Origin: an uncultured Selenomonadales bacterium
Lineage (GTDB): Bacteria; Bacillota; Negativicutes; Acidaminococcales; Acidaminococcaceae
Length of the DNA: 64,000 nucleotides
Reading direction: 5' to 3'
Assembly (NCBI GenBank): GCA_900315345.1
Contig: OMYP01000004.1
Location: forward strand, 33,922 to 97,921
Shown here: positions 1 to 64,000 of the stretch, piece by piece
Layout of the letters: each line of letters begins with the position of its first letter
Numbering within the stretch: the first letter of the stretch is position 1
Position numbers and translations under genes: made by a program
The notes under the pieces: model-generated
What the model was told of the DNA's origin: nothing
Seen by the model: only the letters and a program-made list of their open reading frames with translations
Database searches by the model: none

Positions 1-1055
1 TTGCGCCTGTAGTAGTGGAGGCAATGCAGAAGGCAGCGGGAGAGATGGGGGTAAAGGAAAGCTTCCGGGGCTACGGCCCGGAGCAGGGATATGATTTCCT
101 GCATGAAGCATTGGTGGAATATTACGCAGGATTCGGCGTTATACTGGCGTCTTCGGAAATTTTTATCAGCGACGGGGCAAAAAGCGACTGCGGCAACATT
201 ACGGATATCTTTGACGACGCAAACGTGATCCTGGTACCCGACCCGGTATACCCGGTCTATCTGGATACCAATATCATGCGGGGACGGAAGATCGTTTTCA
301 TGGAGGGAAGACCGGACAATGATTTCCTGCCTATGCCGGATCCGTCCGTAAAGGCGGATATCATTTACCTGTGCTCGCCCAACAATCCAACCGGGGCTGT
401 TTATTCCAAGGAACAGCTAACGGAATGGGTGGCGTATGCACGTAAGCAGGATGCGGTGATCTTGTTCGATGCGGCTTATGAAGCATTTATTGATGACCCA
501 TCGCTTCCCCGGAGCATTTTTGAGATAGAAGGCGCAAAAGAATGCGCCATTGAACTGTGCTCTCTTTCTAAAACGGCGGGCTTTACCGGAACCCGCTGCG
601 GTTACACGGTAGTGCCGCTGGAACTGAAACGTAAAACCAGGACAGGTAAGGAACTGTCGCTGAATAAAATGTGGCTGCGCCGGCAGACCACCAAATTTAA
701 CGGAGTGCCTTACATTGTGCAGCGGGGAGCGGAAGCGGTGTTTACGCCGGAAGGTCAGAAACAGTGCCGGGAAAATCTGGCATATTATAAGGAAAACGCC
801 CGGCTGATCGGTAAGGCGCTGGAAGAAAAAGGAATTCTGTATTACGGCGGGAAGAATTCCCCGTATATCTGGATGCAGTGCCCCAAAGGCATGAAGTCCT
901 GGGAGTTTTTTGATTACCTGCTGGAAAAGCTGGGCATCGTGGGAACTCCCGGCTCCGGCTTCGGCGCTATGGGAGAAGGCTGGTTCCGCCTGACCGCCTT
1001 TGCCGGACGGGAAGCCACGGAAGAAGCGGTGGAACGGTTCCGCCGTCTTCTGTAG
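1..1055 (+). CDS. dapL: LL-diaminopimelate aminotransferase, 5' end lies outside the window
   Basis: Motifs GYGPEQGY, SDGAKSDCG, CSPNNPTG, FDAAYEAFI and SLSKTAGFTGTRCGY (PLP lysine) are typical of DapL. The ORF is open to the window edge. Confidence 0.93.
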   Translation, partial: APVVVEAMQKAAGEMGVKESFRGYGPEQGYDFLHEALVEYYAGFGVILASSEIFISDGAKSDCGNITDIFDDANVILVPDPVYPVYLDTNIMRGRKIVFMEGRPDNDFLPMPDPSVKADIIYLCSPNNPTGAVYSKEQLTEWVAYARKQDAVILFDAAYEAFIDDPSLPRSIFEIEGAKECAIELCSLSKTAGFTGTRCGYTVVPLELKRKTRTGKELSLNKMWLRRQTTKFNGVPYIVQRGAEAVFTPEGQKQCRENLAYYKENARLIGKALEEKGILYYGGKNSPYIWMQCPKGMKSWEFFDYLLEKLGIVGTPGSGFGAMGEGWFRLTAFAGREATEEAVERFRRLL

Positions 1056-1084
1056 TGACAAGGGTACGTTGATACATAACAGCT

Positions 1085-1146
1085 AAAAGCAACAAAGACG
1101 TTGCGACAGGATTGTTTCTGTCAGTCTTTGTTGCTTTTATTTTTTT
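1085..1146 (+). terminator. Intrinsic terminator/attenuator upstream of glmS, overlapped by an ANTAR-type hexaloop hairpin
   Basis: Perfect 15-bp inverted repeat aaaagcaacaaagac (1085-1099) / gtctttgttgctttt (1124-1138) followed by a T tract. An alternative hairpin gcaac-AAAGAC-gttgc lies at 1089-1104. Confidence 0.85.
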
Positions 1147-1171
1147 GAAAAGAATCAGGGAGGTAGTTTTT

Positions 1172-2995
1172 ATGTGTGGAATCGTTGGTTTTACAGGGGC
1201 CCAGAGCGCAGCGCCCATTTTGCTGGAGGGGTTGAAGAAACTGGAATACCGGGGATATGATTCCGCGGGGATCGCAGTCATGGCCGACAGGAAAATCGCT
1301 GTCCATAAGGTTACGGGGCGCATCTCCAATCTGTGCGAAAAAACCGGTGACGGGTCAAAGGTGCCCGGGACCACAGGGATCGGGCATACCCGCTGGGCGA
1401 CCCATGGAGCGCCCACGGAAGAAAACGCCCATCCCCATCTGAGTAATGACGGGAAATTTGCGGTGGTGCACAACGGTATCATCGAAAACTATATGTCCCT
1501 GCGGGAAGAGCTGATCCGGGACGGATACCATTTTGAAAGTGAAACGGATACAGAGGTTATCGTCCATCTTATCGAAATGTTTTACCGGGGCGATGTGCGG
1601 GAGGCGCTGATCAAGACTACCAACCGGCTTCGGGGGTCCTATGCCCTGGGTGTGATCTGTTCTGAGGAACCGGGAAAGATTTACGCGGTGCGGGAGGCCA
1701 GCCCCCTGATCCTGGGTATCGGGCTTGGGGAAAATTATTTTGCCTCTGACGTGACTGCACTGGTGAACCATACCCGTAATGTCATTTACCTGGAAGACGG
1801 GGAATTCGCGGAACTGTCAGAAGACGCGATCCGTATTTTTGACTGCACCGGCCAGGTCATCAGCCGAAAGGCCACCCGTATATTGTGGGATGTCCAGGCT
1901 GCGGAAAAAGGCGGATACGAACATTTTATGCTGAAAGAGATCATGGAGCAGCCCGGGGCAGTGAAGGCTACCATTGCGCCACGTATTAAAAATGGCGCCA
2001 TTGAGTTTGAAGAAATGGGCCTGTCGGTTGCGGAAATCAAAAACATCCGCAACATTATCATTACAGCCTGCGGTTCGGCTTATTATGCAGGCTGTGCGGG
2101 AAAATACGCTATCGAACGCCTGTCCCGCATCCCGGTTGATGTGGAACTGGCAAGCGAGTTGCGTTACAGCGACCCGCTGATCGACGAGCACACGCTGCTG
2201 ATCGTGATCTCCCAGTCAGGGGAAACGGCAGATACCATCGCGGCCATGAAGGAATGTAAAGATAGAGGCGCCAAGGCCCTGGCCATCGTGAATGTGGTAG
2301 GCAGTTCGGTTGCAAAACTTGCGGATTACACGGTGTATACCTGGGCGGGACCGGAAATAGCCGTTGCAACCACAAAAGGATATACTACCCAGGTGACGGT
2401 CCTGTATATGCTGGCAGTTTTTTTGGGGGATAAGCTGGGACTGATCGGAAACCGGAAAACACAGATGATCCACAGCTTGCAGTCATTGCCCCGCCAGATC
2501 CAGCAGGCCTTCGACCTGAACTCTTCGATTCCTGCATTGGCAAAAAAATACCATGCCAGCAAATCGCTGTTTTTCATCGGCAGGAATACAGATTATGCGG
2601 TGGCCCTGGAAGGCGCCTTAAAAATGAAGGAGATCTCCTATCTCCATGCAGAGGCCTACGCGGCCGGAGAGCTGAAGCACGGCACCATCGCCCTGATCGA
2701 GGAACACCAGCCCGTCATCGCCCTTTGCTGTAATCCTTCTATTATGGAAAAGACGCTGAGCAACATCGTGGAAGTAAAATCCCGCGGGGCGGAGGTGCTG
2801 GCCCTGACCTTCCGGAACAATCATAAGATCCTGTCTGTGGCGGATGATCTGCTGTTTGTGCCAGACATCGATCCCCTGTTTTCCGCCGTGGTGGAAATTG
2901 TGCCGCTGCAGCTGCTGGCCTATTATGTTGCGAAAGAAAACGGATGCGACATTGACAAGCCGAAGAACCTTGCCAAGTCAGTAACAGTAGAGTAA
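1172..2995 (+). CDS. glmS: Glutamine--fructose-6-phosphate aminotransferase (isomerizing)
   Basis: N-terminal MCGIVG, LEYRGYDSAG, GHTRWATHG, two SIS domains and C-terminal DKPKNLAKSVTVE. SD ggagg lies upstream of ATG 1172. Confidence 0.97.
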   Translation: MCGIVGFTGAQSAAPILLEGLKKLEYRGYDSAGIAVMADRKIAVHKVTGRISNLCEKTGDGSKVPGTTGIGHTRWATHGAPTEENAHPHLSNDGKFAVVHNGIIENYMSLREELIRDGYHFESETDTEVIVHLIEMFYRGDVREALIKTTNRLRGSYALGVICSEEPGKIYAVREASPLILGIGLGENYFASDVTALVNHTRNVIYLEDGEFAELSEDAIRIFDCTGQVISRKATRILWDVQAAEKGGYEHFMLKEIMEQPGAVKATIAPRIKNGAIEFEEMGLSVAEIKNIRNIIITACGSAYYAGCAGKYAIERLSRIPVDVELASELRYSDPLIDEHTLLIVISQSGETADTIAAMKECKDRGAKALAIVNVVGSSVAKLADYTVYTWAGPEIAVATTKGYTTQVTVLYMLAVFLGDKLGLIGNRKTQMIHSLQSLPRQIQQAFDLNSSIPALAKKYHASKSLFFIGRNTDYAVALEGALKMKEISYLHAEAYAAGELKHGTIALIEEHQPVIALCCNPSIMEKTLSNIVEVKSRGAEVLALTFRNNHKILSVADDLLFVPDIDPLFSAVVEIVPLQLLAYYVAKENGCDIDKPKNLAKSVTVE

Positions 2996-3021
2996 AAATA
3001 AAGGAAAGTGAGGAAAAGAAC

Positions 3022-5109
3022 ATGATGAACGTCCCAAAATTATTTGGCAGTCTTACATTTAATGAACGGGTGATGAAGGACCGGCTTCCGGCTAAAACCT
3101 TTGCCACGTTTCGTAAGATGGTGGAGGAAGGACTGCCCCTGACAAGGGAACTGGCCGATATGATGGCCTACGCCATGAAGGACTGGGCACTGGAAAACGG
3201 TTGCACCCATTTTACCCACTGGTTCCAGCCTATGACAGGGATTACGGCGGAAAAGCACGACAGCTTCATTGCTCCGGCAGCGGACGGACGGGTCATCATG
3301 GATTTTTCCGGCAAAGATCTGATCCAGAGTGAACCGGATGCTTCCAGTTTTCCCTCCGGCGGCTTGCGGGCGACCTTCGAAGCCCGGGGATATACGGCAT
3401 GGGATCCCACCAGTTATGCCTTTATCAAAGATGATTGCCTTTATATTCCTACCGCTTTCTGCTCCTACACCGGGGATGTGCTGGATAAAAAGACGCCCCT
3501 TTTGCGTTCCATTACTGTATTAAGCGAAGCGGCGAAACGACTGCTGGCCATTCTTGGTATCCATACGGAAAAAGTGATCACCAATGTGGGACCGGAACAG
3601 GAATATTTCCTGGTAGATAAGGCCATGTGGGAGAAACGGAAGGATCTGGTATTTGCCGGCCGGACCCTGTTTGGCGCCAGACCTCCCAAAGGACAGGAGA
3701 TGGAAGACCATTATTTTGGCGCCATCAAGCCAAGAGTGAAAGCTTTTATGGCAGAACTGGATGAAGAACTGTGGAAGCTGGGAATCCCGGCCAAGACGGA
3801 GCATAACGAAGTGGCCCCTGCCCAGCACGAACTGGCTCCTGTTTATACATCGGTGAACCTGGCCTGCGATTATAACCAGCTGACCATGGAATTCATGAAA
3901 CGTATTGCACTAAAACACAATATGGTCTGCCTGCTGCACGAGAAACCTTTTGACGGTGTAAACGGAAGCGGAAAGCATAACAACTGGTCCTTATCCACGC
4001 TGGAAGGGAAAAACCTGCTGGATCCCGGAAAGGACGCATACCACAATAATCAGTTCCTGCTTTTCCTGGCGGCCATCATCAAAGGCGTGGATGAATATCA
4101 GGATGCGCTGCGGGGAACGGTGGCCAGCGCAGGCAACGATCACCGGTTAGGGGCAAACGAAGCGCCGCCTGCCATTGTCAGTATCTTCCTTGGGACAGAG
4201 CTGACCGGTGTGCTGGAAGCCATTGCTTCCGGACAGGAGTTCAAAGCAAACGGTCATATCCAGATGAAACTCAGCGGCAATACACTGGCTGCGGTCAGCA
4301 AGGATAACACGGACCGCAACCGGACTTCGCCGTTTGCTTTTACGGGCAATAAATTTGAATTCCGCATGGCCGGTTCCCAGGCCAGCCTGGCCTGTCCCAA
4401 CGCATACCTGAACACCATCGTGGCGGAAGAACTGGGGTGGGTGGCAGATAAGCTGGAAGGCACTGCACCGGAAGAACTGGATAAGGCCGTTAAGAATTTG
4501 GTAAAAGAAATCTATCTGGCCCACAAGCGCATCGTATTCAACGGCAACGGCTACACCGATGACTGGGTTGAGGAAGCGGCACAGCGCGGGTTGTATAATA
4601 ACAAATCCACGCCGGAAGCCCTGGCCTGCATGACCAGTAAGAAGAATATAGACCTGGTGGTGAAGCACGGCATCTTTACCAAAGCGGAAGTGCTGTCCCG
4701 TTGCGAGATCCAGTACGAGCTGTACAACAAGACGCTGAACATTGAAGCGCTGACCATGCTGGATATGCTTCATAAAGATCTGTTGCCTGCTGCACAGAAG
4801 TATCTGAAAGACCTGTCTGTAACTGCAGTAAATGAAAAAGAGCTGGGACTGAAACCGGATGTGGCATTTTTGAAAAAGCTGCAGGAAGCCACGGCGGCTA
4901 TGTATAAAGACGGCGAAACCCTGGCGAAAGAACTGGTCAATGCGGAAGGCATCGAAGACCAGAAGAAGGCCAGCGCAGCGTATCATAACAAAGTACTGTC
5001 TGCCATGGAGGCGCTGCGGGCAAGCGGCGACGCGGTAGAGGCCATGCTTGGCAAGGAATATCTGCCCTATCCTACATATGGGGAATTGCTGTTCGGTATC
5101 AACAGCTGA
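3022..5109 (+). CDS. glnN: Glutamine synthetase type III
   Basis: 695 aa with GSIII motifs THFTHWFQPMTG, EPDASSFPSGGLR, HEKPFDGVNGSGKHNNWS, NDHRLGANEAPP and DRNRTSPFAFTGNKFEFR. Confidence 0.95.
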   Translation: MMNVPKLFGSLTFNERVMKDRLPAKTFATFRKMVEEGLPLTRELADMMAYAMKDWALENGCTHFTHWFQPMTGITAEKHDSFIAPAADGRVIMDFSGKDLIQSEPDASSFPSGGLRATFEARGYTAWDPTSYAFIKDDCLYIPTAFCSYTGDVLDKKTPLLRSITVLSEAAKRLLAILGIHTEKVITNVGPEQEYFLVDKAMWEKRKDLVFAGRTLFGARPPKGQEMEDHYFGAIKPRVKAFMAELDEELWKLGIPAKTEHNEVAPAQHELAPVYTSVNLACDYNQLTMEFMKRIALKHNMVCLLHEKPFDGVNGSGKHNNWSLSTLEGKNLLDPGKDAYHNNQFLLFLAAIIKGVDEYQDALRGTVASAGNDHRLGANEAPPAIVSIFLGTELTGVLEAIASGQEFKANGHIQMKLSGNTLAAVSKDNTDRNRTSPFAFTGNKFEFRMAGSQASLACPNAYLNTIVAEELGWVADKLEGTAPEELDKAVKNLVKEIYLAHKRIVFNGNGYTDDWVEEAAQRGLYNNKSTPEALACMTSKKNIDLVVKHGIFTKAEVLSRCEIQYELYNKTLNIEALTMLDMLHKDLLPAAQKYLKDLSVTAVNEKELGLKPDVAFLKKLQEATAAMYKDGETLAKELVNAEGIEDQKKASAAYHNKVLSAMEALRASGDAVEAMLGKEYLPYPTYGELLFGINS

Positions 5110-5196
5110 AAAATAAGAAGGCAGCACAGTGTTTTCGATCTGTGCTCCCCTGAACGAAAAAACGGACAAAACCGTTTACATACTCCTCCAAATTGA

Positions 5197-5240
5197 ACAA
5201 CACTGTCGGGAAGACGCACCCCGGCAGTGTTGTCATTTTT
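5197..5240. terminator. Hairpin terminator between convergent glnN and carB
   Basis: acaacactgtcggg ... ccggcagtgttgt followed by cattttt. Confidence 0.7.
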
Positions 5241-5301
5241 GTACTCAAACCATTGGCTACGGCAGTCTAATAATTGAAAAAGCAATTATAAAACCGTAAT
5301 A

Positions 5302-5461
5302 GGGAAGGCAACGCAAAACCGTCATGGATTGCTATTTCATGGATTTATTCGTCTGTGGCTTCGAAACTCGGGACTTCGTCCCTCAAACAGTCTCGCCACA
5401 ACGACGAATTTCATCTCATGAAATTACGCAATCCCCTCCTATGTTTTGCTTATGCCTTCCC
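5302..5461. repeat. About 160-nt long imperfect palindrome (REP/MITE-like stem-loop)
   Basis: Nested paired segments gggaaggca/tgccttccc, gcaaaac/gttttgc, ggattgc/gcaatcc, atttcatg/catgaaat, attcgtc/gacgaat and tgtggc/gccaca, with an apical gggac-ttc-gtccc hairpin. Confidence 0.8.
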
Positions 5462-5491
5462 CTTGCAGTTTAAAAAGTTGTATCTATACAC

Positions 5492-8400
5492 TTATTTTGC
5501 GTCAATCGTTGAAATCCCCATGGTCACTTCTTCCAGTACATCCAGCAGCATCCGCACTGTGTCAAGGGAAGTGAGCATCACTGCGTTATTCTGTGCAGCG
5601 ACCTGCCGGATGGCAACGCCGTCCCCATAGTGTATGCCGGAAAGGATGGCCCGGGTATTGATGACATAACTGACGTACCCTGCACGTATCGAATCCAGAA
5701 TTTCCTGGCTTCCTTCGCTTGGCTTATGACGTATCCGGGTACGGATGCCATGCTGTTTCAGTACTTCCCCTGTTAAAGTAGTGGCTTCGATGTTGAATCC
5801 CATATTGTAGAAACGGCGGATCAGCGGCACTGTCTCTTCTTTATCTTCATCGGCCACGCTGACTACGACGGTGCCGTAGTTTTTCAGTGTCAGGCCGGAG
5901 GCGATCAGCGCTTTGTATGCGGCCCGGTGCAGTTTATCATCGTAGCCGATGGCTTCCCCGGTGGATTTCATTTCCGGTGAAAGATAGGCATCCATACCCC
6001 GGAGCTTGGAGAAGGAAAAGGCGGGAACTTTGACATAATATCGCGTTTTCTCTTTGGGGTACCGTTCCGTGATCCCCTGTTCCCGCAGGGAGACCCCAAG
6101 GATAGCCAACGTGCCCATATCGGCCAGGCTGTAACCTGTAGCTTTTGACAAAAAGGGAACCGTGCGGGAGGAACGGGGATTAACTTCGATGACATAGACC
6201 TGGTTATTTGTGTCCACGATATACTGGACGTTGAACAATCCGATAATACCGATGCCCAGTCCCAGTTTTTCCGTATAATCCAGTATCGTTTCCTTCACGT
6301 TTTCGGAAAGGCTGTAGGATGGATATACGCTGATAGAGTCGCCGGAATGGACACCGGTCCGTTCCACCAGTTCCATGATGCCGGGGACGAAGACATGTTC
6401 TCCGTCGCAGACCGCATCTACTTCTACTTCTTTGCCCCGGATATATTTATCTACAAGCACGGGTTTGTCTTCATCTACTTCTACTGCGGTTTTCAGATAG
6501 TCCCCCATATCCTTTTCTTTTCCCACAATCTGCATAGCCCGGCCGCCCAGGACAAAGCTGGGGCGTACAAGAACCGGAAATCCGATCTGGCGGGCTGCTT
6601 CCAGCCCTGCTTCAATGGTCGTGACGGCCTGCCCCGGAGGCTGGGGGATGCCCAGTGAAAGCAGAAGTTTTTCGAAGGAGTCCCGGTTTTCTGCACGGTC
6701 TATGGCATCGCAGTCTGTGCCGATGATCTTTACGCCCCGTTCACGCAGTGGTTCGGCCAGATTGATGGCTGTCTGTCCGCCCAGGGTAGCAATGACGCCG
6801 TCGGGCTTTTCCATCTCGATGATATTCATTACATCTTCCGGGCAGAGAGGCTCGAAGTACAGTTTGTCGGAACAGGTATAGTCGGTGGAAACGGTTTCCG
6901 GGTTATTGTTGATGATGATGGCTTCATAACCCGCTTTTTGGATGGTCCGGACCGCGTGGACGGTGGAATAGTCGAATTCAACGCCCTGCCCGATACGGAT
7001 GGGGCCGGCTCCCAGCACGACAATTTTTTTCCGTGAAGAAATACGGGATTCATTCTCTTCTTCGTATGTAGAATAAAAGTAGGGGATGTAACTTTCAAAT
7101 TCCGAGGCACAGGTATCGATCATTTTATAAACCGGTGTGATTCCGTTACGGCAGCGCAGTTCATAAATGTTCCGTTCCGATCTGTTCCACAGCAACGCGA
7201 TTTCTTTGTCGGAAAAGCCTGTTCTCTTTGCGCTGTGCAATACTTGCAGATCATCCGGATGGCTGCGGATTTCGGTCTCCAACGCGACGATATTACGAAT
7301 TTTCCGCAGGAAGAACCGGTCGATTGCCGTCTGGCCGGCAATGGTGTCCTCATTACAGCCCAGGCGGAACAGTTGCGCGATAGCATAGATCCGGTCGTCG
7401 GTCCCGATGCGTATGTAGTTGAGCAAGTCTTGTTCCGGTACAGCGTCAAATTTCGGCAAATGGATGTGAAAAGTGCCAATCTCCAAAGAGCGGATGCCTT
7501 TCAGCAGGCTTTCCTCAAAGGTCCGGCCAATGCTCATCACTTCCCCGGTAGCTTTCATCTGGGTGGAAAGGGAGTTATTTGCGTCTGAGAATTTATCGAA
7601 GGGGAAACGGGGCAGTTTTGTTACCACGTAATCCAGCGCCGGCTCAAAAGAGGCCGGGGTATTGGCAATCTGAATCTCGTCCAGGGTCATGCCGATGCCG
7701 ATTTTGGCGGAGACGCGGGCAATGGGATAGCCGCTTGCCTTGGATGCAAGGGCGGAGGAACGGGAGACCCGGGGATTTACTTCGATGAGATAATACTGGA
7801 AAGAGTTTGGGTCCAGTGCAAACTGTACGTTGCACCCGCCTTCGATCTTCAGTGCCCGGATAATTTTCAGGGCACTGTCCCGCAGCATATGATATTCCTT
7901 GTTGGTCAGGGTCTGGGAAGGGCAGACTACAATGGAGTCGCCAGTGTGGATGCCAACGGGATCCAGGTTTTCCATATTGCATATGGTAATGGCTGTATCA
8001 TTCCGGTCCCGCATCACTTCGTATTCGATTTCCTTAAAGCCCCGGATGCTTTTTTCAATCAGTACTTCCCGGACGGGGGAGAGGGAAAGGGCATGTTTCA
8101 TCAGAGGCAGGAATTCCGCCTCGTTTTCCGCAAAACCGCCGCCGGTTCCCCCCAGGGTGAAAGCCGGACGTAATACCACAGGGTAGCCGATCTTTTCAAC
8201 GACCTTCAGTCCCTCTTCAAGGGAACTGGCGATGTCAGAAGGCAGCACCGGTTCATTAAGTTTAGTACACAGTTCCTTGAAGAGTTCCCGGTCTTCCGCC
8301 TGTTCGATGGAATGGCTGTCGGTACCCAGCAGTTCCACATGGCACTCAGCCAGTATACCTTTCTTCTCCAGCTGCATGGCAAGGTTCAGACCGGTCTGTC

Positions 8401-8674
8401 CGCCGATGCCCGGAAGGATTGCATCCGGTCGTTCGTAGCGGATGATCTTAGCAATGTATTCCAGTGTCAGGGGTTCCATATAGACCTTATCGGCGATGCT
8501 GGTATCGGTCATAATGGTGGCGGGATTGGAGTTGCATAGGATGACTTCGTATCCTTCTTCTTTCAGGGCCAGGCAGGCCTGGGTTCCGGCGTAATCAAAT
8601 TCTGCTGCCTGCCCGATGACAATAGGGCCGGACCCTATGACAAGAATCTTTCTGAGGTCTGTTCTTTTAGGCAT
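5492..8674 (-). CDS. carB: Carbamoyl-phosphate synthase large subunit
   Basis: 1060 aa. MPKRTDLRKILVIGSGPIVIGQAAEFDYAG, duplicated ATP-grasp domains (IEVNPRVSRSS, IEVNPRSSRTVP) and a C-terminal MGS domain. Confidence 0.98.
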   Translation of the reverse strand: MPKRTDLRKILVIGSGPIVIGQAAEFDYAGTQACLALKEEGYEVILCNSNPATIMTDTSIADKVYMEPLTLEYIAKIIRYERPDAILPGIGGQTGLNLAMQLEKKGILAECHVELLGTDSHSIEQAEDRELFKELCTKLNEPVLPSDIASSLEEGLKVVEKIGYPVVLRPAFTLGGTGGGFAENEAEFLPLMKHALSLSPVREVLIEKSIRGFKEIEYEVMRDRNDTAITICNMENLDPVGIHTGDSIVVCPSQTLTNKEYHMLRDSALKIIRALKIEGGCNVQFALDPNSFQYYLIEVNPRVSRSSALASKASGYPIARVSAKIGIGMTLDEIQIANTPASFEPALDYVVTKLPRFPFDKFSDANNSLSTQMKATGEVMSIGRTFEESLLKGIRSLEIGTFHIHLPKFDAVPEQDLLNYIRIGTDDRIYAIAQLFRLGCNEDTIAGQTAIDRFFLRKIRNIVALETEIRSHPDDLQVLHSAKRTGFSDKEIALLWNRSERNIYELRCRNGITPVYKMIDTCASEFESYIPYFYSTYEEENESRISSRKKIVVLGAGPIRIGQGVEFDYSTVHAVRTIQKAGYEAIIINNNPETVSTDYTCSDKLYFEPLCPEDVMNIIEMEKPDGVIATLGGQTAINLAEPLRERGVKIIGTDCDAIDRAENRDSFEKLLLSLGIPQPPGQAVTTIEAGLEAARQIGFPVLVRPSFVLGGRAMQIVGKEKDMGDYLKTAVEVDEDKPVLVDKYIRGKEVEVDAVCDGEHVFVPGIMELVERTGVHSGDSISVYPSYSLSENVKETILDYTEKLGLGIGIIGLFNVQYIVDTNNQVYVIEVNPRSSRTVPFLSKATGYSLADMGTLAILGVSLREQGITERYPKEKTRYYVKVPAFSFSKLRGMDAYLSPEMKSTGEAIGYDDKLHRAAYKALIASGLTLKNYGTVVVSVADEDKEETVPLIRRFYNMGFNIEATTLTGEVLKQHGIRTRIRHKPSEGSQEILDSIRAGYVSYVINTRAILSGIHYGDGVAIRQVAAQNNAVMLTSLDTVRMLLDVLEEVTMGISTIDAK

Positions 8675-9767
8675 GGCGTCCCCCTTCTTTCTCCATCATA
8701 CGGATAAACTCATCAAACAGATAGACGCTGTCCTGGGGACCCGGAGCGCTTTCCGGGTGATACTGTACGCTGAACACCTTGTCCTTTTTGCTGGCAACTC
8801 CTTCCACGGTATGGTCCAGCAGGTTCACATGGGTGACCGATAAAGGCGTATGGGCAAGGCTGTCTCTGTCCACTGCATAGGAATGGTTTTGCGAAGTGAT
8901 TTCAATCCGTCCTGTCAGGAGATTTTTTACCGGATGATTGCCTCCCCGGTGTCCGAATTTCAGCTTGTATGTTTTGGCGCCACAGGCCAGAGAGATAATC
9001 TGGTGACCCAGGCAGATGCCAAACAGGGGGGCGGAGCCTATCAGTGTACGGATCGTTTTGATGGTCTGGGGCACATCTGTGGGATCGCCGGGCCCGTTGG
9101 AAATAAAAATCCCGTCCGGATGAATGGCTGAAATTTCTTCCGCAGAGGTATTCCAGGGCACAACAGTTACTTTGCAGCCGCGCCGGTTCAGGGAACGCAC
9201 AATGTTCAGCTTCATGCCGCAGTCGATGGCTGCCACATGAAACTGTTCCTTCTCTGCATGGGATACCCATGCATTTTTGCAGCTGACGCGGGATACGGCG
9301 TCTGTAGGAAGTTCATAATCCCTTATAATGCGAAGACCTTCTTCCAGCGGGGTGGAAGCGGATGTGATCAGAGCCTTGCAGCTGCCGAAGTCGCGAATCC
9401 TCCGGTTCAGTTTGCGGGTGTCGATACCCTGTATTCCCGCAATGTCATACTTCTTCATGACGGAATCCAGTGTAGCTGCACTGCGAAAATTCGAAGGCTC
9501 GTCGTTGTATTCCCGAACAATAAGCGCTCCCATACCCGGAGTGCAGGATTCGTAATCGTCTTCCGCCATACCGTAGTTGCCGATCAGCGGATAGGTCATC
9601 ACCACTGCCTGATCGGTATAGGACGGGTCAGACAGAATTTCCTGATATCCTGCCATGGAGGTGTTGAAAACGATTTCCAATACGCGCTGCCCTGTGGCGC
9701 CGAAAGTGTATCCGTAATATTCCTGCCCGTTTTCCAGAATGATTTTCCGGTTAAAATCCATTGTCAT
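8667..9767 (-). CDS. carA: Carbamoyl-phosphate synthase small subunit
   Basis: EIVFNTSMAGYQE, SNGPGDP, FGICLGHQ (catalytic Cys) and FSVQYHPE. Overlaps the carB start by 8 bp. Confidence 0.97.
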   Translation of the reverse strand: MTMDFNRKIILENGQEYYGYTFGATGQRVLEIVFNTSMAGYQEILSDPSYTDQAVVMTYPLIGNYGMAEDDYESCTPGMGALIVREYNDEPSNFRSAATLDSVMKKYDIAGIQGIDTRKLNRRIRDFGSCKALITSASTPLEEGLRIIRDYELPTDAVSRVSCKNAWVSHAEKEQFHVAAIDCGMKLNIVRSLNRRGCKVTVVPWNTSAEEISAIHPDGIFISNGPGDPTDVPQTIKTIRTLIGSAPLFGICLGHQIISLACGAKTYKLKFGHRGGNHPVKNLLTGRIEITSQNHSYAVDRDSLAHTPLSVTHVNLLDHTVEGVASKKDKVFSVQYHPESAPGPQDSVYLFDEFIRMMEKEGGRHA

Positions 9768-9901
9768 AACTGACGCCTCGTTTTTCTTTTCTAAGGAAAC
9801 ACTGATTAAATGAGTTTGTGCGCTTGCCGAGGGCTTTTTGCGAATGACAAGGAAGTGGCTCGAAGGCGCAGCGGGGCTGCGTCAAGAGACAGTTTACAAA
9901 C

Positions 9902-9959
9902 AAAAAAAATAAAGGCGCCTATCACCGCACCTTGCAGCACGGCAATAAACGCCTTTGTT
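9902..9959 (-). terminator. Attenuator terminator in the carA leader with an overlapping ANTAR-type hexaloop
   Basis: Minus strand aaaggcgtttattgccg...cggtgataggcgccttt plus a T tract. An alternative hairpin aac-AAAGGC-gtt lies at 9959-9948. Confidence 0.8.
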
Positions 9960-9968
9960 ATCTATGAA

Positions 9969-9997
9969 ATTTTAACATTCTGATCGGATTTTGTCAA
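9969..9997 (-). promoter_or_regulatory. Sigma-A promoter of carAB
   Basis: Minus strand TTGACA-17 bp-TAAAAT. Confidence 0.75.
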
Positions 9998-10016
9998 ACT
10001 GAAAGCGAATAAAAAT

Positions 10017-10628
10017 TCACTTTCTGCTTTTCTTTTTTTCGGTTTCTTTTTCGTGTATCTCTGCGCTGGCAATGACGGCCCTGGCTACTGCCTTCAGGGA
10101 AAGCCGGCGGTCCATGCTCAGTTTCTGCATGGCACGGAAGGCGTCTTTTTCCGAAAATTTATACTGATCCATCAGGATACCTTTGGCTCTGTCCAGCAAC
10201 TTCCGTGTTTCCAAATCGTCCTTGGCTTTGTCCAGTTCAGAATTTAACCGCTGGAACGCGGCAAACCGGTGGATCGCGATTTCTATGGCAGGGAAGAGCT
10301 CTTCTTCCCGGATGGGTTTTACCAGATAGGCAAATACGCCGGAATCAGTGGCCTGCTGCACGATTTCACGCTGGCTGTAGGCTGTCAGAAGAAGCACCGG
10401 CGCCAGTTTCTCGTCGCCAATGATCCGGGCCGCTTCCAGTCCGTCCATTTCCGGCATTTTCACGTCCATAATCACCAGGTCAGGCTTTTTCTGTTTTGTT
10501 ATGTCTATGGCAACTTTCCCGTTTTCCGCTTCGCCTATTACGGTGTGGCCTGCTCCTTCCAGCATTTCCCGCAGGTCAAGGCGCAGTAACGCTTCATCGT
10601 CTGCTATCAGGATCTTTAACGGTTTCAC
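10017..10628 (-). CDS. Response regulator, REC + ANTAR RNA-binding antitermination domain (EutV/NasT/PdtaR-like)
   Basis: Receiver motifs ADDE, DLVIMDVKMP, LLLTAY and YLVKP, then a coiled coil and the ANTAR signature RKLLDRAKGILM...SEKDAFRAMQKLSMD. GTG start with SD ggagggg. Confidence 0.93.
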   Translation of the reverse strand: MKPLKILIADDEALLRLDLREMLEGAGHTVIGEAENGKVAIDITKQKKPDLVIMDVKMPEMDGLEAARIIGDEKLAPVLLLTAYSQREIVQQATDSGVFAYLVKPIREEELFPAIEIAIHRFAAFQRLNSELDKAKDDLETRKLLDRAKGILMDQYKFSEKDAFRAMQKLSMDRRLSLKAVARAVIASAEIHEKETEKKKSRK

Positions 10629-10713
10629 ACATACCCCTCCGTAACAAAATAGTAATCCGTATTGTATCACCGTTTACTTAACAATTGCGCACGCTTATTA
10701 AATCCACGTTTCC

Positions 10714-12225
10714 TTATAAAAGAAAACGTACCTTTGCAACAGTCCCTTTGCCTTTTGGACGGGGCTCCAGGCTGAATGTGCCCTTCAAATCTGACTGAAC
10801 TACCGTCTGGACGATCTTTAATCCAAGACTCTGGGTCTTATGCAGGTCAAAACCCCGGGGCAGGCCTTTGCCGTTATCTTCAACCTGCAGCAGCAAGGCA
10901 GTATCGTTTCCTTTTTTCATGCCGGCAGACAGTCCTGCGTTTCCTGTGTCTAAAGAGTTGTCAGAACGTATTCCGTTTTGGTTCAGCCGTGTAATCGTTG
11001 CAGTCAGTTTACCGCGTTTCTTATTTTCAAAACCATGTTCAAGAGCGTTTTGCAGCAGTTCGTTTAATACCAGGGCAAGGCTTGCGGCCTGCTGGGAGGG
11101 CAGCCGCAGATCGTCGGCGGAAAAATTCATCTCAAGTTCCAGGTCCGGGGCTTTCATGCTGCTCATGACGGTTCGGAAAATACCGTTGCCCAGCTGGTTG
11201 ATATCTACAGTCTCTGTGCCCTGTCCGGAAAGGTATTCGTGGACCAGGGCAATGCTGCTGATGCGGTTGATAGAATCCCGCAGTACGAACCGGGTTTCCT
11301 CTGATGCTGCCCGGCGTTGTTCAAGGCGCAGGAGGCTGGCAATGGTCTGCAGGTTGTTCTTGACCCGGTGATGGATCTCACGGATCACAGCGGCTTTTAC
11401 CCGCAGTTCTTCGTCTTTCAGCTTCAGCTGCGTCACGTCTTCGATGACGGCGATAATACGTTTTATGTTACCGTCTACCTGCAGCGGGATAAAGCGGCAG
11501 TCAAGGAAAAGGCCTTTTTGTTGCAGTTCCTCTTCTTCGGCGGCTCCTGTCCGCAGCACATTGTCGATGCCATTCCAGTTGATTTCCGGGTTGGTGGTAT
11601 AGCGTCCTACCAGGGAACCGACCCCCAGTACCCGGTAAATATGCCGGGCCGCGTTGTTGGCTGCCAGTATACGCCGGTCTTCCGCATTTACCAGTACCAG
11701 CCCGTCGATGCTGGACAGACGGCGGTAACAGAGGTTGGATGCGTAATCTGTTCTGCTGCCCCGCAGAAAATCCATGGTAGTATCCCAAAATACCACGTCG
11801 GCCTCCCGGTCTTCAAAAGCGGCGGCTGCAAAGCACCGGTTTTCTGCGTCAAAGATGGGATATACTTTCAGGCGCGCAAACTGTCCGGCAGAAAATTCCC
11901 GGAACCCTTCCGTTACAGTTTTTTCCTCCAATGCCCGGGTTACCAGAGGCTCATCCTCTGCCCGTGTGATCTCTTCCGGTTCGGAATTTTCCGAGCGGGT
12001 AAGGGGCTCGGCCTGGTCGAACACACTTAAAAAGACGATTCCCCTGCTGGTGTTTAGGTCAGAGCCTGTATCCTGTCCTGCAGCAATATAGGCGAATTGC
12101 CGACTACGGTCCAGCGGCAGGATCAGGGAGATTTTCGCCTGGGCCAGATCGGCTGCCAGGCCCAGGTTGCTGCGCATGCCGTCCAAAATATCCCATTGTT
12201 CCTGTGTCAGTTGTTTAATCATCAT
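10714..12225 (-). CDS. Cytoplasmic sensor histidine kinase, HisKA_2 type (EutW/PdtaS-like)
   Basis: H-box EIHHRVKNNLQ, N-box LNELLQNALEHG, EDNGKG and SLGLKIV. N-terminal LAADLAQA segment and a PAS-like region. No transmembrane helix evident. Confidence 0.9.
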   Translation of the reverse strand: MMIKQLTQEQWDILDGMRSNLGLAADLAQAKISLILPLDRSRQFAYIAAGQDTGSDLNTSRGIVFLSVFDQAEPLTRSENSEPEEITRAEDEPLVTRALEEKTVTEGFREFSAGQFARLKVYPIFDAENRCFAAAAFEDREADVVFWDTTMDFLRGSRTDYASNLCYRRLSSIDGLVLVNAEDRRILAANNAARHIYRVLGVGSLVGRYTTNPEINWNGIDNVLRTGAAEEEELQQKGLFLDCRFIPLQVDGNIKRIIAVIEDVTQLKLKDEELRVKAAVIREIHHRVKNNLQTIASLLRLEQRRAASEETRFVLRDSINRISSIALVHEYLSGQGTETVDINQLGNGIFRTVMSSMKAPDLELEMNFSADDLRLPSQQAASLALVLNELLQNALEHGFENKKRGKLTATITRLNQNGIRSDNSLDTGNAGLSAGMKKGNDTALLLQVEDNGKGLPRGFDLHKTQSLGLKIVQTVVQSDLKGTFSLEPRPKGKGTVAKVRFLL

Positions 12226-12242
12226 AACCTACCTTGCTTAAA

Positions 12243-12286
12243 TAAAAAAGCAGGCAAAGGCATGGCGGTCTTTGTCTGCTTTGACA
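12243..12286 (-). terminator. Attenuator terminator in the kinase leader with an overlapping ANTAR-type hexaloop
   Basis: Minus strand aaagcagacaaag...ctttgcctgcttt (12 of 13 pairs) plus a T tract. An alternative hairpin tgtc-AAAGCA-gaca lies at 12286-12273. Confidence 0.78.
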
Positions 12287-12349
12287 TTCTTTATGTTACT
12301 GTAACACGAAGAAGGATGATTGTCAATTATCCTTTTGGAAAACAAAGCA

Positions 12350-12383
12350 AAACCCCCTGCAGATATTTAGCCTGCAGGGGGCT
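12350..12383 (-). terminator. Intrinsic terminator of the HU gene
   Basis: Minus strand gccccctgcagg...ctgcagggggtttt. Confidence 0.8.
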
Positions 12384-12398
12384 CGGTAAACGGTTTAA

Positions 12399-12710
12399 TT
12401 ATTTTTTAGCTTTTTTAGCAGCTTTCTTTTTGGGTTTGGCATTAACAGCGTCTTTAAAAGCTTTGCCTGCTTTGAAAGCGGGAACGGTTGCAGCAGCAAT
12501 TTTGATGTCTTTCCCGGTCTGCGGGTTTTTGCCGGTGCGGGCAGCGCGTTCGCGGGCTTCAAAAGTACCAAAGCCGATTAACTGAACTTTGCCTTTTTTA
12601 GCAACTTCGGCAACGGTAACTTCGGTAATTGCCTTTAATGCTTTTTCAACGTCTTTCTGGGTCAGTCCGGTTGCTTCAGCAACAGCTACAACAAGTTCTT
12701 TTTTGTTCAT
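12399..12710 (-). CDS. hup: DNA-binding protein HU with a Lys/Ala-rich C-terminal tail
   Basis: [37 protein letters not shown] and [13 protein letters not shown], followed by the tail [14 protein letters not shown]. Confidence 0.95.
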
Positions 12711-13033
12711 GATGAAAGCTCCTTTATAAAAAATTTTTTGCAAAGGCGCACCACGCCTGTATTTATAATTATAATAGCAGTGTTTATGCGGCCTTGCAAG
12801 CTTTCGTCAACAATAAATTGTGAACTTTTTGTAAACTTCTTGGAAAAAACCCTTGATGTTGTGCCAGATATGGCTGAAAGGTGAAAAAAGGCGGCATATT
12901 CAGTTTTCAGGCCTGCTTTTTTTGCAAAAAATGGATTGTTTTTCAAAAACAGTTTTAAAAACAGGATCCCATCAGGAACAAGAAACGGCTGCGCCGTAAA
13001 ATACAGCACAGCCGTTTATATTTATTATAGAAT

Positions 13034-14050
13034 TTACAGCCTTACCATATCCCTTGTGATTTCAGCTAACGTATGGGCGCCACACATTTCCATGGTGTCT
13101 TCCAGTTCCGCCGCCAGCTTTTGCGTCAGTATATGCACGCCTTCCGCGCCTGCGCCGTATACCGCGGTAACATAGGGGCGGGCGATGATGACGGCGTCCG
13201 CGCCGATGGCCAGGGCTTTGAAGATGTCCACGCCGGACCGGATACCGCCGTCTACCAGAATTTTCATGCTTCCCTGTACTGCGTCAACGATTCCCGGAAG
13301 CACTTCCGCTGTGGCCGGACACTGGTCCAGCACTCTGCCTCCGTGATTGGAAACTACAATGGCAGAGGCGCCGGCTTCTTTTGCTTTCAGGGCGCCTTTT
13401 ACGGTCATGATGCCTTTCACGATAAAGGGCAGGCCGGCGTTACGAATGATTTCAGCCAGCTCTTCCGTTGACTTGGACCCGGCGGAGGTGTTCAGCTTTT
13501 TCAGGAAGGGGAGCCCGGCCCCGTCTACGTCCATGGCGCAGGCAAAGGCTCCGCTGTCTTTTACGAAGGCGAACTTTTCCGTCAGGGTTTCCGGTCCCCA
13601 GGGCTTTACTGTAGGAATCCCTATGCCGCCGGCCTTTTTAATGGCGTTGCAGGCAGCTGCCATAACGGTAGGGTCGGCTCCGTCGCCGGTCATGGCTACG
13701 ATGCCTGCTTCAGCGCAGCCGGAGACAAGGGCGTCGTTATAAGTAATATCCGAATAGGCGTCGCTGTAATGGAGGCCTACCAGACCCACCGGCCCGGCAA
13801 TAATGGGGTAGGCCAGCTTCTGGCCGAAAAATTCCAGGCTCATGTCCACCGGACGTTTTTCTGTCAGGGTGTCCATGTTGATGCGGATCTCTTTCCATTT
13901 ATCGTAGTTGCGGATAGCTGTGTCCCCAATGCCTTTGGCCCCGGGGCCCGGCATTTTGCTGCCGCAGGCCCGGCCGTTGCAGACCAGGCAGCCTTTACAT
14001 ATTTCGCCCAGCCTGGGGCGGGCCGCTTCCATCAGCTCTTTGTAATCCAT
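13034..14050 (-). CDS. FMN-dependent alpha-hydroxy acid oxidase/dehydrogenase family protein
   Basis: KGIMT, IVVSNHGGRVLD, VDGGIRSGVDIFKALAIGA. Has an N-terminal CxxCxxCxxxxC motif. Confidence 0.88.
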   Translation of the reverse strand: MDYKELMEAARPRLGEICKGCLVCNGRACGSKMPGPGAKGIGDTAIRNYDKWKEIRINMDTLTEKRPVDMSLEFFGQKLAYPIIAGPVGLVGLHYSDAYSDITYNDALVSGCAEAGIVAMTGDGADPTVMAAACNAIKKAGGIGIPTVKPWGPETLTEKFAFVKDSGAFACAMDVDGAGLPFLKKLNTSAGSKSTEELAEIIRNAGLPFIVKGIMTVKGALKAKEAGASAIVVSNHGGRVLDQCPATAEVLPGIVDAVQGSMKILVDGGIRSGVDIFKALAIGADAVIIARPYVTAVYGAGAEGVHILTQKLAAELEDTMEMCGAHTLAEITRDMVRL

Positions 14051-14063
14051 GATGCTTCCTCCC

Positions 14064-14429
14064 TCATTTGCGTATCGGTAAAATTTCCAGCCAGTAGCCG
14101 TCCGGGTCATTGATAAAGTAAATGCCCATCATAGGGTTCTCATAGCAGATGCAGCCCATCTTTTTGTGTTTTTCATGCATCGCTTCATACTCATCTGTAA
14201 CAAAGGCCAGATGGAATTCGTTTTCCCCCAGGTTATAGGGCTCTTTCCGGTCTTTCAGCCAGGTCAGCTCCAGGGTGTGGGGCGTCTGGCCGTTATCCCC
14301 CAGATAGACTAACGTGAAATCCGGCTTCTCAACCCGGCGTACCTCTGTCAGGTTCAGGGCTTCTTTGTAAAACGCCATGCTCTTTTCCAGATCCAGCACA
14401 TTGAAATTGTTGTGGGCAAATCGGATCAT
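14064..14429 (-). CDS. gloA: Glyoxalase I / lactoylglutathione lyase (VOC family)
   Basis: HNNFNVLDLEKSMAFY, FTLVYL, LELTW, FHLAF and YFINDPDGYWLEI. Confidence 0.85.
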   Translation of the reverse strand: MIRFAHNNFNVLDLEKSMAFYKEALNLTEVRRVEKPDFTLVYLGDNGQTPHTLELTWLKDRKEPYNLGENEFHLAFVTDEYEAMHEKHKKMGCICYENPMMGIYFINDPDGYWLEILPIRK

Positions 14430-14516
14430 ATCGGTTCCCTCCATACATTTCAAAATAAAATGACAGGCATTTCTTCCGGGAACCGGAGATTATCTCTGTC
14501 TCGTCAGAAATGACTT

Positions 14517-14550
14517 GAAACGGGATGCTGTTTTACCGGCATCCCGTTTC
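14517..14550. terminator. Intrinsic terminator downstream of the alpha/beta hydrolase
   Basis: gaaacgggatgc...gcatcccgtttc perfect 12-bp stem. Confidence 0.75.
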
Positions 14551-14612
14551 ATCATTATATCATATATATTATATTTTTACACTTATATATTTTTTACGCT
14601 GAAACTGTTATC

Positions 14613-15707
14613 TTACAAGTATTTATGGAAGAAGGCTTCGATTTTGTCGAAGGGGATGATATCCATACGGTCGTACAGGTCGGTGTGGCTGGCTCCCGGG
14701 ATGATCATCAGTTCCTTGTTGTCCCCTTTCAGTTTTTTGAATGCATCTTCCCCGAAGTAACGGGAATGGGCCTTTTCCCCGTGGATGACCAGGACGGCGT
14801 TGCGGATCTCACCGGCGTAGGTCAGCTGGGGCATGTTCATGAAGGAAAGGGCGCTGGTCACGTTCCAGCCGCCGTTGGAGTTCAGGGAGCGTTTGTGGTA
14901 TCCCCGGGGCGTTTTGTAATAGTCCCAGTAATCGCTGAAGAATTTCGGCTCTGCGGGACGTTCTTCCGGAAGACCGCCGGCCAGCTTATAGCTTCCGTTT
15001 TTATAATCTTCGGTACGCTGTGCATTCATGGCTTCCCGGGCTTTGTAACGGGCCTCTTCGTCCATGGCGTCAAAATAGCCGTTGGCGGTTACCCGGCTCA
15101 TGTCGTACATGGTGGAGATGACGGACGCTTTGATGCGGGTGTCCATGGCCGCTGCGTTCAGGGCCAGGCCGCCCCAGCCGCAGATGCCGATGATGCCGAT
15201 ATGATTGGGGTCTACATTATCCTGGGTGGAAAGGAAATCAACGGCTGCGGAAAAATCTTCCGTGTTGATGTCGGGGGAAGCCACATAACGGGGGGTGCCG
15301 CCGCTTTCCCCGGTGAAGGAGGGATCGAAGGCGATGGTAAGGAAGCCCCGCTCTGCCATGGTTTGGGCGTACAAACCGCTGCTCTGTTCCTTCACTGCAC
15401 CGAAGGGGCCGGCCACTGCCAGGGCAGGGAGTTTTTTGCCGTCGCTGTTTTTCGGAATGTACATATCTGCCGCCAGAGTGACGCCATAACGATTGTGAAA
15501 AGTAATTTTTTTATGATCTACCCTATCGCTCAGGGGGAAGACTTTATCCCATTTTTCTTCTAACTGCAATTTCTGTTCGGTCTGCATAATGGCTCCTTTC
15601 GCGGTTTCTGTATTTTTGGCCTGGGTTTTGTCGGCTGCCAGGGCACTGCCTGTGAAGGTCATGAGGCCCACAAGTATTGCGGCCAGTAACTTTTTGTTCA
15701 GCTTCAT
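14613..15707 (-). CDS. Alpha/beta hydrolase (YcjY-like) with a signal peptide
   Basis: N-terminal K-rich plus hydrophobic signal ending ALA. Motifs GPFGAVKEQ, FDPSFTGESGG, GICGWGG (Cys nucleophile) and GASHTDLYD. Confidence 0.85.
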   Translation of the reverse strand: MKLNKKLLAAILVGLMTFTGSALAADKTQAKNTETAKGAIMQTEQKLQLEEKWDKVFPLSDRVDHKKITFHNRYGVTLAADMYIPKNSDGKKLPALAVAGPFGAVKEQSSGLYAQTMAERGFLTIAFDPSFTGESGGTPRYVASPDINTEDFSAAVDFLSTQDNVDPNHIGIIGICGWGGLALNAAAMDTRIKASVISTMYDMSRVTANGYFDAMDEEARYKAREAMNAQRTEDYKNGSYKLAGGLPEERPAEPKFFSDYWDYYKTPRGYHKRSLNSNGGWNVTSALSFMNMPQLTYAGEIRNAVLVIHGEKAHSRYFGEDAFKKLKGDNKELMIIPGASHTDLYDRMDIIPFDKIEAFFHKYL

Positions 15708-15811
15708 AAGTTTCTTCCTTTCTGCCAGATGCGCTAAGTTACTTCTCTTTGGTCAGTTAATCCAATCAATTCCTAAAATGACTTTAAATTTACTTCATTT
15801 CGTTGCCGCTT

Positions 15812-16582
15812 TTATAAAAATGCTCCGTTGCAGACCTGGATGACCTGGCCCTTTACGTGTTTTCCCATATCGGAAGCCAGGAACAGGCAGGCATTGGCCT
15901 GGTCCATGGGATCGCATTCAGGCCCGGGGGAATATACAAAATGTTTGCTGTATTCCAGCATTTTTGCGCCGCCGGGCTGTTCCCCGGCTTTGTTGGCCAG
16001 ATGGGCCGGGGTTACGGTAGCGCCCGGTGCGATGGCATTGATGCGGATGTTAGTGTTGATAAGGCGCATGGCAACATTTTTCGTCAGCGTATTGATGGCG
16101 CCTTTGGAGGAGGTGTAGGCGGCGCCGCAGAATGGACGGGTGCCGTTGACGGAGGAAATGTTGATGATGCAGCCTTCATTCTTCGGAAGAAATACTTTCA
16201 GCGCTTCCCGGATGAACCGGAAAGGACCGAACACATTGGTCTGATATACATGTTCCAGCCATTCGTCATCGGTTTCATCGATCATTTTCTGCTCGCCGAT
16301 GGCTGCGTTGTTGATGACGATGTCCAGGTCGCCGTAGGTGTTCAGTGCGGTCTGGATTACGTTTTTCACATCTTCCAGATTTTTATTGTCCGCTACTACG
16401 CCGGTCACTTCCAGTCCCTGTTCTTTTAAACGGCTGACCGCTGCGTCTAATTTTTCTTTACCCCTTGCGGTCATAATAACTTTTGCCCCTTCTTTTGCAA
16501 AAAGTTCCGCCATGGTTTCTCCCATGCCGTAGCTTGCGCCGGATACGATGGCAACTTTTCCTTCCAGCATTTTTTCTTTCAT
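15812..16582 (-). CDS. Short-chain dehydrogenase/reductase
   Basis: SGASYGMG, INNAAIG, NISS, catalytic YTSSK and INAIAPG. Confidence 0.92.
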   Translation of the reverse strand: MKEKMLEGKVAIVSGASYGMGETMAELFAKEGAKVIMTARGKEKLDAAVSRLKEQGLEVTGVVADNKNLEDVKNVIQTALNTYGDLDIVINNAAIGEQKMIDETDDEWLEHVYQTNVFGPFRFIREALKVFLPKNEGCIINISSVNGTRPFCGAAYTSSKGAINTLTKNVAMRLINTNIRINAIAPGATVTPAHLANKAGEQPGGAKMLEYSKHFVYSPGPECDPMDQANACLFLASDMGKHVKGQVIQVCNGAFL

Positions 16583-16636
16583 GATTTGTATTCTCCTGTC
16601 TTTTAATTTTGAATGTAGTTTATTGTTCCTGTCAAC

Positions 16637-16679
16637 ATTATAAAAAGATGGTCCGGAAATGTCTAATACTTAGAAATTA
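16637..16679 (-). promoter_or_regulatory. LysR-dependent promoter of the SDR/hydrolase operon
   Basis: Minus strand TAAGTAT-TAGACA-17 bp-TATAAT. The same block recurs at 17706-17742. Confidence 0.75.
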
Positions 16680-16791
16680 TTTTCAGATATGCCTGTTTTC
16701 TATTTTTGTGTTATACTTAAAAAGTGATATTTATTTAAAATAATTTCAAGTTAGAAAATGCAAGAAATTTACTGTAATAGGAGGCACCATT

Positions 16792-17679
16792 GTGGAAATT
16801 CGTGTACTGCGTTACTTTCTTGAAACTGCCAGGGAGGGAAACATTACCCGTGCGGCAGAACGGCTTCACGTTACCCAGCCCACTATGTCCAGACAGTTAA
16901 AAGATATGGAGGAAGAACTGGGAGTAAAGCTGTTTATACGAACCAATTATGCACTGCGGCTGACCGAGGCCGGGATGCTGCTGCGCAAACGGGCGGAAGA
17001 TATCCTGGATCTGGTGGATAAGACGGAGTCGGAATTTAAAACGATGGACGACAGGATTGGGGGCGAAATTTTTGTGGGCTGCCCGGAGGCGGACTCTTTT
17101 AAATATTTTGCCAGAGCGTTAAAGCGGGTGCAGCAGCAACACGCCGGTGTCCGATGTCATATTACAAGCGGGAACAGTGAAGCGGTTACGGAAAAGCTGG
17201 ACAAAGGAATACTGGATTTTGCGCTGGTCATGGAATATGCGAATCCTCTCAAATACAACTGCCTTGATATTCCGGCACAGGAAACGTGGGGCGTTTTCAT
17301 GCGAAAGGATTCGCCTTTGGCAAAGAAAAAAACATTGCGCCTTGCGGATTTATACGATCTGCCCCTTATCTGTTCACAGCAGAATATAGAACAGAATTTT
17401 CCTGTTTGGTTCGGGGAGAAACTGGACAGCCTGAACATTGTCGCTACCTATAACCTGTTTTATAACGCAGCTATCCTTGTAAGGGAAGGCCTGGGGTATG
17501 CAATTTCCTATGACAAAATGGCGGATACGGGAAAGGAAAGCCAGATGCTTTTTATCCCTCTGACAGACGTGCCTTTGTCGGCAATGAAGATCATCTGGAA
17601 AAAGTACCAGGTGTTTTCACCGGCGGCCTCGCTGCTTTTGAACGAACTAAAAAACGAATTCGGGAATGGAGAAAAATAG
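16792..17679 (+). CDS. LysR-family transcriptional regulator
   Basis: N-terminal HTH LRYF..AREGNITRAAERLHVTQPTMSRQ and a substrate-binding domain. Confidence 0.95.
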   Translation: MEIRVLRYFLETAREGNITRAAERLHVTQPTMSRQLKDMEEELGVKLFIRTNYALRLTEAGMLLRKRAEDILDLVDKTESEFKTMDDRIGGEIFVGCPEADSFKYFARALKRVQQQHAGVRCHITSGNSEAVTEKLDKGILDFALVMEYANPLKYNCLDIPAQETWGVFMRKDSPLAKKKTLRLADLYDLPLICSQQNIEQNFPVWFGEKLDSLNIVATYNLFYNAAILVREGLGYAISYDKMADTGKESQMLFIPLTDVPLSAMKIIWKKYQVFSPAASLLLNELKNEFGNGEK

Positions 17680-17701
17680 AAAATTACTATATCTTCATAT
17701 G

Positions 17702-17742
17702 AATTTTAAGTATTAGACATTTCTGTGCCGGGTGCGTATAAT
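17702..17742 (+). promoter_or_regulatory. LysR-dependent promoter of the flavodoxin-like gene
   Basis: TAAGTAT-TAGACA (17714-17719)-17 bp-TATAAT (17737-17742). Confidence 0.75.
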
Positions 17743-17926
17743 TGCAATATAATACAGAAACTGGAATGTAAAGGGACGGTCGTGGCAGTGTCGGAACAAG
17801 TTGACGAAACTGTTCAAAGAATTCTATTCAGAGGTAAAGCCAAACAGAAAAGTGGTTTTTAGCCGTTCTTAACCATTTCAGCGGTTTCTGGAGAGAAAAA
17901 TTATTGGAAAAAGAGGTGCATCCCAA

Positions 17927-18469
17927 GTGGCGAAAAAAGTGTTGATTATCAGTACCAGTTTACGGAACAACAGCAATTCGGAGAAACTGGCGGAAGCCTT
18001 TGCGGAAGGGGCAAAAGCCTCCGGCAATGAAGTGGAAATGGTTTCACTGAAAAATAAATCTATTGCTTTTTGCAAAGGCTGTTTTGCCTGCCAAAAGGTT
18101 GGGCGTTGCGTTATCAACGACGACGCCAATGCCATTACGGAAAAAATTCTGGAAGCGGACGTGGTGGTATGGGCTACGCCCATTTACTATTATGAGATGA
18201 GCGGACAGATGAAGACCATGATTGACCGTGCCAATTCCCTGTTCCCCCGGGATTATAAATTCCGGGACGTTTATCTGCTGTCGGCAGCTGCGGAAGACGA
18301 GCCTTATGTGGATGAAGGAGCGGTGAAAGGATTGCAGGGATGGATCGACTGCTTTGAAAAGGCCCGTTTTGCAGGAAAGGTGTTTGCAGGCGGTGTCACC
18401 GATCCCGGTGATATTAAAGGCAGCGCTAAGCTGGAAGAAGCTTTTGCAATGGGAAAAGCTGTTTTATAA
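17927..18469 (+). CDS. Flavodoxin-family / iron-sulfur flavoprotein (NADPH-dependent FMN reductase-like)
   Basis: STSLRNNSNS, CKGCFACQ..GRC, and ATPIYYYEMSGQMKTMIDR. Confidence 0.88.
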   Translation: MAKKVLIISTSLRNNSNSEKLAEAFAEGAKASGNEVEMVSLKNKSIAFCKGCFACQKVGRCVINDDANAITEKILEADVVVWATPIYYYEMSGQMKTMIDRANSLFPRDYKFRDVYLLSAAAEDEPYVDEGAVKGLQGWIDCFEKARFAGKVFAGGVTDPGDIKGSAKLEEAFAMGKAVL

Positions 18470-18647
18470 GAAAATGCGCTAAAAAAATACCTGTAAGCAT
18501 TTAAAAAGCTTCTAAAAATTATCCCTTCGTAACTTCTTTCCGGCTTCATAATCCATGGTAAATCATAGTGAATTAGAATGAATTGTGTAACATGCGAAAC
18601 AGTTTTCTGTGTAAAAAAATAATTTGTAAAAATTTTCATCTTTTTGT

Positions 18648-18676
18648 TTGACAATCTGTTTTCTCTCTGCTATCTT
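18648..18676 (+). promoter_or_regulatory. Sigma-A promoter of the T-box/metA leader
   Basis: TTGACA-17 bp-TATCTT. Confidence 0.7.
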
Positions 18677-18701
18677 TAGTCACAAGTTAATATTTTTATT
18701 T

Positions 18702-19028
18702 GGCTGTGAAGAGAAGAGTACGCAGAGGAAAATGCCACAGAGAGCTTTCGGTTTGGTGCAAGAAAGCGCAGGGAACTTTGCCGAAGATGGCCTTGGAGCC
18801 GGCTGGTCGAAGTAATTAAGACCGCCCGGGCGCACCCGTTACAGTGCTGGGGTATTCAAGGAGAAGTTCCCGCGTGCCCGAGAAGCTAATCTGATAAATT
18901 TATTTTTGCTGCTCGCGGTATCAGGGGAAAGAACCCGCGTACCCGAGGAGGCCGGACGTGTGAGCGTCCGGTGAATATGGGTGGTAACACGATGCCTTCG
19001 TCCCATTTGGGGCGGAGGCGTTTTTTAT
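18702..19028 (+). ncRNA. T-box riboswitch, Met-specific
   Basis: AG box (agagag), GGTGNRA motif (ggtgcaa), specifier codon ATG at 18787-18789, T-box aatatgggTGGTaacacg at 18974-18991, terminator gccttcgtccc...ggggcggaggcgtttttt. Sits upstream of metA. Confidence 0.9.
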
Positions 19029-19130
19029 TTTTGTTCTCTTTCACTTACGGAAGCGAAAAATAAAATGTTACACGTTGTCGTCTTCAAATACTTTGACCAT
19101 CACTTCACCAGCCGCAAGGAGGAAAAAGTT

Positions 19131-20054
19131 ATGCCGGTAAAAATCACAAACCAGTTGTCTGCAGTAGAAAATCTGCTGCGGGAAGGAATCATTGCCATTA
19201 CGGAGGAACGGGCGGTGACACAGGATATCCGTCCCCTGAAGATTCTGATCCTGAACCTGATGCCCCTGAAAAAACCGACAGAGCTGCAGTTGCTGCGTCT
19301 GTTGGGCAACAACCCCCTGCAGGTGGAAGTGGATTTTGCCCGGACGGTGACCCGGGAGACGACCCACACGGATAATTCCTATTTGGACAAGGCCTATCTG
19401 GAATTCGCGGACATAAAAGACCGTTATTACGACGGCTTCATCATTACCGGGGCGCCGGTGGAATGTCTGGAATTTGAAGAGGTGGAGTACTGGCCGGAGC
19501 TGGTGGATTATATCCGCTGGTCCCAGGATCATGTTTTCTCCGTTTTGTCCTTCTGCTGGAGCGCCCAGGCCGTGCTGTATTACTACTACGGCATTCAGAA
19601 GCATACGCTGCCACGAAAATTTTTCGGCATTTACAGTTACGGTCTGACAGTGAAGCACCATCCGCTGCTGCGGGGCTTTGACGACCGGTATTTCATTCCT
19701 CAGTCACGGCATACGGATATCGACCACCAGGCCGTGGACGCCGAACCGGATCTGAAGATACTGTCCCGTTCCGTGGAGCGGGGCATCAATATCTGCTGTA
19801 CGGAAGATATGCGGCGCATTTTTGTACTGGGGCATTTCGAGTATGACAGGGAAACCCTGGCCACGGAATACATTCGGGACAAAAAGAAGGGTATGGATCC
19901 GGACCTGCCGGAATACTACTATCCGGATAATGACAGCACGGAGCAGCCTGTTTTTAAGTGGTGCAGTTACGCCCACCTGTTTTACAACAACTGGCTGAAC
20001 ATGGTATATCAGGAAACACCCTATGATTTGACAACGCTGAAGAAAAGGGAATGA
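19131..20054 (+). CDS. metA: Homoserine O-acyltransferase (MetA/HTS family), probably the acetyltransferase type
   Basis: QDIRPLKILILNLMP, DGFIITGAPVE (Glu at the specificity position), FCWSAQA, PQSRH and GHFEY. Confidence 0.93.
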   Translation: MPVKITNQLSAVENLLREGIIAITEERAVTQDIRPLKILILNLMPLKKPTELQLLRLLGNNPLQVEVDFARTVTRETTHTDNSYLDKAYLEFADIKDRYYDGFIITGAPVECLEFEEVEYWPELVDYIRWSQDHVFSVLSFCWSAQAVLYYYYGIQKHTLPRKFFGIYSYGLTVKHHPLLRGFDDRYFIPQSRHTDIDHQAVDAEPDLKILSRSVERGINICCTEDMRRIFVLGHFEYDRETLATEYIRDKKKGMDPDLPEYYYPDNDSTEQPVFKWCSYAHLFYNNWLNMVYQETPYDLTTLKKRE

Positions 20055-20229
20055 TTGTTTTTTATGTTTCAATCTGGCCTTGAGATATAAGAAAGGGATT
20101 CATTGCATATAAAAGCGGTCTAAAAATAATAAATGATGAGAAGAGACTTTCCTTCAAAATTTAAAATTGGTTCCCCTTCGTTAACAAACGAATAAAAAAA
20201 TATAATCAAAATGAAAAGGAGAGAAGATC

Positions 20230-21516
20230 ATGAGTACTTACAAATTTGAAACCTTACAGTTACACGTTGGACAGGAACAGGCAGACCCGGCGACGGACTC
20301 CAGGGCGGTGCCTATTTACCAGACCACTTCCTATGTGTTCCACAACAGCCAGCACGCGGCGGACCGGTTCGGTCTGAAGGATGCCGGAAATATTTACGGA
20401 CGTCTCACCAATTCCACCCAGGACGTGCTGGAAAAACGGCTGGCGGCTCTGGAAGGGGGCAGCGCGGCGCTGGCTCTGGCCTCCGGCGCGGCGGCGGTGA
20501 CCTACGCCGTGCAGGCGCTGGCAGCTAATGGCGGTCACATCGTGGCCCAGAAGACTATCTATGGCGGCAGCTTCAACCTGTTGGAACATACGCTGCCTGC
20601 TTACGGCATCAACACTACTTTTGTGGATGCCCATAACCTGGATGAAATTGAAAATGCAATTCAGGAAAACACACGGGCCATTTATCTGGAAACCCTGGGC
20701 AATCCCAACAGCGACATCCCCGATATCGATGCGGTGGCGGAAATTGCACATAAACACGGCCTGCCTCTGGTCATCGACAACACCTTCGGCACGCCGTACC
20801 TGATCCGTCCCATCGAACACGGCGCGGACGTAGTGATCCATTCAGCAACAAAATTTATCGGCGGACATGGTACCACATTAGGTGGCATCATCGTGGACGG
20901 CGGGAAGTTCGACTGGAAGAAGAGCGGTAAGTTCCCCAACATCGCAGACCCGAACCCCAGTTATCACGGCGTATCTTTCTATGACGCGGTAGGCCCCGCT
21001 GCCTTCGTGACATACATCCGCGCTATCCTGTTGCGTGATACCGGCGCCTGCATCTCTCCCTTCAACGCTTTCCTGCTGCTGCAGGGTGTGGAAACGTTAT
21101 CGCTGCGGCTGGAACGCCATGCGGAAAATACGAAGAAGGTGGTGGAATATTTAAGCGCCCACCCGTTGGTGGAAAGCGTAAGCCATCCGTCTTTACCCGG
21201 ACATCCGGACCATGCGCTGTATGAGAAATACTTCCCTAATGGCGGCGCCTCTATCTTCACTTTTGAAATCAAAGGCGGCCAGGAAGCGGCCTGGAAGTTT
21301 ATTGACAGCCTGAAGATATTCTCCCTGCTGGCCAACGTGGCTGACGTGAAGAGCCTGGTGATCCATCCGGCTTCTACCACCCATTCCCAGCTGACGGAAG
21401 CGGAACTGAAAGACCAGGGCATATCGCCCAGCACCATCCGCCTTTCCATCGGCACGGAGCATATTGATGACATTATTGCGGATCTGGAAAACGGGTTTGC
21501 GGCGATAAGAAAATAA
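20230..21516 (+). CDS. metY: O-acetylhomoserine sulfhydrylase
   Basis: AVPIYQTTSY, GNIYGRLTN, HSATKFIGGHG and LANVADVKSLVIHPASTTHSQL. Confidence 0.95.
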   Translation: MSTYKFETLQLHVGQEQADPATDSRAVPIYQTTSYVFHNSQHAADRFGLKDAGNIYGRLTNSTQDVLEKRLAALEGGSAALALASGAAAVTYAVQALAANGGHIVAQKTIYGGSFNLLEHTLPAYGINTTFVDAHNLDEIENAIQENTRAIYLETLGNPNSDIPDIDAVAEIAHKHGLPLVIDNTFGTPYLIRPIEHGADVVIHSATKFIGGHGTTLGGIIVDGGKFDWKKSGKFPNIADPNPSYHGVSFYDAVGPAAFVTYIRAILLRDTGACISPFNAFLLLQGVETLSLRLERHAENTKKVVEYLSAHPLVESVSHPSLPGHPDHALYEKYFPNGGASIFTFEIKGGQEAAWKFIDSLKIFSLLANVADVKSLVIHPASTTHSQLTEAELKDQGISPSTIRLSIGTEHIDDIIADLENGFAAIRK

Positions 21517-21529
21517 AATTTCCTGTATT

Positions 21530-21562
21530 CCTATTGACATAGTATGAAATAGGTGCTATAAC
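21530..21562 (+). promoter_or_regulatory. cysK promoter with an overlapping inverted repeat (possible Rrf2/CymR-type operator)
   Basis: TTGACA (21534)-17 bp-TATAAC (21557). Inverted repeat cctatt-N12-aatagg spans the -35 element. The regulator assignment is inference. Confidence 0.6.
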
Positions 21563-21650
21563 TATACCCAGGAAGCAACGGAAGTACAGATTTTTATCTG
21601 TACTTCCTGAGGAACACTTCTGAATTATGAAAGCAAAGAGGGGAAAAGTT

Positions 21651-22583
21651 ATGGCAAATATTTACAAGGGTACCTTAGGACTGATCGGCAACACACCGTT
21701 AGTTGAAGTTGTTAACATTGAAAAAGAGTTAGGTCTGGAAGCTACAATTTTGGTTAAGCTGGAGTATTTTAACCCGGCAGGCAGCGTGAAGGACCGCATC
21801 GCCAAGGCCATGATCGAAGATGCGGAAGCGAAAGGACAGCTGAAACCCGGTTCTGTTATCATCGAACCCACTTCCGGCAATACTGGCATCGGCCTGGCTG
21901 CCATCGCAGCGGCTAAAGGCTATCGCATTATCCTCACCATGCCGGAGACCATGAGCGTGGAACGCCGCAACATTTTGAAAGCCTACGGTGCGGAAATCGT
22001 GCTGACGGAAGGGGTGAAGGGCATGAAGGGCGCCATCGCCAAGGCTGACGAGTTGGCGAAGGAAATTCCCAACAGCTTTATTCCCGGCCAGTTTGTGAAC
22101 CCGGCCAACCCGGCTGTCCATAAAGCCACTACCGGCCCGGAGATCTGGAAGGACACTGACGGGAAAGTAGACATCTTTATCGCCGGCGTAGGAACCGGCG
22201 GTACCGTAACGGGCACTGGCGAGTATCTGAAAGAACAGAATCCCAATGTGAAAGTGGTGGCTCTGGAACCGGCAGATTCCCCGGTATTATCCGAAGGCAG
22301 GGCAGGCGCCCATAAGATCCAGGGCATCGGCGCAGGCTTTGTACCGGACGTGCTGAACACAAAACTGTATGATGAGGTATTCAAAGCAGAAAGCGCGGAC
22401 GCCTTTGCGGCGGCAAAACTGCTGGCGAAAAAAGAAGGTATCTCCGTAGGGATTTCCTCCGGCGCCGCGCTCCACGGGGCTATTGAACTGGCAAAACGTC
22501 CGGAGAACAAAGGAAAGATCATCGTAGCCCTGCTGCCCGACAGCGGCGACCGTTATTATTCTACGCCGTTGTTCACAGAGTAA
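21651..22583 (+). CDS. cysK: Cysteine synthase A
   Basis: [16 protein letters not shown] (PLP lysine), [17 protein letters not shown] and [10 protein letters not shown]. Confidence 0.97.
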
Positions 22584-22638
22584 TCATGGCTTGCGCTGTT
22601 CCATAATAGGTAAGCGTTTTCATATTTTGCTACTTTAA

Positions 22639-22715
22639 GGCGGCGTAGCCAAGTGTTTAAGGCAATAGTCCGCAAGACTATCATTCCCTGTGTTCAAATC
22701 CGGGCGCCGCCTCCA
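22639..22715 (+). tRNA. Atypical tRNA-Cys (anticodon GCA), non-canonical or pseudo-tRNA
   Basis: Acceptor stem GGCGGCG/CGCCGCC with U73 and CCA. D stem GCC/GGC. Anticodon stem ATAGT/ACTAT with loop CCGCAAG. T loop TTCAAAT. Deviations: C33, G38, no GG in the D loop, bulged T stem. Confidence 0.85.
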
Positions 22716-22770
22716 AATTGATTATTTCGTGTGTTGTCTGTATTTTATATAATCCCGGGGGACAGATATT

Positions 22771-23388
22771 ATGAAAATCCCGTTGCGATACCAGATTTCT
22801 GAATACGATTGCGGGCCTACTTCGCTTTTAAATGCGATGAGCTTTCTGTTTCAGCGGGAGGAAATCTCTCCGGAACTGATTCGCAACATCATGCTGTATT
22901 CCCTGGATAGCTATGGTAGCGGTGGTGTTTTGGGAAAGAGCGGCACCTCCCGTATGGCTATGGCGTTTCTTAGCAACTGGCTGGATGGGGCAGGCAAGAC
23001 TGGAATCCTTCCCATTACAAGCAGGCATCTTTCCGGGAAGGAAGTCTGGCTTGGAAATCAAAGCCTGATTGTGGAAGCTCTTCACAGGAATGGTGCGGCT
23101 GTAGTGCGGCTGCTTTTTGAAGGCGAGCATTATGTACTCCTTACCGGTGAAAAGGAGGGATACGTTTTCCTGTTTGATCCTTATTATCTGCCGGATGGTC
23201 CGTTGTCAGAAGAGGTCGACAGTACGTTAGACCAGCATTTTCGTTATAACCGCATCGTTCCGTTTTCCTGCTTCAACCGGGAGGAAGGGCTGTACGCTCT
23301 GGGCCGCGAAGAAGACCGGGAAGCCGTGCTGATTTTTAATCAGCACACCATGCTTACGCCAGAAAAAAATATTGAGTATTTTATTTAA
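22771..23388 (+). CDS. Peptidase C39-like (papain-fold) protein without a transporter domain
   Basis: Q..EYDCGPTS (Cys), EHYVLL (His) and FDPY (Asp) form a putative catalytic triad. Confidence 0.75.
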   Translation: MKIPLRYQISEYDCGPTSLLNAMSFLFQREEISPELIRNIMLYSLDSYGSGGVLGKSGTSRMAMAFLSNWLDGAGKTGILPITSRHLSGKEVWLGNQSLIVEALHRNGAAVVRLLFEGEHYVLLTGEKEGYVFLFDPYYLPDGPLSEEVDSTLDQHFRYNRIVPFSCFNREEGLYALGREEDREAVLIFNQHTMLTPEKNIEYFI

Positions 23389-23392
23389 AAAC

Positions 23393-24460
23393 ATGAGAAA
23401 AATTATTGTGGGCATGTCCGGCGGTGTTGACAGCGCGGTAACCGCTTATCTGCTGAAAGCCGCCGGATTTGACGTTACGGGGATCACGCTGCGCACCTGG
23501 TCGGGCGCAGACGGGGAGGAGAGCCGTTGCTGTGAAATTAGCGACGCCATGCAGGTGGCGCAGCAGATAGGAATTCCGTATTATGTGCAAAACTGCGTGG
23601 CCTGCTTCCGGAAAAATGTGGTAAAACCTTTCACTTCGGCCTATCTGCAGGGCAGGACGCCCAATCCCTGTGTGGACTGCAACCGCTTTGTCAAATGGGA
23701 GCAGATGATTCTGGCAGCGGAACGCATGCGGGCGGATTATGTAGCAACAGGGCACTATGCTTCTGTGGTCCGCCTGCCTAATGGGCGGTTTACGGTACGG
23801 CAGGCTGCCTTCAGTAACAAGGACCAGACCTACATGCTGTACCGCCTGACGCAGGAACAGCTGGCCCGTACCTTGATACCCCTGGGCAGATTGAGCAAAG
23901 AAGAAGTGCGGCAGATAGCCGAGAAAGCAGGACTGCCTGTGGCGCATAAAAAAGATTCCCAGGAGATATGTTTTGTGGCCCGGGGAGGCTATGCAGAGTA
24001 TATTGCCAATGAGACGGATACGGAAATCCTGCCGGGAAATTTTGTGGATGAACAGGGCAGGGTGATCGGACGGCACAAAGGCATCATCCATTATACGGTA
24101 GGGCAGCGAAAAGGACTGGGTCTTGCACTGGGTCATCCCGCTTACGTGAAAGCGGTGGATGCGGCAAAAAATGAAGTTGTAATCGGGGACGAACAGTCTC
24201 TGTATTGCCGTGAAATACTATGCGATGAAGTGAATTTTATGAGTGTTCCTGATATCGGACCAAAGGAAAAACTGCGGGCGACTGTAAAGATCCGCTATCA
24301 CCATCAGGGGGAAGCCGCCATCATATGCCGGGATGCAGCGGAGACCGTCCGTGTTATTTTTGATAAACCGGTAAAAGCCGCGACCCCGGGACAGTCTGCC
24401 GTATTTTATGATGAAAATAACTGTGTTATAGGCGGCGGGAAGATTGAGGCGGTGATATAA
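23393..24460 (+). CDS. mnmA: tRNA-specific 2-thiouridylase
   Basis: GMSGGVDS PP-loop, CC, TPNPCVDCNR, ATGHYA, KDQTYML, DSQEICF, HYTVGQRKGLG and TPGQSAVFY. Confidence 0.93.
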   Translation: MRKIIVGMSGGVDSAVTAYLLKAAGFDVTGITLRTWSGADGEESRCCEISDAMQVAQQIGIPYYVQNCVACFRKNVVKPFTSAYLQGRTPNPCVDCNRFVKWEQMILAAERMRADYVATGHYASVVRLPNGRFTVRQAAFSNKDQTYMLYRLTQEQLARTLIPLGRLSKEEVRQIAEKAGLPVAHKKDSQEICFVARGGYAEYIANETDTEILPGNFVDEQGRVIGRHKGIIHYTVGQRKGLGLALGHPAYVKAVDAAKNEVVIGDEQSLYCREILCDEVNFMSVPDIGPKEKLRATVKIRYHHQGEAAIICRDAAETVRVIFDKPVKAATPGQSAVFYDENNCVIGGGKIEAVI

Positions 24461-24595
24461 GGATGATATTGGAGAGAAAAATAACATTAATAAAAAATTA
24501 AAGAAATACGCTTTTTTTTAACCTTAAAACATATAAATCCGATATGAAAACGGAGGTTAAAATAAAAACTGTTTTGAAGGAGACAAGAAAATAGA

Positions 24596-25411
24596 ATGAA
24601 AAAAATAATTTTACTTATCAGTTTCTTATTTATAGGTATTTTGCTTGCAGGTTGCGGCAGCGATAATAAAAAAGCAGAAAAGCCTGCCGCAAAAGAAATC
24701 AAGATTGGCGCGACGGCAGGACCGCACGCGCAGGTCGCAGAGGCAGTGGCCAAAGAGGGGAAAAAGCAGGGACTGAATATTAAGGTGATTGAGTTTTCTG
24801 ATTATATTACACCGGATAAAGCGCTGGCGGACGGTGAAATTGATCTGGTAAGCTATCAGCACAAACCATTTATGGAGAATTTCAACAAACAGAACAAATC
24901 GGATCTGGTAGCCATTGGCAAAACGATTTTGATGCGGATGGGTATTTACAGTAATAAGTATAGGGATTTGAAGAATCTGCCGGAAAATGCCATTATCGCG
25001 ATTCCTAACGACCCGACGAACGGAGGCCGCGGTCTGGTCCTGCTGGAAAAGGCTGGGCAGATTAAATTGAAGGACGGCGTCGGTTTTAAAGCCACAGCCA
25101 AAGATGTTGTGGAAAATCCGAAAAAGTTCCGGTTTAAAGAACTGGAAGCGGCTCAGCTTCCTCGCAGCCTTCCGGATGTGGACGCTGCTGTCATTACCAT
25201 GAATTACGTTATGAGCGGCGGACTGGATGTGCAGAAACAGGGACTGTTCTGGGAAACGAAGGATGAACCGCTGGCGGTTATGATCCTGGCCGTAAAGGGC
25301 AAAGATAAAGATAACGCGACCTATCTGAAAATTGCGGAACTGTTCCGTTCTGAAGGCGTGCGCAAATATATAGCAGATACCTTTAAGGGAACAATAGTAC
25401 CGGCGGAATGA
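24596..25411 (+). CDS. metQ: MetQ/NlpA-family methionine ABC transporter substrate-binding lipoprotein
   Basis: Lipobox LAGC, IGATAGPH, FSDY..P..AL, YQHKPF and IPNDPTNGGRGL. Confidence 0.9.
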   Translation: MKKIILLISFLFIGILLAGCGSDNKKAEKPAAKEIKIGATAGPHAQVAEAVAKEGKKQGLNIKVIEFSDYITPDKALADGEIDLVSYQHKPFMENFNKQNKSDLVAIGKTILMRMGIYSNKYRDLKNLPENAIIAIPNDPTNGGRGLVLLEKAGQIKLKDGVGFKATAKDVVENPKKFRFKELEAAQLPRSLPDVDAAVITMNYVMSGGLDVQKQGLFWETKDEPLAVMILAVKGKDKDNATYLKIAELFRSEGVRKYIADTFKGTIVPAE

Positions 25412-25465
25412 TCATCGGGAAAACAGAGAATTGCAATGATTCAGGCTTGTAACGGAGGAGTTCGG

Positions 25466-26833
25466 ATGGCTTCACATGTAATTGATAATCTGTTGCTGCA
25501 GGACAGTTTTGGAACAGATGAAATGAGAATGGTCTGGAATGAAAAGAACCGATTACAGAAGCAGCTTGATGTAGAACGGGCGTTAGCTGAAGCAGAGGGA
25601 GAACTGGAAGTGATTCCCCAAGAAGCTGCGGCGGTAATCGCTTCGGTTGCAGACAGCAGACGGTTCGATTTACAGGAATTGGCTCACGCAGGACTTACTT
25701 CCAAACACAGTCTGATTGCCACAATAAAAAAATTGCAGGAACTGGCTGGTACGGCAGGAGAGTTTGTGCATTACGGCGCCACGACACAGGATATTGTGGA
25801 TACCGGTACCGTGTTGCAGTTAAAAGAGGCGCATCAGATCATTCGGCGGGATTTGAAGAAACTGTTGTATAAAATGACATCTGCCGCCGCGCAATATAAG
25901 ACGGTACCAATGGCGGGGCGCACGCATGGAGTACAGGCGCTTCCCATAACGTTTGGCTTTAAGCTGTCAGTCATTGTCTGTGAACTGGGGCGGCATCTGG
26001 AGAGGCTTGAAGAACTGGAACACAGAGTGTTTGTCGGTGTGTTGTGCGGTGCTGTAGGCACATACGCTTCTTTTGATGGGAGAGGCAATGAAATTGAGGC
26101 AAATGTTATGAAAAAGCTGGGACTGGCTGTGCCGGAAATTTGCTGGCATGCATCCCGGGACCGTTTTGCCGAGTATGCTTCTGTTTTATCCTTATTAAGT
26201 GCTACCCTTGGTAAACTTGGTCATGAGTTTTATACATTGATGGCCACGGAAATTGACGAGGTAGAAGAACCGTTTTCCAAAGGAACCATTGGGTCGTCAA
26301 CCATGCCGCAAAAAAGGAACCCTGCCTTGCTGGAAGGGCTGGCAAGTCTGACCAGGCCTGTATTTTACAGTGCGGCGCTGGTACGTGAAGCAATGTTGAT
26401 GGAACATGAACGGGATGCCATGGCCTGGCGTGCAGAGTGGATTGCACTGCCGGAAATCTGTATCTATATTGCCCGCCAGCTGGGGAGCGCCCTTGTACTT
26501 TTTGACGGTTTGCAGGTCAAAACGGATAACATGCGGAAAAATCTGGATATATCAGGCGGTCTGATCGTTTCGGAAAAGATCATGTTTGAGCTGGGAAAAT
26601 TTCTGGGAAAACAGACTGCGCATGCTCTTGTATATGAACTGGCAATGACGGCACAGGAACAGGAAATCCCTTTTGCCGTGTTATTGAAGCAGAATGAAAA
26701 GGTCCGCAGATATTTGAGTGAACAGCAGATTGCCGCATTGCTGAATCCGGCTAATTATCTGGGAGAAGCGGCAGAAAAGGTTGAGCAGGTATTGGCGCTT
26801 GCGAAAGCAAAGGGATGGATGGACGGGGCCTGA
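25466..26833 (+). CDS. Adenylosuccinate-lyase-like fumarase-superfamily lyase, candidate S-(2-succino)cysteine lyase
   Basis: HYGATTQD, GRTHGVQA and the signature GSSTMPQKRNP. Context with GNAT, MmgE/PrpD and a polar amino acid ABC transporter. Confidence 0.8.
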   Translation: MASHVIDNLLLQDSFGTDEMRMVWNEKNRLQKQLDVERALAEAEGELEVIPQEAAAVIASVADSRRFDLQELAHAGLTSKHSLIATIKKLQELAGTAGEFVHYGATTQDIVDTGTVLQLKEAHQIIRRDLKKLLYKMTSAAAQYKTVPMAGRTHGVQALPITFGFKLSVIVCELGRHLERLEELEHRVFVGVLCGAVGTYASFDGRGNEIEANVMKKLGLAVPEICWHASRDRFAEYASVLSLLSATLGKLGHEFYTLMATEIDEVEEPFSKGTIGSSTMPQKRNPALLEGLASLTRPVFYSAALVREAMLMEHERDAMAWRAEWIALPEICIYIARQLGSALVLFDGLQVKTDNMRKNLDISGGLIVSEKIMFELGKFLGKQTAHALVYELAMTAQEQEIPFAVLLKQNEKVRRYLSEQQIAALLNPANYLGEAAEKVEQVLALAKAKGWMDGA

Positions 26834-26900
26834 AAGTAAAAATTATAGAAAAGCATTCCTGGGATTTTTAATGAGTCAGGGGGCAGAAAGGAAAACGAAA

Positions 26901-27392
26901 ATGAACCAGGTGTTCAGAGCACTTGAAGAAAATGATATAGAAGAATTTCACCGCTTCCTGACTGCGGCGTATGCGGAAGATTTGCAGTATGGAATTTATT
27001 TTCAGGCTGCTTTTGCTACTATAACTGATATAACAACGCATCTGATCAATAATCTCTGTTATGTTATGGAACAGGACGGGATTATTATCTCATCCTGCTC
27101 TCTGAGGATGCCCTGGGGACCAAATCCGGGTCCGGAGATATTTCCACATTTAGGATGGGTGTCGACGCGTCCGGAATACAAGCATCAGGGCTTTGGTTCA
27201 AAAATGCTGGACTGGGTAGAACAGGAGATTCTGATAAAGCAGATGAAAGCGCCGGCAGTAACTTTGGGAACTGCAGAAGAACATCCCTGGCTGATCAGGA
27301 TGTATGAGAAACGGGGATATGTTGCGTTTGAAAAACGCAGGCTTCATGAAGACCATATTACGGTTTATATGAAAAAAATATTACGTCCGTAA
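26901..27392 (+). CDS. GNAT-family N-acetyltransferase (YxeL-like)
   Basis: Acetyl-CoA motif VSTRPEYKHQGFGSKML, LGTAEEHPWL..MYEKRGY and RMPWGPNPG. Confidence 0.88.
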   Translation: MNQVFRALEENDIEEFHRFLTAAYAEDLQYGIYFQAAFATITDITTHLINNLCYVMEQDGIIISSCSLRMPWGPNPGPEIFPHLGWVSTRPEYKHQGFGSKMLDWVEQEILIKQMKAPAVTLGTAEEHPWLIRMYEKRGYVAFEKRRLHEDHITVYMKKILRP

Positions 27393-27416
27393 TAAATGGA
27401 AAAAAGGTGAAAAACA

Positions 27417-28787
27417 ATGGGGAAAGGTAAACTGACGGAACAGTTGGTCAGTCTTGTTGTCGAAACCGGTGAAACGGAAGCAAAACCGGCTTTTGCAATT
27501 GGCAGACAGGGGCTATTGGATTTTCTGAGTGCGGCCTGGAAGGGAAAAGCACAAAGGGAAACTGACCGTCTGCTGCGCTATGTTTCCGGTTCCGGACAGT
27601 CATTGCTGCTTGCTTCTGAACAGGGCGCCAGTGCCGAGCTCAGTGCATTGTATAATGGATATCTTGGACATTATCTGGACTACGATGATGTAAATCAGAC
27701 AATCAGAGGCCATCCATCAACAGTTCTTTACCCTGCGCTGTTGTCTGTGGCCTCGCTGCGCCCGGTTTCCGGCAGGCGTTTTCTGGCTGCTTATGTTATC
27801 GGCGTAGAGATAATGGCGCGGCTGGCCAGAGTAATGGGGAAAGCGCATTACCGGAGGGGGTTTCATAATACCGCAACACTGGGCGTACTGGCCGGAGCAA
27901 TGGCTGTCGGGTATCTTCTTCAGCTGGATAACGAAAAGCTGCTTAATGCAATGGGGATTGCGGCTGCGCAGGTCAGCGGGCTTCGCCTGAATTTTGGGAC
28001 AGAATGCAAACCGTTACAGGCCGGCATTGCGGCTCAGAAAGGAGTTCAGGCAGTATTGCTGGCAGAACTCGGTATTACAGCAAGTCATACTGCTTTGGAT
28101 GGAGATAAAGGTCTATTATCTTTATATGGTAACGGCATCCGGGCTGATACAGCAGAAATTTTGCTGGGTAACTGGGGGAAAAAATGGGAGTTATGCAATA
28201 CAGGCCTCTGGTTTAAGCTGTACCCATTTTGTTCAGCAGCCAGCCATATTGCAGATTCTGCGAAGCAGTTATATCAGAGGGGAGGATTTTCGCCGGAGGA
28301 AATACAGAAGGTTGCGCTGTTTTTTCCACCGGGAGGAGATGCTGCGCTGATTCACAGGCGTCCGGCAACCGGTGAGGAAGGCCGGTTCAGTGCAGAATAT
28401 GTGGCGGCGGTGGGACTGAACGGATTATCGTATACGCTGGAAAATTTCAGCTCCAAGCCGGTATCTGCTTATTTGCAGCAATTTATGGAAAGGATAGAGC
28501 GACGGTATGACGATGCTGTTATTCCTGCTAAAACCGCATTGCCGCCTGGGCGTTTTGGCATTGTGCAATTGTATTTAACAAATGGCGGCATCAGGGAAAA
28601 CCGGACAGATACGCCCAAAGGATCGCCGGGCAATCCGCTGACGGCAGAGGAGCAGTATCAGAAACTGCAGGCATGCTGTCCGGCGGAAATTGCAGAGAAA
28701 TTACCGGATGAGATTAAAGTGCTAGATAATATTTCTGACATGAGTGGTCTGATACAGATTTTAAAAACAGAAATATCTGCGAACTGA
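27417..28787 (+). CDS. MmgE/PrpD-family protein (YxeQ-like)
   Basis: GHYLDYDD, GHPS, GFHNTATLG, NFGTECKPLQAG, KLYPFCSA and GRFSAEY. Confidence 0.9.
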   Translation: MGKGKLTEQLVSLVVETGETEAKPAFAIGRQGLLDFLSAAWKGKAQRETDRLLRYVSGSGQSLLLASEQGASAELSALYNGYLGHYLDYDDVNQTIRGHPSTVLYPALLSVASLRPVSGRRFLAAYVIGVEIMARLARVMGKAHYRRGFHNTATLGVLAGAMAVGYLLQLDNEKLLNAMGIAAAQVSGLRLNFGTECKPLQAGIAAQKGVQAVLLAELGITASHTALDGDKGLLSLYGNGIRADTAEILLGNWGKKWELCNTGLWFKLYPFCSAASHIADSAKQLYQRGGFSPEEIQKVALFFPPGGDAALIHRRPATGEEGRFSAEYVAAVGLNGLSYTLENFSSKPVSAYLQQFMERIERRYDDAVIPAKTALPPGRFGIVQLYLTNGGIRENRTDTPKGSPGNPLTAEEQYQKLQACCPAEIAEKLPDEIKVLDNISDMSGLIQILKTEISAN

Positions 28788-28822
28788 TCAATAGATTATA
28801 AAAGAAATGAGGGGGCATTAAA

Positions 28823-29626
28823 ATGAAGATAAATAAAGTTTTAGGGACTTTGGTGACAGTAATCCTTGCAGCAGGACTGATTGCAGGGTGCGGTAGTAGT
28901 GAGAAAAAGGCAGCGCCGTCTCCGGAAAAGGTAATCAGGGCAGGCTGCACAGGTGTGAGCTATCCGGATTCTTTTAAGGAAAATGGAAAATTGACCGGTT
29001 ACGATGTGGAAATATTAGAATTGGCTGCTAAAAACCTGGGCTACAAGGTCGAGTGGGTTAATACCGATTTTGCGGGTCTGATCGGTCAGCTGGACGCAGG
29101 AAAGATTGACACGATTGCTAATAATGTGTCTATAACTCCGCCCCGTAAGGAAAAATATTATTTTTCTGAGCCGTTTCTGTATGAAGGAACCCAGTTTGTA
29201 GCACATAAAGACAATAATGAGATTAACAAAGTTGAGGATTTATTTGGGAAAACAGTTGCCGGGGTTGCAGGGTCCAATCATTTAAAAGTTGTAGAACAGG
29301 CCTATCCGAATGGAAACATTAAAATCCGAACTTATGAAAACCGGGATGGAGCCATGAATGACCTGATCAATAAGAGGGTTGACGGATATGTTAATGCCAG
29401 AAATGTTTTGGTGGCTACTATCAAGAAAGCCAATCTTCCCTTTAAGTTGGTTGGAGATTTGTTTGTGATTCGTCCTTCCGCATATCCTTTTCTGAAAAAT
29501 GAAAAGGGTAAAAAACTGAATGATGAATTTACAAAAGAGATTCAGCGGTTAAGAAAAGATGGAACAATGAAAAAAATCTCTGAAAAATATTACGGAACTG
29601 ATGTAAGTGTCAATCCTGGCAAATAA
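28823..29626 (+). CDS. Polar amino acid ABC transporter substrate-binding lipoprotein (YxeM/TcyA-like)
   Basis: Lipobox IAGC, GKLTGYDVEI, LDAGKID and YYFSEPF. Confidence 0.9.
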   Translation: MKINKVLGTLVTVILAAGLIAGCGSSEKKAAPSPEKVIRAGCTGVSYPDSFKENGKLTGYDVEILELAAKNLGYKVEWVNTDFAGLIGQLDAGKIDTIANNVSITPPRKEKYYFSEPFLYEGTQFVAHKDNNEINKVEDLFGKTVAGVAGSNHLKVVEQAYPNGNIKIRTYENRDGAMNDLINKRVDGYVNARNVLVATIKKANLPFKLVGDLFVIRPSAYPFLKNEKGKKLNDEFTKEIQRLRKDGTMKKISEKYYGTDVSVNPGK

Positions 29627-29732
29627 AAACGATGCTTGCATTAAACACGGCTGCCTCGTCAAAATGTACCGGGCAGCCGTATCTGTAAAGAAATAGCCGG
29701 GTTGTGATAACTAATGCGGGGAGTTGCAAGGA

Positions 29733-30398
29733 ATGACTTTTGATATTAAGTATATGTTAGATGTCTTAAAGGAAATTATTCCCTATACACCAATTACTCT
29801 GTTTCTGGCAATAGCTTCAATGCTATTAGCTGGTATATTAGGTCTGGGAATTGCCTTGGTAAAACAATTCCAGATTCCTGTTCTGAAACAGATGGTGGCA
29901 GTCTATGTATCTTTCTTCCGTTCCATTCCAACTATTGTAGAATTGTTTCTGATTTATTACGGCTTACCGCAAGTCTTTCCGGTTTTCTCCAAAATGGAGG
30001 CGTTATCTGCCACTATTTTGGGATTGAGTCTGAAAAATGCAGCATATTTATCTGAAATTTTTCGGGCCGGATTGCTATCGGTAGATGACGGACAGATGGA
30101 AGCCTGCATCGGTGTTGGTATTTCCAAATTGTATGCGTATCAGCATATTATCCTGCCGCAGGCTTTGCAAAATGCATTACCGGGTATGAGTAATACGTTT
30201 ATCAGCGTTATAAAAGAAAGTTCCCTGGCATTTACACTGGGACTGGTAGATTTGTTTGCACAGGCAAAATTAATTGCATCTGACTCGTTCCGCTTTTTTG
30301 AAGCATATCTGGCTGTCGCGGTTATTTTCTGGGCTCTCGTTGTTATCATGACTTTGTTTCAGCAACGTCTGGAAACATATATGCAGAGATATAGGTAG
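29733..30398 (+). CDS. Polar amino acid ABC transporter permease
   Basis: VSFFRSIP, YYGLP, AAYLSEIFRAG, GQMEAC (EAA loop) and IKESSL. Confidence 0.9.
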   Translation: MTFDIKYMLDVLKEIIPYTPITLFLAIASMLLAGILGLGIALVKQFQIPVLKQMVAVYVSFFRSIPTIVELFLIYYGLPQVFPVFSKMEALSATILGLSLKNAAYLSEIFRAGLLSVDDGQMEACIGVGISKLYAYQHIILPQALQNALPGMSNTFISVIKESSLAFTLGLVDLFAQAKLIASDSFRFFEAYLAVAVIFWALVVIMTLFQQRLETYMQRYR

Positions 30399-30410
30399 GG
30401 GATTGAAATT

Positions 30411-31163
30411 ATGCTGAGGATAACAAAACTGCGCAAAAAATTTGGAAACCTGGAAGTTTTAAAAGGCGTTGACCTGACTGCTGAACAAGGGCAGGTCGTT
30501 GCGATTTTAGGCTCTTCCGGTTCCGGAAAAACCACGTTATTAAGGTGTTTAAATTTTTTGGAAACACCGGAAGAGGGGAATATTAAAATTGGAGATGTGA
30601 GTATTGATGCTAAAAATTATTCTTCCCGCGAGGTAAATTTACTGCGGCGGCAATCAGCCATGGTGTTTCAGCACTATAATCTTTTTCGTAACAGGACTTG
30701 CCTTCAAAATGTTACGGAGTCATTACTGGCCAATAAGATAATGGATAAAAAGAGTGCTGAAGAATATGGCCTGAAGATTTTGCGCAAAGTCGGTCTTGAA
30801 AATAAAAAAGATGTTTATCCGTCAAAGTTATCAGGTGGGCAGCAACAACGCGTAAGTATTGCCCGTGCTTTGGCAGTGAAACCCCATGTTATCCTTTTTG
30901 ATGAACCCACTTCTGCGTTGGATCCGGAACTGGTTGCGGAAGTTCTGAATTCGATTCGTGCTATTGCAGAAGCCCGTACAACGACAATGCTGATTGTCAC
31001 TCATGAAATGAATTTTGCAAAAGAAGTCGCAGACAAAATTGTTTTTATGGATCAGGGGAGAATTTTGGAAGAAGGAACACCAGAGCAGATATTCCGTTCG
31101 CCGAAAAACGACCGTACACGGCATTTTTTAAGCAGATATCTGCTTCCTGAATACAATATATAA
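30411..31163 (+). CDS. Polar amino acid ABC transporter ATP-binding protein
   Basis: [30 protein letters not shown] and THEM. Confidence 0.93.
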
Positions 31164-31206
31164 AGTTGCGTAAAGACAGAATTGTTTCGCAGGAAAGGAT
31201 TGGAAA

Positions 31207-31470
31207 ATGGAAAAACTGATCGTGTACGGAAGTCTTCACTGTCCTGATACCCAGGCAGCATTAAAGAAGCTTACAGAAAGCAAAATTGAATATGCATTTA
31301 AAAATATTTCCGGTGAGCTGGAGAATTTGAAAGAATTCCTGAAACTTCGTGACACAAACACACTGTATGAAAGGATTCGTCAGGAGGGACGCATAGGAAT
31401 ACCTTGTTTTGTGCAACAGAAAGAGAAAATTACATTAAATTTAATGGAAGTATTGGACGCCAACAAATAA
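31207..31470 (+). CDS. Glutaredoxin-related small protein
   Basis: 87 aa. YGSLHCPD single-Cys motif and IGIPCF (cis-Pro loop). Confidence 0.75.
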   Translation: MEKLIVYGSLHCPDTQAALKKLTESKIEYAFKNISGELENLKEFLKLRDTNTLYERIRQEGRIGIPCFVQQKEKITLNLMEVLDANK

Positions 31471-31507
31471 GCCTGTTCCTGATGTATTTGAATGCGAGGG
31501 CAAAAAT

Positions 31508-31540
31508 ATGGAGTTTTCAACATTATGCGTACACGGAGGA
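31508..31540 (+). pseudogene. 5' remnant of a Cys/Met-metabolism PLP enzyme (cystathionine gamma-synthase family)
   Basis: After a gaggg SD-like sequence, ATG encodes MEFSTLCVHGG, resembling this family's N-terminus (compare MetY KFETLQLHVG in this window). The frame then runs into the antisense strand of purF. Confidence 0.55.
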
Positions 31541-31558
31541 CTTGCCTTTTACAACAAT

Positions 31559-32968
31559 TCAATCTCCGCACCGGAAAGGAAATGGATTCCCTTCCGGTAT
31601 CTCCATGGGATAGTTTCCATCAAAGCAACCGGTGCAGATGGGGAGCCCCTTTACCATTTCAGATAACGCATGGATGTCAAGATATCCTAATGAATCCGCA
31701 TCCAGCATTTGCCGGATATCCTCCAATGAATAGTGGTTGGCGATCAGTTCTTCGCCGGAAGAAACATCTGTGCCGAAATAGCAGGGGTGGCGGAACGGCG
31801 GGGAGCTGATCCGTACATGGACTTCCCGGGCGCCTGCGTCTTTCAGCATTTGTACGAGATGTTTCATGGTGGTGCCCCGGACAATGGAGTCGTCTATCAG
31901 GACGATGCGTTTTCCGGCAACGGCCGCCTGCAGTACGCTGAGTTTCATATGTACGCTGTTCTCCCGCTCTTCCTGGGAAGGCTTGATAAACGTCCGGCCG
32001 ATATAGGAATTTTTATAAAAAACAAAGCCGAAGGGGATGCCCGAGGCTTCCGCATAGCCTTTGGCGGCAGGCAGTCCCGATTCAGGAACGCCGGTCACCA
32101 GGTCTGCTGCCACAGGGTGCGATTCTGCCAGCGCTTTTCCTGCAGCGATACGGGCGTCGTAAACGCTGACTCCGTCTATACAGCTGTCCAGTCTCGCAAA
32201 ATAGATGTATTCAAAAATACAATGGGCGCATTTTTCCTGTTGAAGGGAATCATCGGATTCTATTCCTTCTGCAGAGATGGTAACCAGTTCCCCCGGCTCG
32301 ATGTCCCTGATGAATGTCGCACCCGTGGCGGTAAGGGCGCAACTTTCCGAAGCCAGCACATAAGCGTTGCCGCGTTTTCCCAGGCAAAGGGGCTTCAGTC
32401 CGAAGGGATCCCGTAACCCCATCAGCTTTTTAGGGCTCATGATGACCAGCGCATAGGCGCCGATCAGTTTGCGAGCAGTGGCTAATACGGCTTTCTGTAT
32501 GGTTTTTGCATGTACTCTTTCTTTTGCCAGATAAAAGGCTATCACTTCCGAATCTGCGGTAGTATGGAATACGGCGCCGTTTTGGACCAGTTCCCATTTC
32601 AGGTCGGCGGTGTTTACCAGATTGCCGTTATGGGCCAGGGCCAGCGTTCCTTTTATGTAAGAAATCACAAGAGGCTGGGCGTTTTCCGGTCTGGAACCGC
32701 CGGTGGTAGAATAACGCACATGGCCGACGCCCAGATTGCCACGGATTTCTTTCACATTTTTTTCATGGAACACTTCGCTGACAAGACCTGCATCTTTGAG
32801 GCACTGGCAGTTCCCGACGGGACCCTGTGTGTTTGAAACTGCCATGCCGCAAGCTTCCTGGCCCCGATGCTGGAGGGCCATCAGTCCGTAATAAATGGAA
32901 TGGGCGACGTCAGCGCCGTTCAAATCAAAGATACCGAAGACGCCGCATTCTTCTTTTGGCTTATCCAT
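31559..32968 (-). CDS. purF: Amidophosphoribosyltransferase
   Basis: Propeptide KEECGVFG, LQHRGQE, GHVRYST, HNGNL, CIFEYIYFAR, DDSIVRGTT and CTGCF. Confidence 0.95.
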   Translation of the reverse strand: MDKPKEECGVFGIFDLNGADVAHSIYYGLMALQHRGQEACGMAVSNTQGPVGNCQCLKDAGLVSEVFHEKNVKEIRGNLGVGHVRYSTTGGSRPENAQPLVISYIKGTLALAHNGNLVNTADLKWELVQNGAVFHTTADSEVIAFYLAKERVHAKTIQKAVLATARKLIGAYALVIMSPKKLMGLRDPFGLKPLCLGKRGNAYVLASESCALTATGATFIRDIEPGELVTISAEGIESDDSLQQEKCAHCIFEYIYFARLDSCIDGVSVYDARIAAGKALAESHPVAADLVTGVPESGLPAAKGYAEASGIPFGFVFYKNSYIGRTFIKPSQEERENSVHMKLSVLQAAVAGKRIVLIDDSIVRGTTMKHLVQMLKDAGAREVHVRISSPPFRHPCYFGTDVSSGEELIANHYSLEDIRQMLDADSLGYLDIHALSEMVKGLPICTGCFDGNYPMEIPEGNPFPFRCGD

Positions 32969-33035
32969 GTTTAACCGCTTCTTTCATTAAAATAGTATCT
33001 TCCGTTCTCCCGCCGTATTACAGCGGGACTTTTTA

Positions 33036-34835
33036 TTAAAGGGGATAATCCTGCAACGCGTCAAATCCTTCTTCGCCTGTACGGATTTTAACTACGTTGT
33101 CGACAGTGGAGATGAAAATCTTTCCGTCTCCGTATTTACCGGTGTAAAGGACTTTTTTTGCTATATCAATGATCGTGCGGGGCGGAATGGCGGAGACAAC
33201 GATGTCCAGGCGGATTTTAGGCAGCAGCCGTGAGGCGACGGATGCGCCCCGGTACATTTCCGTATGGCCTTTTTGCAGTCCGTAACCATGGACCTCTGTG
33301 ACTGTCATACCGGTAATACCGATATTTTCCAAAGCGGTTTTCAGCGACAGGAAGCGTTCTTTGGACGTGATGATGGTTACAAGGGAATAGGCGTGGCCGT
33401 CAGGCGTTGCGGGACGGGATGCCGGATTCGTTTGGGAAAAGAGGCGAGGCATTCTGTTTGCAACTGTAGTCGAATCTTCTGTCGCTGCGGGCATATGCTC
33501 CGGCGCTGGCATGAAATCGGCGTAAGCAGAGGTGAGGCCGTGTTCTTCAAAATCCAGTCCGGCGATTTCTTCTTTGGCAGTTACCCGCAATCCAATGGTA
33601 GCTTTAATTGATTTAAAGACGATGCCTGCTGCGATCGCCACATATACAATGACGGCGATGACGCCGGTAAGCTGTACAATAAAAAAGTGGGGATCGCCAC
33701 AGTAGAGCCAGCCGTCCTGTTTAGACAGCAGGCCGGTGAATACGGTACCCAGCGCGCCGCAGACGCCGTGTACCGAAACGGCGCCGACAGGATCGTCGAT
33801 TTTCAGCTTCTGGTCGATGAATTCAATGGAATAGACTACGACAATTCCGGCAATGAGGCCGATAGCGAACGCGCCGGGTACGGTGACCAGGTCGCAGCCA
33901 GCTGTAATAGCTACCAGACCTGCCAGTGCTCCGTTCAATGTCATGGAAACGTCAGGCTTTCCGTAGCGGATCCAGGTCAGGAACATGACGGTGCAGGTGG
34001 CGACAGCGGCGGACATGTTGGTGGTTACGAAAATGTGCGCGGCAGACTGGATCGCTTCGTCACCGGTCATGCTGACGGTAGAACAGCCGTTGAAGCCGAA
34101 CCAGGCGAACCAGAGTATGAACACTCCCAGGGTCGCAAGGGGCAAACTGTGGCCGGGAATAGCATTGACAGTTCCGTCTTCATTGTATTTGCCGATACGG
34201 GGCCCCAGCAGCCAGGCGCCGATGCAGGCACAGACGCCGCCTACCATATGCACCGCGGTGGAACCGGCAAAATCGTGAAAGCCCATCTGGGCCAGCCAGC
34301 CGCCGCCCCAGATCCAGTGGCCGGAAACCGGGTAGATGATCAGGCTGATGAGGATGCTGTAAATGCAGTAGGAAGAAAATTTTGTACGTTCTGCCATGGA
34401 CCCGGAAACGATGGTGGCGGCCGTCGCGCAGAAAACAGTCTGGAAGATCAGAAATGCCATGGCGGGATAGCCGGCATCTTCCGCAACGGTAAAATGTGTT
34501 GCAAAAAAATCCGGACTGCCAATGATGCCGTTAATATCTGCCCCAAACATGAGTCCGAAGCCGATGATCCAGAATACCGGCGTACCCAAAGCGAAGTCCA
34601 TCACATTTTTCATAACGATATTGCCTGCGTTTTTAGCGCGGGTCAGACCCGTTTCGCACATGGCAAAACCTGGCTGCATAAAAAATACCAGGGCGGCGCC
34701 CAGCAGCACCCAGATCGTGTCTGCAGACGAATATCGCAAGGGAAGTGGGTCCGCTGCAAAAGCAGGCGCGGGAATCAGGCTGAGGCAAAGTACGGCCGGA
34801 ATAATTTGAAACAATAAGCTACCCGATTTTTTCAT
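33036..34835 (-). CDS. amtB: Ammonium transporter AmtB fused to a C-terminal PII (GlnK-like) domain
   Basis: FMQPGFAM.ETG, DFAGSTAVH, WFGFNG, NGALAGLVAITA and DDPVGAVSVHG, followed in frame by GITGMTV..V.GYG.QKG..EMYRG, LLPKI and GKYGDGKIFI...VKIRTGE. Confidence 0.93.
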   Translation of the reverse strand: MKKSGSLLFQIIPAVLCLSLIPAPAFAADPLPLRYSSADTIWVLLGAALVFFMQPGFAMCETGLTRAKNAGNIVMKNVMDFALGTPVFWIIGFGLMFGADINGIIGSPDFFATHFTVAEDAGYPAMAFLIFQTVFCATAATIVSGSMAERTKFSSYCIYSILISLIIYPVSGHWIWGGGWLAQMGFHDFAGSTAVHMVGGVCACIGAWLLGPRIGKYNEDGTVNAIPGHSLPLATLGVFILWFAWFGFNGCSTVSMTGDEAIQSAAHIFVTTNMSAAVATCTVMFLTWIRYGKPDVSMTLNGALAGLVAITAGCDLVTVPGAFAIGLIAGIVVVYSIEFIDQKLKIDDPVGAVSVHGVCGALGTVFTGLLSKQDGWLYCGDPHFFIVQLTGVIAVIVYVAIAAGIVFKSIKATIGLRVTAKEEIAGLDFEEHGLTSAYADFMPAPEHMPAATEDSTTVANRMPRLFSQTNPASRPATPDGHAYSLVTIITSKERFLSLKTALENIGITGMTVTEVHGYGLQKGHTEMYRGASVASRLLPKIRLDIVVSAIPPRTIIDIAKKVLYTGKYGDGKIFISTVDNVVKIRTGEEGFDALQDYPL

Positions 34836-34864
34836 GATGATCGATCCCTCTCTTTCAGAATACG

Positions 34865-34912
34865 AAAAAAAGCGCCTGATTGTGAGTGGATCACAATCAG
34901 ACGCCGATGTCT
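34865..34912 (-). terminator. Attenuator terminator in the amtB leader with an overlapping ANTAR-type hexaloop
   Basis: Minus strand gcgtctgattgtga-tccac-tcacaatcaggcgc plus T7. An alternative hairpin agac-ATCGGC-gtct lies at 34912-34899. Confidence 0.82.
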
Positions 34913-35025
34913 CGAACGAATTGATTTGGTAAATCTGCAAAAGCAATGCGCGCAAATTTAGCTTTGCAGACTTACAAATGTATGGTAACACTTTATTTAA
35001 AATCCGTCAAGATTTTTTGCGCAGC

Positions 35026-35054
35026 TTGACAAGCGATACCCTTGGATATACAAT
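35026..35054 (+). promoter_or_regulatory. Sigma-A promoter of the suf operon
   Basis: TTGACA-17 bp-TACAAT. Confidence 0.75.
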
Positions 35055-35101
35055 ATATTATAATTCATATAAAAATAATATGAATTAAAGGAGAGGGAAG
35101 T

Positions 35102-35845
35102 ATGACAGCAAAACTTCTGGAAATAGAAAACCTGCATGCAGGTGCGGCAGGAAAAGAAATTATAAAAGGAATCAGCCTTTCCGTAAATACAGGAGAGGTT
35201 CATGTGATCCTGGGACCGAACGGCTCCGGAAAGTCAACGCTGATGAATGTCATCATGGGCCACCCGGGGTATATGGTGACGGAAGGGAAGATATGTTTTG
35301 AAGGAGAGGATATTTCCGGACTGCGCTCGTTTGAGCGGGCCCGGAAAGGCCTTTTCCTTTCTTTTCAGACGCCGGAAGAGATTCCGGGAATTACAGTGGA
35401 GAACCTGCTGCGCACGGCGAAACAGGCAGTGACGGGAAAGTTCCAGCGTATTTATGCGTTTCGTAAGGAACTGAAGGCGATGATGGAGGAACTGCAGATG
35501 GACCCGGCTTATGCGGAACGTGATGTTAATGTGGGGTTTTCCGGAGGGGAAAAAAAGCGGAATGAAATTTTACAGATGCTGATGCTGGATCCGAAGCTTG
35601 CGCTTTTGGACGAAACAGATTCCGGGCTGGATGTGGATGCGGTACAGATCGTTTCACGCGGCGTCAGCAAATTCCATAATGAAAATAATGCGTGTCTGAT
35701 CATCACCCATAATACGCGTATCCTGGAAAAACTGGAAGTTGACAGGGTCCATGTCCTCATTGACGGAAAAATCGTGGAAGAAGGCGGACCGGAACTGATA
35801 GAGAAAATCAACCGGAGCGGGTTTGGAAAGATTAGGGAACGTTGA
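35102..35845 (+). CDS. sufC: Fe-S cluster assembly ATPase
   Basis: GPNGSGKST, NVGFSGGEKKRNEILQ and DETDSGLDVDA. Confidence 0.95.
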   Translation: MTAKLLEIENLHAGAAGKEIIKGISLSVNTGEVHVILGPNGSGKSTLMNVIMGHPGYMVTEGKICFEGEDISGLRSFERARKGLFLSFQTPEEIPGITVENLLRTAKQAVTGKFQRIYAFRKELKAMMEELQMDPAYAERDVNVGFSGGEKKRNEILQMLMLDPKLALLDETDSGLDVDAVQIVSRGVSKFHNENNACLIITHNTRILEKLEVDRVHVLIDGKIVEEGGPELIEKINRSGFGKIRER

Positions 35846-35847
35846 TT

Positions 35848-37254
35848 ATGGAACAGAAAAAGACGTTTGTGGAAGATATTGAACGCACTCTGTATGATAT
35901 CCGCAACGAAGACCGTTCCGTGTATAAAACGGAACGAGGACTGACAGAGGAGATCATCCGGGATATTTCACGGCAGAAAAAAGATCCGGAGTGGATGCTG
36001 GATTTCCGGCTGAAATCGCTGGAGAAGTATTACCAGATTCCGCTGCCGGACTGGGGGCCGGATATTTCCGGGTTAAACATGGACGACATCGTCACCTATG
36101 TCCGTCCGGGCGGAAAGATGGCGGGGAACTGGCAGGAAGTACCGGAAGAAATAAAAGCTACTTTCGACCGGTTGGGGATTCCGGAAGCGGAACGAACCTC
36201 TTTGTCAGGCGTAGGCGCCCAATACGATTCGGAAGTGGTGTATCACCGGGTGCAGAAAGAACTGAGCGACCAGGGTGTCATCTATACGGATTTTGAAACG
36301 GCGGTGCACGAATACGAAGATATTGTGAAAGAATATTTTATGAAGCTTGTACCGCCAAAAGATCATAAGTTCGCCGCGCTGCACGGGGCGGTCTGGTCTG
36401 GCGGTTCCTTTGTGTATGTGCCGGAGGGGGTGCATGTGGATATTCCGCTACAGTCCTATTTCCGCCTGAATGCAGCGGGAGCAGGCCAGTTTGAACACAC
36501 GCTGATCATCTGCGAAAAGAATTCCAGCCTCCACTTTATTGAAGGCTGCAGCGCTCCCCGTTATAACGTAACGAATCTGCACGCCGGCTGCGTGGAACTG
36601 TATGTAAAAGAAGGGGCGCGGTTGCGGTATTCCACCATTGAGAACTGGTCGCGCAACATGATGAACCTGAATACCAAGAGGGCGCTGGTAGAGAAGGATG
36701 GCCTTATCGAATGGGTGTCGGGGTCTTTTGGTTCCCGTGTTTCGTGTCTGTATCCCAGCAGCATTTTGCACGGGGAGAACGCCCGCTGCGAATTTACCGG
36801 CGTTACCTTTGCCAGCCGGGGACAGGATTTGGACACGGGGGCGACGGTGGTTATGCTGGCGCCAGGTACCAGCGCCAATATCAATACCCGGACAATTTCC
36901 AAATCCGGCGGCGCGGCTACCTACCGCAGCGCCGTAAAGGTGGCCCCCGGGGCCCGGGGGGCGAAATGCCTGGTCAATTGCGAATCGCTGCTGTTGGATG
37001 AAAAGAGCCGCAGCGATACGCTGCCGGTGATGGATATTGAAACCGACGAAGTAGAAATAGGACATGAAGCAAAAATCGGACGCATCAGCGATGAAGCGAT
37101 TTTTTACCTGACCAGCCGGGGCATTGGGGAAGAAGAAGCCCAGGCCATGATCGTGCGCGGATTTGTAGAACCGGTAGCCAAAGCGTTGCCGTTGGAGTAT
37201 GCCGTGGAAATGAACAATCTGATCAATATGGAGCTGGTGGGAGGTATGGGATAA
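35848..37254 (+). CDS. sufB: Fe-S cluster assembly scaffold protein
   Basis: GAQYDSEVVY, AVWSGGSF, GQFEHTLI, EGCSAP, YSTIENW and HEAKIGRI. Confidence 0.96.
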   Translation: MEQKKTFVEDIERTLYDIRNEDRSVYKTERGLTEEIIRDISRQKKDPEWMLDFRLKSLEKYYQIPLPDWGPDISGLNMDDIVTYVRPGGKMAGNWQEVPEEIKATFDRLGIPEAERTSLSGVGAQYDSEVVYHRVQKELSDQGVIYTDFETAVHEYEDIVKEYFMKLVPPKDHKFAALHGAVWSGGSFVYVPEGVHVDIPLQSYFRLNAAGAGQFEHTLIICEKNSSLHFIEGCSAPRYNVTNLHAGCVELYVKEGARLRYSTIENWSRNMMNLNTKRALVEKDGLIEWVSGSFGSRVSCLYPSSILHGENARCEFTGVTFASRGQDLDTGATVVMLAPGTSANINTRTISKSGGAATYRSAVKVAPGARGAKCLVNCESLLLDEKSRSDTLPVMDIETDEVEIGHEAKIGRISDEAIFYLTSRGIGEEEAQAMIVRGFVEPVAKALPLEYAVEMNNLINMELVGGMG

Positions 37255-37257
37255 ACA

Positions 37258-38151
37258 ATGACACAGGACATTTTCAGTGAAATCCCACTGCGAACTTGGC
37301 GTTGGCTGGGAGTAAACGAAGCGCTGCTGCCAGAGGAATTGCAGCAGGTTCCGAATGACTTATCAAATAAAAACACGCAAAGCTTTCCGGAAAAGCTGCC
37401 GTGGGAAATGCCGGAACAAATTTCTGTTCCGGCCGGGGAAACGGTAGAAAAAATATTTGTGTTTCGCAGTGAACAGGTTACGAATATCCGGGCTGAGGTT
37501 GCTAGGGGCGGCACCCTGAACCTGATTTGCATCCAGCTATTGCCTACAGATAAAGCCTACGCTGGTAAAGTCTTGGTCACAGCAGGGGAGAAGGCAAAAA
37601 TAAATTATACTGCAGTAGAAGTGGGAGCCGTCCATACGCTGACCAATTTGCAGATTGAGCTGGACGGAAACGGGTCGGCCGCAGATGTGGCGGCAGTGTA
37701 TTTCGGAGATGCTGACCGCAGGCTTGACCTGAATTATGTGATTACCCACAAGGGAACAGACACAGACGCGGATATGCAGGTGCGGGGCGTTTTACAGGAT
37801 GCCAGTGACAAAATTTTCCGGGGTACCCTGGATTTCCGTCAGGGAAGCAGGGGCAGCGTCGGCAGGGAAAAGGAAGAGGTGATCCTGTTGAACGAGGGAA
37901 TCCGCAACCGCAGCGTCCCGCTTATGCTAGCGCAGGAAGACGCGGTGAACGGGCAGCATGCCGTAAGCGCTGGCCATATGGACCGGGATAAACTGTTTTA
38001 CCTGATGAGCCGCGGGCTGGATGAGAAGGAAGCCCGGAAGCTGGCGGTGGGCGCTTTGTTCGCCACGGTACTGGAACGGGTTCCCGATGCGGATCTGAGA
38101 GAGGAGATCAGCAGAGAGGTTGAGGAGCGGATCGAACATGGACAACGTTGA
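37258..38151 (+). CDS. sufD: SufD-family Fe-S assembly protein (short form)
   Basis: FRGTLDF, SVPLMLA.ED.V.GQHAVSAG and FYLMSRGL. Located between sufB and sufS. Confidence 0.88.
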   Translation: MTQDIFSEIPLRTWRWLGVNEALLPEELQQVPNDLSNKNTQSFPEKLPWEMPEQISVPAGETVEKIFVFRSEQVTNIRAEVARGGTLNLICIQLLPTDKAYAGKVLVTAGEKAKINYTAVEVGAVHTLTNLQIELDGNGSAADVAAVYFGDADRRLDLNYVITHKGTDTDADMQVRGVLQDASDKIFRGTLDFRQGSRGSVGREKEEVILLNEGIRNRSVPLMLAQEDAVNGQHAVSAGHMDRDKLFYLMSRGLDEKEARKLAVGALFATVLERVPDADLREEISREVEERIEHGQR

Positions 38152-39364
38152 ATTCCGGAAAGACTTTCCCATCTTGGCCCAAACAATGAATGGGCAGCCG
38201 CTGGTGTATCTGGACAACGGCGCTACGACCCAGAAACCGGAGCATGTGGTGCGGGCGCTTTGCGGGTATTACGGAGGCTGCAATGCCAATCCCCACCGGG
38301 GCGCCTACGAACTCAGCGTAAAAGCTACGGAAATTTACGAACAGGCACGGGTGCGGGTGCAGCGATTTATCAATGCAGCCAGGCCGGAAGAGATTATTTT
38401 TACCAAAAATGCCACAGAGGCGTTGAATCTTGTTGCGTACAGTTACGGCCTGAATTTTATTCAGCCTGGCGATGAAATCGTGATATCTGTCGCGGAACAT
38501 CACAGCAACCTTGTGCCCTGGCAGCAAGTGGCCAGACAAAGAGGCGCCAAACTGAAATACATTTATCTGGAAGAAGACGGAAATCTTTCCGAAGAAGATA
38601 TTGAAACCAAGATAACCGAGAAAACGAAAATTGTCGCGGTTACCCATGTATCAAACGTGCTGGGACTGGTAAACGATGTAAGGCGCGTTGCGGACAAGGC
38701 CCATGGCGTTGGCGCGGTTTGCGTGGTGGATGGCGCCCAGAGCGCCGCGCACATGCAGGTAGATGTACAGCAGCTGGGGGCGGATTTTTTCGCTTTCAGC
38801 GGGCACAAACTGCTGAGCCCCATGGGTATAGGCGTGCTGTATGGAAGAAAAAAACTGCTGGAAAAAATGCCGCCATTCCTTATGGGCGGGGATATGATCG
38901 AATACGTTGAGGAACAGGATACCACGTTTGCGGAGCTGCCCGCCAAGTTTGAGGCGGGAACCCAGAACGTGGGAGGGGCAGCCGGGCTTACGGCTGCGAT
39001 AGACTATCTGGAATGGTTTACTTTTGCCAGGATCGAACAGATCGAAAAGGATCTGTTAAATTACGCATTGCATCGATTGCGGGAGCTGCCGTTTATTGAA
39101 CTGTACGGCTGCGATACGCGGCGGAACAATAAAACGGGGATTATTACTTTTAATGTCAGGGATGTGCACCCCCACGACGTGGCAACGATTTTGGACGCCC
39201 GGGGCGTAGCCATCCGGGCAGGGCACCACTGCGCCCAGCCGCTGATGCGTTATCTGGGGCAGAACGCAACCTGCCGGGCCAGTTTTTACCTTTACAATAC
39301 CCGGGAAGATATTGACCGCTGGATAGAAGCGTTACAGCAGGTAAGGAAGGTGATGCGGCTGTGA
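38138..39364 (+). CDS. sufS: Cysteine desulfurase
   Basis: YLDNGATTQKP, EHHSN, SGHK (PLP), FEAGT and RAGHHCAQP. Confidence 0.96.
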   Translation: MDNVEFRKDFPILAQTMNGQPLVYLDNGATTQKPEHVVRALCGYYGGCNANPHRGAYELSVKATEIYEQARVRVQRFINAARPEEIIFTKNATEALNLVAYSYGLNFIQPGDEIVISVAEHHSNLVPWQQVARQRGAKLKYIYLEEDGNLSEEDIETKITEKTKIVAVTHVSNVLGLVNDVRRVADKAHGVGAVCVVDGAQSAAHMQVDVQQLGADFFAFSGHKLLSPMGIGVLYGRKKLLEKMPPFLMGGDMIEYVEEQDTTFAELPAKFEAGTQNVGGAAGLTAAIDYLEWFTFARIEQIEKDLLNYALHRLRELPFIELYGCDTRRNNKTGIITFNVRDVHPHDVATILDARGVAIRAGHHCAQPLMRYLGQNATCRASFYLYNTREDIDRWIEALQQVRKVMRL

Positions 39365-39807
39365 ACAGTTTATCGGAGATTTATACGGAACTGATTGCGG
39401 AGGAAAGCCGCAACCCGGAAAACCGGCGTCATCTGCCCCATCCCACCTGCCGTGAAAAAGGGCATAACCCCAGCTGCGGCGATGAAATTACATTGGAACT
39501 GGAAGTTAAGGATAATGTGGTGGAGGACGCGTCCTTTACAGGAAACGGCTGCGCCATTTCCCAGGCATCTGCTTCCCTGATGATTAATTTAATCAGAGGG
39601 CAGTCTGTGGAAAAAACGAAAAGCCTGATTGCGCTGTTCCAGCGAATGATCAAGGGCGACGTTACGGATGCCGGGGAGTTGGAAGAACTGGAGGAAGCGG
39701 CGGCGCTGCAAAGTATTTCCCATATGCCGGCGCGGGTAAAGTGCGCCCTGCTTTCATGGCGCACTTTGGAAAAAGCCCTGGATAAATCCGGGAAGGAAAT
39801 GACATGA
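39361..39807 (+). CDS. sufU: SufU/NifU-like sulfur-transfer protein
   Basis: NPSCGD, GCAISQASAS and ARVKCA. Confidence 0.93.
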   Translation: MNSLSEIYTELIAEESRNPENRRHLPHPTCREKGHNPSCGDEITLELEVKDNVVEDASFTGNGCAISQASASLMINLIRGQSVEKTKSLIALFQRMIKGDVTDAGELEELEEAAALQSISHMPARVKCALLSWRTLEKALDKSGKEMT

Positions 39808-39823
39808 AAGCTGACAGAAGAAA

Positions 39824-39852
39824 AAGCCATCGATGACTGTCATCGATGGCTT
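39824..39852. terminator. Near-perfect palindrome, probable bidirectional terminator between sufU and panF
   Basis: aagccatcgatgac-t-gtcatcgatggctt, flanked by A-rich and T-rich runs. Confidence 0.75.
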
Positions 39853-39938
39853 AACTTTTTAGAAAACAGAATTTACGTTTTGGAATTATAACTGAGCGTA
39901 GCTTTGTTTCTGATTGACTGCAGATTGATTCTGTTGAC

Positions 39939-41441
39939 TCAGTCGTCTTCGTATTTATCCGGGAAGAACAGCTTCAGGGTCTCCATGTCCGGCATCTTTC
40001 CCATGGCGTTGCCGATGAAGAAGAATATCAGGGAGGTGGTGATACCGATGGTGATCTGGTGCAGGGAGAATACCTTGAAGCCCAGGGCCATGGTCACGCA
40101 GTAGGCTACTACGCCGCCGAACATGGCGCAGATGGCGCCGGTGCTGTTGGCTTTATGCCAGAACAGGCCGAAGATCATCACCCAGAAGAAAGCGGTTTCC
40201 AGACCGCCGAAGGCGAACATGTTGATCTTCCAGATAACGGAAGGAGGCGCAATGGAGATCAGGTAGATGCCAAAGCCCAGAAGGATAGTGAAGATCATAC
40301 TTAACCGTTTTACACCGTCGTTACTTAAGGTCTTGCCGCTCTTTTCCAGATGGCGCATGTACACGTCTTTGATGATGGAGGAAGAAGAGGTCAGCAGCAA
40401 GGAGGAAACGGTGGAGATGGTTGCCGCAATGGGCCCGATGATGACTACGCCGGCCCAGAAGGGGCTCATGACGCTGATGATGGTACGGGGCATAATGTTA
40501 TCCACGCTGCCGCCGTAAGCCGCCAGATCCGGATTGGTAAGGACGCCCTTGCACAGAACGCCGACCCAGGTAGCGATGATGGTCACTACGCCGATGACGA
40601 TGGTGCCGATGATAATAGCCTGCCGCAGGGCTTTGGTGTCCTTATAGCTGATGCTGCGGACAACGGACTGGGGCAGGGCCAGGGTGCAGACGCCAACCAG
40701 CAGCCACTGGCTGATATACAGGGAAATGGGCATCTTGCCCCGGGACAGGGGCTCCAGCATGGCCGGGTCGTTAGCCCGGAAGTGGGCCATGATGGCGCTG
40801 TAACCGCCGGCCTTGTCCAGGAGGCAGTAGAACAGGATCCCCATGCCGATCATCATGGCGATGGCGCAGATGGCGTCGGTGATGGCTACGCCTTTAAAAC
40901 CGCCGATGGTGGTGTAGATGACTACGATGATGCCGAACATGGTAAGGCCGGTCATGTAGGAATAACCGGTAACCGCTTCGAAAAGTTTGGCCGCCCCTAC
41001 GAACTGGGCTACCATGGTGGCGCAGAAGAAAGCCACGATGAAGATGGCCGCCATATTGGCAAGGGCGTCGGATTTATACCGGGCCCGGATAATGTCGATA
41101 ACCGTGACGGCGTCAATATCTTTTGCTATAAGTGAAATCTTTTTGCCGAAGACCCCCATGACAAGGAAAATAACCACCATCTGCACGATGGCCATGTACA
41201 GCCAGCCGTAGCCAATCTGCCAGGCCACGCCGGGGCCGCCTACGAAGGTGGACACGCTGGAGTAGGTGGCAACAGTGGTCATAGCCAGGACGAAACCTCC
41301 CAGGGAACGGCCGCCGATAAAATAGTCCTTAACAAAGTTAGAGGAGCGGGCTTCGCTGGACTGCTGCTGTACCCAGTAGCTGATGTAAAGCAAAGCGGCA
41401 AGAAATAACAGTGCCGGAGCCAGGTTCAGAAAATTTTCCAT
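39939..41441 (-). CDS. panF: Sodium:pantothenate symporter (SSS family)
   Basis: YFIGGRSLGGFVLAMT..ATY.S.STFVGGPG, GLTMFG..V..YTTIGG and AATISTVSSLLL. Paired with a YhdT-like gene, as in the known yhdT-panF arrangement. Confidence 0.8.
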   Translation of the reverse strand: MENFLNLAPALLFLAALLYISYWVQQQSSEARSSNFVKDYFIGGRSLGGFVLAMTTVATYSSVSTFVGGPGVAWQIGYGWLYMAIVQMVVIFLVMGVFGKKISLIAKDIDAVTVIDIIRARYKSDALANMAAIFIVAFFCATMVAQFVGAAKLFEAVTGYSYMTGLTMFGIIVVIYTTIGGFKGVAITDAICAIAMMIGMGILFYCLLDKAGGYSAIMAHFRANDPAMLEPLSRGKMPISLYISQWLLVGVCTLALPQSVVRSISYKDTKALRQAIIIGTIVIGVVTIIATWVGVLCKGVLTNPDLAAYGGSVDNIMPRTIISVMSPFWAGVVIIGPIAATISTVSSLLLTSSSSIIKDVYMRHLEKSGKTLSNDGVKRLSMIFTILLGFGIYLISIAPPSVIWKINMFAFGGLETAFFWVMIFGLFWHKANSTGAICAMFGGVVAYCVTMALGFKVFSLHQITIGITTSLIFFFIGNAMGKMPDMETLKLFFPDKYEDD

Positions 41442-41701
41442 TATTTATGGCCTCCTTCCGCTGCGGTGTCGTCTTCCACGTCCTTGATAACGTAATTGGC
41501 CAACCACCAGGCTACCACTACGGCAAAGAGCCAGGATACGATGCAGCCGCCGATGACCCAGATGGGTGTGTCAAAGATGACGATGTCCGAACCGGACAGC
41601 CCAAAACCTGCCAGGATCCAGAAAAGGATGACGGCGATGGTTGCCAGTACGGTAGTTTTGGCTTCCCGGTTGGCCTGACGGAATTTTTCACTGCGTTTCA
41701 T
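41441..41701 (-). CDS. yhdT: YhdT-like (DUF997) small membrane protein
   Basis: 86 aa with two hydrophobic segments, KFRQANREA..T and TPIWV..GC. Its stop overlaps the panF start. Confidence 0.8.
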   Translation of the reverse strand: MKRSEKFRQANREAKTTVLATIAVILFWILAGFGLSGSDIVIFDTPIWVIGGCIVSWLFAVVVAWWLANYVIKDVEDDTAAEGGHK

Positions 41702-41782
41702 TGTGATACGTTCCTCCCTTGATTAACAACGAATATTTTTATTAAAGATTGCAACTTGTGATTGCATTTACAAAAATTGTTG

Positions 41783-41977
41783 AAGAAAAAATATCGCACA
41801 CCCGGAGACGGATGCGCGGTTATGTTTTGCTATTGCGTCCCGTCCCGGTCAGGGAAACTGTTCCGTTTCTTTGGTGACAGTTCCCTACAGATCCAAGCGA
41901 TATCAGACTGTATTGTTGTGTGACGATTTCGGTTTTCCGGTAAAACTCTGGGATGCCTTCCGGTCCTCTTAATGTCG
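41783..41977 (-). ncRNA. Structured attenuator leader upstream of yhdT-panF (family unassigned)
   Basis: Promoter TTGCAT-17-TATTAT, then several hairpins, a terminator (41818-41795 plus T-rich tail) and a competing antiterminator pairing. Confidence 0.55.
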
Positions 41978-42162
41978 GAAGTATAATATCATACATTAAT
42001 ATAGAATGCAATAATATAATATGGAATATTTATGGTTTTTCTTTGAAAATTTTGTGACTGAATATAGAGTAAATTCCGATTTTGACATGCTAACCTTGTT
42101 ATATTAAAATTAATATTATAATACATCCAGCGAAGTTTCAGTATTTGGAAAGGATAAAAGTG

Positions 42163-43308
42163 ATGAATACAATTACTATAAATGAAGCGCGTCTGAAACA
42201 AACTTTTATTGAACTGGTCGGCGTACCCTGTCCCAGCTGCAATGAAAAACAGGAAGCGGAGCTTCTGGTGAAAAAGTTGCAGGAACTGGGCTTGGAAACG
42301 CAGGTTGACCGGGCCGGGGAGCAGTGCGGCGGCACTACGGGAAATGTTTGGGGATTCCTGAAAGGAAACGTGCCGGGGGCAAAGCGGTTGTTTTTTGAAG
42401 CCCACATGGACAGCGTAACGCCCACCACGGGAACCCATGTCATAGAAAAGGACGGCGTGCTGTATTCCGATGGCACTACCACCCTGGGCGGCGACGATAA
42501 AAGCGGTGTGGCGGCGGTGCTGGAAGCCATACAATGCATTATTGAAAACGATCTGCCCCACGGGGATATCCAGGCGTGCTTTACCATTGCGGAAGAGACA
42601 GGAAGCTATGGCATTCGCTACATGGATCCTGCGTGGATTAAGGCGGATGCAGGCTACTGTATGGACTGCGGCGGTCATCCCGGGGCCATCTTCAACGCGT
42701 CCCCCAAAGCCATTAACCTGAAGCTGACGGTGAAAGGCAAGAGCGCCCATGCCGGGCTGGAACCGGAGAAAGGAATCAACGCCATCATGCTGGCGGCAGA
42801 GGCGCTGCACGCACTGCCGGCTTACGGAAGGCTGGATGGGGAAACCACCTTGAGTGTGGATATGGTCGATGGCGGGCTGGCGTCCAACATTGTGCCGGAA
42901 ACATGCGAAGTTGTTATTGACATGCGCTGCCCTGATGAGGAAAAGCTGGAAAATCTGAAAAACGAAACCGTAGAAATATTCCGTAAAACTGTGGAAGCCA
43001 AAGGCGGAACGATAGAAGTGACGGTGAAAGATGTGGCGCCTGGCGTCAATCTCAACACAGACCATGCAACTGTAAAGCTGGCTGCATCGGCGGCGGAAAA
43101 GTTAGGATTCCCTGTCAGCACTGGCTTCACCGGCGGCTGCAGTGACGCCAACTTCTTGTGCGGTATGGGCCTGCCCACAGTATTGCTGGCGACCGGCATG
43201 GACAAGATCCATACAACGGAAGAATGCCTGGCTCTGGAAGATTTGAACAATGCAGCCCGCTGGGTGCTGGGGATTGTGAGAGAAGCGGCAGAACGGAAAT
43301 CATCATGA
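42163..43308 (+). CDS. M20/M25/M40 metallopeptidase (peptidase T-like)
   Basis: EAHMDSV, TLGGDDKSG, AEETG, GKSAHAGLEPEKGINAI, GCSDAN and HTTEE. Confidence 0.9.
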   Translation: MNTITINEARLKQTFIELVGVPCPSCNEKQEAELLVKKLQELGLETQVDRAGEQCGGTTGNVWGFLKGNVPGAKRLFFEAHMDSVTPTTGTHVIEKDGVLYSDGTTTLGGDDKSGVAAVLEAIQCIIENDLPHGDIQACFTIAEETGSYGIRYMDPAWIKADAGYCMDCGGHPGAIFNASPKAINLKLTVKGKSAHAGLEPEKGINAIMLAAEALHALPAYGRLDGETTLSVDMVDGGLASNIVPETCEVVIDMRCPDEEKLENLKNETVEIFRKTVEAKGGTIEVTVKDVAPGVNLNTDHATVKLAASAAEKLGFPVSTGFTGGCSDANFLCGMGLPTVLLATGMDKIHTTEECLALEDLNNAARWVLGIVREAAERKSS

Positions 43309-46300
43309 GCGTACCATTTACTCATTTACATGTGCATACACAATACAGCTTATTAGATGGCGCCTCCAAACCGAAGGAGCTGTTACAGCGGGCCATGGAG
43401 CTGGGCATGGACAGTATCGCCGTGACGGACCACGGCAATATGTACGGTCTGGTGGACATGTATCAGACTGCGCAAAAACTGAATAAAGAAGCGGAAAAGG
43501 AAGGAAAACCGGGTATCAAAGTCATTTTCGGCTGCGAGTGTTACATTACGCCGGGCAGCCGGTTCGACCGTATTGACAAGCAACCCCGCTATCACCTGAT
43601 CCTGCTGGCGGAAAACCAGGAAGGCTATCACAATCTGGCCCGGCTGGTGTCCCTTGGTTTCATTGACGGTTTTTACCGCAAACCCCGCATCGATAAAGAT
43701 ATCCTGCGGAAATACAGCAAGGGGATCATCTGCCTTTCCGCCTGCGTCCAGGGGGAAGTACCCCGGCTGATTTTGCAGCGGAACCTTGACGGGGCAGAGA
43801 AGGCCCTGCAGGAATATATTGACATTTTCGGTAAAGACAATTTCTTTCTGGAAATGCAGAACCATGATCTGGAAGAAGAGCGGACCGTGAACCGGCAGCT
43901 TCGTGTTTTTGCGGAAAAATACGGGGTGAAGCTGGTGGTAACCAACGATATCCATTACGTGAAACGGGAGGACGCCTCTGCTCAGGACGTGCTGCTTTGC
44001 ATCCAGACCAACAAGAATGTGGACGATCCGGACCGGATGCGTTTCAATAACGACTGGTATTACTGCAAAAGCTATGAGGAAATGCGGGCCCTGTTCCCGG
44101 AAGATGAAGAGGCGTTGCATAACACCCACGCCATTGCGGAACGGTGCAATGTAGATTTGACTTTCGGCAAGTTGCTGCTGCCGGAGTTCCCTATTCCGGC
44201 ACAGTTTCATAACGATGCAGACGCTTACGTGCGCAATCTTTGTGAAGAAGAAATACCGAAACGGTACGGCGCGTTGCTGACAAAACTACCGGAAGAAGCA
44301 CGTAGCAAAAAAGAAGAAGAGATTCATAAACGGCTGGAGTACGAGCTGGGCATCATCAAAACCATGGGATACGCGGCATACTTCCTCATTGTGTGGGACT
44401 TTATCCATTACTGCCGCAGCCATACCGACGCAGCTGGCAACCCGGATCCCATTCCCGTAGGGCCGGGCCGGGGCAGCGCTGCCGGTTCCATTGTAGCCTA
44501 TCTGCTGCACATTACCAACATCGATCCCCTGGATTTTGACCTGCTCTTTGAACGGTTCCTGAATCCGGAACGGGTCAGCATGCCCGATATTGATACGGAC
44601 TTCTGTTACCGCAGGCGTGGGGAAGTGCTGGAGTACGTAATCCGCAAATACGGGGCGGACCATGTGTCCCTGATCATTACCTTCGGTACGCTGCAGGCAA
44701 GAGCGGCCGTGCGGGACGTGGGCCGAGCCCTTGGTGTCAGCCTGCCGAAAACAGACCGGATCGCCAAAGCGGTGCCCCGGGAGTTGGGCATTACGTTGGA
44801 CCGGGCCCTGCAGACAAAAGAGCTGCGGGCCATGTATGACACGGACCCGGAAACGAAACGGGTCATCGACATTGCCAAAAGCGTGGAGGGCCTGCCCCGG
44901 AACAGCGGCACCCATGCGGCCGGGGTGGTAATCGCCCCCAAGCCCCTGATCGACCTGGTGCCCCTGCAGCTGGACGAGGCTGCTGATATTGAGACCGGCA
45001 TCAGCCAGGAGCGGATGATCACTACCCAGTTCGACAAGAACCAGGTGGAAGAGCTGGGTCTGTTAAAGATGGACTTTCTGGGGCTCCGTACCCTGACGGT
45101 AATGGACGATGCGGTTCATTTTATAAAAGAAAGCACAGGGGAATGGGTTGATCTGGATTCCATCCCTCTGGAAGACGAAGCGGTGAGCAAAATGCTGTGC
45201 GCCGGGGATACCCAGGGGGTGTTCCAGCTGGAAAGCGCGGGGATGACCCGGCTGGTGGAACGGCTGGGCCCGAAATCCATGCGGGACCTGGTTCCGTTGG
45301 TGGCCCTGTACCGCCCGGGTCCCCTGGACGCCGGTATGGCGGAAAAATTCATTGAAGGACGGAAACGGGGCCGGGCTGTGGAAAGCATCCATCCCCTGCT
45401 GGACGGGATACTGGCAGACACCTACGGGGTGGTGCTGTATCAGGAACAGGTCATGCAGACCGCCTCCATCCTGGCAGGCTTTTCTTTAGGGGAAGCGGAT
45501 ATTCTGCGCCGGGCCATGGGAAAGAAAAAGGTAAAAGACCTGATTGCCATGAAGACCCGTTTCGTCGAAGGGGCTCAGAAGCTCCACAACGTGCCGCCGG
45601 AAAAAAGTGAAGAGATTTTTGAGATCCTGCTGAAGTTTGCCGGTTACGGATTCAACAAATCCCACTCGGTGGCCTACGGTCTGGTGGCCTATCAGACAGC
45701 CTACCTGAAGGCCCACTGGCCTGCGGAATTTTTTGCGGCCCTGCTGACCAGCATCATTGGCGATGCAGATAAGATGAGCTGGTATATTACCGTCTGCAAG
45801 GACCGTGGTATCCCCATGCTGCCGCCTGACGTAAACGCCAGCCAGGAAGGATTTTCCGTGGAAAAGGGCGCCATCCGTTTCGGTATGGTGGGCATCAAGA
45901 GCGTAGGGGAAGGCGCTGTGAAGGAAATCGTGAAAGCCCGTCGGGAAGGAGGGCCTTTCCGGGATATTCTGGATTTCTGCAAACGGGTGAACTACAGGGC
46001 CCTGAACCGGCGTCTGCTGGAAAACCTGATCAAGTGCGGCGCCATGGATTCACTTGGGGCCTATCGTTCCCAGCTGCTGGCCGTATATGAAAAGGCGCTG
46101 GAGCTGGGCATCCAGCAGCAGCGCGATTATAACAGCGGGCAGATTGGCCTTTTCGGCGGTGAGGATTTTGCGGAAGTCAATTCCGTGCCCTTGCCGAAGA
46201 TGGACGAGATGAGCCGCTCTGTATTGTTGAAAAATGAAAAGGAACTGATCGGTTTTTATGTGACCGGGCATCCTTTGGACGGTTACCGGACAGCACTGGA

Positions 46301-47216
46301 CCGGCTGACACCCCTGTACACCCTGACCGGGGACACCCCCGCCGTCCGGGACGGGCAGTTTATCAACGTTGGGGGCATAATCAGCTCCGTGGATATCAAG
46401 GTTACAAAAAAAGGCGATTCCATGGCGATCCTTCTGCTGGAAGACTTCGGTTCCCGTATTGAAGTGGTGGTGTTCCCCCAGGCCTATAACCAGTATTCCT
46501 CTTTATTGCGGGAAGATACTGTCATAGAGGTGGAAGGACGTTTCAGTGTGGACGAGCGGGGCAGCAAGGTCATCGCCTCCCGTATGGCTGAGCTGAAAGA
46601 AGGAGAACCGCCTGTGCTGGCAGGCCAGCCGCGGGGAACCCGGAATGGCAGGAAAGGGGAGTTTGCCGGAACCGGATATAGCGTTGATGAAGGAAACGGA
46701 TATTCCGGAAGCAATTATTCCGGTGTCAACGGGTATTACGCGGAAGATCCGTACATTTCCTCAGATGTAAGTAATGCAGGAGTAATTGCGGAAAACGCTG
46801 CCACTTATGCAGCATCTCCGGAGCAGAATAGAGAACCGTACCCGTATTCTGCCGCAGATGATACGGCTCATATAGCTCAGGCCGGTACAAAGGGGCCGAA
46901 TCAGGATGGGGTGCCGCAAAGCAACGGAAACGGTTTCCCGCAGCTTGCCGATGCGCAGGGCCATGTGCCGGTTCCCATCAGCGCCGTGATAGAGTTGGTC
47001 ATTTCGCCGGAACGGGAAACGGAAATCGTGACGAAAGCGCTGCTTACAATTTTGAAGAAACATCATGGCAGTACTATGGTCTTTCTGAAACTTATGGGCT
47101 CCCGCCGTCGGATCCGCCTGGATCCGTCCCTGTACGTGAACGGACAGGACATGACCTTGCAAGATGAACTGAAAGACCTGCTGGGCGAAAACGCCTTCCG
47201 GGTAAAGGAAATCTGA
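43305..47216 (+). CDS. dnaE: DNA polymerase III alpha subunit
   Basis: PHP domain HLHVHTQYSLLDG and TDHG, GRGSAAGS, ERVSMPDIDTD, KMDFLGLRTL, GYGFNKSHS and an OB fold. Carries an extra low-complexity segment near the C-terminus. Confidence 0.97.
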   Translation: MSVPFTHLHVHTQYSLLDGASKPKELLQRAMELGMDSIAVTDHGNMYGLVDMYQTAQKLNKEAEKEGKPGIKVIFGCECYITPGSRFDRIDKQPRYHLILLAENQEGYHNLARLVSLGFIDGFYRKPRIDKDILRKYSKGIICLSACVQGEVPRLILQRNLDGAEKALQEYIDIFGKDNFFLEMQNHDLEEERTVNRQLRVFAEKYGVKLVVTNDIHYVKREDASAQDVLLCIQTNKNVDDPDRMRFNNDWYYCKSYEEMRALFPEDEEALHNTHAIAERCNVDLTFGKLLLPEFPIPAQFHNDADAYVRNLCEEEIPKRYGALLTKLPEEARSKKEEEIHKRLEYELGIIKTMGYAAYFLIVWDFIHYCRSHTDAAGNPDPIPVGPGRGSAAGSIVAYLLHITNIDPLDFDLLFERFLNPERVSMPDIDTDFCYRRRGEVLEYVIRKYGADHVSLIITFGTLQARAAVRDVGRALGVSLPKTDRIAKAVPRELGITLDRALQTKELRAMYDTDPETKRVIDIAKSVEGLPRNSGTHAAGVVIAPKPLIDLVPLQLDEAADIETGISQERMITTQFDKNQVEELGLLKMDFLGLRTLTVMDDAVHFIKESTGEWVDLDSIPLEDEAVSKMLCAGDTQGVFQLESAGMTRLVERLGPKSMRDLVPLVALYRPGPLDAGMAEKFIEGRKRGRAVESIHPLLDGILADTYGVVLYQEQVMQTASILAGFSLGEADILRRAMGKKKVKDLIAMKTRFVEGAQKLHNVPPEKSEEIFEILLKFAGYGFNKSHSVAYGLVAYQTAYLKAHWPAEFFAALLTSIIGDADKMSWYITVCKDRGIPMLPPDVNASQEGFSVEKGAIRFGMVGIKSVGEGAVKEIVKARREGGPFRDILDFCKRVNYRALNRRLLENLIKCGAMDSLGAYRSQLLAVYEKALELGIQQQRDYNSGQIGLFGGEDFAEVNSVPLPKMDEMSRSVLLKNEKELIGFYVTGHPLDGYRTALDRLTPLYTLTGDTPAVRDGQFINVGGIISSVDIKVTKKGDSMAILLLEDFGSRIEVVVFPQAYNQYSSLLREDTVIEVEGRFSVDERGSKVIASRMAELKEGEPPVLAGQPRGTRNGRKGEFAGTGYSVDEGNGYSGSNYSGVNGYYAEDPYISSDVSNAGVIAENAATYAASPEQNREPYPYSAADDTAHIAQAGTKGPNQDGVPQSNGNGFPQLADAQGHVPVPISAVIELVISPERETEIVTKALLTILKKHHGSTMVFLKLMGSRRRIRLDPSLYVNGQDMTLQDELKDLLGENAFRVKEI

Positions 47217-47299
47217 CGGTAAGGTGAATGAAGCAGCTCGATTAATTGTAAGGCAAACGTGTTACACATATAAATCGCAGTTTTCCTTCCGGACACAGT

Positions 47300-48052
47300 C
47301 TACTTCACTGCAATAATCCCGAACAGGGGCGCCGGGGCGTAAAATTTGTCCTTTTGGGGATACAGACGCAGGCCCACTGTGGTGTCGGCAGAGCAGGTAC
47401 TGGCGCCCAGTTTCTGCAACACCTCCAGATCCCACTGGGGGCGTTGGCAGAGACTGATGTCCAGCATGTGGTAGATCTGGTGGCATTGCTCCACCATTTC
47501 CTTTGTTACATCTTTATGGGCGTAAATGGCTTCCTTTTCATAATCGTGTTGGTGATACCTACCGTATTCCGCATCGTAGTTAAGAAGCAGTCCGCCCGGC
47601 TTCAGAACACGCAGCCATTCTGCATAGGCTTGTTCCGGATGGGGCAGGTTCCAGGTCACGTTCCGGGACACTACAGCGTCGAAGGTTTCTGCAGGAAATG
47701 CCAGATTTTCTGCATCCATCACACGGAAACAGGCGGAAGAGTTTTTTTCTGCGGCTAAGGCCGCCGCCGCTTCAATCATGGATTTTGTTAAATCGATACC
47801 GGTGACCTCATGGCCTTTTGCCCCCAACAAAATGGAAAAGAAGCCTGCGCCGCATCCTATGTCTAAAATTTTCAGTTTCCGGCCGGACGGCAGGTGGCGG
47901 CAGATTTCTTCCTGCCATTGCTGCTGCTTATCACTTTGCAATTCTTCACGACGAAGATTTTTAAAACCAGAAGCCCGTTTTGTCCAGTAATTTTCAATAA
48001 ATTCTTTGGCGTTTTCTTTGTGGATTATGCTTTTTTCGCTGATCTGTGTCAT
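47300..48052 (-). CDS. Class I SAM-dependent methyltransferase
   Basis: ILDIGCGAGFF, GIDLT..MI, DAENL.F and EWLRVLKPGG. Confidence 0.9.
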   Translation of the reverse strand: MTQISEKSIIHKENAKEFIENYWTKRASGFKNLRREELQSDKQQQWQEEICRHLPSGRKLKILDIGCGAGFFSILLGAKGHEVTGIDLTKSMIEAAAALAAEKNSSACFRVMDAENLAFPAETFDAVVSRNVTWNLPHPEQAYAEWLRVLKPGGLLLNYDAEYGRYHQHDYEKEAIYAHKDVTKEMVEQCHQIYHMLDISLCQRPQWDLEVLQKLGASTCSADTTVGLRLYPQKDKFYAPAPLFGIIAVK

Positions 48053-48529
48053 GACGATTCCCCGTTTTTCTAAAATGATTTATCCGGCAATGTACAAATT
48101 CGTTTAACCGGTGTTCCCCAAAAATAAAAGCTATGAAGCTGCCTGCGTCTTTTGACAGTAAGCTTTCATAGCTCAATCATTGATATTCAATTGTCGGTTT
48201 CCTGTTCCGGTAACAGGAACCGGAGAATAAAATTTCAATCGTAAAATTTCAATTTGGAAACGATAGTGTTTTAACTTTATCCGTAAAACTGTTTCGCTTC
48301 TGCGAAATGTATCACTCTTGTGATGCTTCAGTATAACACGGTTTTGATTTTTTGCAAACAATTCCTCTTGACAGCTGTGATATAATAGTACTGTTAATGA
48401 GTGTGAGTTTTATATTAACAGCACAATTCTATTTAAAAATACCGCTTGCCTGTTGGTCGGCGGTATTTCTGTTTTTATAAAACCTCTGAAATGTTTTTTA
48501 TATGAATAAGTGTTAAAGTGAGGAAAAAG

Positions 48530-49648
48530 ATGAAACGGTTATATTTGATTCTGTGTATGTTGTTGCTGACGTTGTTATGCATTGCCGGTTGCGGCGGGGA
48601 TAAAGGCGCGGCGAAGAAAGAGGAGACGCCGAAACTGAAAATCGTGACTACGATTTTTCCGGAGTACAGCTGGGTAAAAGAAATTCTGGGAACCCAGGGC
48701 CAGCATGCTGAGCTTATGATGCTGGCGAAAAAAGGGGCAGACATGCACAGCTACCAGCCGAGTGCGGAGGATATCCTGAAAATTGCCGGTTGCGATCTGT
48801 TCATTTATGTTGGCGGTGAATCGGACAAATGGGTGGACAAGGCGTTGCAGGAAGGGAAAAATCCGAAGCGCAAGGTCATCAATCTGATGAAGCTGCTGGG
48901 CAACCGGGTCCGGGAGGAAGAAACAGTAGAGGGCATGGAAAAGGGTGACCATCACGATCACCACGACAAGGATAAACATGAAGAGCATGGCAATGATAAG
49001 CATAAGAACGACCATCACGATGAAGAAAAACATGAGAGCCATGATAAGGACAAACACAATGATAACCACGAACATCAAAAGGATGACAAACACCGTCACG
49101 ACGAAGTGGAATATGACGAGCATGTGTGGCTGTCGCTGAAAAACGCGGACCTTGCCTGCAAGGCCATTGCAAATGAACTGGCGGCCCTGGATCCGAAAAA
49201 CGCGGCTTCCTACGGCGCTAACTATGACGCATACAGCAAAAAGCTGGCGGCACTGGACGGGCAGTATAAGGAAGCAGTTGCCAAAGCAAATGTAAAGACT
49301 GTGCTGTTCGGGGACCGGTTCCCCTTCCGGTACCTGACGGATGATTACGGGCTGAAATATTACGCCGCTTTCCGGGGCTGTTCGGCAGAAACGGAAGCCA
49401 GCTTTGAAACGGTCGCGTTTCTGTCGAAAAAAATGGATGAGCTGAATCTGCCGGCGATTCTTACTATTGAAGGACGCCAGCATAAACTGGCCCGGACTAT
49501 CGTGGACAACACCCGGGCCAAAAACCGGAAGATACTGACACTGCATTCCATGCAGTCCGTTTCGGATGAAGAAATAAAAAAGGGCGCCGATTATCTGAAG
49601 GTGATGGAAGAAAATCTGAAAGTATTGAAAGAAGCGCTTGCAAAATAA
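48530..49648 (+). CDS. znuA: Zinc/metal ABC transporter substrate-binding lipoprotein with a long His-rich loop
   Basis: Lipobox IAGC, DMHSYQPS, DEHVWLS and a His/Asp/Lys-rich insert. Confidence 0.88.
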   Translation: MKRLYLILCMLLLTLLCIAGCGGDKGAAKKEETPKLKIVTTIFPEYSWVKEILGTQGQHAELMMLAKKGADMHSYQPSAEDILKIAGCDLFIYVGGESDKWVDKALQEGKNPKRKVINLMKLLGNRVREEETVEGMEKGDHHDHHDKDKHEEHGNDKHKNDHHDEEKHESHDKDKHNDNHEHQKDDKHRHDEVEYDEHVWLSLKNADLACKAIANELAALDPKNAASYGANYDAYSKKLAALDGQYKEAVAKANVKTVLFGDRFPFRYLTDDYGLKYYAAFRGCSAETEASFETVAFLSKKMDELNLPAILTIEGRQHKLARTIVDNTRAKNRKILTLHSMQSVSDEEIKKGADYLKVMEENLKVLKEALAK

Positions 49649-49673
49649 TTTTACAGAAAACAAAGGGACTATT

Positions 49674-50369
49674 ATGAAACCGCAAATCAGCTGTCAGGAT
49701 CTGACATTGGGCTATAGCCAGCATATTCTGGCGGAGCATCTGTCGTTTACAATTGAAAAAGGAAATTACCTGTGTATCGTTGGGGAGAACGGCGCCGGGA
49801 AAAGTACCCTGCTGCGCACCATGTTAGGGCTGCAGGAACCGATGGCAGGAAAGATCGTTTTGGGTGAAGGCATGAGACGGAATGAAATCGGCTACCTTCC
49901 CCAGCAGACCTTTGTACAGCGTGATTTCCCCGCTTCTGTCCGGGAGGTCGTGCTGTCCGGCTGCCAGGGCCGCTGCGGGCTGCGTCCTTTTTACAACCGT
50001 GAGGAGAAAGGGATTGCAGATAAGGCAATGGCCCAGATGGAAATTACGTCGCTGGCTGATGCCTGTTACCGGGACCTGTCCGGTGGGCAGCAGCAGCGGG
50101 TATTGCTGGCAAGGGCCCTCTGCGCTTCCGATAAAATGCTGGTGCTGGACGAGCCGGTGTCGGGACTGGATCCGAAGATGGCGGAGGCCATGTACCGTCT
50201 GGTGGCCCGGATCAACAAAGAGATGGGGATCACCATTGTGATGATTTCCCATGACGTCCGGGAAGCGATTCCTTACGCCACCCATATTCTGCACATGGAC
50301 AGGGATTTCTTCTTCGGCACAGCGGAAGAGTACAGGCAGTCAAAACGGGGAAAGCTGTTTTTATCGTGA
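49674..50369 (+). CDS. znuC: Metal ABC transporter ATP-binding protein
   Basis: [29 protein letters not shown] and LDEP. Confidence 0.88.
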   Translation: MKPQISCQDLTLGYSQHILAEHLSFTIEKGNYLCIVGENGAGKSTLLRTMLGLQEPMAGKIVLGEGMRRNEIGYLPQQTFVQRDFPASVREVVLSGCQGRCGLRPFYNREEKGIADKAMAQMEITSLADACYRDLSGGQQQRVLLARALCASDKMLVLDEPVSGLDPKMAEAMYRLVARINKEMGITIVMISHDVREAIPYATHILHMDRDFFFGTAEEYRQSKRGKLFLS

Positions 50370-50387
50370 AAGACTTAGAGGAAAACC

Positions 50388-51239
50388 ATGAATGTAATAA
50401 TTGATAAGCTGGTTATGTATTTTCAATATCCCTTTGTGATCAACGCCCTCATCGTAGGGGTGCTGATCGCTTTATGCTCTTCCATGCTTGGGGTGACCCT
50501 GGTGCTGAAACGATATTCATTTATCGGGGACGGCTTGTCCCACGTGGCTTTCGGAGCTATGGCGGTTGCTGCAGTTATGGGCTTTACCGACGATATGCCG
50601 GTGATCCTGCTGGTTACCACGGCCTTTGCCGTCCTGTTGCTGCGCACGGGGCAGAATGCGAAAATCAAAGGGGACGCAGCCATTGCCATGATCTCGGTAG
50701 GGGCCCTGGCCATCGGCTATTTGCTGATGAACGTGTTCTCTACCTCTGCCAATGTATCGGGGGATGTGTGCACTACGTTGTTTGGTTCCACGTCCATCCT
50801 GACCCTGACCAAAATGCAGGTGTGGATGTGCGGCGTGCTGTCGGCGGTGGTCATCGGGGTGTTTTTCCTGTTTTACCATAAAATATTTGCCATAACTTTT
50901 GACGAAAATTTTGCCCGGGCTGTGGGCACGCCTGTAGGGACCTACAACCTGCTGCTGGCGGTGCTGATCGCGGTGATCATCGTACTTGCCATGAACCTGG
51001 TAGGCTCTCTTCTTATTTCTGCCCTGGTAATTTTCCCGGCTCTTTCCGCCATGCGGGTATTTAACAGCTTCCGGTCGGTGATCATCTGTTCCGCTGTGTT
51101 TTCCGTGGTCTGTGCCTTTCTGGGGATGCTCCTTTCCATACTGGCTGGTACGCCTGTAGGGGCTACGGTGGTCATCATTGACATGCTGGCTTTCGGACTG
51201 TTTTACGGTATCGGCGTTTTGAAAAACGGCGGGCGGTAA
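50388..51239 (+). CDS. znuB: Metal ABC transporter permease
   Basis: GDGLSHVAFG, TFDENFA and VGSLLISAL. Confidence 0.88.
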   Translation: MNVIIDKLVMYFQYPFVINALIVGVLIALCSSMLGVTLVLKRYSFIGDGLSHVAFGAMAVAAVMGFTDDMPVILLVTTAFAVLLLRTGQNAKIKGDAAIAMISVGALAIGYLLMNVFSTSANVSGDVCTTLFGSTSILTLTKMQVWMCGVLSAVVIGVFFLFYHKIFAITFDENFARAVGTPVGTYNLLLAVLIAVIIVLAMNLVGSLLISALVIFPALSAMRVFNSFRSVIICSAVFSVVCAFLGMLLSILAGTPVGATVVIIDMLAFGLFYGIGVLKNGGR

Positions 51240-51417
51240 GGAAAAGTGTTTCCCTTTTTTTGCAGAAGTGGTAAAATTAAAATACAGAAACATGAACGGC
51301 GGTTCCTGTCAGAAATTGTTGGTCAATGGGTTTGTATCTGTGTTGCGCCAGCAAATGTGACAGTGTAAAAGTTCTGCACCGTGTTTCCAAAATTTTTTTA
51401 CAAAAGGGGGAAGAAGT

Positions 51418-52557
51418 GTGAAGAAATTTTTAACGGTTGTAATGGCCATGCTGCTGTCCCTGACCCTGGTGGCCGGCTGTGGCGGCGGAGACAAAAAAGC
51501 AGAGCTGCTGAAAGGCCTTAAAACGGAAATCGGCACCATGCTGGGGAACGTTGATAAGCTGGCAAGCAGCGCCGAACTGAAGGGCGAGGACGCCAAGAAG
51601 GCAACGGAAGGCCTGAAAGGCCTCATGGACAAGCTGACGAAACTGAAGGAAGCAGCCAAAGGCAACGCGGCTGCGGAAAAAGATGTGGCTGACCTGATGG
51701 GTAAGGCAACGGGGCTGTCGGAAAAGATCAGCCGGGGCCTGGCTGCAGGCAATCTGCCTATCGACCCCAAGACCTTTAAGATTGAAGACCTGGAAAAGAA
51801 CGGCTGGGTTGCCATTAAAGACGCGGCCGGGAAGATCACCGGTTACTATGATCCGAAAGATGTAGTAACGGATGAACTGGGCAAGAAAGCTTTTGCCTGG
51901 ATCCTGAAAGTAGGCGAAGACGGCAAGGCCCTGAATTTTGAAAACGTAGCTTTTGACTTTGCTAACGGTAAAGTAGCCCTGAACAAGGAAGCTGTTCTGG
52001 AAAACAAAGACGGCGTATTCAGCTTTGCGGCAGCGAAAGAAGCCATCAAATCCCTGGTATGGGGTGACGGCATCGCAAACCTGGGCGGTCTGGACCTGAA
52101 CGGTATTTTTGAAAAACTGAAACCCCAGGGCTGGGATATGAAGAAACTGGCGGGCGCCGTAGCAGGAGCCGTAGCCGGTGACGCAGCCAAAGCCGGCGAT
52201 GCTGCAAAAGGCGACAAAGCGGCTATGGTGAAAGATTTCATCGCTTTCGCGGAAAAGAACGAAGCTACCCTGAAAAAACTGGCGGACTCCATCAACTCCG
52301 GTACGGTTGACAAAGCTGCTCTGCTGGATTTAGGCAAGAACGCTCTGGCAGAAATCAAAAAGGCTAACGGCGATCTGAACGGCAAATACGCTGACCTGCT
52401 GAAACCGGTTGCAGGCATTATGCAGATGCAGGAAGACCGTGCACAGGCCATGATCGACGGTGTGAACGGCAATGCGGCACGTTTTGCAGAAGGCGGAAAC
52501 CTGAAGGCAAAAGCCCTGGAGCTGCTGGCCCAGTTTAAGAAAGACAACAACCTGTAA
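51418..52557 (+). CDS. Uncharacterised surface lipoprotein, Ala/Lys-rich
   Basis: Lipobox LVAGC, a 379-aa open frame with strongly biased codons, own SD and a downstream terminator. Confidence 0.8.
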   Translation: MKKFLTVVMAMLLSLTLVAGCGGGDKKAELLKGLKTEIGTMLGNVDKLASSAELKGEDAKKATEGLKGLMDKLTKLKEAAKGNAAAEKDVADLMGKATGLSEKISRGLAAGNLPIDPKTFKIEDLEKNGWVAIKDAAGKITGYYDPKDVVTDELGKKAFAWILKVGEDGKALNFENVAFDFANGKVALNKEAVLENKDGVFSFAAAKEAIKSLVWGDGIANLGGLDLNGIFEKLKPQGWDMKKLAGAVAGAVAGDAAKAGDAAKGDKAAMVKDFIAFAEKNEATLKKLADSINSGTVDKAALLDLGKNALAEIKKANGDLNGKYADLLKPVAGIMQMQEDRAQAMIDGVNGNAARFAEGGNLKAKALELLAQFKKDNNL

Positions 52558-52569
52558 TATGTAAAATGA

Positions 52570-52604
52570 AGTGCAGTGGACGACCAGTCTGCTGCACTTT
52601 TTTA
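52570..52604 (+). terminator. Intrinsic terminator after the lipoprotein gene
   Basis: agtgcagtggac...gtctgctgcact followed by a T run. Confidence 0.75.
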
Positions 52605-52782
52605 CTACGTTCGGCGGAGCAGTTTTTTACAACGACGCTGGTAAATTCTTTTTGCAAAGACATGTTGGGGTAACTTCATGAACCTTTCACAAATTCATCC
52701 GGCCCTTATGGTATAATATTTTTATCAGGAGACAGCTTAAAAATTAAAAACAAAAAGAGAACGTTGTCCGGGAGGAGCTATC

Positions 52783-53142
52783 ATGAAAAAAATCGCGATC
52801 ATCCGTTGCCTTGATGTGAGCATGCGCTGTGCAGGCGTATCCTGTATGAAATCTTTCAACAATCATTCTGTGAAGTTTGAACGGTATGGGGACGAGGAAC
52901 TGGAACTGTTTTCCATGATGACCTGCAACGGCTGCGGGCAGACGGTGGAAAACGACGAGGGCCTGAAAAAGAAGCTGGACCGCCTGGCGGAAGAACCGGT
53001 GAACGCAGTGCATTTCAGCAGTTGCACCAATAAAAAGGACAAAGAGAACCCGGAAGTGAAACATCGCTGCCCCTGGGTATTAAAGATGGCAGAGTATCTG
53101 GAAAGTAAAGGCGTGGAAGTGGTGTACGGCACCCACCATTGA
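52783..53142 (+). CDS. CGGC-domain Cys-rich metal-binding protein
   Basis: IAIIRC, C.G..C, TCNGC, HFSSC, CP and C-terminal GTHH. Confidence 0.8.
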   Translation: MKKIAIIRCLDVSMRCAGVSCMKSFNNHSVKFERYGDEELELFSMMTCNGCGQTVENDEGLKKKLDRLAEEPVNAVHFSSCTNKKDKENPEVKHRCPWVLKMAEYLESKGVEVVYGTHH

Positions 53143-53397
53143 GTAAGTGGTTCCTTAAATGTATAAAGAAGGCAGGTACAGGACTGCTGAAAATGCCAGA
53201 AGTATCTATCTATGTGTATAACGGCTGCAGGCCCTGCATGCAGCCAATATACAGGAAATATGAAGTTTTCGTAAATTGTTAACGAAACGTGCAAATGTGT
53301 AATGATTTATGGTATAATAATATATGCTGAATCAGGCAAAAATCACAGGGAAAAGTGGTTGCTGAACACCAGGATTTCCTAAAAACAGGAGGAACTC

Positions 53398-54192
53398 ATG
53401 AACATTATCGTCTGTGTAAAGCAAGTACCGGACACGGCTCAGATACGTCTGAATCCGGAGACCCGTACCCTTGTCCGGGACGGGGTTGAGAATATTTTAA
53501 ATCCCTATGATGCGGAAGCATTGGAAACTGCATTGATTTTAAAAGATAAATATGGCGCTAAGGTCACCGTGATCACCATGGGACCGCCCCAGGCCAAGGA
53601 TATCCTGAAGGATGCCATCGCTCTGGGCGCCGACCAGGCATATCTGCTGACGGACCGGGTAGTAGCCGGTTCCGATACCCTGGCTACCAGCGTGGCCCTG
53701 GCTGCTCTGGTAAAGCATCTGGGTGACTATGACCTGATCCTCTGCGGACGGGAAGCGGCTGACGGCTGTACGGCCCAGGTAGGTCCGGAGATGGCGGAAC
53801 ATCTGGGTATTCCCCAGGTCACTTCCGCACTGAAGGTGGACTTTGTAGACGGTCGTTTCGTGGTGGAACGGGAAACGGAAAACTGGGCTGAGACACTGGC
53901 TGCCCCGGCGCCGCTGCTGGTTACCATGACCCGTGCGGAAAAGGAGCTGCGCTTTGCCAGCATCCGGGGCAAAATGAAAGCCCGCAAGACGGAAATTCCC
54001 ATTAAAACCGCTGCAGACCTGGGCATCGACAACACTAACGTGGGTCTGAACGCATCGCCCACCCGGGTCATCAAGGTATTCACACCGGAAGCAACCAAGG
54101 TTGATACCCAGATCATCAAAGAAGATGATGTGGATGTTGCCGTTGACAAGCTGGTGGAAAAGCTGATTGCGGCCGGCGTGGTAAAACGCTGA
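53398..54192 (+). CDS. etfB: Electron transfer flavoprotein beta subunit
   Basis: VCVKQVPDT, LNPYD..ALE, MGPPQA, GSDTLATS and DGCTAQVGP. Confidence 0.95.
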   Translation: MNIIVCVKQVPDTAQIRLNPETRTLVRDGVENILNPYDAEALETALILKDKYGAKVTVITMGPPQAKDILKDAIALGADQAYLLTDRVVAGSDTLATSVALAALVKHLGDYDLILCGREAADGCTAQVGPEMAEHLGIPQVTSALKVDFVDGRFVVERETENWAETLAAPAPLLVTMTRAEKELRFASIRGKMKARKTEIPIKTAADLGIDNTNVGLNASPTRVIKVFTPEATKVDTQIIKEDDVDVAVDKLVEKLIAAGVVKR

Positions 54193-54202
54193 GCGGTAGA
54201 TC

Positions 54203-54403
54203 GTGGCAGTTACTGTTGATAAAAAACGCTGCATAGGATGCGAAAACTGCGCGGCTATCTGCCCTACAGGCGCAATTTCCGTAAAAGAGGGAAAGGCATC
54301 TGTAAGGGAAGACCACTGTGTGGAATGCTGTGCCTGTGTCTATGACTGTCCTATGGAGGCAATTACTCTTCCGAGGGAGGATTTAAATAATGGCAAAGAC
54401 TGA
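54203..54403 (+). CDS. 2x[4Fe-4S] ferredoxin
   Basis: CIGCENCAAICP and CVECCACVYDCP. Confidence 0.88.
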   Translation: MAVTVDKKRCIGCENCAAICPTGAISVKEGKASVREDHCVECCACVYDCPMEAITLPREDLNNGKD

Positions 54404-55394
54404 AAATGCGATCTGGGTGGCTGCCCAGATGGAAAACGGCGAAATCCTTGGCGTGACCTTTGAACTGCTGGGACAGGCGCGCCGGCTGGCCGACGCAGCG
54501 GGACAGAATACCGCTGTAGTATTGATCGGCAAAGAAAATAACGGACATGCGGAACGGCTTATCGCACAGGGGGCGGATGTGGTTTACACCGTGCTGGGGC
54601 CTGAGTATGAAGATTATAATGTGGAACTGTATACCAATGCCTTCTGCGAACTGGCAACAGAATATAAGCCTAACGGCATCATGTTCGGAGCCACTATCGA
54701 CGGCCGGGACCTTGCGCCCCGTGTGGCAGCCCGGTTGAAGACCGGCCTGTGCGCGGACTGCACGGAAGTGGATATGGGAGAAGACGGCCTGCTGAAATGG
54801 ACCCGTCCCGCTATGGGAGGAAACCTGATGGGAACCATCGTTTGCTCTGACAAGCGGCCCCAGATGGGTTCGGTCCGTCCCAAAGTATTCGCTCCCATGG
54901 AAGCGGATCCCGGACGCCAGGGCGAAGTAATCAATTACACTGTAAAGAACAAAGTGGAAAGCAAATTGGAGCTCCTGAAGAAGGAACCTCTTTCCACCGG
55001 CGGTAAGCTTAAGATCGAAGACGCGGAAGTGATTTGCGCCGGCGGCCGCGGCTTCGGCGATGCCCAGCAGTTCGCAGTGCTGAATGATCTGGCCGCCCTG
55101 TTTGAAAAATCCGCATTAGCGGGTTCCAGGGCAGCGGTAGATGAAAAGTGGGTAGACCATGCGTCCCAGGTAGGCCAGTCCGGTAAGACAGTAGCTCCGA
55201 AACTGTATTTTGCCTGTGGCATTTCCGGCGCCCTGCAGCATGTGTCGGGTATGAAGGAATCCGAAGTGATCGTAGCCATCAATAAAGATGAAAACGCACC
55301 AATCTTTGAAGTGGCCCATTACGGTCTGGTTGGAGACGTCCATGTGGTCATCCCCAAACTGGTGGAAAAGATCAAAGCGTATAAAGAATCCTGA
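54390..55394 (+). CDS. etfA: Electron transfer flavoprotein alpha subunit
   Basis: GRDLAPRVAARL, RPAMGGN, GGRG, QVGQSGKTVAP, GISGALQH and AINKD..APIF. Confidence 0.95.
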   Translation: MAKTENAIWVAAQMENGEILGVTFELLGQARRLADAAGQNTAVVLIGKENNGHAERLIAQGADVVYTVLGPEYEDYNVELYTNAFCELATEYKPNGIMFGATIDGRDLAPRVAARLKTGLCADCTEVDMGEDGLLKWTRPAMGGNLMGTIVCSDKRPQMGSVRPKVFAPMEADPGRQGEVINYTVKNKVESKLELLKKEPLSTGGKLKIEDAEVICAGGRGFGDAQQFAVLNDLAALFEKSALAGSRAAVDEKWVDHASQVGQSGKTVAPKLYFACGISGALQHVSGMKESEVIVAINKDENAPIFEVAHYGLVGDVHVVIPKLVEKIKAYKES

Positions 55395-55405
55395 GGTATG
55401 GTTTT

Positions 55406-55609
55406 GTGTGGAAAGTGATTTATATTGCTCCGACTCAGGAGCGGGCTGAAAAGCTGAAAAAAATGCTGACGGACAACGGTTTTCTGTGCCAGCTGAAACA
55501 GGTGGGGGTCCGAAAAAACGGAAAACCGGCTTCGATAGAGATTTCCGTTACGGAATCGGAAGCGGAAGATGCATACGAGGTGTTGGCGGAACACGGATTC
55601 CAGGGATGA
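55406..55609 (+). CDS. Small conserved hypothetical protein (DUF2007-like)
   Basis: 67 aa MWKVIYIAP...L...GF...EI.V.ESEAEDAYEVL with SD gagg. Confidence 0.7.
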   Translation: MWKVIYIAPTQERAEKLKKMLTDNGFLCQLKQVGVRKNGKPASIEISVTESEAEDAYEVLAEHGFQG

Positions 55610-55733
55610 ATCAGAAAAACTTCGATTATCTCTGCAGGATATCGTTGTGATGAATTTATGATGAATTTCTTACATCCAGCCGGTGCGGCTTAATCACCGG
55701 CTGGAATTGTTTACTTACGATGAAAGGTATTGT

Positions 55734-57188
55734 ATGGCAAAACCGGAAGAACAGATTTTCAAAAAAGCATATACTGACTTTGACGAGCGTTTGGACCGGG
55801 AGCTGGAAGAAGAAAAGGAAGCCAGACGGAGGGAGCTGCTGTTGCAGGCTCCTGATTACAAGCTGATGAATTTCCTGGCGGAAAACGGCTCGGAGGAAGA
55901 AACCCCGGAGTTGGCCAGGCGGCTAAAAGACGCTGGCATCTATTACCTGCGGAGCCAGGATGACAGTGAAACGGAAAAGTTTACGGGCGTATTCCGTAAG
56001 TCACTGTTGCGGCATCCGGGTCTGCGGGAAGATATGCTGAAATCAGCCGGTCTGGTGGGATGCTTTGCCTTTAAGCAGGATCTTCCCAAACTGGGGAAAA
56101 GCTGCGGGGAAATGATCCTGGAAGATTTGCGTCTTTTGGGGAATGATTCGCCGGAAGTTTCCAGTGAAGGCTTTTTGTATCTGAAGAATGTGGCGGACAC
56201 CGCTGCCCGTTCCCGGAGCAGCGGGGAGTTTCGGGATCTCATACAGGCGTTGCAGGCCTACTGGAACGGGAACCCGCTCCCGGTTACACCTGGGCTTTTG
56301 GCCCTGCTGGCCGACATTTTGTTTGTGGCGGCGGACCGACGTCAGAATGATGTATTAATTGCAGTTTGCCGGTTAAGCCGGGCTGTATTGCTGCATCCTT
56401 CCGTAGATCGTGCCATGCGGTTGCGGTTTGTGACGGAATGGGCAGGCACTGCGGCGCAGATTGCCCAGCGGGGCTGGGAACCGGAGTGCAGGGTACTGCT
56501 GGGAGACCTGTGCCGGTTTTTGTCTTCGGCCAGAGATATGCTTCTGGCTAAAAAAGTACTGGCGGATATTTCCGTTCAGATGCAGATGCAGACGAAATGG
56601 GACGGCTTTGCTTCTGCGTTCCGTCTGTATTACCCCTGCCAAATGTTCGCCCTTGGGGCCCTGCGGTGGGCGTTGAGGCGTTACAGGAAGATTTCTGCTG
56701 CTACAGATGCTACAGAGGATCTTGGGATTCAGAATCCCGCGGAGGAGCCGGCGGATTTACAGGCCGCTGCCGAAAGGGCAGACGCCCCGGAAGGGGAAGA
56801 TCCGGTATCCCGGAGGAATGCAGCGGATGCAACATGGATGATGGCCCAGATGGAAAAACGGCTGGAACTGCTGTCTGACCAGGAAAGTGCCCAGGACATG
56901 ATTTCTTTTCTGTTGCGTAATGTAAGGGACACGGCGGCTGCCTGCGCCCGCCTTGAGATGAAGGACGAATGGGAAATCTACGGGACTTGGCAGCAAGAGT
57001 GGCTGGCAGCCTGTGCCCGGACGGAAAAACGCCGGAATCAGGTGCGGCTTTTCATGCAGCTGGCTGCCGAGTACTGGCACAGCACCCAGCCTGCCAGAAG
57101 TAATAAACAGTGGGAAAATATGGCGGAAATCGTAACGCCATCCCTGCTGAAAGCGGCACACAGGGATCTGCTGGAAAAAATAACCTGA
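55734..57188 (+). CDS. Hypothetical, predicted all-helical protein
   Basis: Long open frame of about 484 aa after SD aagg. No recognised motif. Confidence 0.7.
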   Translation: MAKPEEQIFKKAYTDFDERLDRELEEEKEARRRELLLQAPDYKLMNFLAENGSEEETPELARRLKDAGIYYLRSQDDSETEKFTGVFRKSLLRHPGLREDMLKSAGLVGCFAFKQDLPKLGKSCGEMILEDLRLLGNDSPEVSSEGFLYLKNVADTAARSRSSGEFRDLIQALQAYWNGNPLPVTPGLLALLADILFVAADRRQNDVLIAVCRLSRAVLLHPSVDRAMRLRFVTEWAGTAAQIAQRGWEPECRVLLGDLCRFLSSARDMLLAKKVLADISVQMQMQTKWDGFASAFRLYYPCQMFALGALRWALRRYRKISAATDATEDLGIQNPAEEPADLQAAAERADAPEGEDPVSRRNAADATWMMAQMEKRLELLSDQESAQDMISFLLRNVRDTAAACARLEMKDEWEIYGTWQQEWLAACARTEKRRNQVRLFMQLAAEYWHSTQPARSNKQWENMAEIVTPSLLKAAHRDLLEKIT

Positions 57189-57206
57189 AGGTTATGAAAA
57201 AATCAG

Positions 57207-57235
57207 TTGAAGGGATACCCTCTTCGTGGTATAAT
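57207..57235 (+). promoter_or_regulatory. Sigma-A promoter of the pyr operon
   Basis: TTGAAG-17 bp-TATAAT with an extended TG. Confidence 0.75.
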
Positions 57236-57255
57236 ATCAAAAATTAAATAGCATT

Positions 57256-57359
57256 ACCTTTAAAACGGTCCTGTGAGACTGTAAGGTGACTTAGTTAAGT
57301 ATTATGGAAGATGATAAGCCTTCTTGCATCCTGCGGGACAAGAAGGCTTTTATTTTTTT
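57256..57359 (+). ncRNA. PyrR-binding attenuator (binding loop and terminator)
   Basis: ccTTTAAaacgGTCCTGTGAGACtgtaagg matches the PyrR binding loop. Terminator aagccttcttg...caagaaggctttt. Confidence 0.88.
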
Positions 57360-57379
57360 AGTTAACAGGAGGAACAACC

Positions 57380-58339
57380 ATGGCAAAAGCACCCGTGTCT
57401 CTGGCTGGCAGAGACATCCTCGACCTGGAGAGCTTCAGCGTCGAGGAGTACAACCTGGTTCTGCAGACCGCTGCGGAAATGAAAAAGATTATGAAGCGTG
57501 ATATTAAAAAGGTGCCTTCCCTGCGGGGCAAGTCCATCATCAACCTATTTTATGAGCCCAGCACCCGTACCCGTACTTCCTTTGAGCTGGCTGGCAAATA
57601 TCTGGGCGCCGATGTGGTAAACATTACTACTTCTACTTCCAGCGTGGTGAAGGGCGAGTGCCTGCGGGACACCATCCTCACTGTCCAGTCCATGTGCTGT
57701 GATGCCATCGTTATGCGCCATCCTATTGAAGGGGCTGCGGTGTATGCGGCTAATGTTGCCAAACCGGTAATCATCAACGCCGGTGACGGGGCTCATGCCC
57801 ATCCCTCCCAGGGCCTTCTGGACATGTTCACCCTGCGGGAGCACGGACTGAAAGATTTAAAAGGAAAGAAAATGGTCATTCTGGGGGATATCCTGTACAG
57901 CCGGGTGGCCCGGACCAATATTGCGGCCTGGAATAAAATGGGAGCCGACGTCCATGTGGCGGGACCCCGTCCTCTGATGCCCTATGCAATCGAGAGCCTG
58001 GGGGTAACTTATCATAAACGGATCGAAGAAGCTATTGAAGGGGCGGATGTGATCGACGTACTCCGGATCCAGCTGGAACGGCAGAAGAGCGGCCTGTTCC
58101 CGTCTCCCCGTGAATACGCCCGCATCTTCGGGCTGAACGAAGCCCGGCTGAAGCTGGCAAAACCCGATTGCGTAGTGCTCCATCCCGGTCCTATGAACCG
58201 GGGCCTGGAAATTTCCTGGGACGTAGGTTACTGCGACCAGGCTGCGATCCGGGACGAAGTACAGAACGGCGTGGCAGTGCGTATGGCCTTATTATTCCTG
58301 ACACTGACTGGAGGTAAACAAATTGAAGCTGCTAATTAA
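57380..58339 (+). CDS. pyrB: Aspartate carbamoyltransferase catalytic subunit
   Basis: FYEPSTRTRTSF, INAGDG..AHPSQ, LRIQLER and HPGPMNRG. Confidence 0.97.
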   Translation: MAKAPVSLAGRDILDLESFSVEEYNLVLQTAAEMKKIMKRDIKKVPSLRGKSIINLFYEPSTRTRTSFELAGKYLGADVVNITTSTSSVVKGECLRDTILTVQSMCCDAIVMRHPIEGAAVYAANVAKPVIINAGDGAHAHPSQGLLDMFTLREHGLKDLKGKKMVILGDILYSRVARTNIAAWNKMGADVHVAGPRPLMPYAIESLGVTYHKRIEEAIEGADVIDVLRIQLERQKSGLFPSPREYARIFGLNEARLKLAKPDCVVLHPGPMNRGLEISWDVGYCDQAAIRDEVQNGVAVRMALLFLTLTGGKQIEAAN

Positions 58340-59615
58340 AAACGGACGGGTGGTAGACCCCTCTCAGAAACTGGATGCGATCTGCGATGTGCTGGCAGAA
58401 GACGGAAAGATCGTAAAAATCGGGAAGAATATTACAGAAACGGCCGATGAGACCTATGATGCTACGGGAAAAGTGGTAGCTCCCGGCTTCATCGATATGC
58501 ATACCCATCTGCGGGAACCGGGCCTGGAAGCCAAGGAAAGCATCCGCACCGGCACCATGGCAGCAGCGGCCGGCGGTATTACCACCATCGCCTGCATGCC
58601 CAATACGAAACCGGCCATCTCCACTTCCATTGTGGTAAGCGGTATCAAGGAACGGGCTGCCCGGGAAGGCTATGTGAATGTGGAAGTGATCGGCTCCATC
58701 AGCAAGGACGAAGAAGGAAAAGAGCTGGCTGAAATGGGGGACATGCTGGAAAAAGGCGCCGTTGCCTTTTCCGATGACGGCCATTATGTAGGAAGCAGCC
58801 GCCTTTTGATGAATGCGGCAAAATATATCACCAGCTTTGACGCGCCCCTGGTATCCCACAGCATTGAAAGCGAACTGAACGCGGACGGCTATATGCATGA
58901 AGGGGCTGTTTCCGCAAAAATCGGCGTACCCGGTGTGCCTTCCGTTGCGGAAGACATTGCGGTAGCCCGGGATGTGCTGGTAGCCGGTTACACCGGGGCC
59001 CACATCCATATTGCACACGTGGCCAGCAAAGGCGCGGCGGACATCATCCGCCAGGCTAAGGCCAAAGGCTATCCCGTTACGGCAGAGGTTACGGTCCATC
59101 ACCTGACCCTCACCGACGAAGCCTGCATGGGCTACAGCACGGCGACAAGGGTTTCCCCGCCCCTCCGGAGCCGGGACCATGTGGACGCCATGCGGGAAGC
59201 GCTGTTAGACGGTACCATTGACATCATCGTTACGGACCATGCGCCCCACGCCCCGGAAGAAAAGGACGTAGAGTTCCGCAAGGCTCCCAACGGCTTCTGC
59301 GGACTGGAAACTTCCGTAGGCGTTGTACTGACGGACCTGTACCATGAGGGCGTGCTGACCCTGGACCAGGTCATCGACAAGATGAGCTGCAGGCCGGCGG
59401 AGATCTTCAAACTGAAAGGCGGCAAGCTGGCAGAAGGAGCCCCTGCCGATATCACCATCCTGGATCTGGACAAAGAGTGGACTGTAGATTCTGACAAGTT
59501 CTACACCGTTGGCAAGGTAACGCCCTTCGAGGGGAAGAAATGTAAAGGCAAGGCAGTAGCCACTGTAGTAGCGGGCAAGATCGTCATGAAAGACGGGGAA
59601 CTCTGCGGGAAATAA
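58323..59615 (+). CDS. pyrC: Dihydroorotase
   Basis: IDMHTHLREPG, MPNTKP, HIAHV, V.PPLR and TDHAPH. Confidence 0.95.
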   Translation: MKLLIKNGRVVDPSQKLDAICDVLAEDGKIVKIGKNITETADETYDATGKVVAPGFIDMHTHLREPGLEAKESIRTGTMAAAAGGITTIACMPNTKPAISTSIVVSGIKERAAREGYVNVEVIGSISKDEEGKELAEMGDMLEKGAVAFSDDGHYVGSSRLLMNAAKYITSFDAPLVSHSIESELNADGYMHEGAVSAKIGVPGVPSVAEDIAVARDVLVAGYTGAHIHIAHVASKGAADIIRQAKAKGYPVTAEVTVHHLTLTDEACMGYSTATRVSPPLRSRDHVDAMREALLDGTIDIIVTDHAPHAPEEKDVEFRKAPNGFCGLETSVGVVLTDLYHEGVLTLDQVIDKMSCRPAEIFKLKGGKLAEGAPADITILDLDKEWTVDSDKFYTVGKVTPFEGKKCKGKAVATVVAGKIVMKDGELCGK

Positions 59616-59720
59616 TGAAAAGCGCACCGGCCTGACGGCGGAATTGTTGCTAAAGGAAAACGGCGCCCCAGGCGGTGCATTTACTATAATGAAAACCGGA
59701 AACTGCCCGGAGGATTTGGA

Positions 59721-60494
59721 ATGACGAAATATATCGAAGAAGCAAAGGTTGTGGGGCAGTGGATCCTGAATACCGCAACCAAGGAGATTGACCTGATCGC
59801 ACCCCGGATCGCGGCGGAGGCCGTGCCGGGACAGTTTGTGAACGTGCAGGTCTCAAGGCATACGGCGCCCCTGCTGCGCCGTCCTCTCGGCATTGCCAGA
59901 GTGGACAGGGAGCACGGGGTGATTTCGCTGATTTACCGTGTCATCGGGGAAGCAACCCGAATACTGGCTGACGTGTGCAGCGGTGATGTGCTGAGCGTCG
60001 TAGGGCCGTTAGGCAACGGCTTTGACCGCAGCGCCAGAAAACCGCTGCTGGTAGGAGGCGGAACCGGTCTGGCCCCCCTGCTGAACCTGGCGGAAGCATT
60101 TAAGGCAGAGGGAATCGTTCCCCATGTGCTCATGGGAGGGCGGACAGAAGAAGAACTGTTCTGGAAAGACTTATATGAAGGCATTGCAGGTTCCATTGCC
60201 CTGACCACCGACGACGGAACACTGGGAACCAAAGGTACCGTCATGGCTCTCTTGCCGGATATGCTGCGAGATGGCGGTTATGACTGCGTCTACGTCTGCG
60301 GTCCTGCTCCCATGATGAAGGCGGTTTCCGCTGCAGTACTGGAACAGAAGATCAAATGCCAGGTATCCCTGGAAAAATATATGGCCTGCGGACTGGGAGC
60401 CTGTCTTTCCTGCAGCTGCCAGGGCATCGGGAAACGTATCAAGGTCTGCAAGGACGGCCCCGTGTTCCGGGCAGAGGAGGTAGCGGAATGGTAA
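59721..60494 (+). CDS. pyrK: Dihydroorotate dehydrogenase electron-transfer subunit
   Basis: PGQFV, LLRRP, GPLGNGF, VGGGTG, CGPAPMM and MACGLGACLSC...C ([2Fe-2S]). Confidence 0.93.
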   Translation: MTKYIEEAKVVGQWILNTATKEIDLIAPRIAAEAVPGQFVNVQVSRHTAPLLRRPLGIARVDREHGVISLIYRVIGEATRILADVCSGDVLSVVGPLGNGFDRSARKPLLVGGGTGLAPLLNLAEAFKAEGIVPHVLMGGRTEEELFWKDLYEGIAGSIALTTDDGTLGTKGTVMALLPDMLRDGGYDCVYVCGPAPMMKAVSAAVLEQKIKCQVSLEKYMACGLGACLSCSCQGIGKRIKVCKDGPVFRAEEVAEW

Positions 60495-61423
60495 GGTATC
60501 TGTATCATAACAGGCTGGCCACAGAGATTGCCGGCCTGAAAATGAAAACCCCGGTGACTACCGCTTCCGGCACCTTCGGCTTTGGCCTGGAATTTACGGA
60601 TTTCCTGGATCTGGAGAAAGTGGGGGCCATCACGGTAAAAGGCACCACGCTGGAGCCCCGGGCCGGAAACAAAGGACAGCGGGTAGTGGAGACGCCCTCC
60701 GGCATGCTGAACTGCGTAGGGCTGGAAAACCCGGGCAGCGATTTCTTTTTGAAAGAGACCCTGCCGAAGCTTCGTAAATATAAAGTACCTGTTATTGTCA
60801 ACATCGACGCTTCTTCCCCGGAAGAATACGGGGAACTGGCGGCGAAGCTTGACGTGAAAGGGGTAGACGCCGTAGAGATCAACGTAAGCTGCCCCAATAT
60901 TAAAGACGGGGGACTGGTATTCGGGACCAATGCCAGAAGCATGGCCCAAGTGGTGAAAGAGGTAAAAAAGAACACGTCCAAAGTGGTGATTACCAAGCTT
61001 TCCCCCAATGTGACCAGCATTACGGAAATGGCAAAGGCTGCGGAAGACGCCGGAACCGACGCCCTTTCCCTGATCAATACCCTCATCGGCATGAAGATCG
61101 ATATCCACCGGCAGCGCCCTGTGTTGGGAAACGTGACCGGTGGCCTCAGCGGTCCCTGTATCCGTCCCGTGGCGGTGCGGATGTGTTATGAAGTGGCCCA
61201 GGCGGTAAAGGTTCCCATCATCGGTATGGGGGGCATTATGAGCGCGGAAGATGCCGTGGAGTTCTTCCTGGCCGGCGCCAGCGCTATTGCGGTAGGAACT
61301 GCCAATTTCGTGGATCCGGCTATTGCGGAGACCATCAGCCTTGGGATTCTGGAATACATGGACCGGCATAACATTAAAAAACTGAAAGATATGATCGGCC
61401 TGGCCCTGCCGGGACGCGGCTGA
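60488..61423 (+). CDS. pyrD: Dihydroorotate dehydrogenase (NAD+), catalytic subunit, class 1B
   Basis: TASGTFG, KGTT, NCVGLENPG, NVSCPN, KLSPN and GGLSGP. Confidence 0.95.
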   Translation: MVRYLYHNRLATEIAGLKMKTPVTTASGTFGFGLEFTDFLDLEKVGAITVKGTTLEPRAGNKGQRVVETPSGMLNCVGLENPGSDFFLKETLPKLRKYKVPVIVNIDASSPEEYGELAAKLDVKGVDAVEINVSCPNIKDGGLVFGTNARSMAQVVKEVKKNTSKVVITKLSPNVTSITEMAKAAEDAGTDALSLINTLIGMKIDIHRQRPVLGNVTGGLSGPCIRPVAVRMCYEVAQAVKVPIIGMGGIMSAEDAVEFFLAGASAIAVGTANFVDPAIAETISLGILEYMDRHNIKKLKDMIGLALPGRG

Positions 61424-61505
61424 GAAACGGCGGCAGGATAAAGCAGACTGCGCCGGATATGATAAAGATCGAATGCAATTCACAGGAATTGAGGTGGCAA
61501 AAAAT

Positions 61506-62225
61506 ATGCAAAGCGATCCGAGGCTGATTGCCGCCCTGGATTTCCCCACAGTAGAAGCGGCAAAGAAGGCTGTGGAAGAAATCGGCGATGCGGTAGCCTA
61601 TTATAAAGTTGGCATGGAGCTCTACTATGCGGCAGGAAACGACATGATCCGTTTCCTGAAAGAGCATGACAAAAAAGTGTTCCTTGACCTGAAGCTGCAG
61701 GACATACCCAATACGGTAGCCAGCGCCCTGAAAGTAGAGGCAAGGCTGGGAGTGGATATGATCAACGTCCATGCGGTAGGCGGCAAAAAAATGATGGAAG
61801 CCGCGGCAAAAGCAGTGAAGGAAACTGCGGAAGAACTGGGCGTGGAACGGCCAAAGCTGATTGCGGTCACGATCCTGACCAGTATGGACGAAGAACAATT
61901 TGCAGATCTGAATTATAAAAACACTATTCCGGAACAGGTGGTGGCCCTGGCAAAGCTTGCGAAAGCAGCAGGACTGGACGGGGTCGTAGCTTCTCCCAAA
62001 GAAGCGGCGGCGATTCGCGAGGCCTGTGGCCCGGACTTTCTGATCGTGACCCCCGGTGTACGTCCGGCTGGCAGCGCCCTGGATGACCAGAGCCGCGTCA
62101 CCACGCCGGCACAGGCTTTCGCCAACGGCTCTACCCATATTGTAGTGGGGCGTCCCATCATGAAGGCGGAAAACCGGAAACAGGCTGCGGAAGCCATTGT
62201 GGAAGAAATTAAAACCATTTGTTGA
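61506..62225 (+). CDS. pyrF: Orotidine-5'-phosphate decarboxylase
   Basis: ALD, KVG, DLKLQDIPNT, VTILTS, VTPGVR and VVGRPI. Confidence 0.96.
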   Translation: MQSDPRLIAALDFPTVEAAKKAVEEIGDAVAYYKVGMELYYAAGNDMIRFLKEHDKKVFLDLKLQDIPNTVASALKVEARLGVDMINVHAVGGKKMMEAAAKAVKETAEELGVERPKLIAVTILTSMDEEQFADLNYKNTIPEQVVALAKLAKAAGLDGVVASPKEAAAIREACGPDFLIVTPGVRPAGSALDDQSRVTTPAQAFANGSTHIVVGRPIMKAENRKQAAEAIVEEIKTIC

Positions 62226-62244
62226 TGTTGGAGGAGGCGCTTTT

Positions 62245-62838
62245 ATGTTAAGCGAAAAAGAAGTACTGCATCTTTTGGAAGAGACCCAGGCCGTGCTGCA
62301 TGGTCATTTCCTTCTGACCAGCGGTCTGCACAGCCCTATGTATGTAGAAAAATTTAATGTGCTGCAGCATCCCGAATACACGGAAAAACTGTGTAAGGAA
62401 ATCGCTGCACGCTATGCCGGCGACAATATTGAACTGGTAGTGGGACCTACAACCGGCGGCATCCTGCTGGCCCATGAAACCGGCAAAGCCCTGGGTACCA
62501 GAGCGATCTTTACTGAACGGGAAAACGGGAAGATGACCCTGAAGCGGGGCTTCCAGATTCCGGAAGGCTGCCGTGTGTTGGTGGTAGAAGATATTGTGAC
62601 CACCGGCGGCAGTGTGAAAGAAGTGATGGAGGTCGTTCGTGAGCACGGCGGCAATGTGATCGGCGTAGGCCTTTTAGTAGACCGCAGCGGCGGCAAGGTG
62701 GATTTCGGCGTACGGACGGAAGCGCTGCTTCATCTGGACGTGCCTACCTTTAAACCGGAGGACTGCCCCCTGTGCCATGACGGGGTGGAACTGACCAAAC
62801 GGGGAAGCACCGGTAAAAACAATCCGGTGAAAAAGTAA
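62245..62838 (+). CDS. pyrE: Orotate phosphoribosyltransferase
   Basis: GHFLLTSGLHS, GPTTGG, VVEDIVTTGGS and VDRSGG. Confidence 0.95.
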   Translation: MLSEKEVLHLLEETQAVLHGHFLLTSGLHSPMYVEKFNVLQHPEYTEKLCKEIAARYAGDNIELVVGPTTGGILLAHETGKALGTRAIFTERENGKMTLKRGFQIPEGCRVLVVEDIVTTGGSVKEVMEVVREHGGNVIGVGLLVDRSGGKVDFGVRTEALLHLDVPTFKPEDCPLCHDGVELTKRGSTGKNNPVKK

Positions 62839-62850
62839 AGCAAAAAAGAC

Positions 62851-62879
62851 TTGCGCAAATGACGCATCTATGATATAAT
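62851..62879 (+). promoter_or_regulatory. Sigma-A promoter of the tRNA cluster
   Basis: TTGCGC-17 bp-TATAAT. Confidence 0.75.
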
Positions 62880-62906
62880 TCTAAAACGTCAGGTGAACTG
62901 ACAAAC

Positions 62907-62983
62907 GGCCCGGTGGTTCAGTTGGTTAGAATGCCGCCCTGTCACGGCGGAGGTCACGAGTTCGAGTCTCGTCCGGGTCGCCA
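62907..62983 (+). tRNA. tRNA-Asp (GTC)
   Basis: Canonical cloverleaf, anticodon arm ccgcc-ctGTCac-ggcgg, CCA end. Confidence 0.96.
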
Positions 62984-62984
62984 T

Positions 62985-63060
62985 GCGGAAATAGCTCAGT
63001 TGGTAGAGCACAACCTTGCCAAGGTTGGGGTCGCGAGTTCGAGTCTCGTTTTCCGCTCCA
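62985..63060 (+). tRNA. tRNA-Gly (GCC)
   Basis: Anticodon arm caacc-ttGCCaa-ggttg, CCA end. Confidence 0.96.
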
Positions 63061-63061
63061 C

Positions 63062-63137
<76 letters not shown>

Positions 63138-63253
63138 TAAAAACAACCCCGGAAGCCAGTAAAAAAGCGGTTTCCGGGGATTTTATTTTCACGTTGCTCA
63201 CTTTAGCTTATGAAAGAGAAAACGCCCGAAAATGACACAATTTCCACCAAAAC

Positions 63254-63589
63254 AAGGCAAACTTAAGGCAAACAAGTCCGCACTAAAAACCGCATAAATC
63301 CTGCATTTTTGAAAATCGCAAATTTCAAAACAAGGCAAACTGGAAAACAGCCTCTGTATAAAAGTAAAATTTCCCTGTCAGACTTCCATATAAGCTCAGG
63401 GAGACACGTTTAGTGTCTGGCTAATATAAACCCTTATCTCACCTTTTAAAAACGCGCCTACGGGCTTTTTACGCGTTTGTTATTTTCAGGAGTCTGGAAA
63501 GATAATTAATTTCACTATCTTTACAATGCTTTTGATGAATAATCTGGATGAAAATCCGGATAGTTTTTAAGGCAAACTTAAGGCAAACA
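63254..63589 (+). repeat. Five direct copies of AAGGCAAAC, including two identical 21-bp doublets (possible integrase arm-type sites)
   Basis: Copies at 63254, 63265, 63332, 63569 and 63580. The 21-mer aaggcaaacttaaggcaaaca occurs at 63254 and 63569. Confidence 0.8.
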
Positions 63590-63602
63590 GGAAGGGACCA
63601 GT

Positions 63603-63974
63603 ATGACGCGCAAAGAATTAGATAATTACCTCCGGATGATTCAACTGCTGCATGAGGCGAAAGAGCTGCAGCGAATCACGATGGCCAAAGCGGAAGAGTC
63701 AAAAGCCGATGTTAAACTTTCCACGGCTCTAAAAGAGGCCATGGACGATATTAATCAGAGTGTCGCGAAATATGAAAAGCAAATGACAGAAACATATCCG
63801 GATGTTGTGGCCTTTATCAGCACCGTAACAACTCCACGCGTCAGGCATATTATGCGGCTCCGGTATCTGTATGGTCTGGCATGGTGTGAGATTCCGGAAC
63901 TTGTTGGCCATGGAGTAACAGAAGCCGGCTGCAAGGACGCGTGTTATACTTACCTGAGAGCACATTGCTCTTAA
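63603..63974 (+). CDS. Phage-type transcriptional regulator (ArpU/RinA/DUF1492-like, C-terminal sigma-region-4-like HTH)
   Basis: Coiled-coil N-terminus, then R.IMRLRY..GL.W.EI..LVG.G.TE. SD gaagg. Lies downstream of tRNA-Trp. Confidence 0.6.
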   Translation: MTRKELDNYLRMIQLLHEAKELQRITMAKAEESKADVKLSTALKEAMDDINQSVAKYEKQMTETYPDVVAFISTVTTPRVRHIMRLRYLYGLAWCEIPELVGHGVTEAGCKDACYTYLRAHCS

Positions 63975-64000
63975 CGTGATAAGTCGCTTTTAGCGCGTCG

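Follow-up and report, generated by a model that had tools for sequence, protein, structure and literature searches.

Introduction

S-(2-succino)cysteine (2SC) is a stable adduct of fumarate and cysteine. The scm/yxe operon of Bacillus subtilis, which reportedly goes back to work by Niehaus in 2018, has the gene order scmK-scmL-yxeMNO-scmP-yxeQ and works by acetylation, followed by C-S cleavage and deacetylation; to our knowledge, the YxeQ-type MmgE/PrpD protein has been without an assigned function since this operon was described. The cleavage step of B. subtilis is carried out by the FMN/O2-dependent monooxygenase YxeK and yields oxaloacetate (PMC10221552; PMC12757645). In the loci of Dickeya dadantii and Enterococcus italicus YxeK is absent and the chemistry is oxygen-independent, a class I S-(2-succino) lyase (2SL) being followed by a YxeL-type GNAT and a YxeMNO-type importer (PMC9706529). 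The D. dadantii lyase cleaves N-acetyl-2SC (2SNAC) and complements B. subtilis yxeK mutants, and the distribution of 2SL and yxeK is inverse; the authors argued that a lack of oxygen might make the O2-dependent YxeK ineffective but leave the lyase unaffected (Hillmann 2022, PMC9706529). The initial annotation, which had named the yxe operon and the replacement of YxeK by a lyase, rendered this literature correctly (Hillmann 2022, PMC9706529).

We analyzed a stretch of 64,000 nucleotides (the window) from a Succiniclasticum-like organism (Acidaminococcaceae), a strictly anaerobic rumen succinate fermenter. The window carries a gene cluster that is probably, with a likelihood of roughly 80%, a 2SL-type scm/yxe operon for the oxygen-free salvage of 2SC. 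The locus is a new example of a described pathway and not a new pathway; it would extend oxygen-independent 2SC salvage to a strict rumen anaerobe of the Succiniclasticum type.

Results and Discussion

Layout and base composition of the locus

The cluster is part of a co-directional run on the plus strand (24596-31470) that contains a MetQ/NlpA-like gene, the lyase, GNAT and MmgE/PrpD genes, a three-gene importer and a glutaredoxin-like gene (Table 1). All genes named in the initial annotation are intact, co-directional and located where it had placed them, but the start of the cluster had to be corrected, since the run begins earlier, with the MetQ/NlpA-family lipoprotein. The GNAT gene starts at the ATG at 26902, which is preceded by a ribosome-binding site, and the ORF start at 26781 is not its real start. 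No terminator-like sites were found on the plus strand between 24460 and 31470; the genes of the run are presumably co-transcribed, and the transcription unit may begin with the MetQ-like gene. An ORF of 105 aa at 31492-31809 was discarded as spurious because it has no family match and overlaps the 3' end of purF on the opposite strand.

Table 1. Genes of the locus and its right-hand neighbor (positions in the window)
Feature	Position	Strand	Remarks
MetQ/NlpA-family substrate-binding lipoprotein	24596-25411	+	Pfam Lipoprotein_9, 289 bits; RBS GAAGGAG before ATG
S-(2-succino) lyase (2SL) orthologue, predicted N-acetyl-S-(2-succino)cysteine lyase, 455 aa	25466-26833	+	Lyase_1 + ADSL_C
GNAT N-acetyltransferase, YxeL/ScmL-like, predicted 2SC N-acetyltransferase, 163 aa	26902-27392	+	Pfam Acetyltransf_1
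MmgE/PrpD-family protein, YxeQ-like	27417-28787	+	Pfam MmgE_PrpD_N + MmgE_PrpD_C
Polar amino-acid (cystine-type) ABC substrate-binding protein, YxeM-like	28823-29626	+	SBP_bac_3; GC3 0.38
ABC permease, YxeN-like	29724-30398	+	BPD_transp_1; closest NCBIfam model: cystine permease
ABC ATPase, YxeO-like	30411-31163	+	ABC_tran; closest NCBIfam model: TcyN
Small glutaredoxin-like protein, 87 aa, single CPDT cysteine motif	31207-31470	+	Weak Uxx-star match
purF	31559-32968	opposite	Convergent with the cluster; GC3 normal

The GC content of the run is 44.7%; the remainder of the window has 51.3% and the whole genome 49.1%, and 8% of the genome windows of the same size have a GC content as low or lower. 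The A/T-richer island noticed by eye beforehand is therefore real but moderate when GC and third-position composition are computed (44.5% GC for the originally delimited part, 25466-31540, against 51.3%). The third-position GC is more telling than the overall GC: the island genes have GC3 values of 0.37-0.50, whereas the 1081 ORFs of 300 aa or more in the genome average 0.58 (SD 0.08), and the three transporter genes lie in the lowest 2-3% of the genome ORFs.

The locus adjoins cysteine and methionine genes in the order T-box-metA-OAH sulfhydrylase-cysK-mnmA. An Rfam search (gathering or E ≤ 1 thresholds) detected no riboswitch or leader before the cluster, and the sole regulatory RNA that it found nearby is the T-box before metA.

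The lyase groups with a characterized S-(2-succino) lyase

Alignment and phylogeny showed the window lyase to be an orthologue of the characterized 2SL. As 2SL reference sequence we used D. dadantii E0SKP1, which carries the UniRef name N-acetyl-S-(2-succino)cysteine lyase; the window lyase is 55% identical to it in a gapless alignment of 450 aa, and 36% identical to the PurB of its own genome. In a maximum likelihood tree it falls into a clade (97/96) that contains E0SKP1 and all GNAT-adjacent lyases. Its own subclade, made up of metagenomic sequences on a long stem (0.32), is sister (100/97) to the gammaproteobacterial 2SL group, and the PurB clade lies on the opposite side of a 100/100 branch with a length of about 2.7 + 0.8. 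The window lyase keeps 14 of 17 signature residues of the 2SL clade, which were defined leaving out its own subclade, and the three differences are conservative (N/S, M/V, S/A). With PurB it shares the superfamily, the fold, the signature loop GSSxMPxKRNP and the catalytic His (GRTHG), but it belongs to a different clade. The proposal that the lyase would separate from PurB in a phylogeny thus withstood the attempt to refute it, with the lyase in the 2SL clade and a separate true PurB encoded on contig C8.

Gene order is conserved with 2SL-type loci

All 11 loci with a lyase identity of at least 54% have a GNAT gene directly downstream of the lyase, nine of them have the same importer and five a YxeQ homologue; in the loci with a lyase identity of 48% or less, GNAT was found in 0 of 69. 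The window GNAT is 37-50% identical to the proteins encoded directly after the lyase in the 11 loci, and in Paenibacillus polymyxa (P0031) lyase and GNAT are fused. A PDB search with the window GNAT as query returned no match. The order lyase-GNAT-(YxeQ)-ABC importer matches that of 2SL-type yxe/scm loci from Lysinibacillus, Niallia, Pectobacterium, Gilliamella and others, and the window has the genes that mark such loci, L (GNAT), MNO (importer) and Q (MmgE/PrpD), side by side and in one orientation. One Lysinibacillus locus (L005) has the order lyase-GNAT-SBP-permease-ATPase-M20-PrpD and differs from yxeKLMNOPQ only in that a lyase takes the place of yxeK.

The importer is conserved as well: the binding protein is 49-53% identical to that of nine syntenic 2SL loci, and the permease and the ATPase are 46-57% and 51-59% identical, respectively, across the syntenic loci. 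In the locus of a close relative (L130) the transporter module is replaced by one that is 32-38% identical, which makes the specificity of the importer for 2SC insecure.

The window cluster thus shares the class I lyase, the YxeL-type GNAT, the YxeMNO-type importer and the absence of YxeK with the D. dadantii and E. italicus loci, but it differs from them in the lack of an ScmP/YxeP deacetylase gene, in the location of the YxeQ homologue between GNAT and importer and not at the end, in the additional MetQ-like and glutaredoxin-like genes, and in its host, a strict anaerobe of the Negativicutes. The MetQ-like gene is located 54 bp upstream of the lyase gene, and its membership in the salvage system is uncertain; both congeners that have the locus lack it in the interval from mnmA to the lyase. 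A metagenome locus (L131), which we list with this gene, contains a 33-aa remnant between the genes for PrpD and the binding protein. The glutaredoxin-like gene that had been counted as part of the cluster is present and shares the low GC content of the island, but in no other genome examined does the conserved locus include it, and none of the 11 syntenic loci has a homologue. Its product matches the Uxx-star glutaredoxin-like model weakly (27.9 bits, cut-off 72), and its nearest ESM Atlas clusters are named 'putative glutaredoxin'. A selenoprotein was rejected here because the ORF ends at TAA without a UXX tail.

YxeK, the deacetylase and the proposed pathway

A search of the genome, which is 98% complete, found no YxeK-type monooxygenase (Bac_luciferase, PF00296). 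Together with the orthology of the lyase and the synteny, this supports the interpretation as 2SC salvage that the initial annotation had put forward. It had also pointed out that a YxeP-type deacetylase is missing, and indeed the cluster contains no ScmP/YxeP gene. Elsewhere in the genome, at C13:14431-15729, C13:49326-50447, C20:2484-3521 and C32:20804-21859, four TIGR01891 (M20) amidohydrolases are encoded; they are only 26-29% identical to the in-cluster ScmP homologues of other species, and none is a clear ScmP/YxeP orthologue. Since B. subtilis has three redundant N-acetylcysteine (NAC) deacetylases of the M20 family (PMC12757645) and four family members are present here, the missing gene is less worrying than had been implied.

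We infer the actual substrates, the transport specificity, the finishing amidohydrolase and the role of the YxeQ-like protein as follows. 2SC would be taken up by the cystine-type ABC importer, possibly with the help of the MetQ-like binding protein, and would be acetylated to 2SNAC by the GNAT. The lyase is predicted to split 2SNAC by beta-elimination into fumarate and NAC, in contrast to the B. subtilis pathway, where YxeK catalyzes the cleavage. One of the M20 amidohydrolases encoded outside the cluster could then convert NAC to cysteine, and the YxeQ-like protein would be an accessory factor, possibly one that epimerizes the succino carbon and so makes both diastereomers substrates of the lyase. 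The genome encodes a class I fumarase, which is available to use the released fumarate.

Alternative substrates and reactions of the lyase

An identity of 55% does not fix the substrate of the lyase, as it is stressed for the fumarase/aspartase superfamily that sequence identity leaves the substrate specificity unfixed (Hillmann 2022, PMC9706529). The enzymes might, though members of the 2SL, YxeL and YxeQ families, act on another dicarboxyethyl or related Michael adduct, for instance another succinated small thiol, a cysteine adduct derived from itaconate or maleate, or an N-succino amino acid, with 2SC as a side substrate only. The separate metagenomic subclade with its stem of 0.32 and the differences at 3 of the 17 signature positions would fit such a substrate, as would the exchangeable transporter module and the additional MetQ-like and glutaredoxin-like genes, which are confined to this lineage. 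We nevertheless regard it as improbable, given the conservative nature of the three differences, the conserved pairing of lyase and GNAT, and an importer that is 49-59% identical to those of loci including the characterized Dickeya type.

A biosynthetic role of the lyase, comparable to that of XcbD in the formation of bacterial coenzyme M, in which a thiol and an activated alkene would be joined to a sulfur metabolite, is very improbable. XcbD (3-sulfopropionylcysteine synthase, NF052536) is the best NCBIfam model for the window lyase (453 bits), and the equilibria of 2SL reactions favor synthesis (Hillmann 2022, PMC9706529). The score is, however, below the cut-off of 600, and the lyases of the Pectobacterium and Lysinibacillus 2SL loci score alike (441-442 bits), which led us to reject XcbD. 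Moreover, the genes are found in the context of an importer and an acetyltransferase, with no CoM genes, and it is the clade sister to 2SL (L015, L017, L023, L025) that lacks the GNAT.

Least probable is a second adenylosuccinate lyase (PurB isozyme) for purine synthesis, which could be read from the TIGR00928 score of the lyase (358 bits, cut-off 326), from the name 'adenylosuccinate lyase' given to every database homologue and from the adjoining purF gene, but which we rejected because a canonical PurB is encoded on C8 (538 bits to TIGR00928; 94% identical to that of a Succiniclasticum sp. and conserved at 94-98% in relatives), identity and tree set the window lyase apart from it, characterized 2SL enzymes bear the same misleading annotation, and purF is convergent and has a normal GC3. 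The PurB equivalog model TIGR00928 over-reaches, since the lyases of the Lysinibacillus and Pectobacterium 2SL loci pass it too, and 2SC salvage remains the preferred reading. The locus is a clear case of this model mis-naming 2SL enzymes as PurB, and the clade boundary (at least 54% identity, GNAT immediately downstream, 17 signature positions) can be used for re-annotation.

The YxeQ-like protein

The best solved relative of the window MmgE/PrpD protein is the highly similar 445-aa 'IRG1' structure from B. subtilis (7BRA, 395 bits), which we take to be YxeQ from the lengths of the B. subtilis genes. The next is iminodisuccinate (IDS) epimerase (2HP0/2HP3, 188 bits). Agrobacterium tumefaciens BY6 reportedly degrades iminodisuccinate with this epimerase (PDB 2HP0) and a stereoselective C-N lyase; as in the window, the MmgE/PrpD protein there has a lyase partner that removes a dicarboxyethyl group from a heteroatom, but the substrate is an N-linked synthetic chelator, and the likeness to YxeQ is one that we infer. 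His99 and Tyr145, presumably the catalytic bases of IDS epimerase, are conserved in the window protein: the His of its RGHPS motif and the Tyr of its HY motif align to H99 and Y145 of 2HP3, and both are kept throughout the YxeQ-like proteins encoded in 2SL loci. The RGHPS His is widespread across the MmgE/PrpD family and does not discriminate the epimerase-like branch.

By analogy, YxeQ-type proteins could act as 2SC or N-acetyl-2SC epimerases at C2 of the succino group, an assignment that we consider possible but doubtful. When a thiol adds to fumarate without an enzyme, both configurations at the succino carbon are to be expected, and lyases of the fumarase superfamily are stereospecific, so that an epimerase would double the recoverable cysteine. 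No activity of YxeQ was reported in the literature searched; the epimerase idea is a new, testable lead for this long-unassigned protein. In the lineage of the window, the yxeQ-like gene is tightly kept between the GNAT and importer genes, although the cluster has no deacetylase gene.

Distribution and origin

The locus is accessory and patchily distributed. The lyase is present in only two of 400 other sampled genomes of the class, both of them congeners, and three sampled Negativicutes genomes, including that of the window, have the locus. This restriction points to horizontal transfer, and the locus was most probably acquired horizontally by a sublineage of the Succiniclasticum-like genus. 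The contigs of both congeners end within the locus and do not give the right-hand boundary of the island. In a further genome (G089) an mnmA paralogue is present and the neighborhood is different. One metagenome scan retrieved three short loci.

Gene content of the cluster

The cluster is predicted to be an S-(2-succino)cysteine (2SC) salvage locus of the already known S-(2-succino) lyase (2SL) type. This reading, put forward in the initial annotation, is supported by the lyase tree, by the synteny of lyase, GNAT and importer genes and by the genome, in which (98% complete) no luciferase-like monooxygenase of the YxeK family was found. The locus differs from known 2SL-type loci in its unusual host and its rearranged, deacetylase-less layout. 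The lyase, GNAT, MmgE/PrpD, three-gene ABC importer and glutaredoxin-like genes named earlier are all present on the forward strand. Inspection of the GNAT gene revealed its real start, and the nearest NCBIfam models of the importer genes are of the cystine TcyJ/L/N type. Intergenic spacing in the cluster is 12-97 bp; no terminator-like site was found on the forward strand between 24460 and 31470, and no Rfam element at the cluster.

Features of the cluster and its neighbourhood (window positions)
Feature	Position	Strand	Remark
T-box leader	18697-19008		95.5 bits (gathering score 93)
205-aa ORF	22771-23388		between cysK and mnmA
mnmA paralogue	23372-24460		beside cysK
MetQ/NlpA-family lipoprotein	24596-25411	+	
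Lyase	25466-26833	+	455 aa; Lyase_1 and ADSL_C domains
GNAT	26902-27392	+	
MmgE/PrpD protein	27417-28787	+	YxeQ-like
SBP_bac_3 binding protein	28823-29626	+	
Permease	29724-30398	+	
ATPase	30411-31163	+	
Glutaredoxin-like ORF	31207-31470	+	87 aa
Amt/P-II ORF	33036-34991	-	651 aa; Amt ammonium transporter (residues 91-487), C-terminal P-II (GlnB/GlnK) domain (537-643)

Upstream of the cluster lie a LysR gene, the T-box leader (directly 5' of metA, the O-acetylhomoserine sulfhydrylase gene and cysK), the 205-aa ORF and the mnmA paralogue; purF follows downstream in convergent orientation. This mnmA is a second copy, 45% identical to the other one (G000:C8:275206-276270). Its orthologues (70-73%) occur in some congeners only (G067, G092 and G089), most congeners having just the other type, and it resembles an accessory 2-thiouridine synthase gene in a sulfur-metabolism neighbourhood. 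The 205-aa ORF, which has no NCBIfam match, is missing at that position in G067 and G092 and 73% conserved elsewhere in G089.

The lyase groups with 2SL and not with PurB

Besides the window lyase, which scores 358 bits with TIGR00928, the genome encodes two further members of the lyase superfamily, a true PurB (538 bits with this model) and an ArgH-like gene. Top-ranking models for the window lyase are XcbD, at 453 bits below its cut-off of 600, and PRK08937; the lyase also exceeds the cut-off of 326 of TIGR00928, the purB equivalog. The same model profile is seen for lyases from 2SL loci of Lysinibacillus and Pectobacterium, which likewise pass TIGR00928 (371-386 bits), and in NCBI records the 2SL clade as a whole, with the characterised Dickeya enzyme in it, goes under the name adenylosuccinate lyase. 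Two 2SL enzymes, E0SKP1 of D. dadantii and the one of E. italicus, have been characterised (Hillmann et al., 2022; PMC9706529). E0SKP1, named N-acetyl-S-(2-succino)cysteine lyase in UniRef, was recovered as P0241 via the cluster of a Dickeya zeae match. Its gapless alignment with the window lyase spans 450 residues at 55% identity; with the genome's own PurB the window lyase shares 36%. That PurB (contig C8) is 94% identical to proteins named Succiniclasticum sp. and 88-99% to Acidaminococcaceae bacterium proteins; Succiniclasticum ferments succinate in the rumen and is a strict anaerobe.

In a quick tree (78 rows) the 11 GNAT-adjacent lyases all fall in one clade (SH-aLRT 100), together with E0SKP1, the window lyase and a P. 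polymyxa lyase-GNAT fusion. The comparison with true PurB and characterised 2SL suggested earlier was made in a careful tree (44 rows), which places the lyase within the 2SL clade (97/96), with the gammaproteobacterial 2SL enzymes as the sister group (100/97) of its metagenomic subclade, and PurB beyond a 100/100 branch. Seventeen signature positions were defined by conservation of at least 95% among 25 reference sequences of the 2SL clade, chosen from outside the window's own subclade, and by occurrence in at most 10% of 45 other homologues; the window lyase retains 14, and its three differences are conservative. A PurB function is rejected on the basis of the trees, the 36% identity and the separate true PurB; the window lyase is a predicted 2SL orthologue. 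A few genomes of the same bacterial family (L095-L098; G006, G037, G081, G041) carry another PurB-like paralogue, which shares 41-43% identity with the window lyase, forms its own 100/100 clade apart from 2SL and PurB and has no adjacent GNAT gene.

Synteny of lyase, GNAT and importer

Species-representative genomes were scanned for synteny. Among the matches listed, GNAT lies directly 3' of the lyase in all 11 loci where lyase identity is 54% or more (Niallia, Lysinibacillus, Trichococcus, Bacillus, Pantoea, two Gilliamella, two Pectobacterium, Paenibacillus, Zymobacter) and in none of 69 with at most 48%; the same importer (46-59% identity) is then present in 9/11 and a YxeQ homologue within 5 kb in 5/11. 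The Lysinibacillus locus L005 reads lyase-GNAT-SBP-permease-ATPase-M20 amidohydrolase-MmgE/PrpD, the same order as the B. subtilis operon scmK-scmL-yxeMNO-scmP-yxeQ (PMC10221552) except that the lyase replaces scmK. Weaker GNAT homologues (32-40%) adjoin luciferase-like monooxygenases and cystine-type importers in Niallia-family genomes, linking the GNAT family more generally with S-alkylcysteine salvage. A 612-aa Paenibacillus polymyxa protein annotated as adenylosuccinate lyase (P0031) is a natural 2SL-type lyase-GNAT fusion, giving Rosetta-stone support for a functional link.

Candidate deacetylases and the probable fate of fumarate

As noted initially, the deacetylase is missing: the cluster contains no M20 gene. 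Elsewhere in the genome four amidohydrolases score above the TIGR01891 cut-off, sharing only 26-29% identity with the ScmP homologues found inside such clusters in other species. One (C13:49326-50447) comes immediately after a paralogue (41% identity) of the window's MetQ-like gene (G000:C13:48414-50447 = L128:5415-7448), a weak hint of a link to the cluster; a second (C13:14431-15729) comes after the gene of a DcuC C4-dicarboxylate carrier. Either could be the missing N-acetylcysteine (NAC) deacetylase. Since NAC deacetylases are redundant in B. subtilis, with three paralogues ScmP, YhaA and YtnL (PMC12757645), an enzyme encoded in trans is plausible. Released fumarate can be metabolised, as the genome encodes a class I fumarate hydratase.

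The YxeQ-like protein

The top solved relative of the YxeQ-like protein is the 445-aa B. subtilis 'IRG1' (7BRA; 395 bits, E 4e-117), an MmgE/PrpD paralogue which we take to be YxeQ; iminodisuccinate (IDS) epimerase follows (2HP0/2HP3, 188 bits). Residues that matter in mammalian cis-aconitate decarboxylase are not conserved. The proposed IDS-epimerase bases His99 (RGHPS) and Tyr145 (HY) align with identical residues in the window protein and likewise in every YxeQ-like protein encoded at 2SL loci; as the His is common across the family, this fits an epimerase without discriminating. A 1,2-dicarboxyethyl group is borne on the nitrogen of aspartate in IDS and on the sulfur of cysteine in 2SC. 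From this likeness and the kinship to IDS epimerase we tentatively propose, with considerable doubt, that YxeQ might epimerise the succino carbon of 2SC or its N-acetyl form; if true, this would be the sole new biology at this locus. The literature searched yielded no 2SC-epimerase link, and Hillmann et al. (2022) do not discuss stereochemistry.

Composition, distribution and modularity

The island is AT-richer than its flanks, as had been judged by eye: its GC content is 44.7%, compared with 51.3% for the remaining window sequence and 49.1% in the genome, where 8% of equally sized windows are as low or lower. GC3 is 0.37-0.39 in the importer genes (within the bottom 2-3% among 1081 long ORFs), 0.43-0.50 in the GNAT, PrpD, lyase and MetQ-like genes and 0.56-0.66 in the flanking genes; enzyme and transporter modules thus differ in composition. 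The lyase occurs at 86% identity in 2/100 other family genomes, both among 13 congeners sampled, and in only these two among 400 other class genomes (110 genera); five others of the 100 carry an unrelated paralogue (41-43%). In both congeners cysK-mnmA-lyase-GNAT-PrpD occupies the same chromosomal position and lacks the MetQ-like gene as well as the 205-aa ORF. The nearest non-metagenomic relatives are from Bacillales, Lactobacillales and Gammaproteobacteria. Patchy distribution and low GC3 point to horizontal acquisition in a sublineage.

Two metagenomic loci, L130 (a close relative; lyase 85%) and L131, have an 85%-identical lyase-GNAT-PrpD core in common. L131 carries the window's importer (87-89% identity; L131:3540-5109), L130 a different one (32-38%; L130:4357-5867). 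The locus is thus modular, and swapping of modules within it is suggested. In L131 a 33-aa MetQ-like remnant lies between PrpD and the binding protein.

Follow-up and report, generated by a model that had tools for sequence, protein, structure and literature searches.

The minus-strand leader of the yhdT-panF operon in the window (the whole 64,000-nt stretch of DNA analyzed here) is, as judged by homology, a tandem pan-motif RNA, that is, a member of an already catalogued family rather than a new riboswitch class. Our main reading of the locus, to which we assign a probability of about 0.7, is that this RNA is fused to an intrinsic-terminator platform and attenuates pantothenate uptake through yhdT-panF. 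Conservation supports the OFF-type terminator/antiterminator attenuator of the original prediction; we infer the switching direction and that an effector exists. The pan motif was described in 2010 (Weinberg et al., Genome Biol 11:R31; PMC2864571) and has been an orphan RNA since. The novelty here is modest and comprises a pan motif preceding an uptake gene, the tolerance of its loops toward insertions, and one relative that lacks the attenuator.

Promoter, leader, and operon

A stretch of 460 nt separates yhdT from a divergent PepT-like peptidase gene (42163-43308, plus strand; TIGR01883, 299.7 bits); on the minus strand it carries a promoter followed by a structured leader and a terminator. 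The promoter TTGCAT-17-TATTAT had been predicted from the sequence and is both present in the window and conserved across orthologues: the -35 hexamer TTGCAT (42006..42011, minus strand) is invariant in the orthologous leaders that keep this region, and the extended -10 element TGATATTAT (41983..41991, minus strand), consisting of TATTAT with an upstream TG and separated from the hexamer by a 17-nt spacer, follows the pattern TGnTAnnAT in orthologues. A strict sigma-70 scan did not list this promoter because its -35 hexamer matches the consensus at 3 of 6 positions. The leader length of approximately 275 nt also stands, with the yhdT ATG at 41701 as its end, and the entire leader is more stable than its shuffled versions (z = -3.4 for folding against shuffles). 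We dropped the idea of a leader peptide, as the sole open reading frame that spans this stretch (41820-42011; 63 aa, TTG start) opens ahead of the -10 element. On the opposite strand, a near-consensus sigma-70 promoter (TTGACA-17-TAAAAT, 42082-42110, 11 of 12 matches) is directed toward the PepT-like peptidase gene.

Profile searches bear out the prediction of a pantothenate importer operon. The first gene (41441..41701, minus strand) encodes a YhdT-like DUF997 protein of 86 aa (Pfam PF06196, 60.3 bits), and the second (39939..41441, minus strand) encodes PanF, a sodium/pantothenate symporter of 500 aa (NCBIfam TIGR02119, 467.6 bits against a cut-off of 328); of 80 related loci, 78 have yhdT adjoining panF. 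The PanF protein shares 95-98% identity with its counterparts in Succiniclasticum ruminis DSM 9236 and in rumen Acidaminococcaceae metagenome-assembled genomes, and the DNA and RNA runs containing the window sequence are bovine and sheep gut samples; from its sequence, the host is a Succiniclasticum-type rumen bacterium. We take Succiniclasticum and the Acidaminococcaceae to be Negativicutes within the Bacillota.

Assignment to the pan motif family

At gathering thresholds, an Rfam search of the whole window returned no match in the leader. In a permissive Rfam search of positions 41600-42250 (651 nt), the best match was the pan motif RF01749, which aligned over the full model (1-92) at 41962-41836 on the minus strand with 25.2 bits (E = 0.047), below the RF01749 gathering score of 36.2 bits; the other matches in this search were chance-level hits to snoR29 and U5 (E = 3-4.5). 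Neither a T-box nor a SAM-I, TPP, FMN, lysine, cobalamin, or other cis-regulator match was found in the leader with Rfam, in agreement with the earlier observation that it resembles none of the first 6 classes. The original prediction had nonetheless placed the leader in no recognized family, while proposing an Rfam check that included the pan motif. That check is positive, and the absence of a family is contradicted both by the top match and by orthologues that pass the gathering score.

The window copy scores low because a 39-nt hairpin is inserted into the apical loop of its hairpin 2. Among the orthologous leaders, here designated by L numbers, insert-free copies exceed the gathering score of the pan model (39.7 bits in L009, 38.6 in L006, and 36.9 in L002), and 4 more fall just under it (35.3, 35.0, 33.3, and 28.7 bits); the leader of the S. 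ruminis type strain scores 28.7 bits, and the insert-bearing leaders of L014, L032, and L001 score too low to be listed. The window element is orthologous to qualifying pan RNAs and is thus a pan motif pushed below the threshold by a loop insertion. Since the gathering score is a scoring threshold and not a structural feature, we file the element as a pan member through orthology. The Rfam pan model overlooks insert-bearing copies and copies with a weak hairpin 1, including that of the S. ruminis type strain, and the pan regulon is therefore under-annotated.

The structural features of the leader are those of the family. By definition, each pan hairpin has a stem broken by 2 conserved bulged A residues (PMC2864571), and both hairpins of the leader fit this pattern with zero mismatches; a pattern scan of both strands of the window (128 kb) found 3 such zero-mismatch hairpins, 2 of which are the adjacent pair in the leader. 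A 37-nt linker separates the two tandem units (41962-41938 and 41900-41840), and the host falls within the range of the family (Firmicutes, Chloroflexi, or delta-proteobacteria); Bacillus subtilis, too, has a pan motif of its own. The conserved pan hairpin-2 sequence YnGCYUGGAUC ... GACCGRGACRG is matched by UCGCUUGGAUC...GACCGGGACGG, and the gut-metagenome seed members BABF01000941 and BAAV01003081 have exactly the same hairpin 2 arms, UCGCUUGGAUC and GACCGGGACG, and are flanked, like the window element, by a GCGCAU...GUGCGC-U(n) terminator (PMC2864571, Additional files 4, 5). The leader accordingly shares with RF01749 the tandem bulged-A hairpins, a variable linker of about 35 nt, a terminator, a Bacillota host, and a connection to the pantothenate pathway. 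It differs in that it precedes yhdT-panF instead of panB, panC, or panD, in the 39-nt structured insertion in the hairpin 2 loop, and in its hairpin 1, which is rich in G-U and A-U pairs and deviates from the pan consensus GGnnnGUAUC...GAACnnnACC.

Architecture and conservation of the leader

Conservation was assessed in 11 species-level genomes of the S. ruminis clade with yhdT-panF, 10 of which have, at this position, a leader that can be aligned; the structure statistics were derived from an 11-sequence leader alignment. In this alignment, the pan hairpins and terminator are 96.1% paired, compared to 25-49% with slid partners, and RNAalifold, run unguided, recovered both pan hairpins and the terminator. 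Comparative analysis thus indicates that the leader, its promoter, its terminator, and the competing antiterminator described below are real and conserved in 10 related Succiniclasticum genomes.

Hairpin 1 (41938..41962, minus strand; CGGAAGGC-A-UC CCA GA-GUUUU-A-CCG) corresponds to Rfam model positions 1-28 and has its bulged A residues at 41954 and 41941. Its pairing across the 11 orthologues is 93.6% and includes a single compensatory pair (U-A in 3, C-G in 5); the hairpin is weak, at about -4 to -5 kcal/mol, and L001, L008, and L032 have imperfect versions of it. Hairpin 2 (41840..41900, minus strand; UCGCUUGG-A-UC ... GA-CCGGG-A-CGG) corresponds to model positions 60-88, has its bulged A residues at 41892 and 41843, and reaches about -7 kcal/mol in its short-loop form. 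It is 100% paired and invariant in the 11 orthologues and so contributes no covariation. Invariance extends to all 4 bulged A residues (41954, 41941, 41892, and 41843). Covariation inside the Succiniclasticum set amounts to the single pair in hairpin 1, and its shuffle control is marginal. Of the homologues and covariation called for by the original prediction, conserved structure was found in 10 relatives, but with just that one compensatory pair. Within-clade covariation being weak, the stronger evidence is orthology to an Rfam family for which covariation was established by its authors.

The linker between the hairpins (41901..41937, minus strand) is variable except for AGUCUGAUA (41909-41901), immediately 5' of hairpin 2, which is nearly invariant in the 11 orthologues (one substitution, in L006). 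RNAalifold also pairs the GUCU of the linker with the GGAC of the 3' tail, both sides of which are invariant; this pairing would lengthen hairpin 2 and cover the antiterminator strand. Orthologues diverge freely in the remainder of the linker, in the apical loops of both hairpins, and downstream of the terminator. The apical loops of pan hairpins tolerate insertions of 16 to about 166 nt with the stems and bulged A residues unchanged. The smallest of these is a 16-nt insertion in the hairpin 1 loop of L014. In the window, the apical loop of hairpin 2 carries 39 nt (41851..41889, minus strand) that form a hairpin of their own (GGGAACUGU / ACAGUUUCCC), and the corresponding insertions measure 37 nt in L014, 38 nt in L032, and about 166 nt in L001. 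The insertion is absent from about 6 of the 10 aligned orthologues (L002 and L004-L009 are those named), in which the loop is 6 nt. Its presence is polymorphic at the strain level, even among genomes whose PanF is 95-98% identical to that of the window. Rumen metatranscriptome contigs include both forms, the insert-free ones joining 41850 to 41886-41890 with a CGCAAA loop in place of the insert.

One relative, L003 (UBA2453), keeps the promoter (TTGCATTCT...TGATAATAT) and has lost the pan hairpins and terminator, leaving a leader of about 45 nt (L003:2440-3000); approximately 5 tandem copies of an 11-nt TTCTCCGACAC-like unit lie just upstream of its promoter. Together, the natural variants delineate a minimal core, with invariant stems and 4 bulged A residues, expandable loops, and one attenuator-less relative.

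Terminator, antiterminator, and proposed switch

The 10-bp terminator with a T-rich tail that had been read from the sequence was found by a terminator scan and by RNAalifold and is conserved. It occupies 41783..41818 on the minus strand, with the stem at 41818-41795, a 4-nt loop, and the U-rich tail AUAUUUUUUCUU, and is 94.5% paired across the 11 orthologues, the one-sided changes preserving pairing. The alternative pairing joins an antiterminator 5' strand, GACGGGACGC (41835..41844, minus strand), which takes in the 3' bulged A of hairpin 2 and overlaps its 4 basal pairs, to an antiterminator 3' strand, GCGCAUCCGUC (41807..41817, minus strand), which is the terminator 5' arm. It is 98% paired in the 11 orthologues, compared to 31-64% with a slid partner, in mostly invariant sequence. 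When folding is ended before the terminator 3' arm, the minimum free energy (MFE) structure contains the antiterminator in 9 of 10 orthologues and in the seed BABF01000941, and in L009 the antiterminator fold requires that the hairpin 2 5' arm be blocked. In these truncated folds, the antiterminator forms at the cost of the basal pairs of hairpin 2. The antiterminator of the original prediction (41844-41835 with 41817-41807), mutually exclusive with the terminator, thus holds across the clade. Its advantage over the full hairpin 2 at the decision point is only 0.4-5.4 kcal/mol, and with so small a gap between the ON and OFF states and lone hairpins this weak, the system looks poised. As modeled, the leader would qualify as a transcription attenuator at the sequence level, with a leader terminator and a mutually exclusive pairing that involves the sensor. 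Rumen metatranscriptome data at the locus consist of assembler contigs from mixed strains with possible DNA carry-over, one of which spans the promoter.

We propose the following course of events. Transcription would start about 7 nt past the extended -10 element, and the two weak hairpins (41962-41938 and 41900-41840), with bulged A residues five base pairs apart in each, would form. The last ten nucleotides of the hairpin 2 3' strand plus tail (41844-41835) could alternatively pair with the terminator 5' arm (41817-41807). Without effector, the antiterminator would be slightly favored at the decision point, and RNA polymerase would read into yhdT-panF. An effector reporting pantothenate or CoA sufficiency would clamp the base of hairpin 2, around its 3' bulged A, and block the antiterminator, upon which the terminator (41818-41795) would form and yhdT-panF would be switched off.

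Two other views of this leader were weighed against the tandem pan attenuator. The original prediction envisaged a new riboswitch class, in which a basal helix of gcatccc (41956-41950) with gggacgc (41841-41835) closes a ligand-sensing domain of 3 hairpins, and we regard this as very improbable. In the window itself the model has some appeal, as the basal pairing makes 6 of 7 pairs and the full-length MFE fold contains the tacag-tctga/ttgga-ctgta hairpin. Across the orthologues, however, pairing of the basal helix drops to 59.7%, covariation is absent, and one position is never paired; moreover, 2 of the 3 inner hairpins need the 39-nt insertion that the majority of aligned relatives lack: the ctgta strand of the tacag-tctga/ttgga-ctgta hairpin lies inside it (41889-41851), and the gggaactgt/acagtttccc hairpin, although real, is the insertion itself. 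The third, gtttt/aaaac, has 78% pairing and shares sequence with the 3' strand of pan hairpin 1, which is conserved. The multi-hairpin domain is therefore unconserved, RNAalifold giving two pan hairpins and the terminator instead, and the region matches a known family.

Alternatively, the leader could be a relic, with decaying hairpins and a terminator that acts independently of any signal, either to dampen expression constitutively or to end a short non-coding transcript. The weakness of hairpin 1 and its imperfections in 3 relatives fit such decay, and some relatives do without the element altogether, L003 having the promoter without the leader and other Succiniclasticum species having short leaders. 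Against decay, the stems, the 4 bulged A residues, and the antiterminator have been kept while the linker, loops, and post-terminator region diverged, and the antiterminator complementarity is found family-wide, so that we consider a relic improbable, if less so than the closed three-hairpin domain.

The tandem pan attenuator has parallels among well-studied systems. In the PyrR-controlled pyr attenuators of Bacillus subtilis, an anti-antiterminator, an antiterminator, and a terminator are layered such that stabilization of the upstream hairpin leads to termination and end-product repression. The three-layer logic proposed for the pan leader is alike, but PyrR sites have a different sequence and structure, the leader has no PyrR match in Rfam, and the binding protein and co-effector are known for PyrR sites. 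In terminator-coupled OFF riboswitches such as S-box/SAM-I, as in the pan leader, the antiterminator makes use of the sensor helix 3' strand and the terminator lies about 20 nt downstream. Their aptamers are complex, with multiple helices, and have proven ligands, whereas the putative sensor of the pan leader is just two simple hairpins.

Expression platform and gene context across the family

To place the leader within the family, we gathered 120 metagenome loci by a hairpin-2 pattern scan of contigs; 5 of the 14 checked pass the Rfam pan threshold. A terminator-like hairpin lies within 110 nt in 69 of the 120 pan-type loci, and in those 69 complementarity between the hairpin 2 3' strand and the 5' arm of the terminator-like hairpin is strongly enriched over shuffles (mean z = -1.7; 45% beat at least 95% of shuffles). 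Use of the hairpin 2 3' strand as the antiterminator strand thus appears to be common among terminator-coupled pan RNAs, and the shared strand provides a concrete, testable model of the expression platform.

The genes downstream of the 120 metagenome loci encode PanB or PanC (clusters of 28 and 14), a DUF2520 Rossmann protein (23), peptidase S58 (8), and PanD (3), and blastp and tblastn searches detected neither PanF nor YhdT downstream of any of them. Conversely, no pan-type hairpin was found upstream of panF in 70 more distant genomes, including other Succiniclasticum species, Phascolarctobacterium, Lachnospiraceae, Coriobacteriia, and others, using a sequence-and-structure pattern, a structure-only pattern, and Rfam; the five further Succiniclasticum species among these panF loci have short plain leaders. 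With no pan-panF pairing in the 120 metagenome loci or at the other panF loci among the 80 genomes, the gene context is unusual, and the pan-panF link appears, within this sample, to be confined to one S. ruminis-like clade. It lies outside the family definition (panB, panC, and panD) in involving uptake rather than synthesis, within the same vitamin B5 pathway. Homologues of PanB, PanD, DUF2520, and peptidase S58 were absent from the 64-kb window, and neither the window nor the DNA flanking the 80 genome loci contained pantothenate biosynthesis genes. In the literature searched, we encountered no pan-panF link; what turned up on the motif was its 2010 description and two transcriptome studies that list it upstream of panB.

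In Escherichia coli, the yhdT-panF pair sits in the accBC-yhdT-panF-prmA region and has the same order, with the gene for the small DUF997 membrane protein followed by that for the PanF symporter. We know of no pan-type RNA leader at the E. coli yhdT-panF pair. The pan leader is a point of difference, being restricted to the S. ruminis-like clade among the 80 loci examined.

Several further arrangements were observed in the metagenome loci. In soil and sediment metagenomes (L081, L102, L123, L156, L165, L181, and similar loci), a single pan-like hairpin covers the terminal Pro-Leu-Gly-Ser codons of a deoxynucleoside-kinase gene (PF01712, 140 bits) directly before panB/panC; those of L123 and L165 score under the pan gathering score in Rfam. 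A single sub-threshold pan-like hairpin also lies upstream of ECF-transporter genes in L084 (hairpin at 224-249, oriented) and L137 (13236-13258). The L084 genes are ecfA, ecfA', and ecfT (TIGR04520, 370 bits, above the cut-off), and the first gene of L137 scores 308 bits against the TIGR04520 cut-off of 315; no S-component gene was seen near the ECF genes in the DNA examined. These ECF-adjacent hairpins may represent a second link between pan RNAs and uptake. Finally, peptidase S58 (DmpA-like; PF03576, 184.6 bits) is the first downstream gene in L085, L104, L109, L118, L146, L168, L196, and L200, and in pan-controlled operons it could be an aminopeptidase that supplies beta-alanine.

Nature of the effector

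The occurrence of the same RNA before the importer operon and before biosynthetic operons argues for a signal of product sufficiency and not of precursor supply. To our knowledge, no riboswitch for pantothenate or CoA has been validated, the riboswitch reviews searched make no mention of either, and the literature searched after 2010 reports no effector of the pan motif. As the effector, a dimeric RNA-binding protein seems slightly likelier to us than a directly bound metabolite of the CoA pathway, although we would put it somewhat short of even odds.

The same attenuator could also work without a protein, if the tandem bulged-A hairpins jointly formed one pocket for a small molecule such as pantothenate, 4'-phosphopantothenate, (phospho)pantetheine, CoA, or acyl-CoA. 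We hold this riboswitch reading only tentatively and consider it rather unlikely. Pan RNAs are found across several phyla and in many environments, invariably alongside pantothenate genes, and the operons (with PanB, PanC, PanD, DUF2520, and peptidase S58 downstream) include no conserved regulator gene; arrival before a new gene, panF, in one clade would be easy for a self-contained sensor, and the energy gap between the ON and OFF states is small enough for ligand binding to bridge. On the other hand, the structure is very simple, its loops are variable and tolerate insertions, and the post-2010 literature searched offers no ligand. In-line probing of a single-hairpin Geobacter pan RNA revealed no change with 1 mM pantothenate, CoA, or beta-alanine (PMC2864571, Additional file 1), and the discoverers of the motif favored a dimeric RNA-binding protein because the pan structure is both simple and tandem (PMC2864571). 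Under the riboswitch reading, control of an importer on top of biosynthesis would narrow the ligand to the product side, namely, pantothenate, 4'-phosphopantothenate, phosphopantetheine, or CoA, and the RNA would be the first riboswitch for the universal CoA coenzyme family.

Other structured RNAs

Apart from the yhdT-panF leader, the plus strand of the window carries a T-box leader (18697-19008; 95.5 bits against a gathering score of 93) and a cluster of three tRNA genes (62907-63134; Rfam tRNA, 65.9-70.5 bits). Known riboregulators were also detected outside panF leaders in unrelated genomes, including an FMN riboswitch (L031:4169-4305; 107.8 bits), a THF riboswitch (L067:1982-2076; 75.5 bits), and a T-box (L147:207-456; 105 bits).
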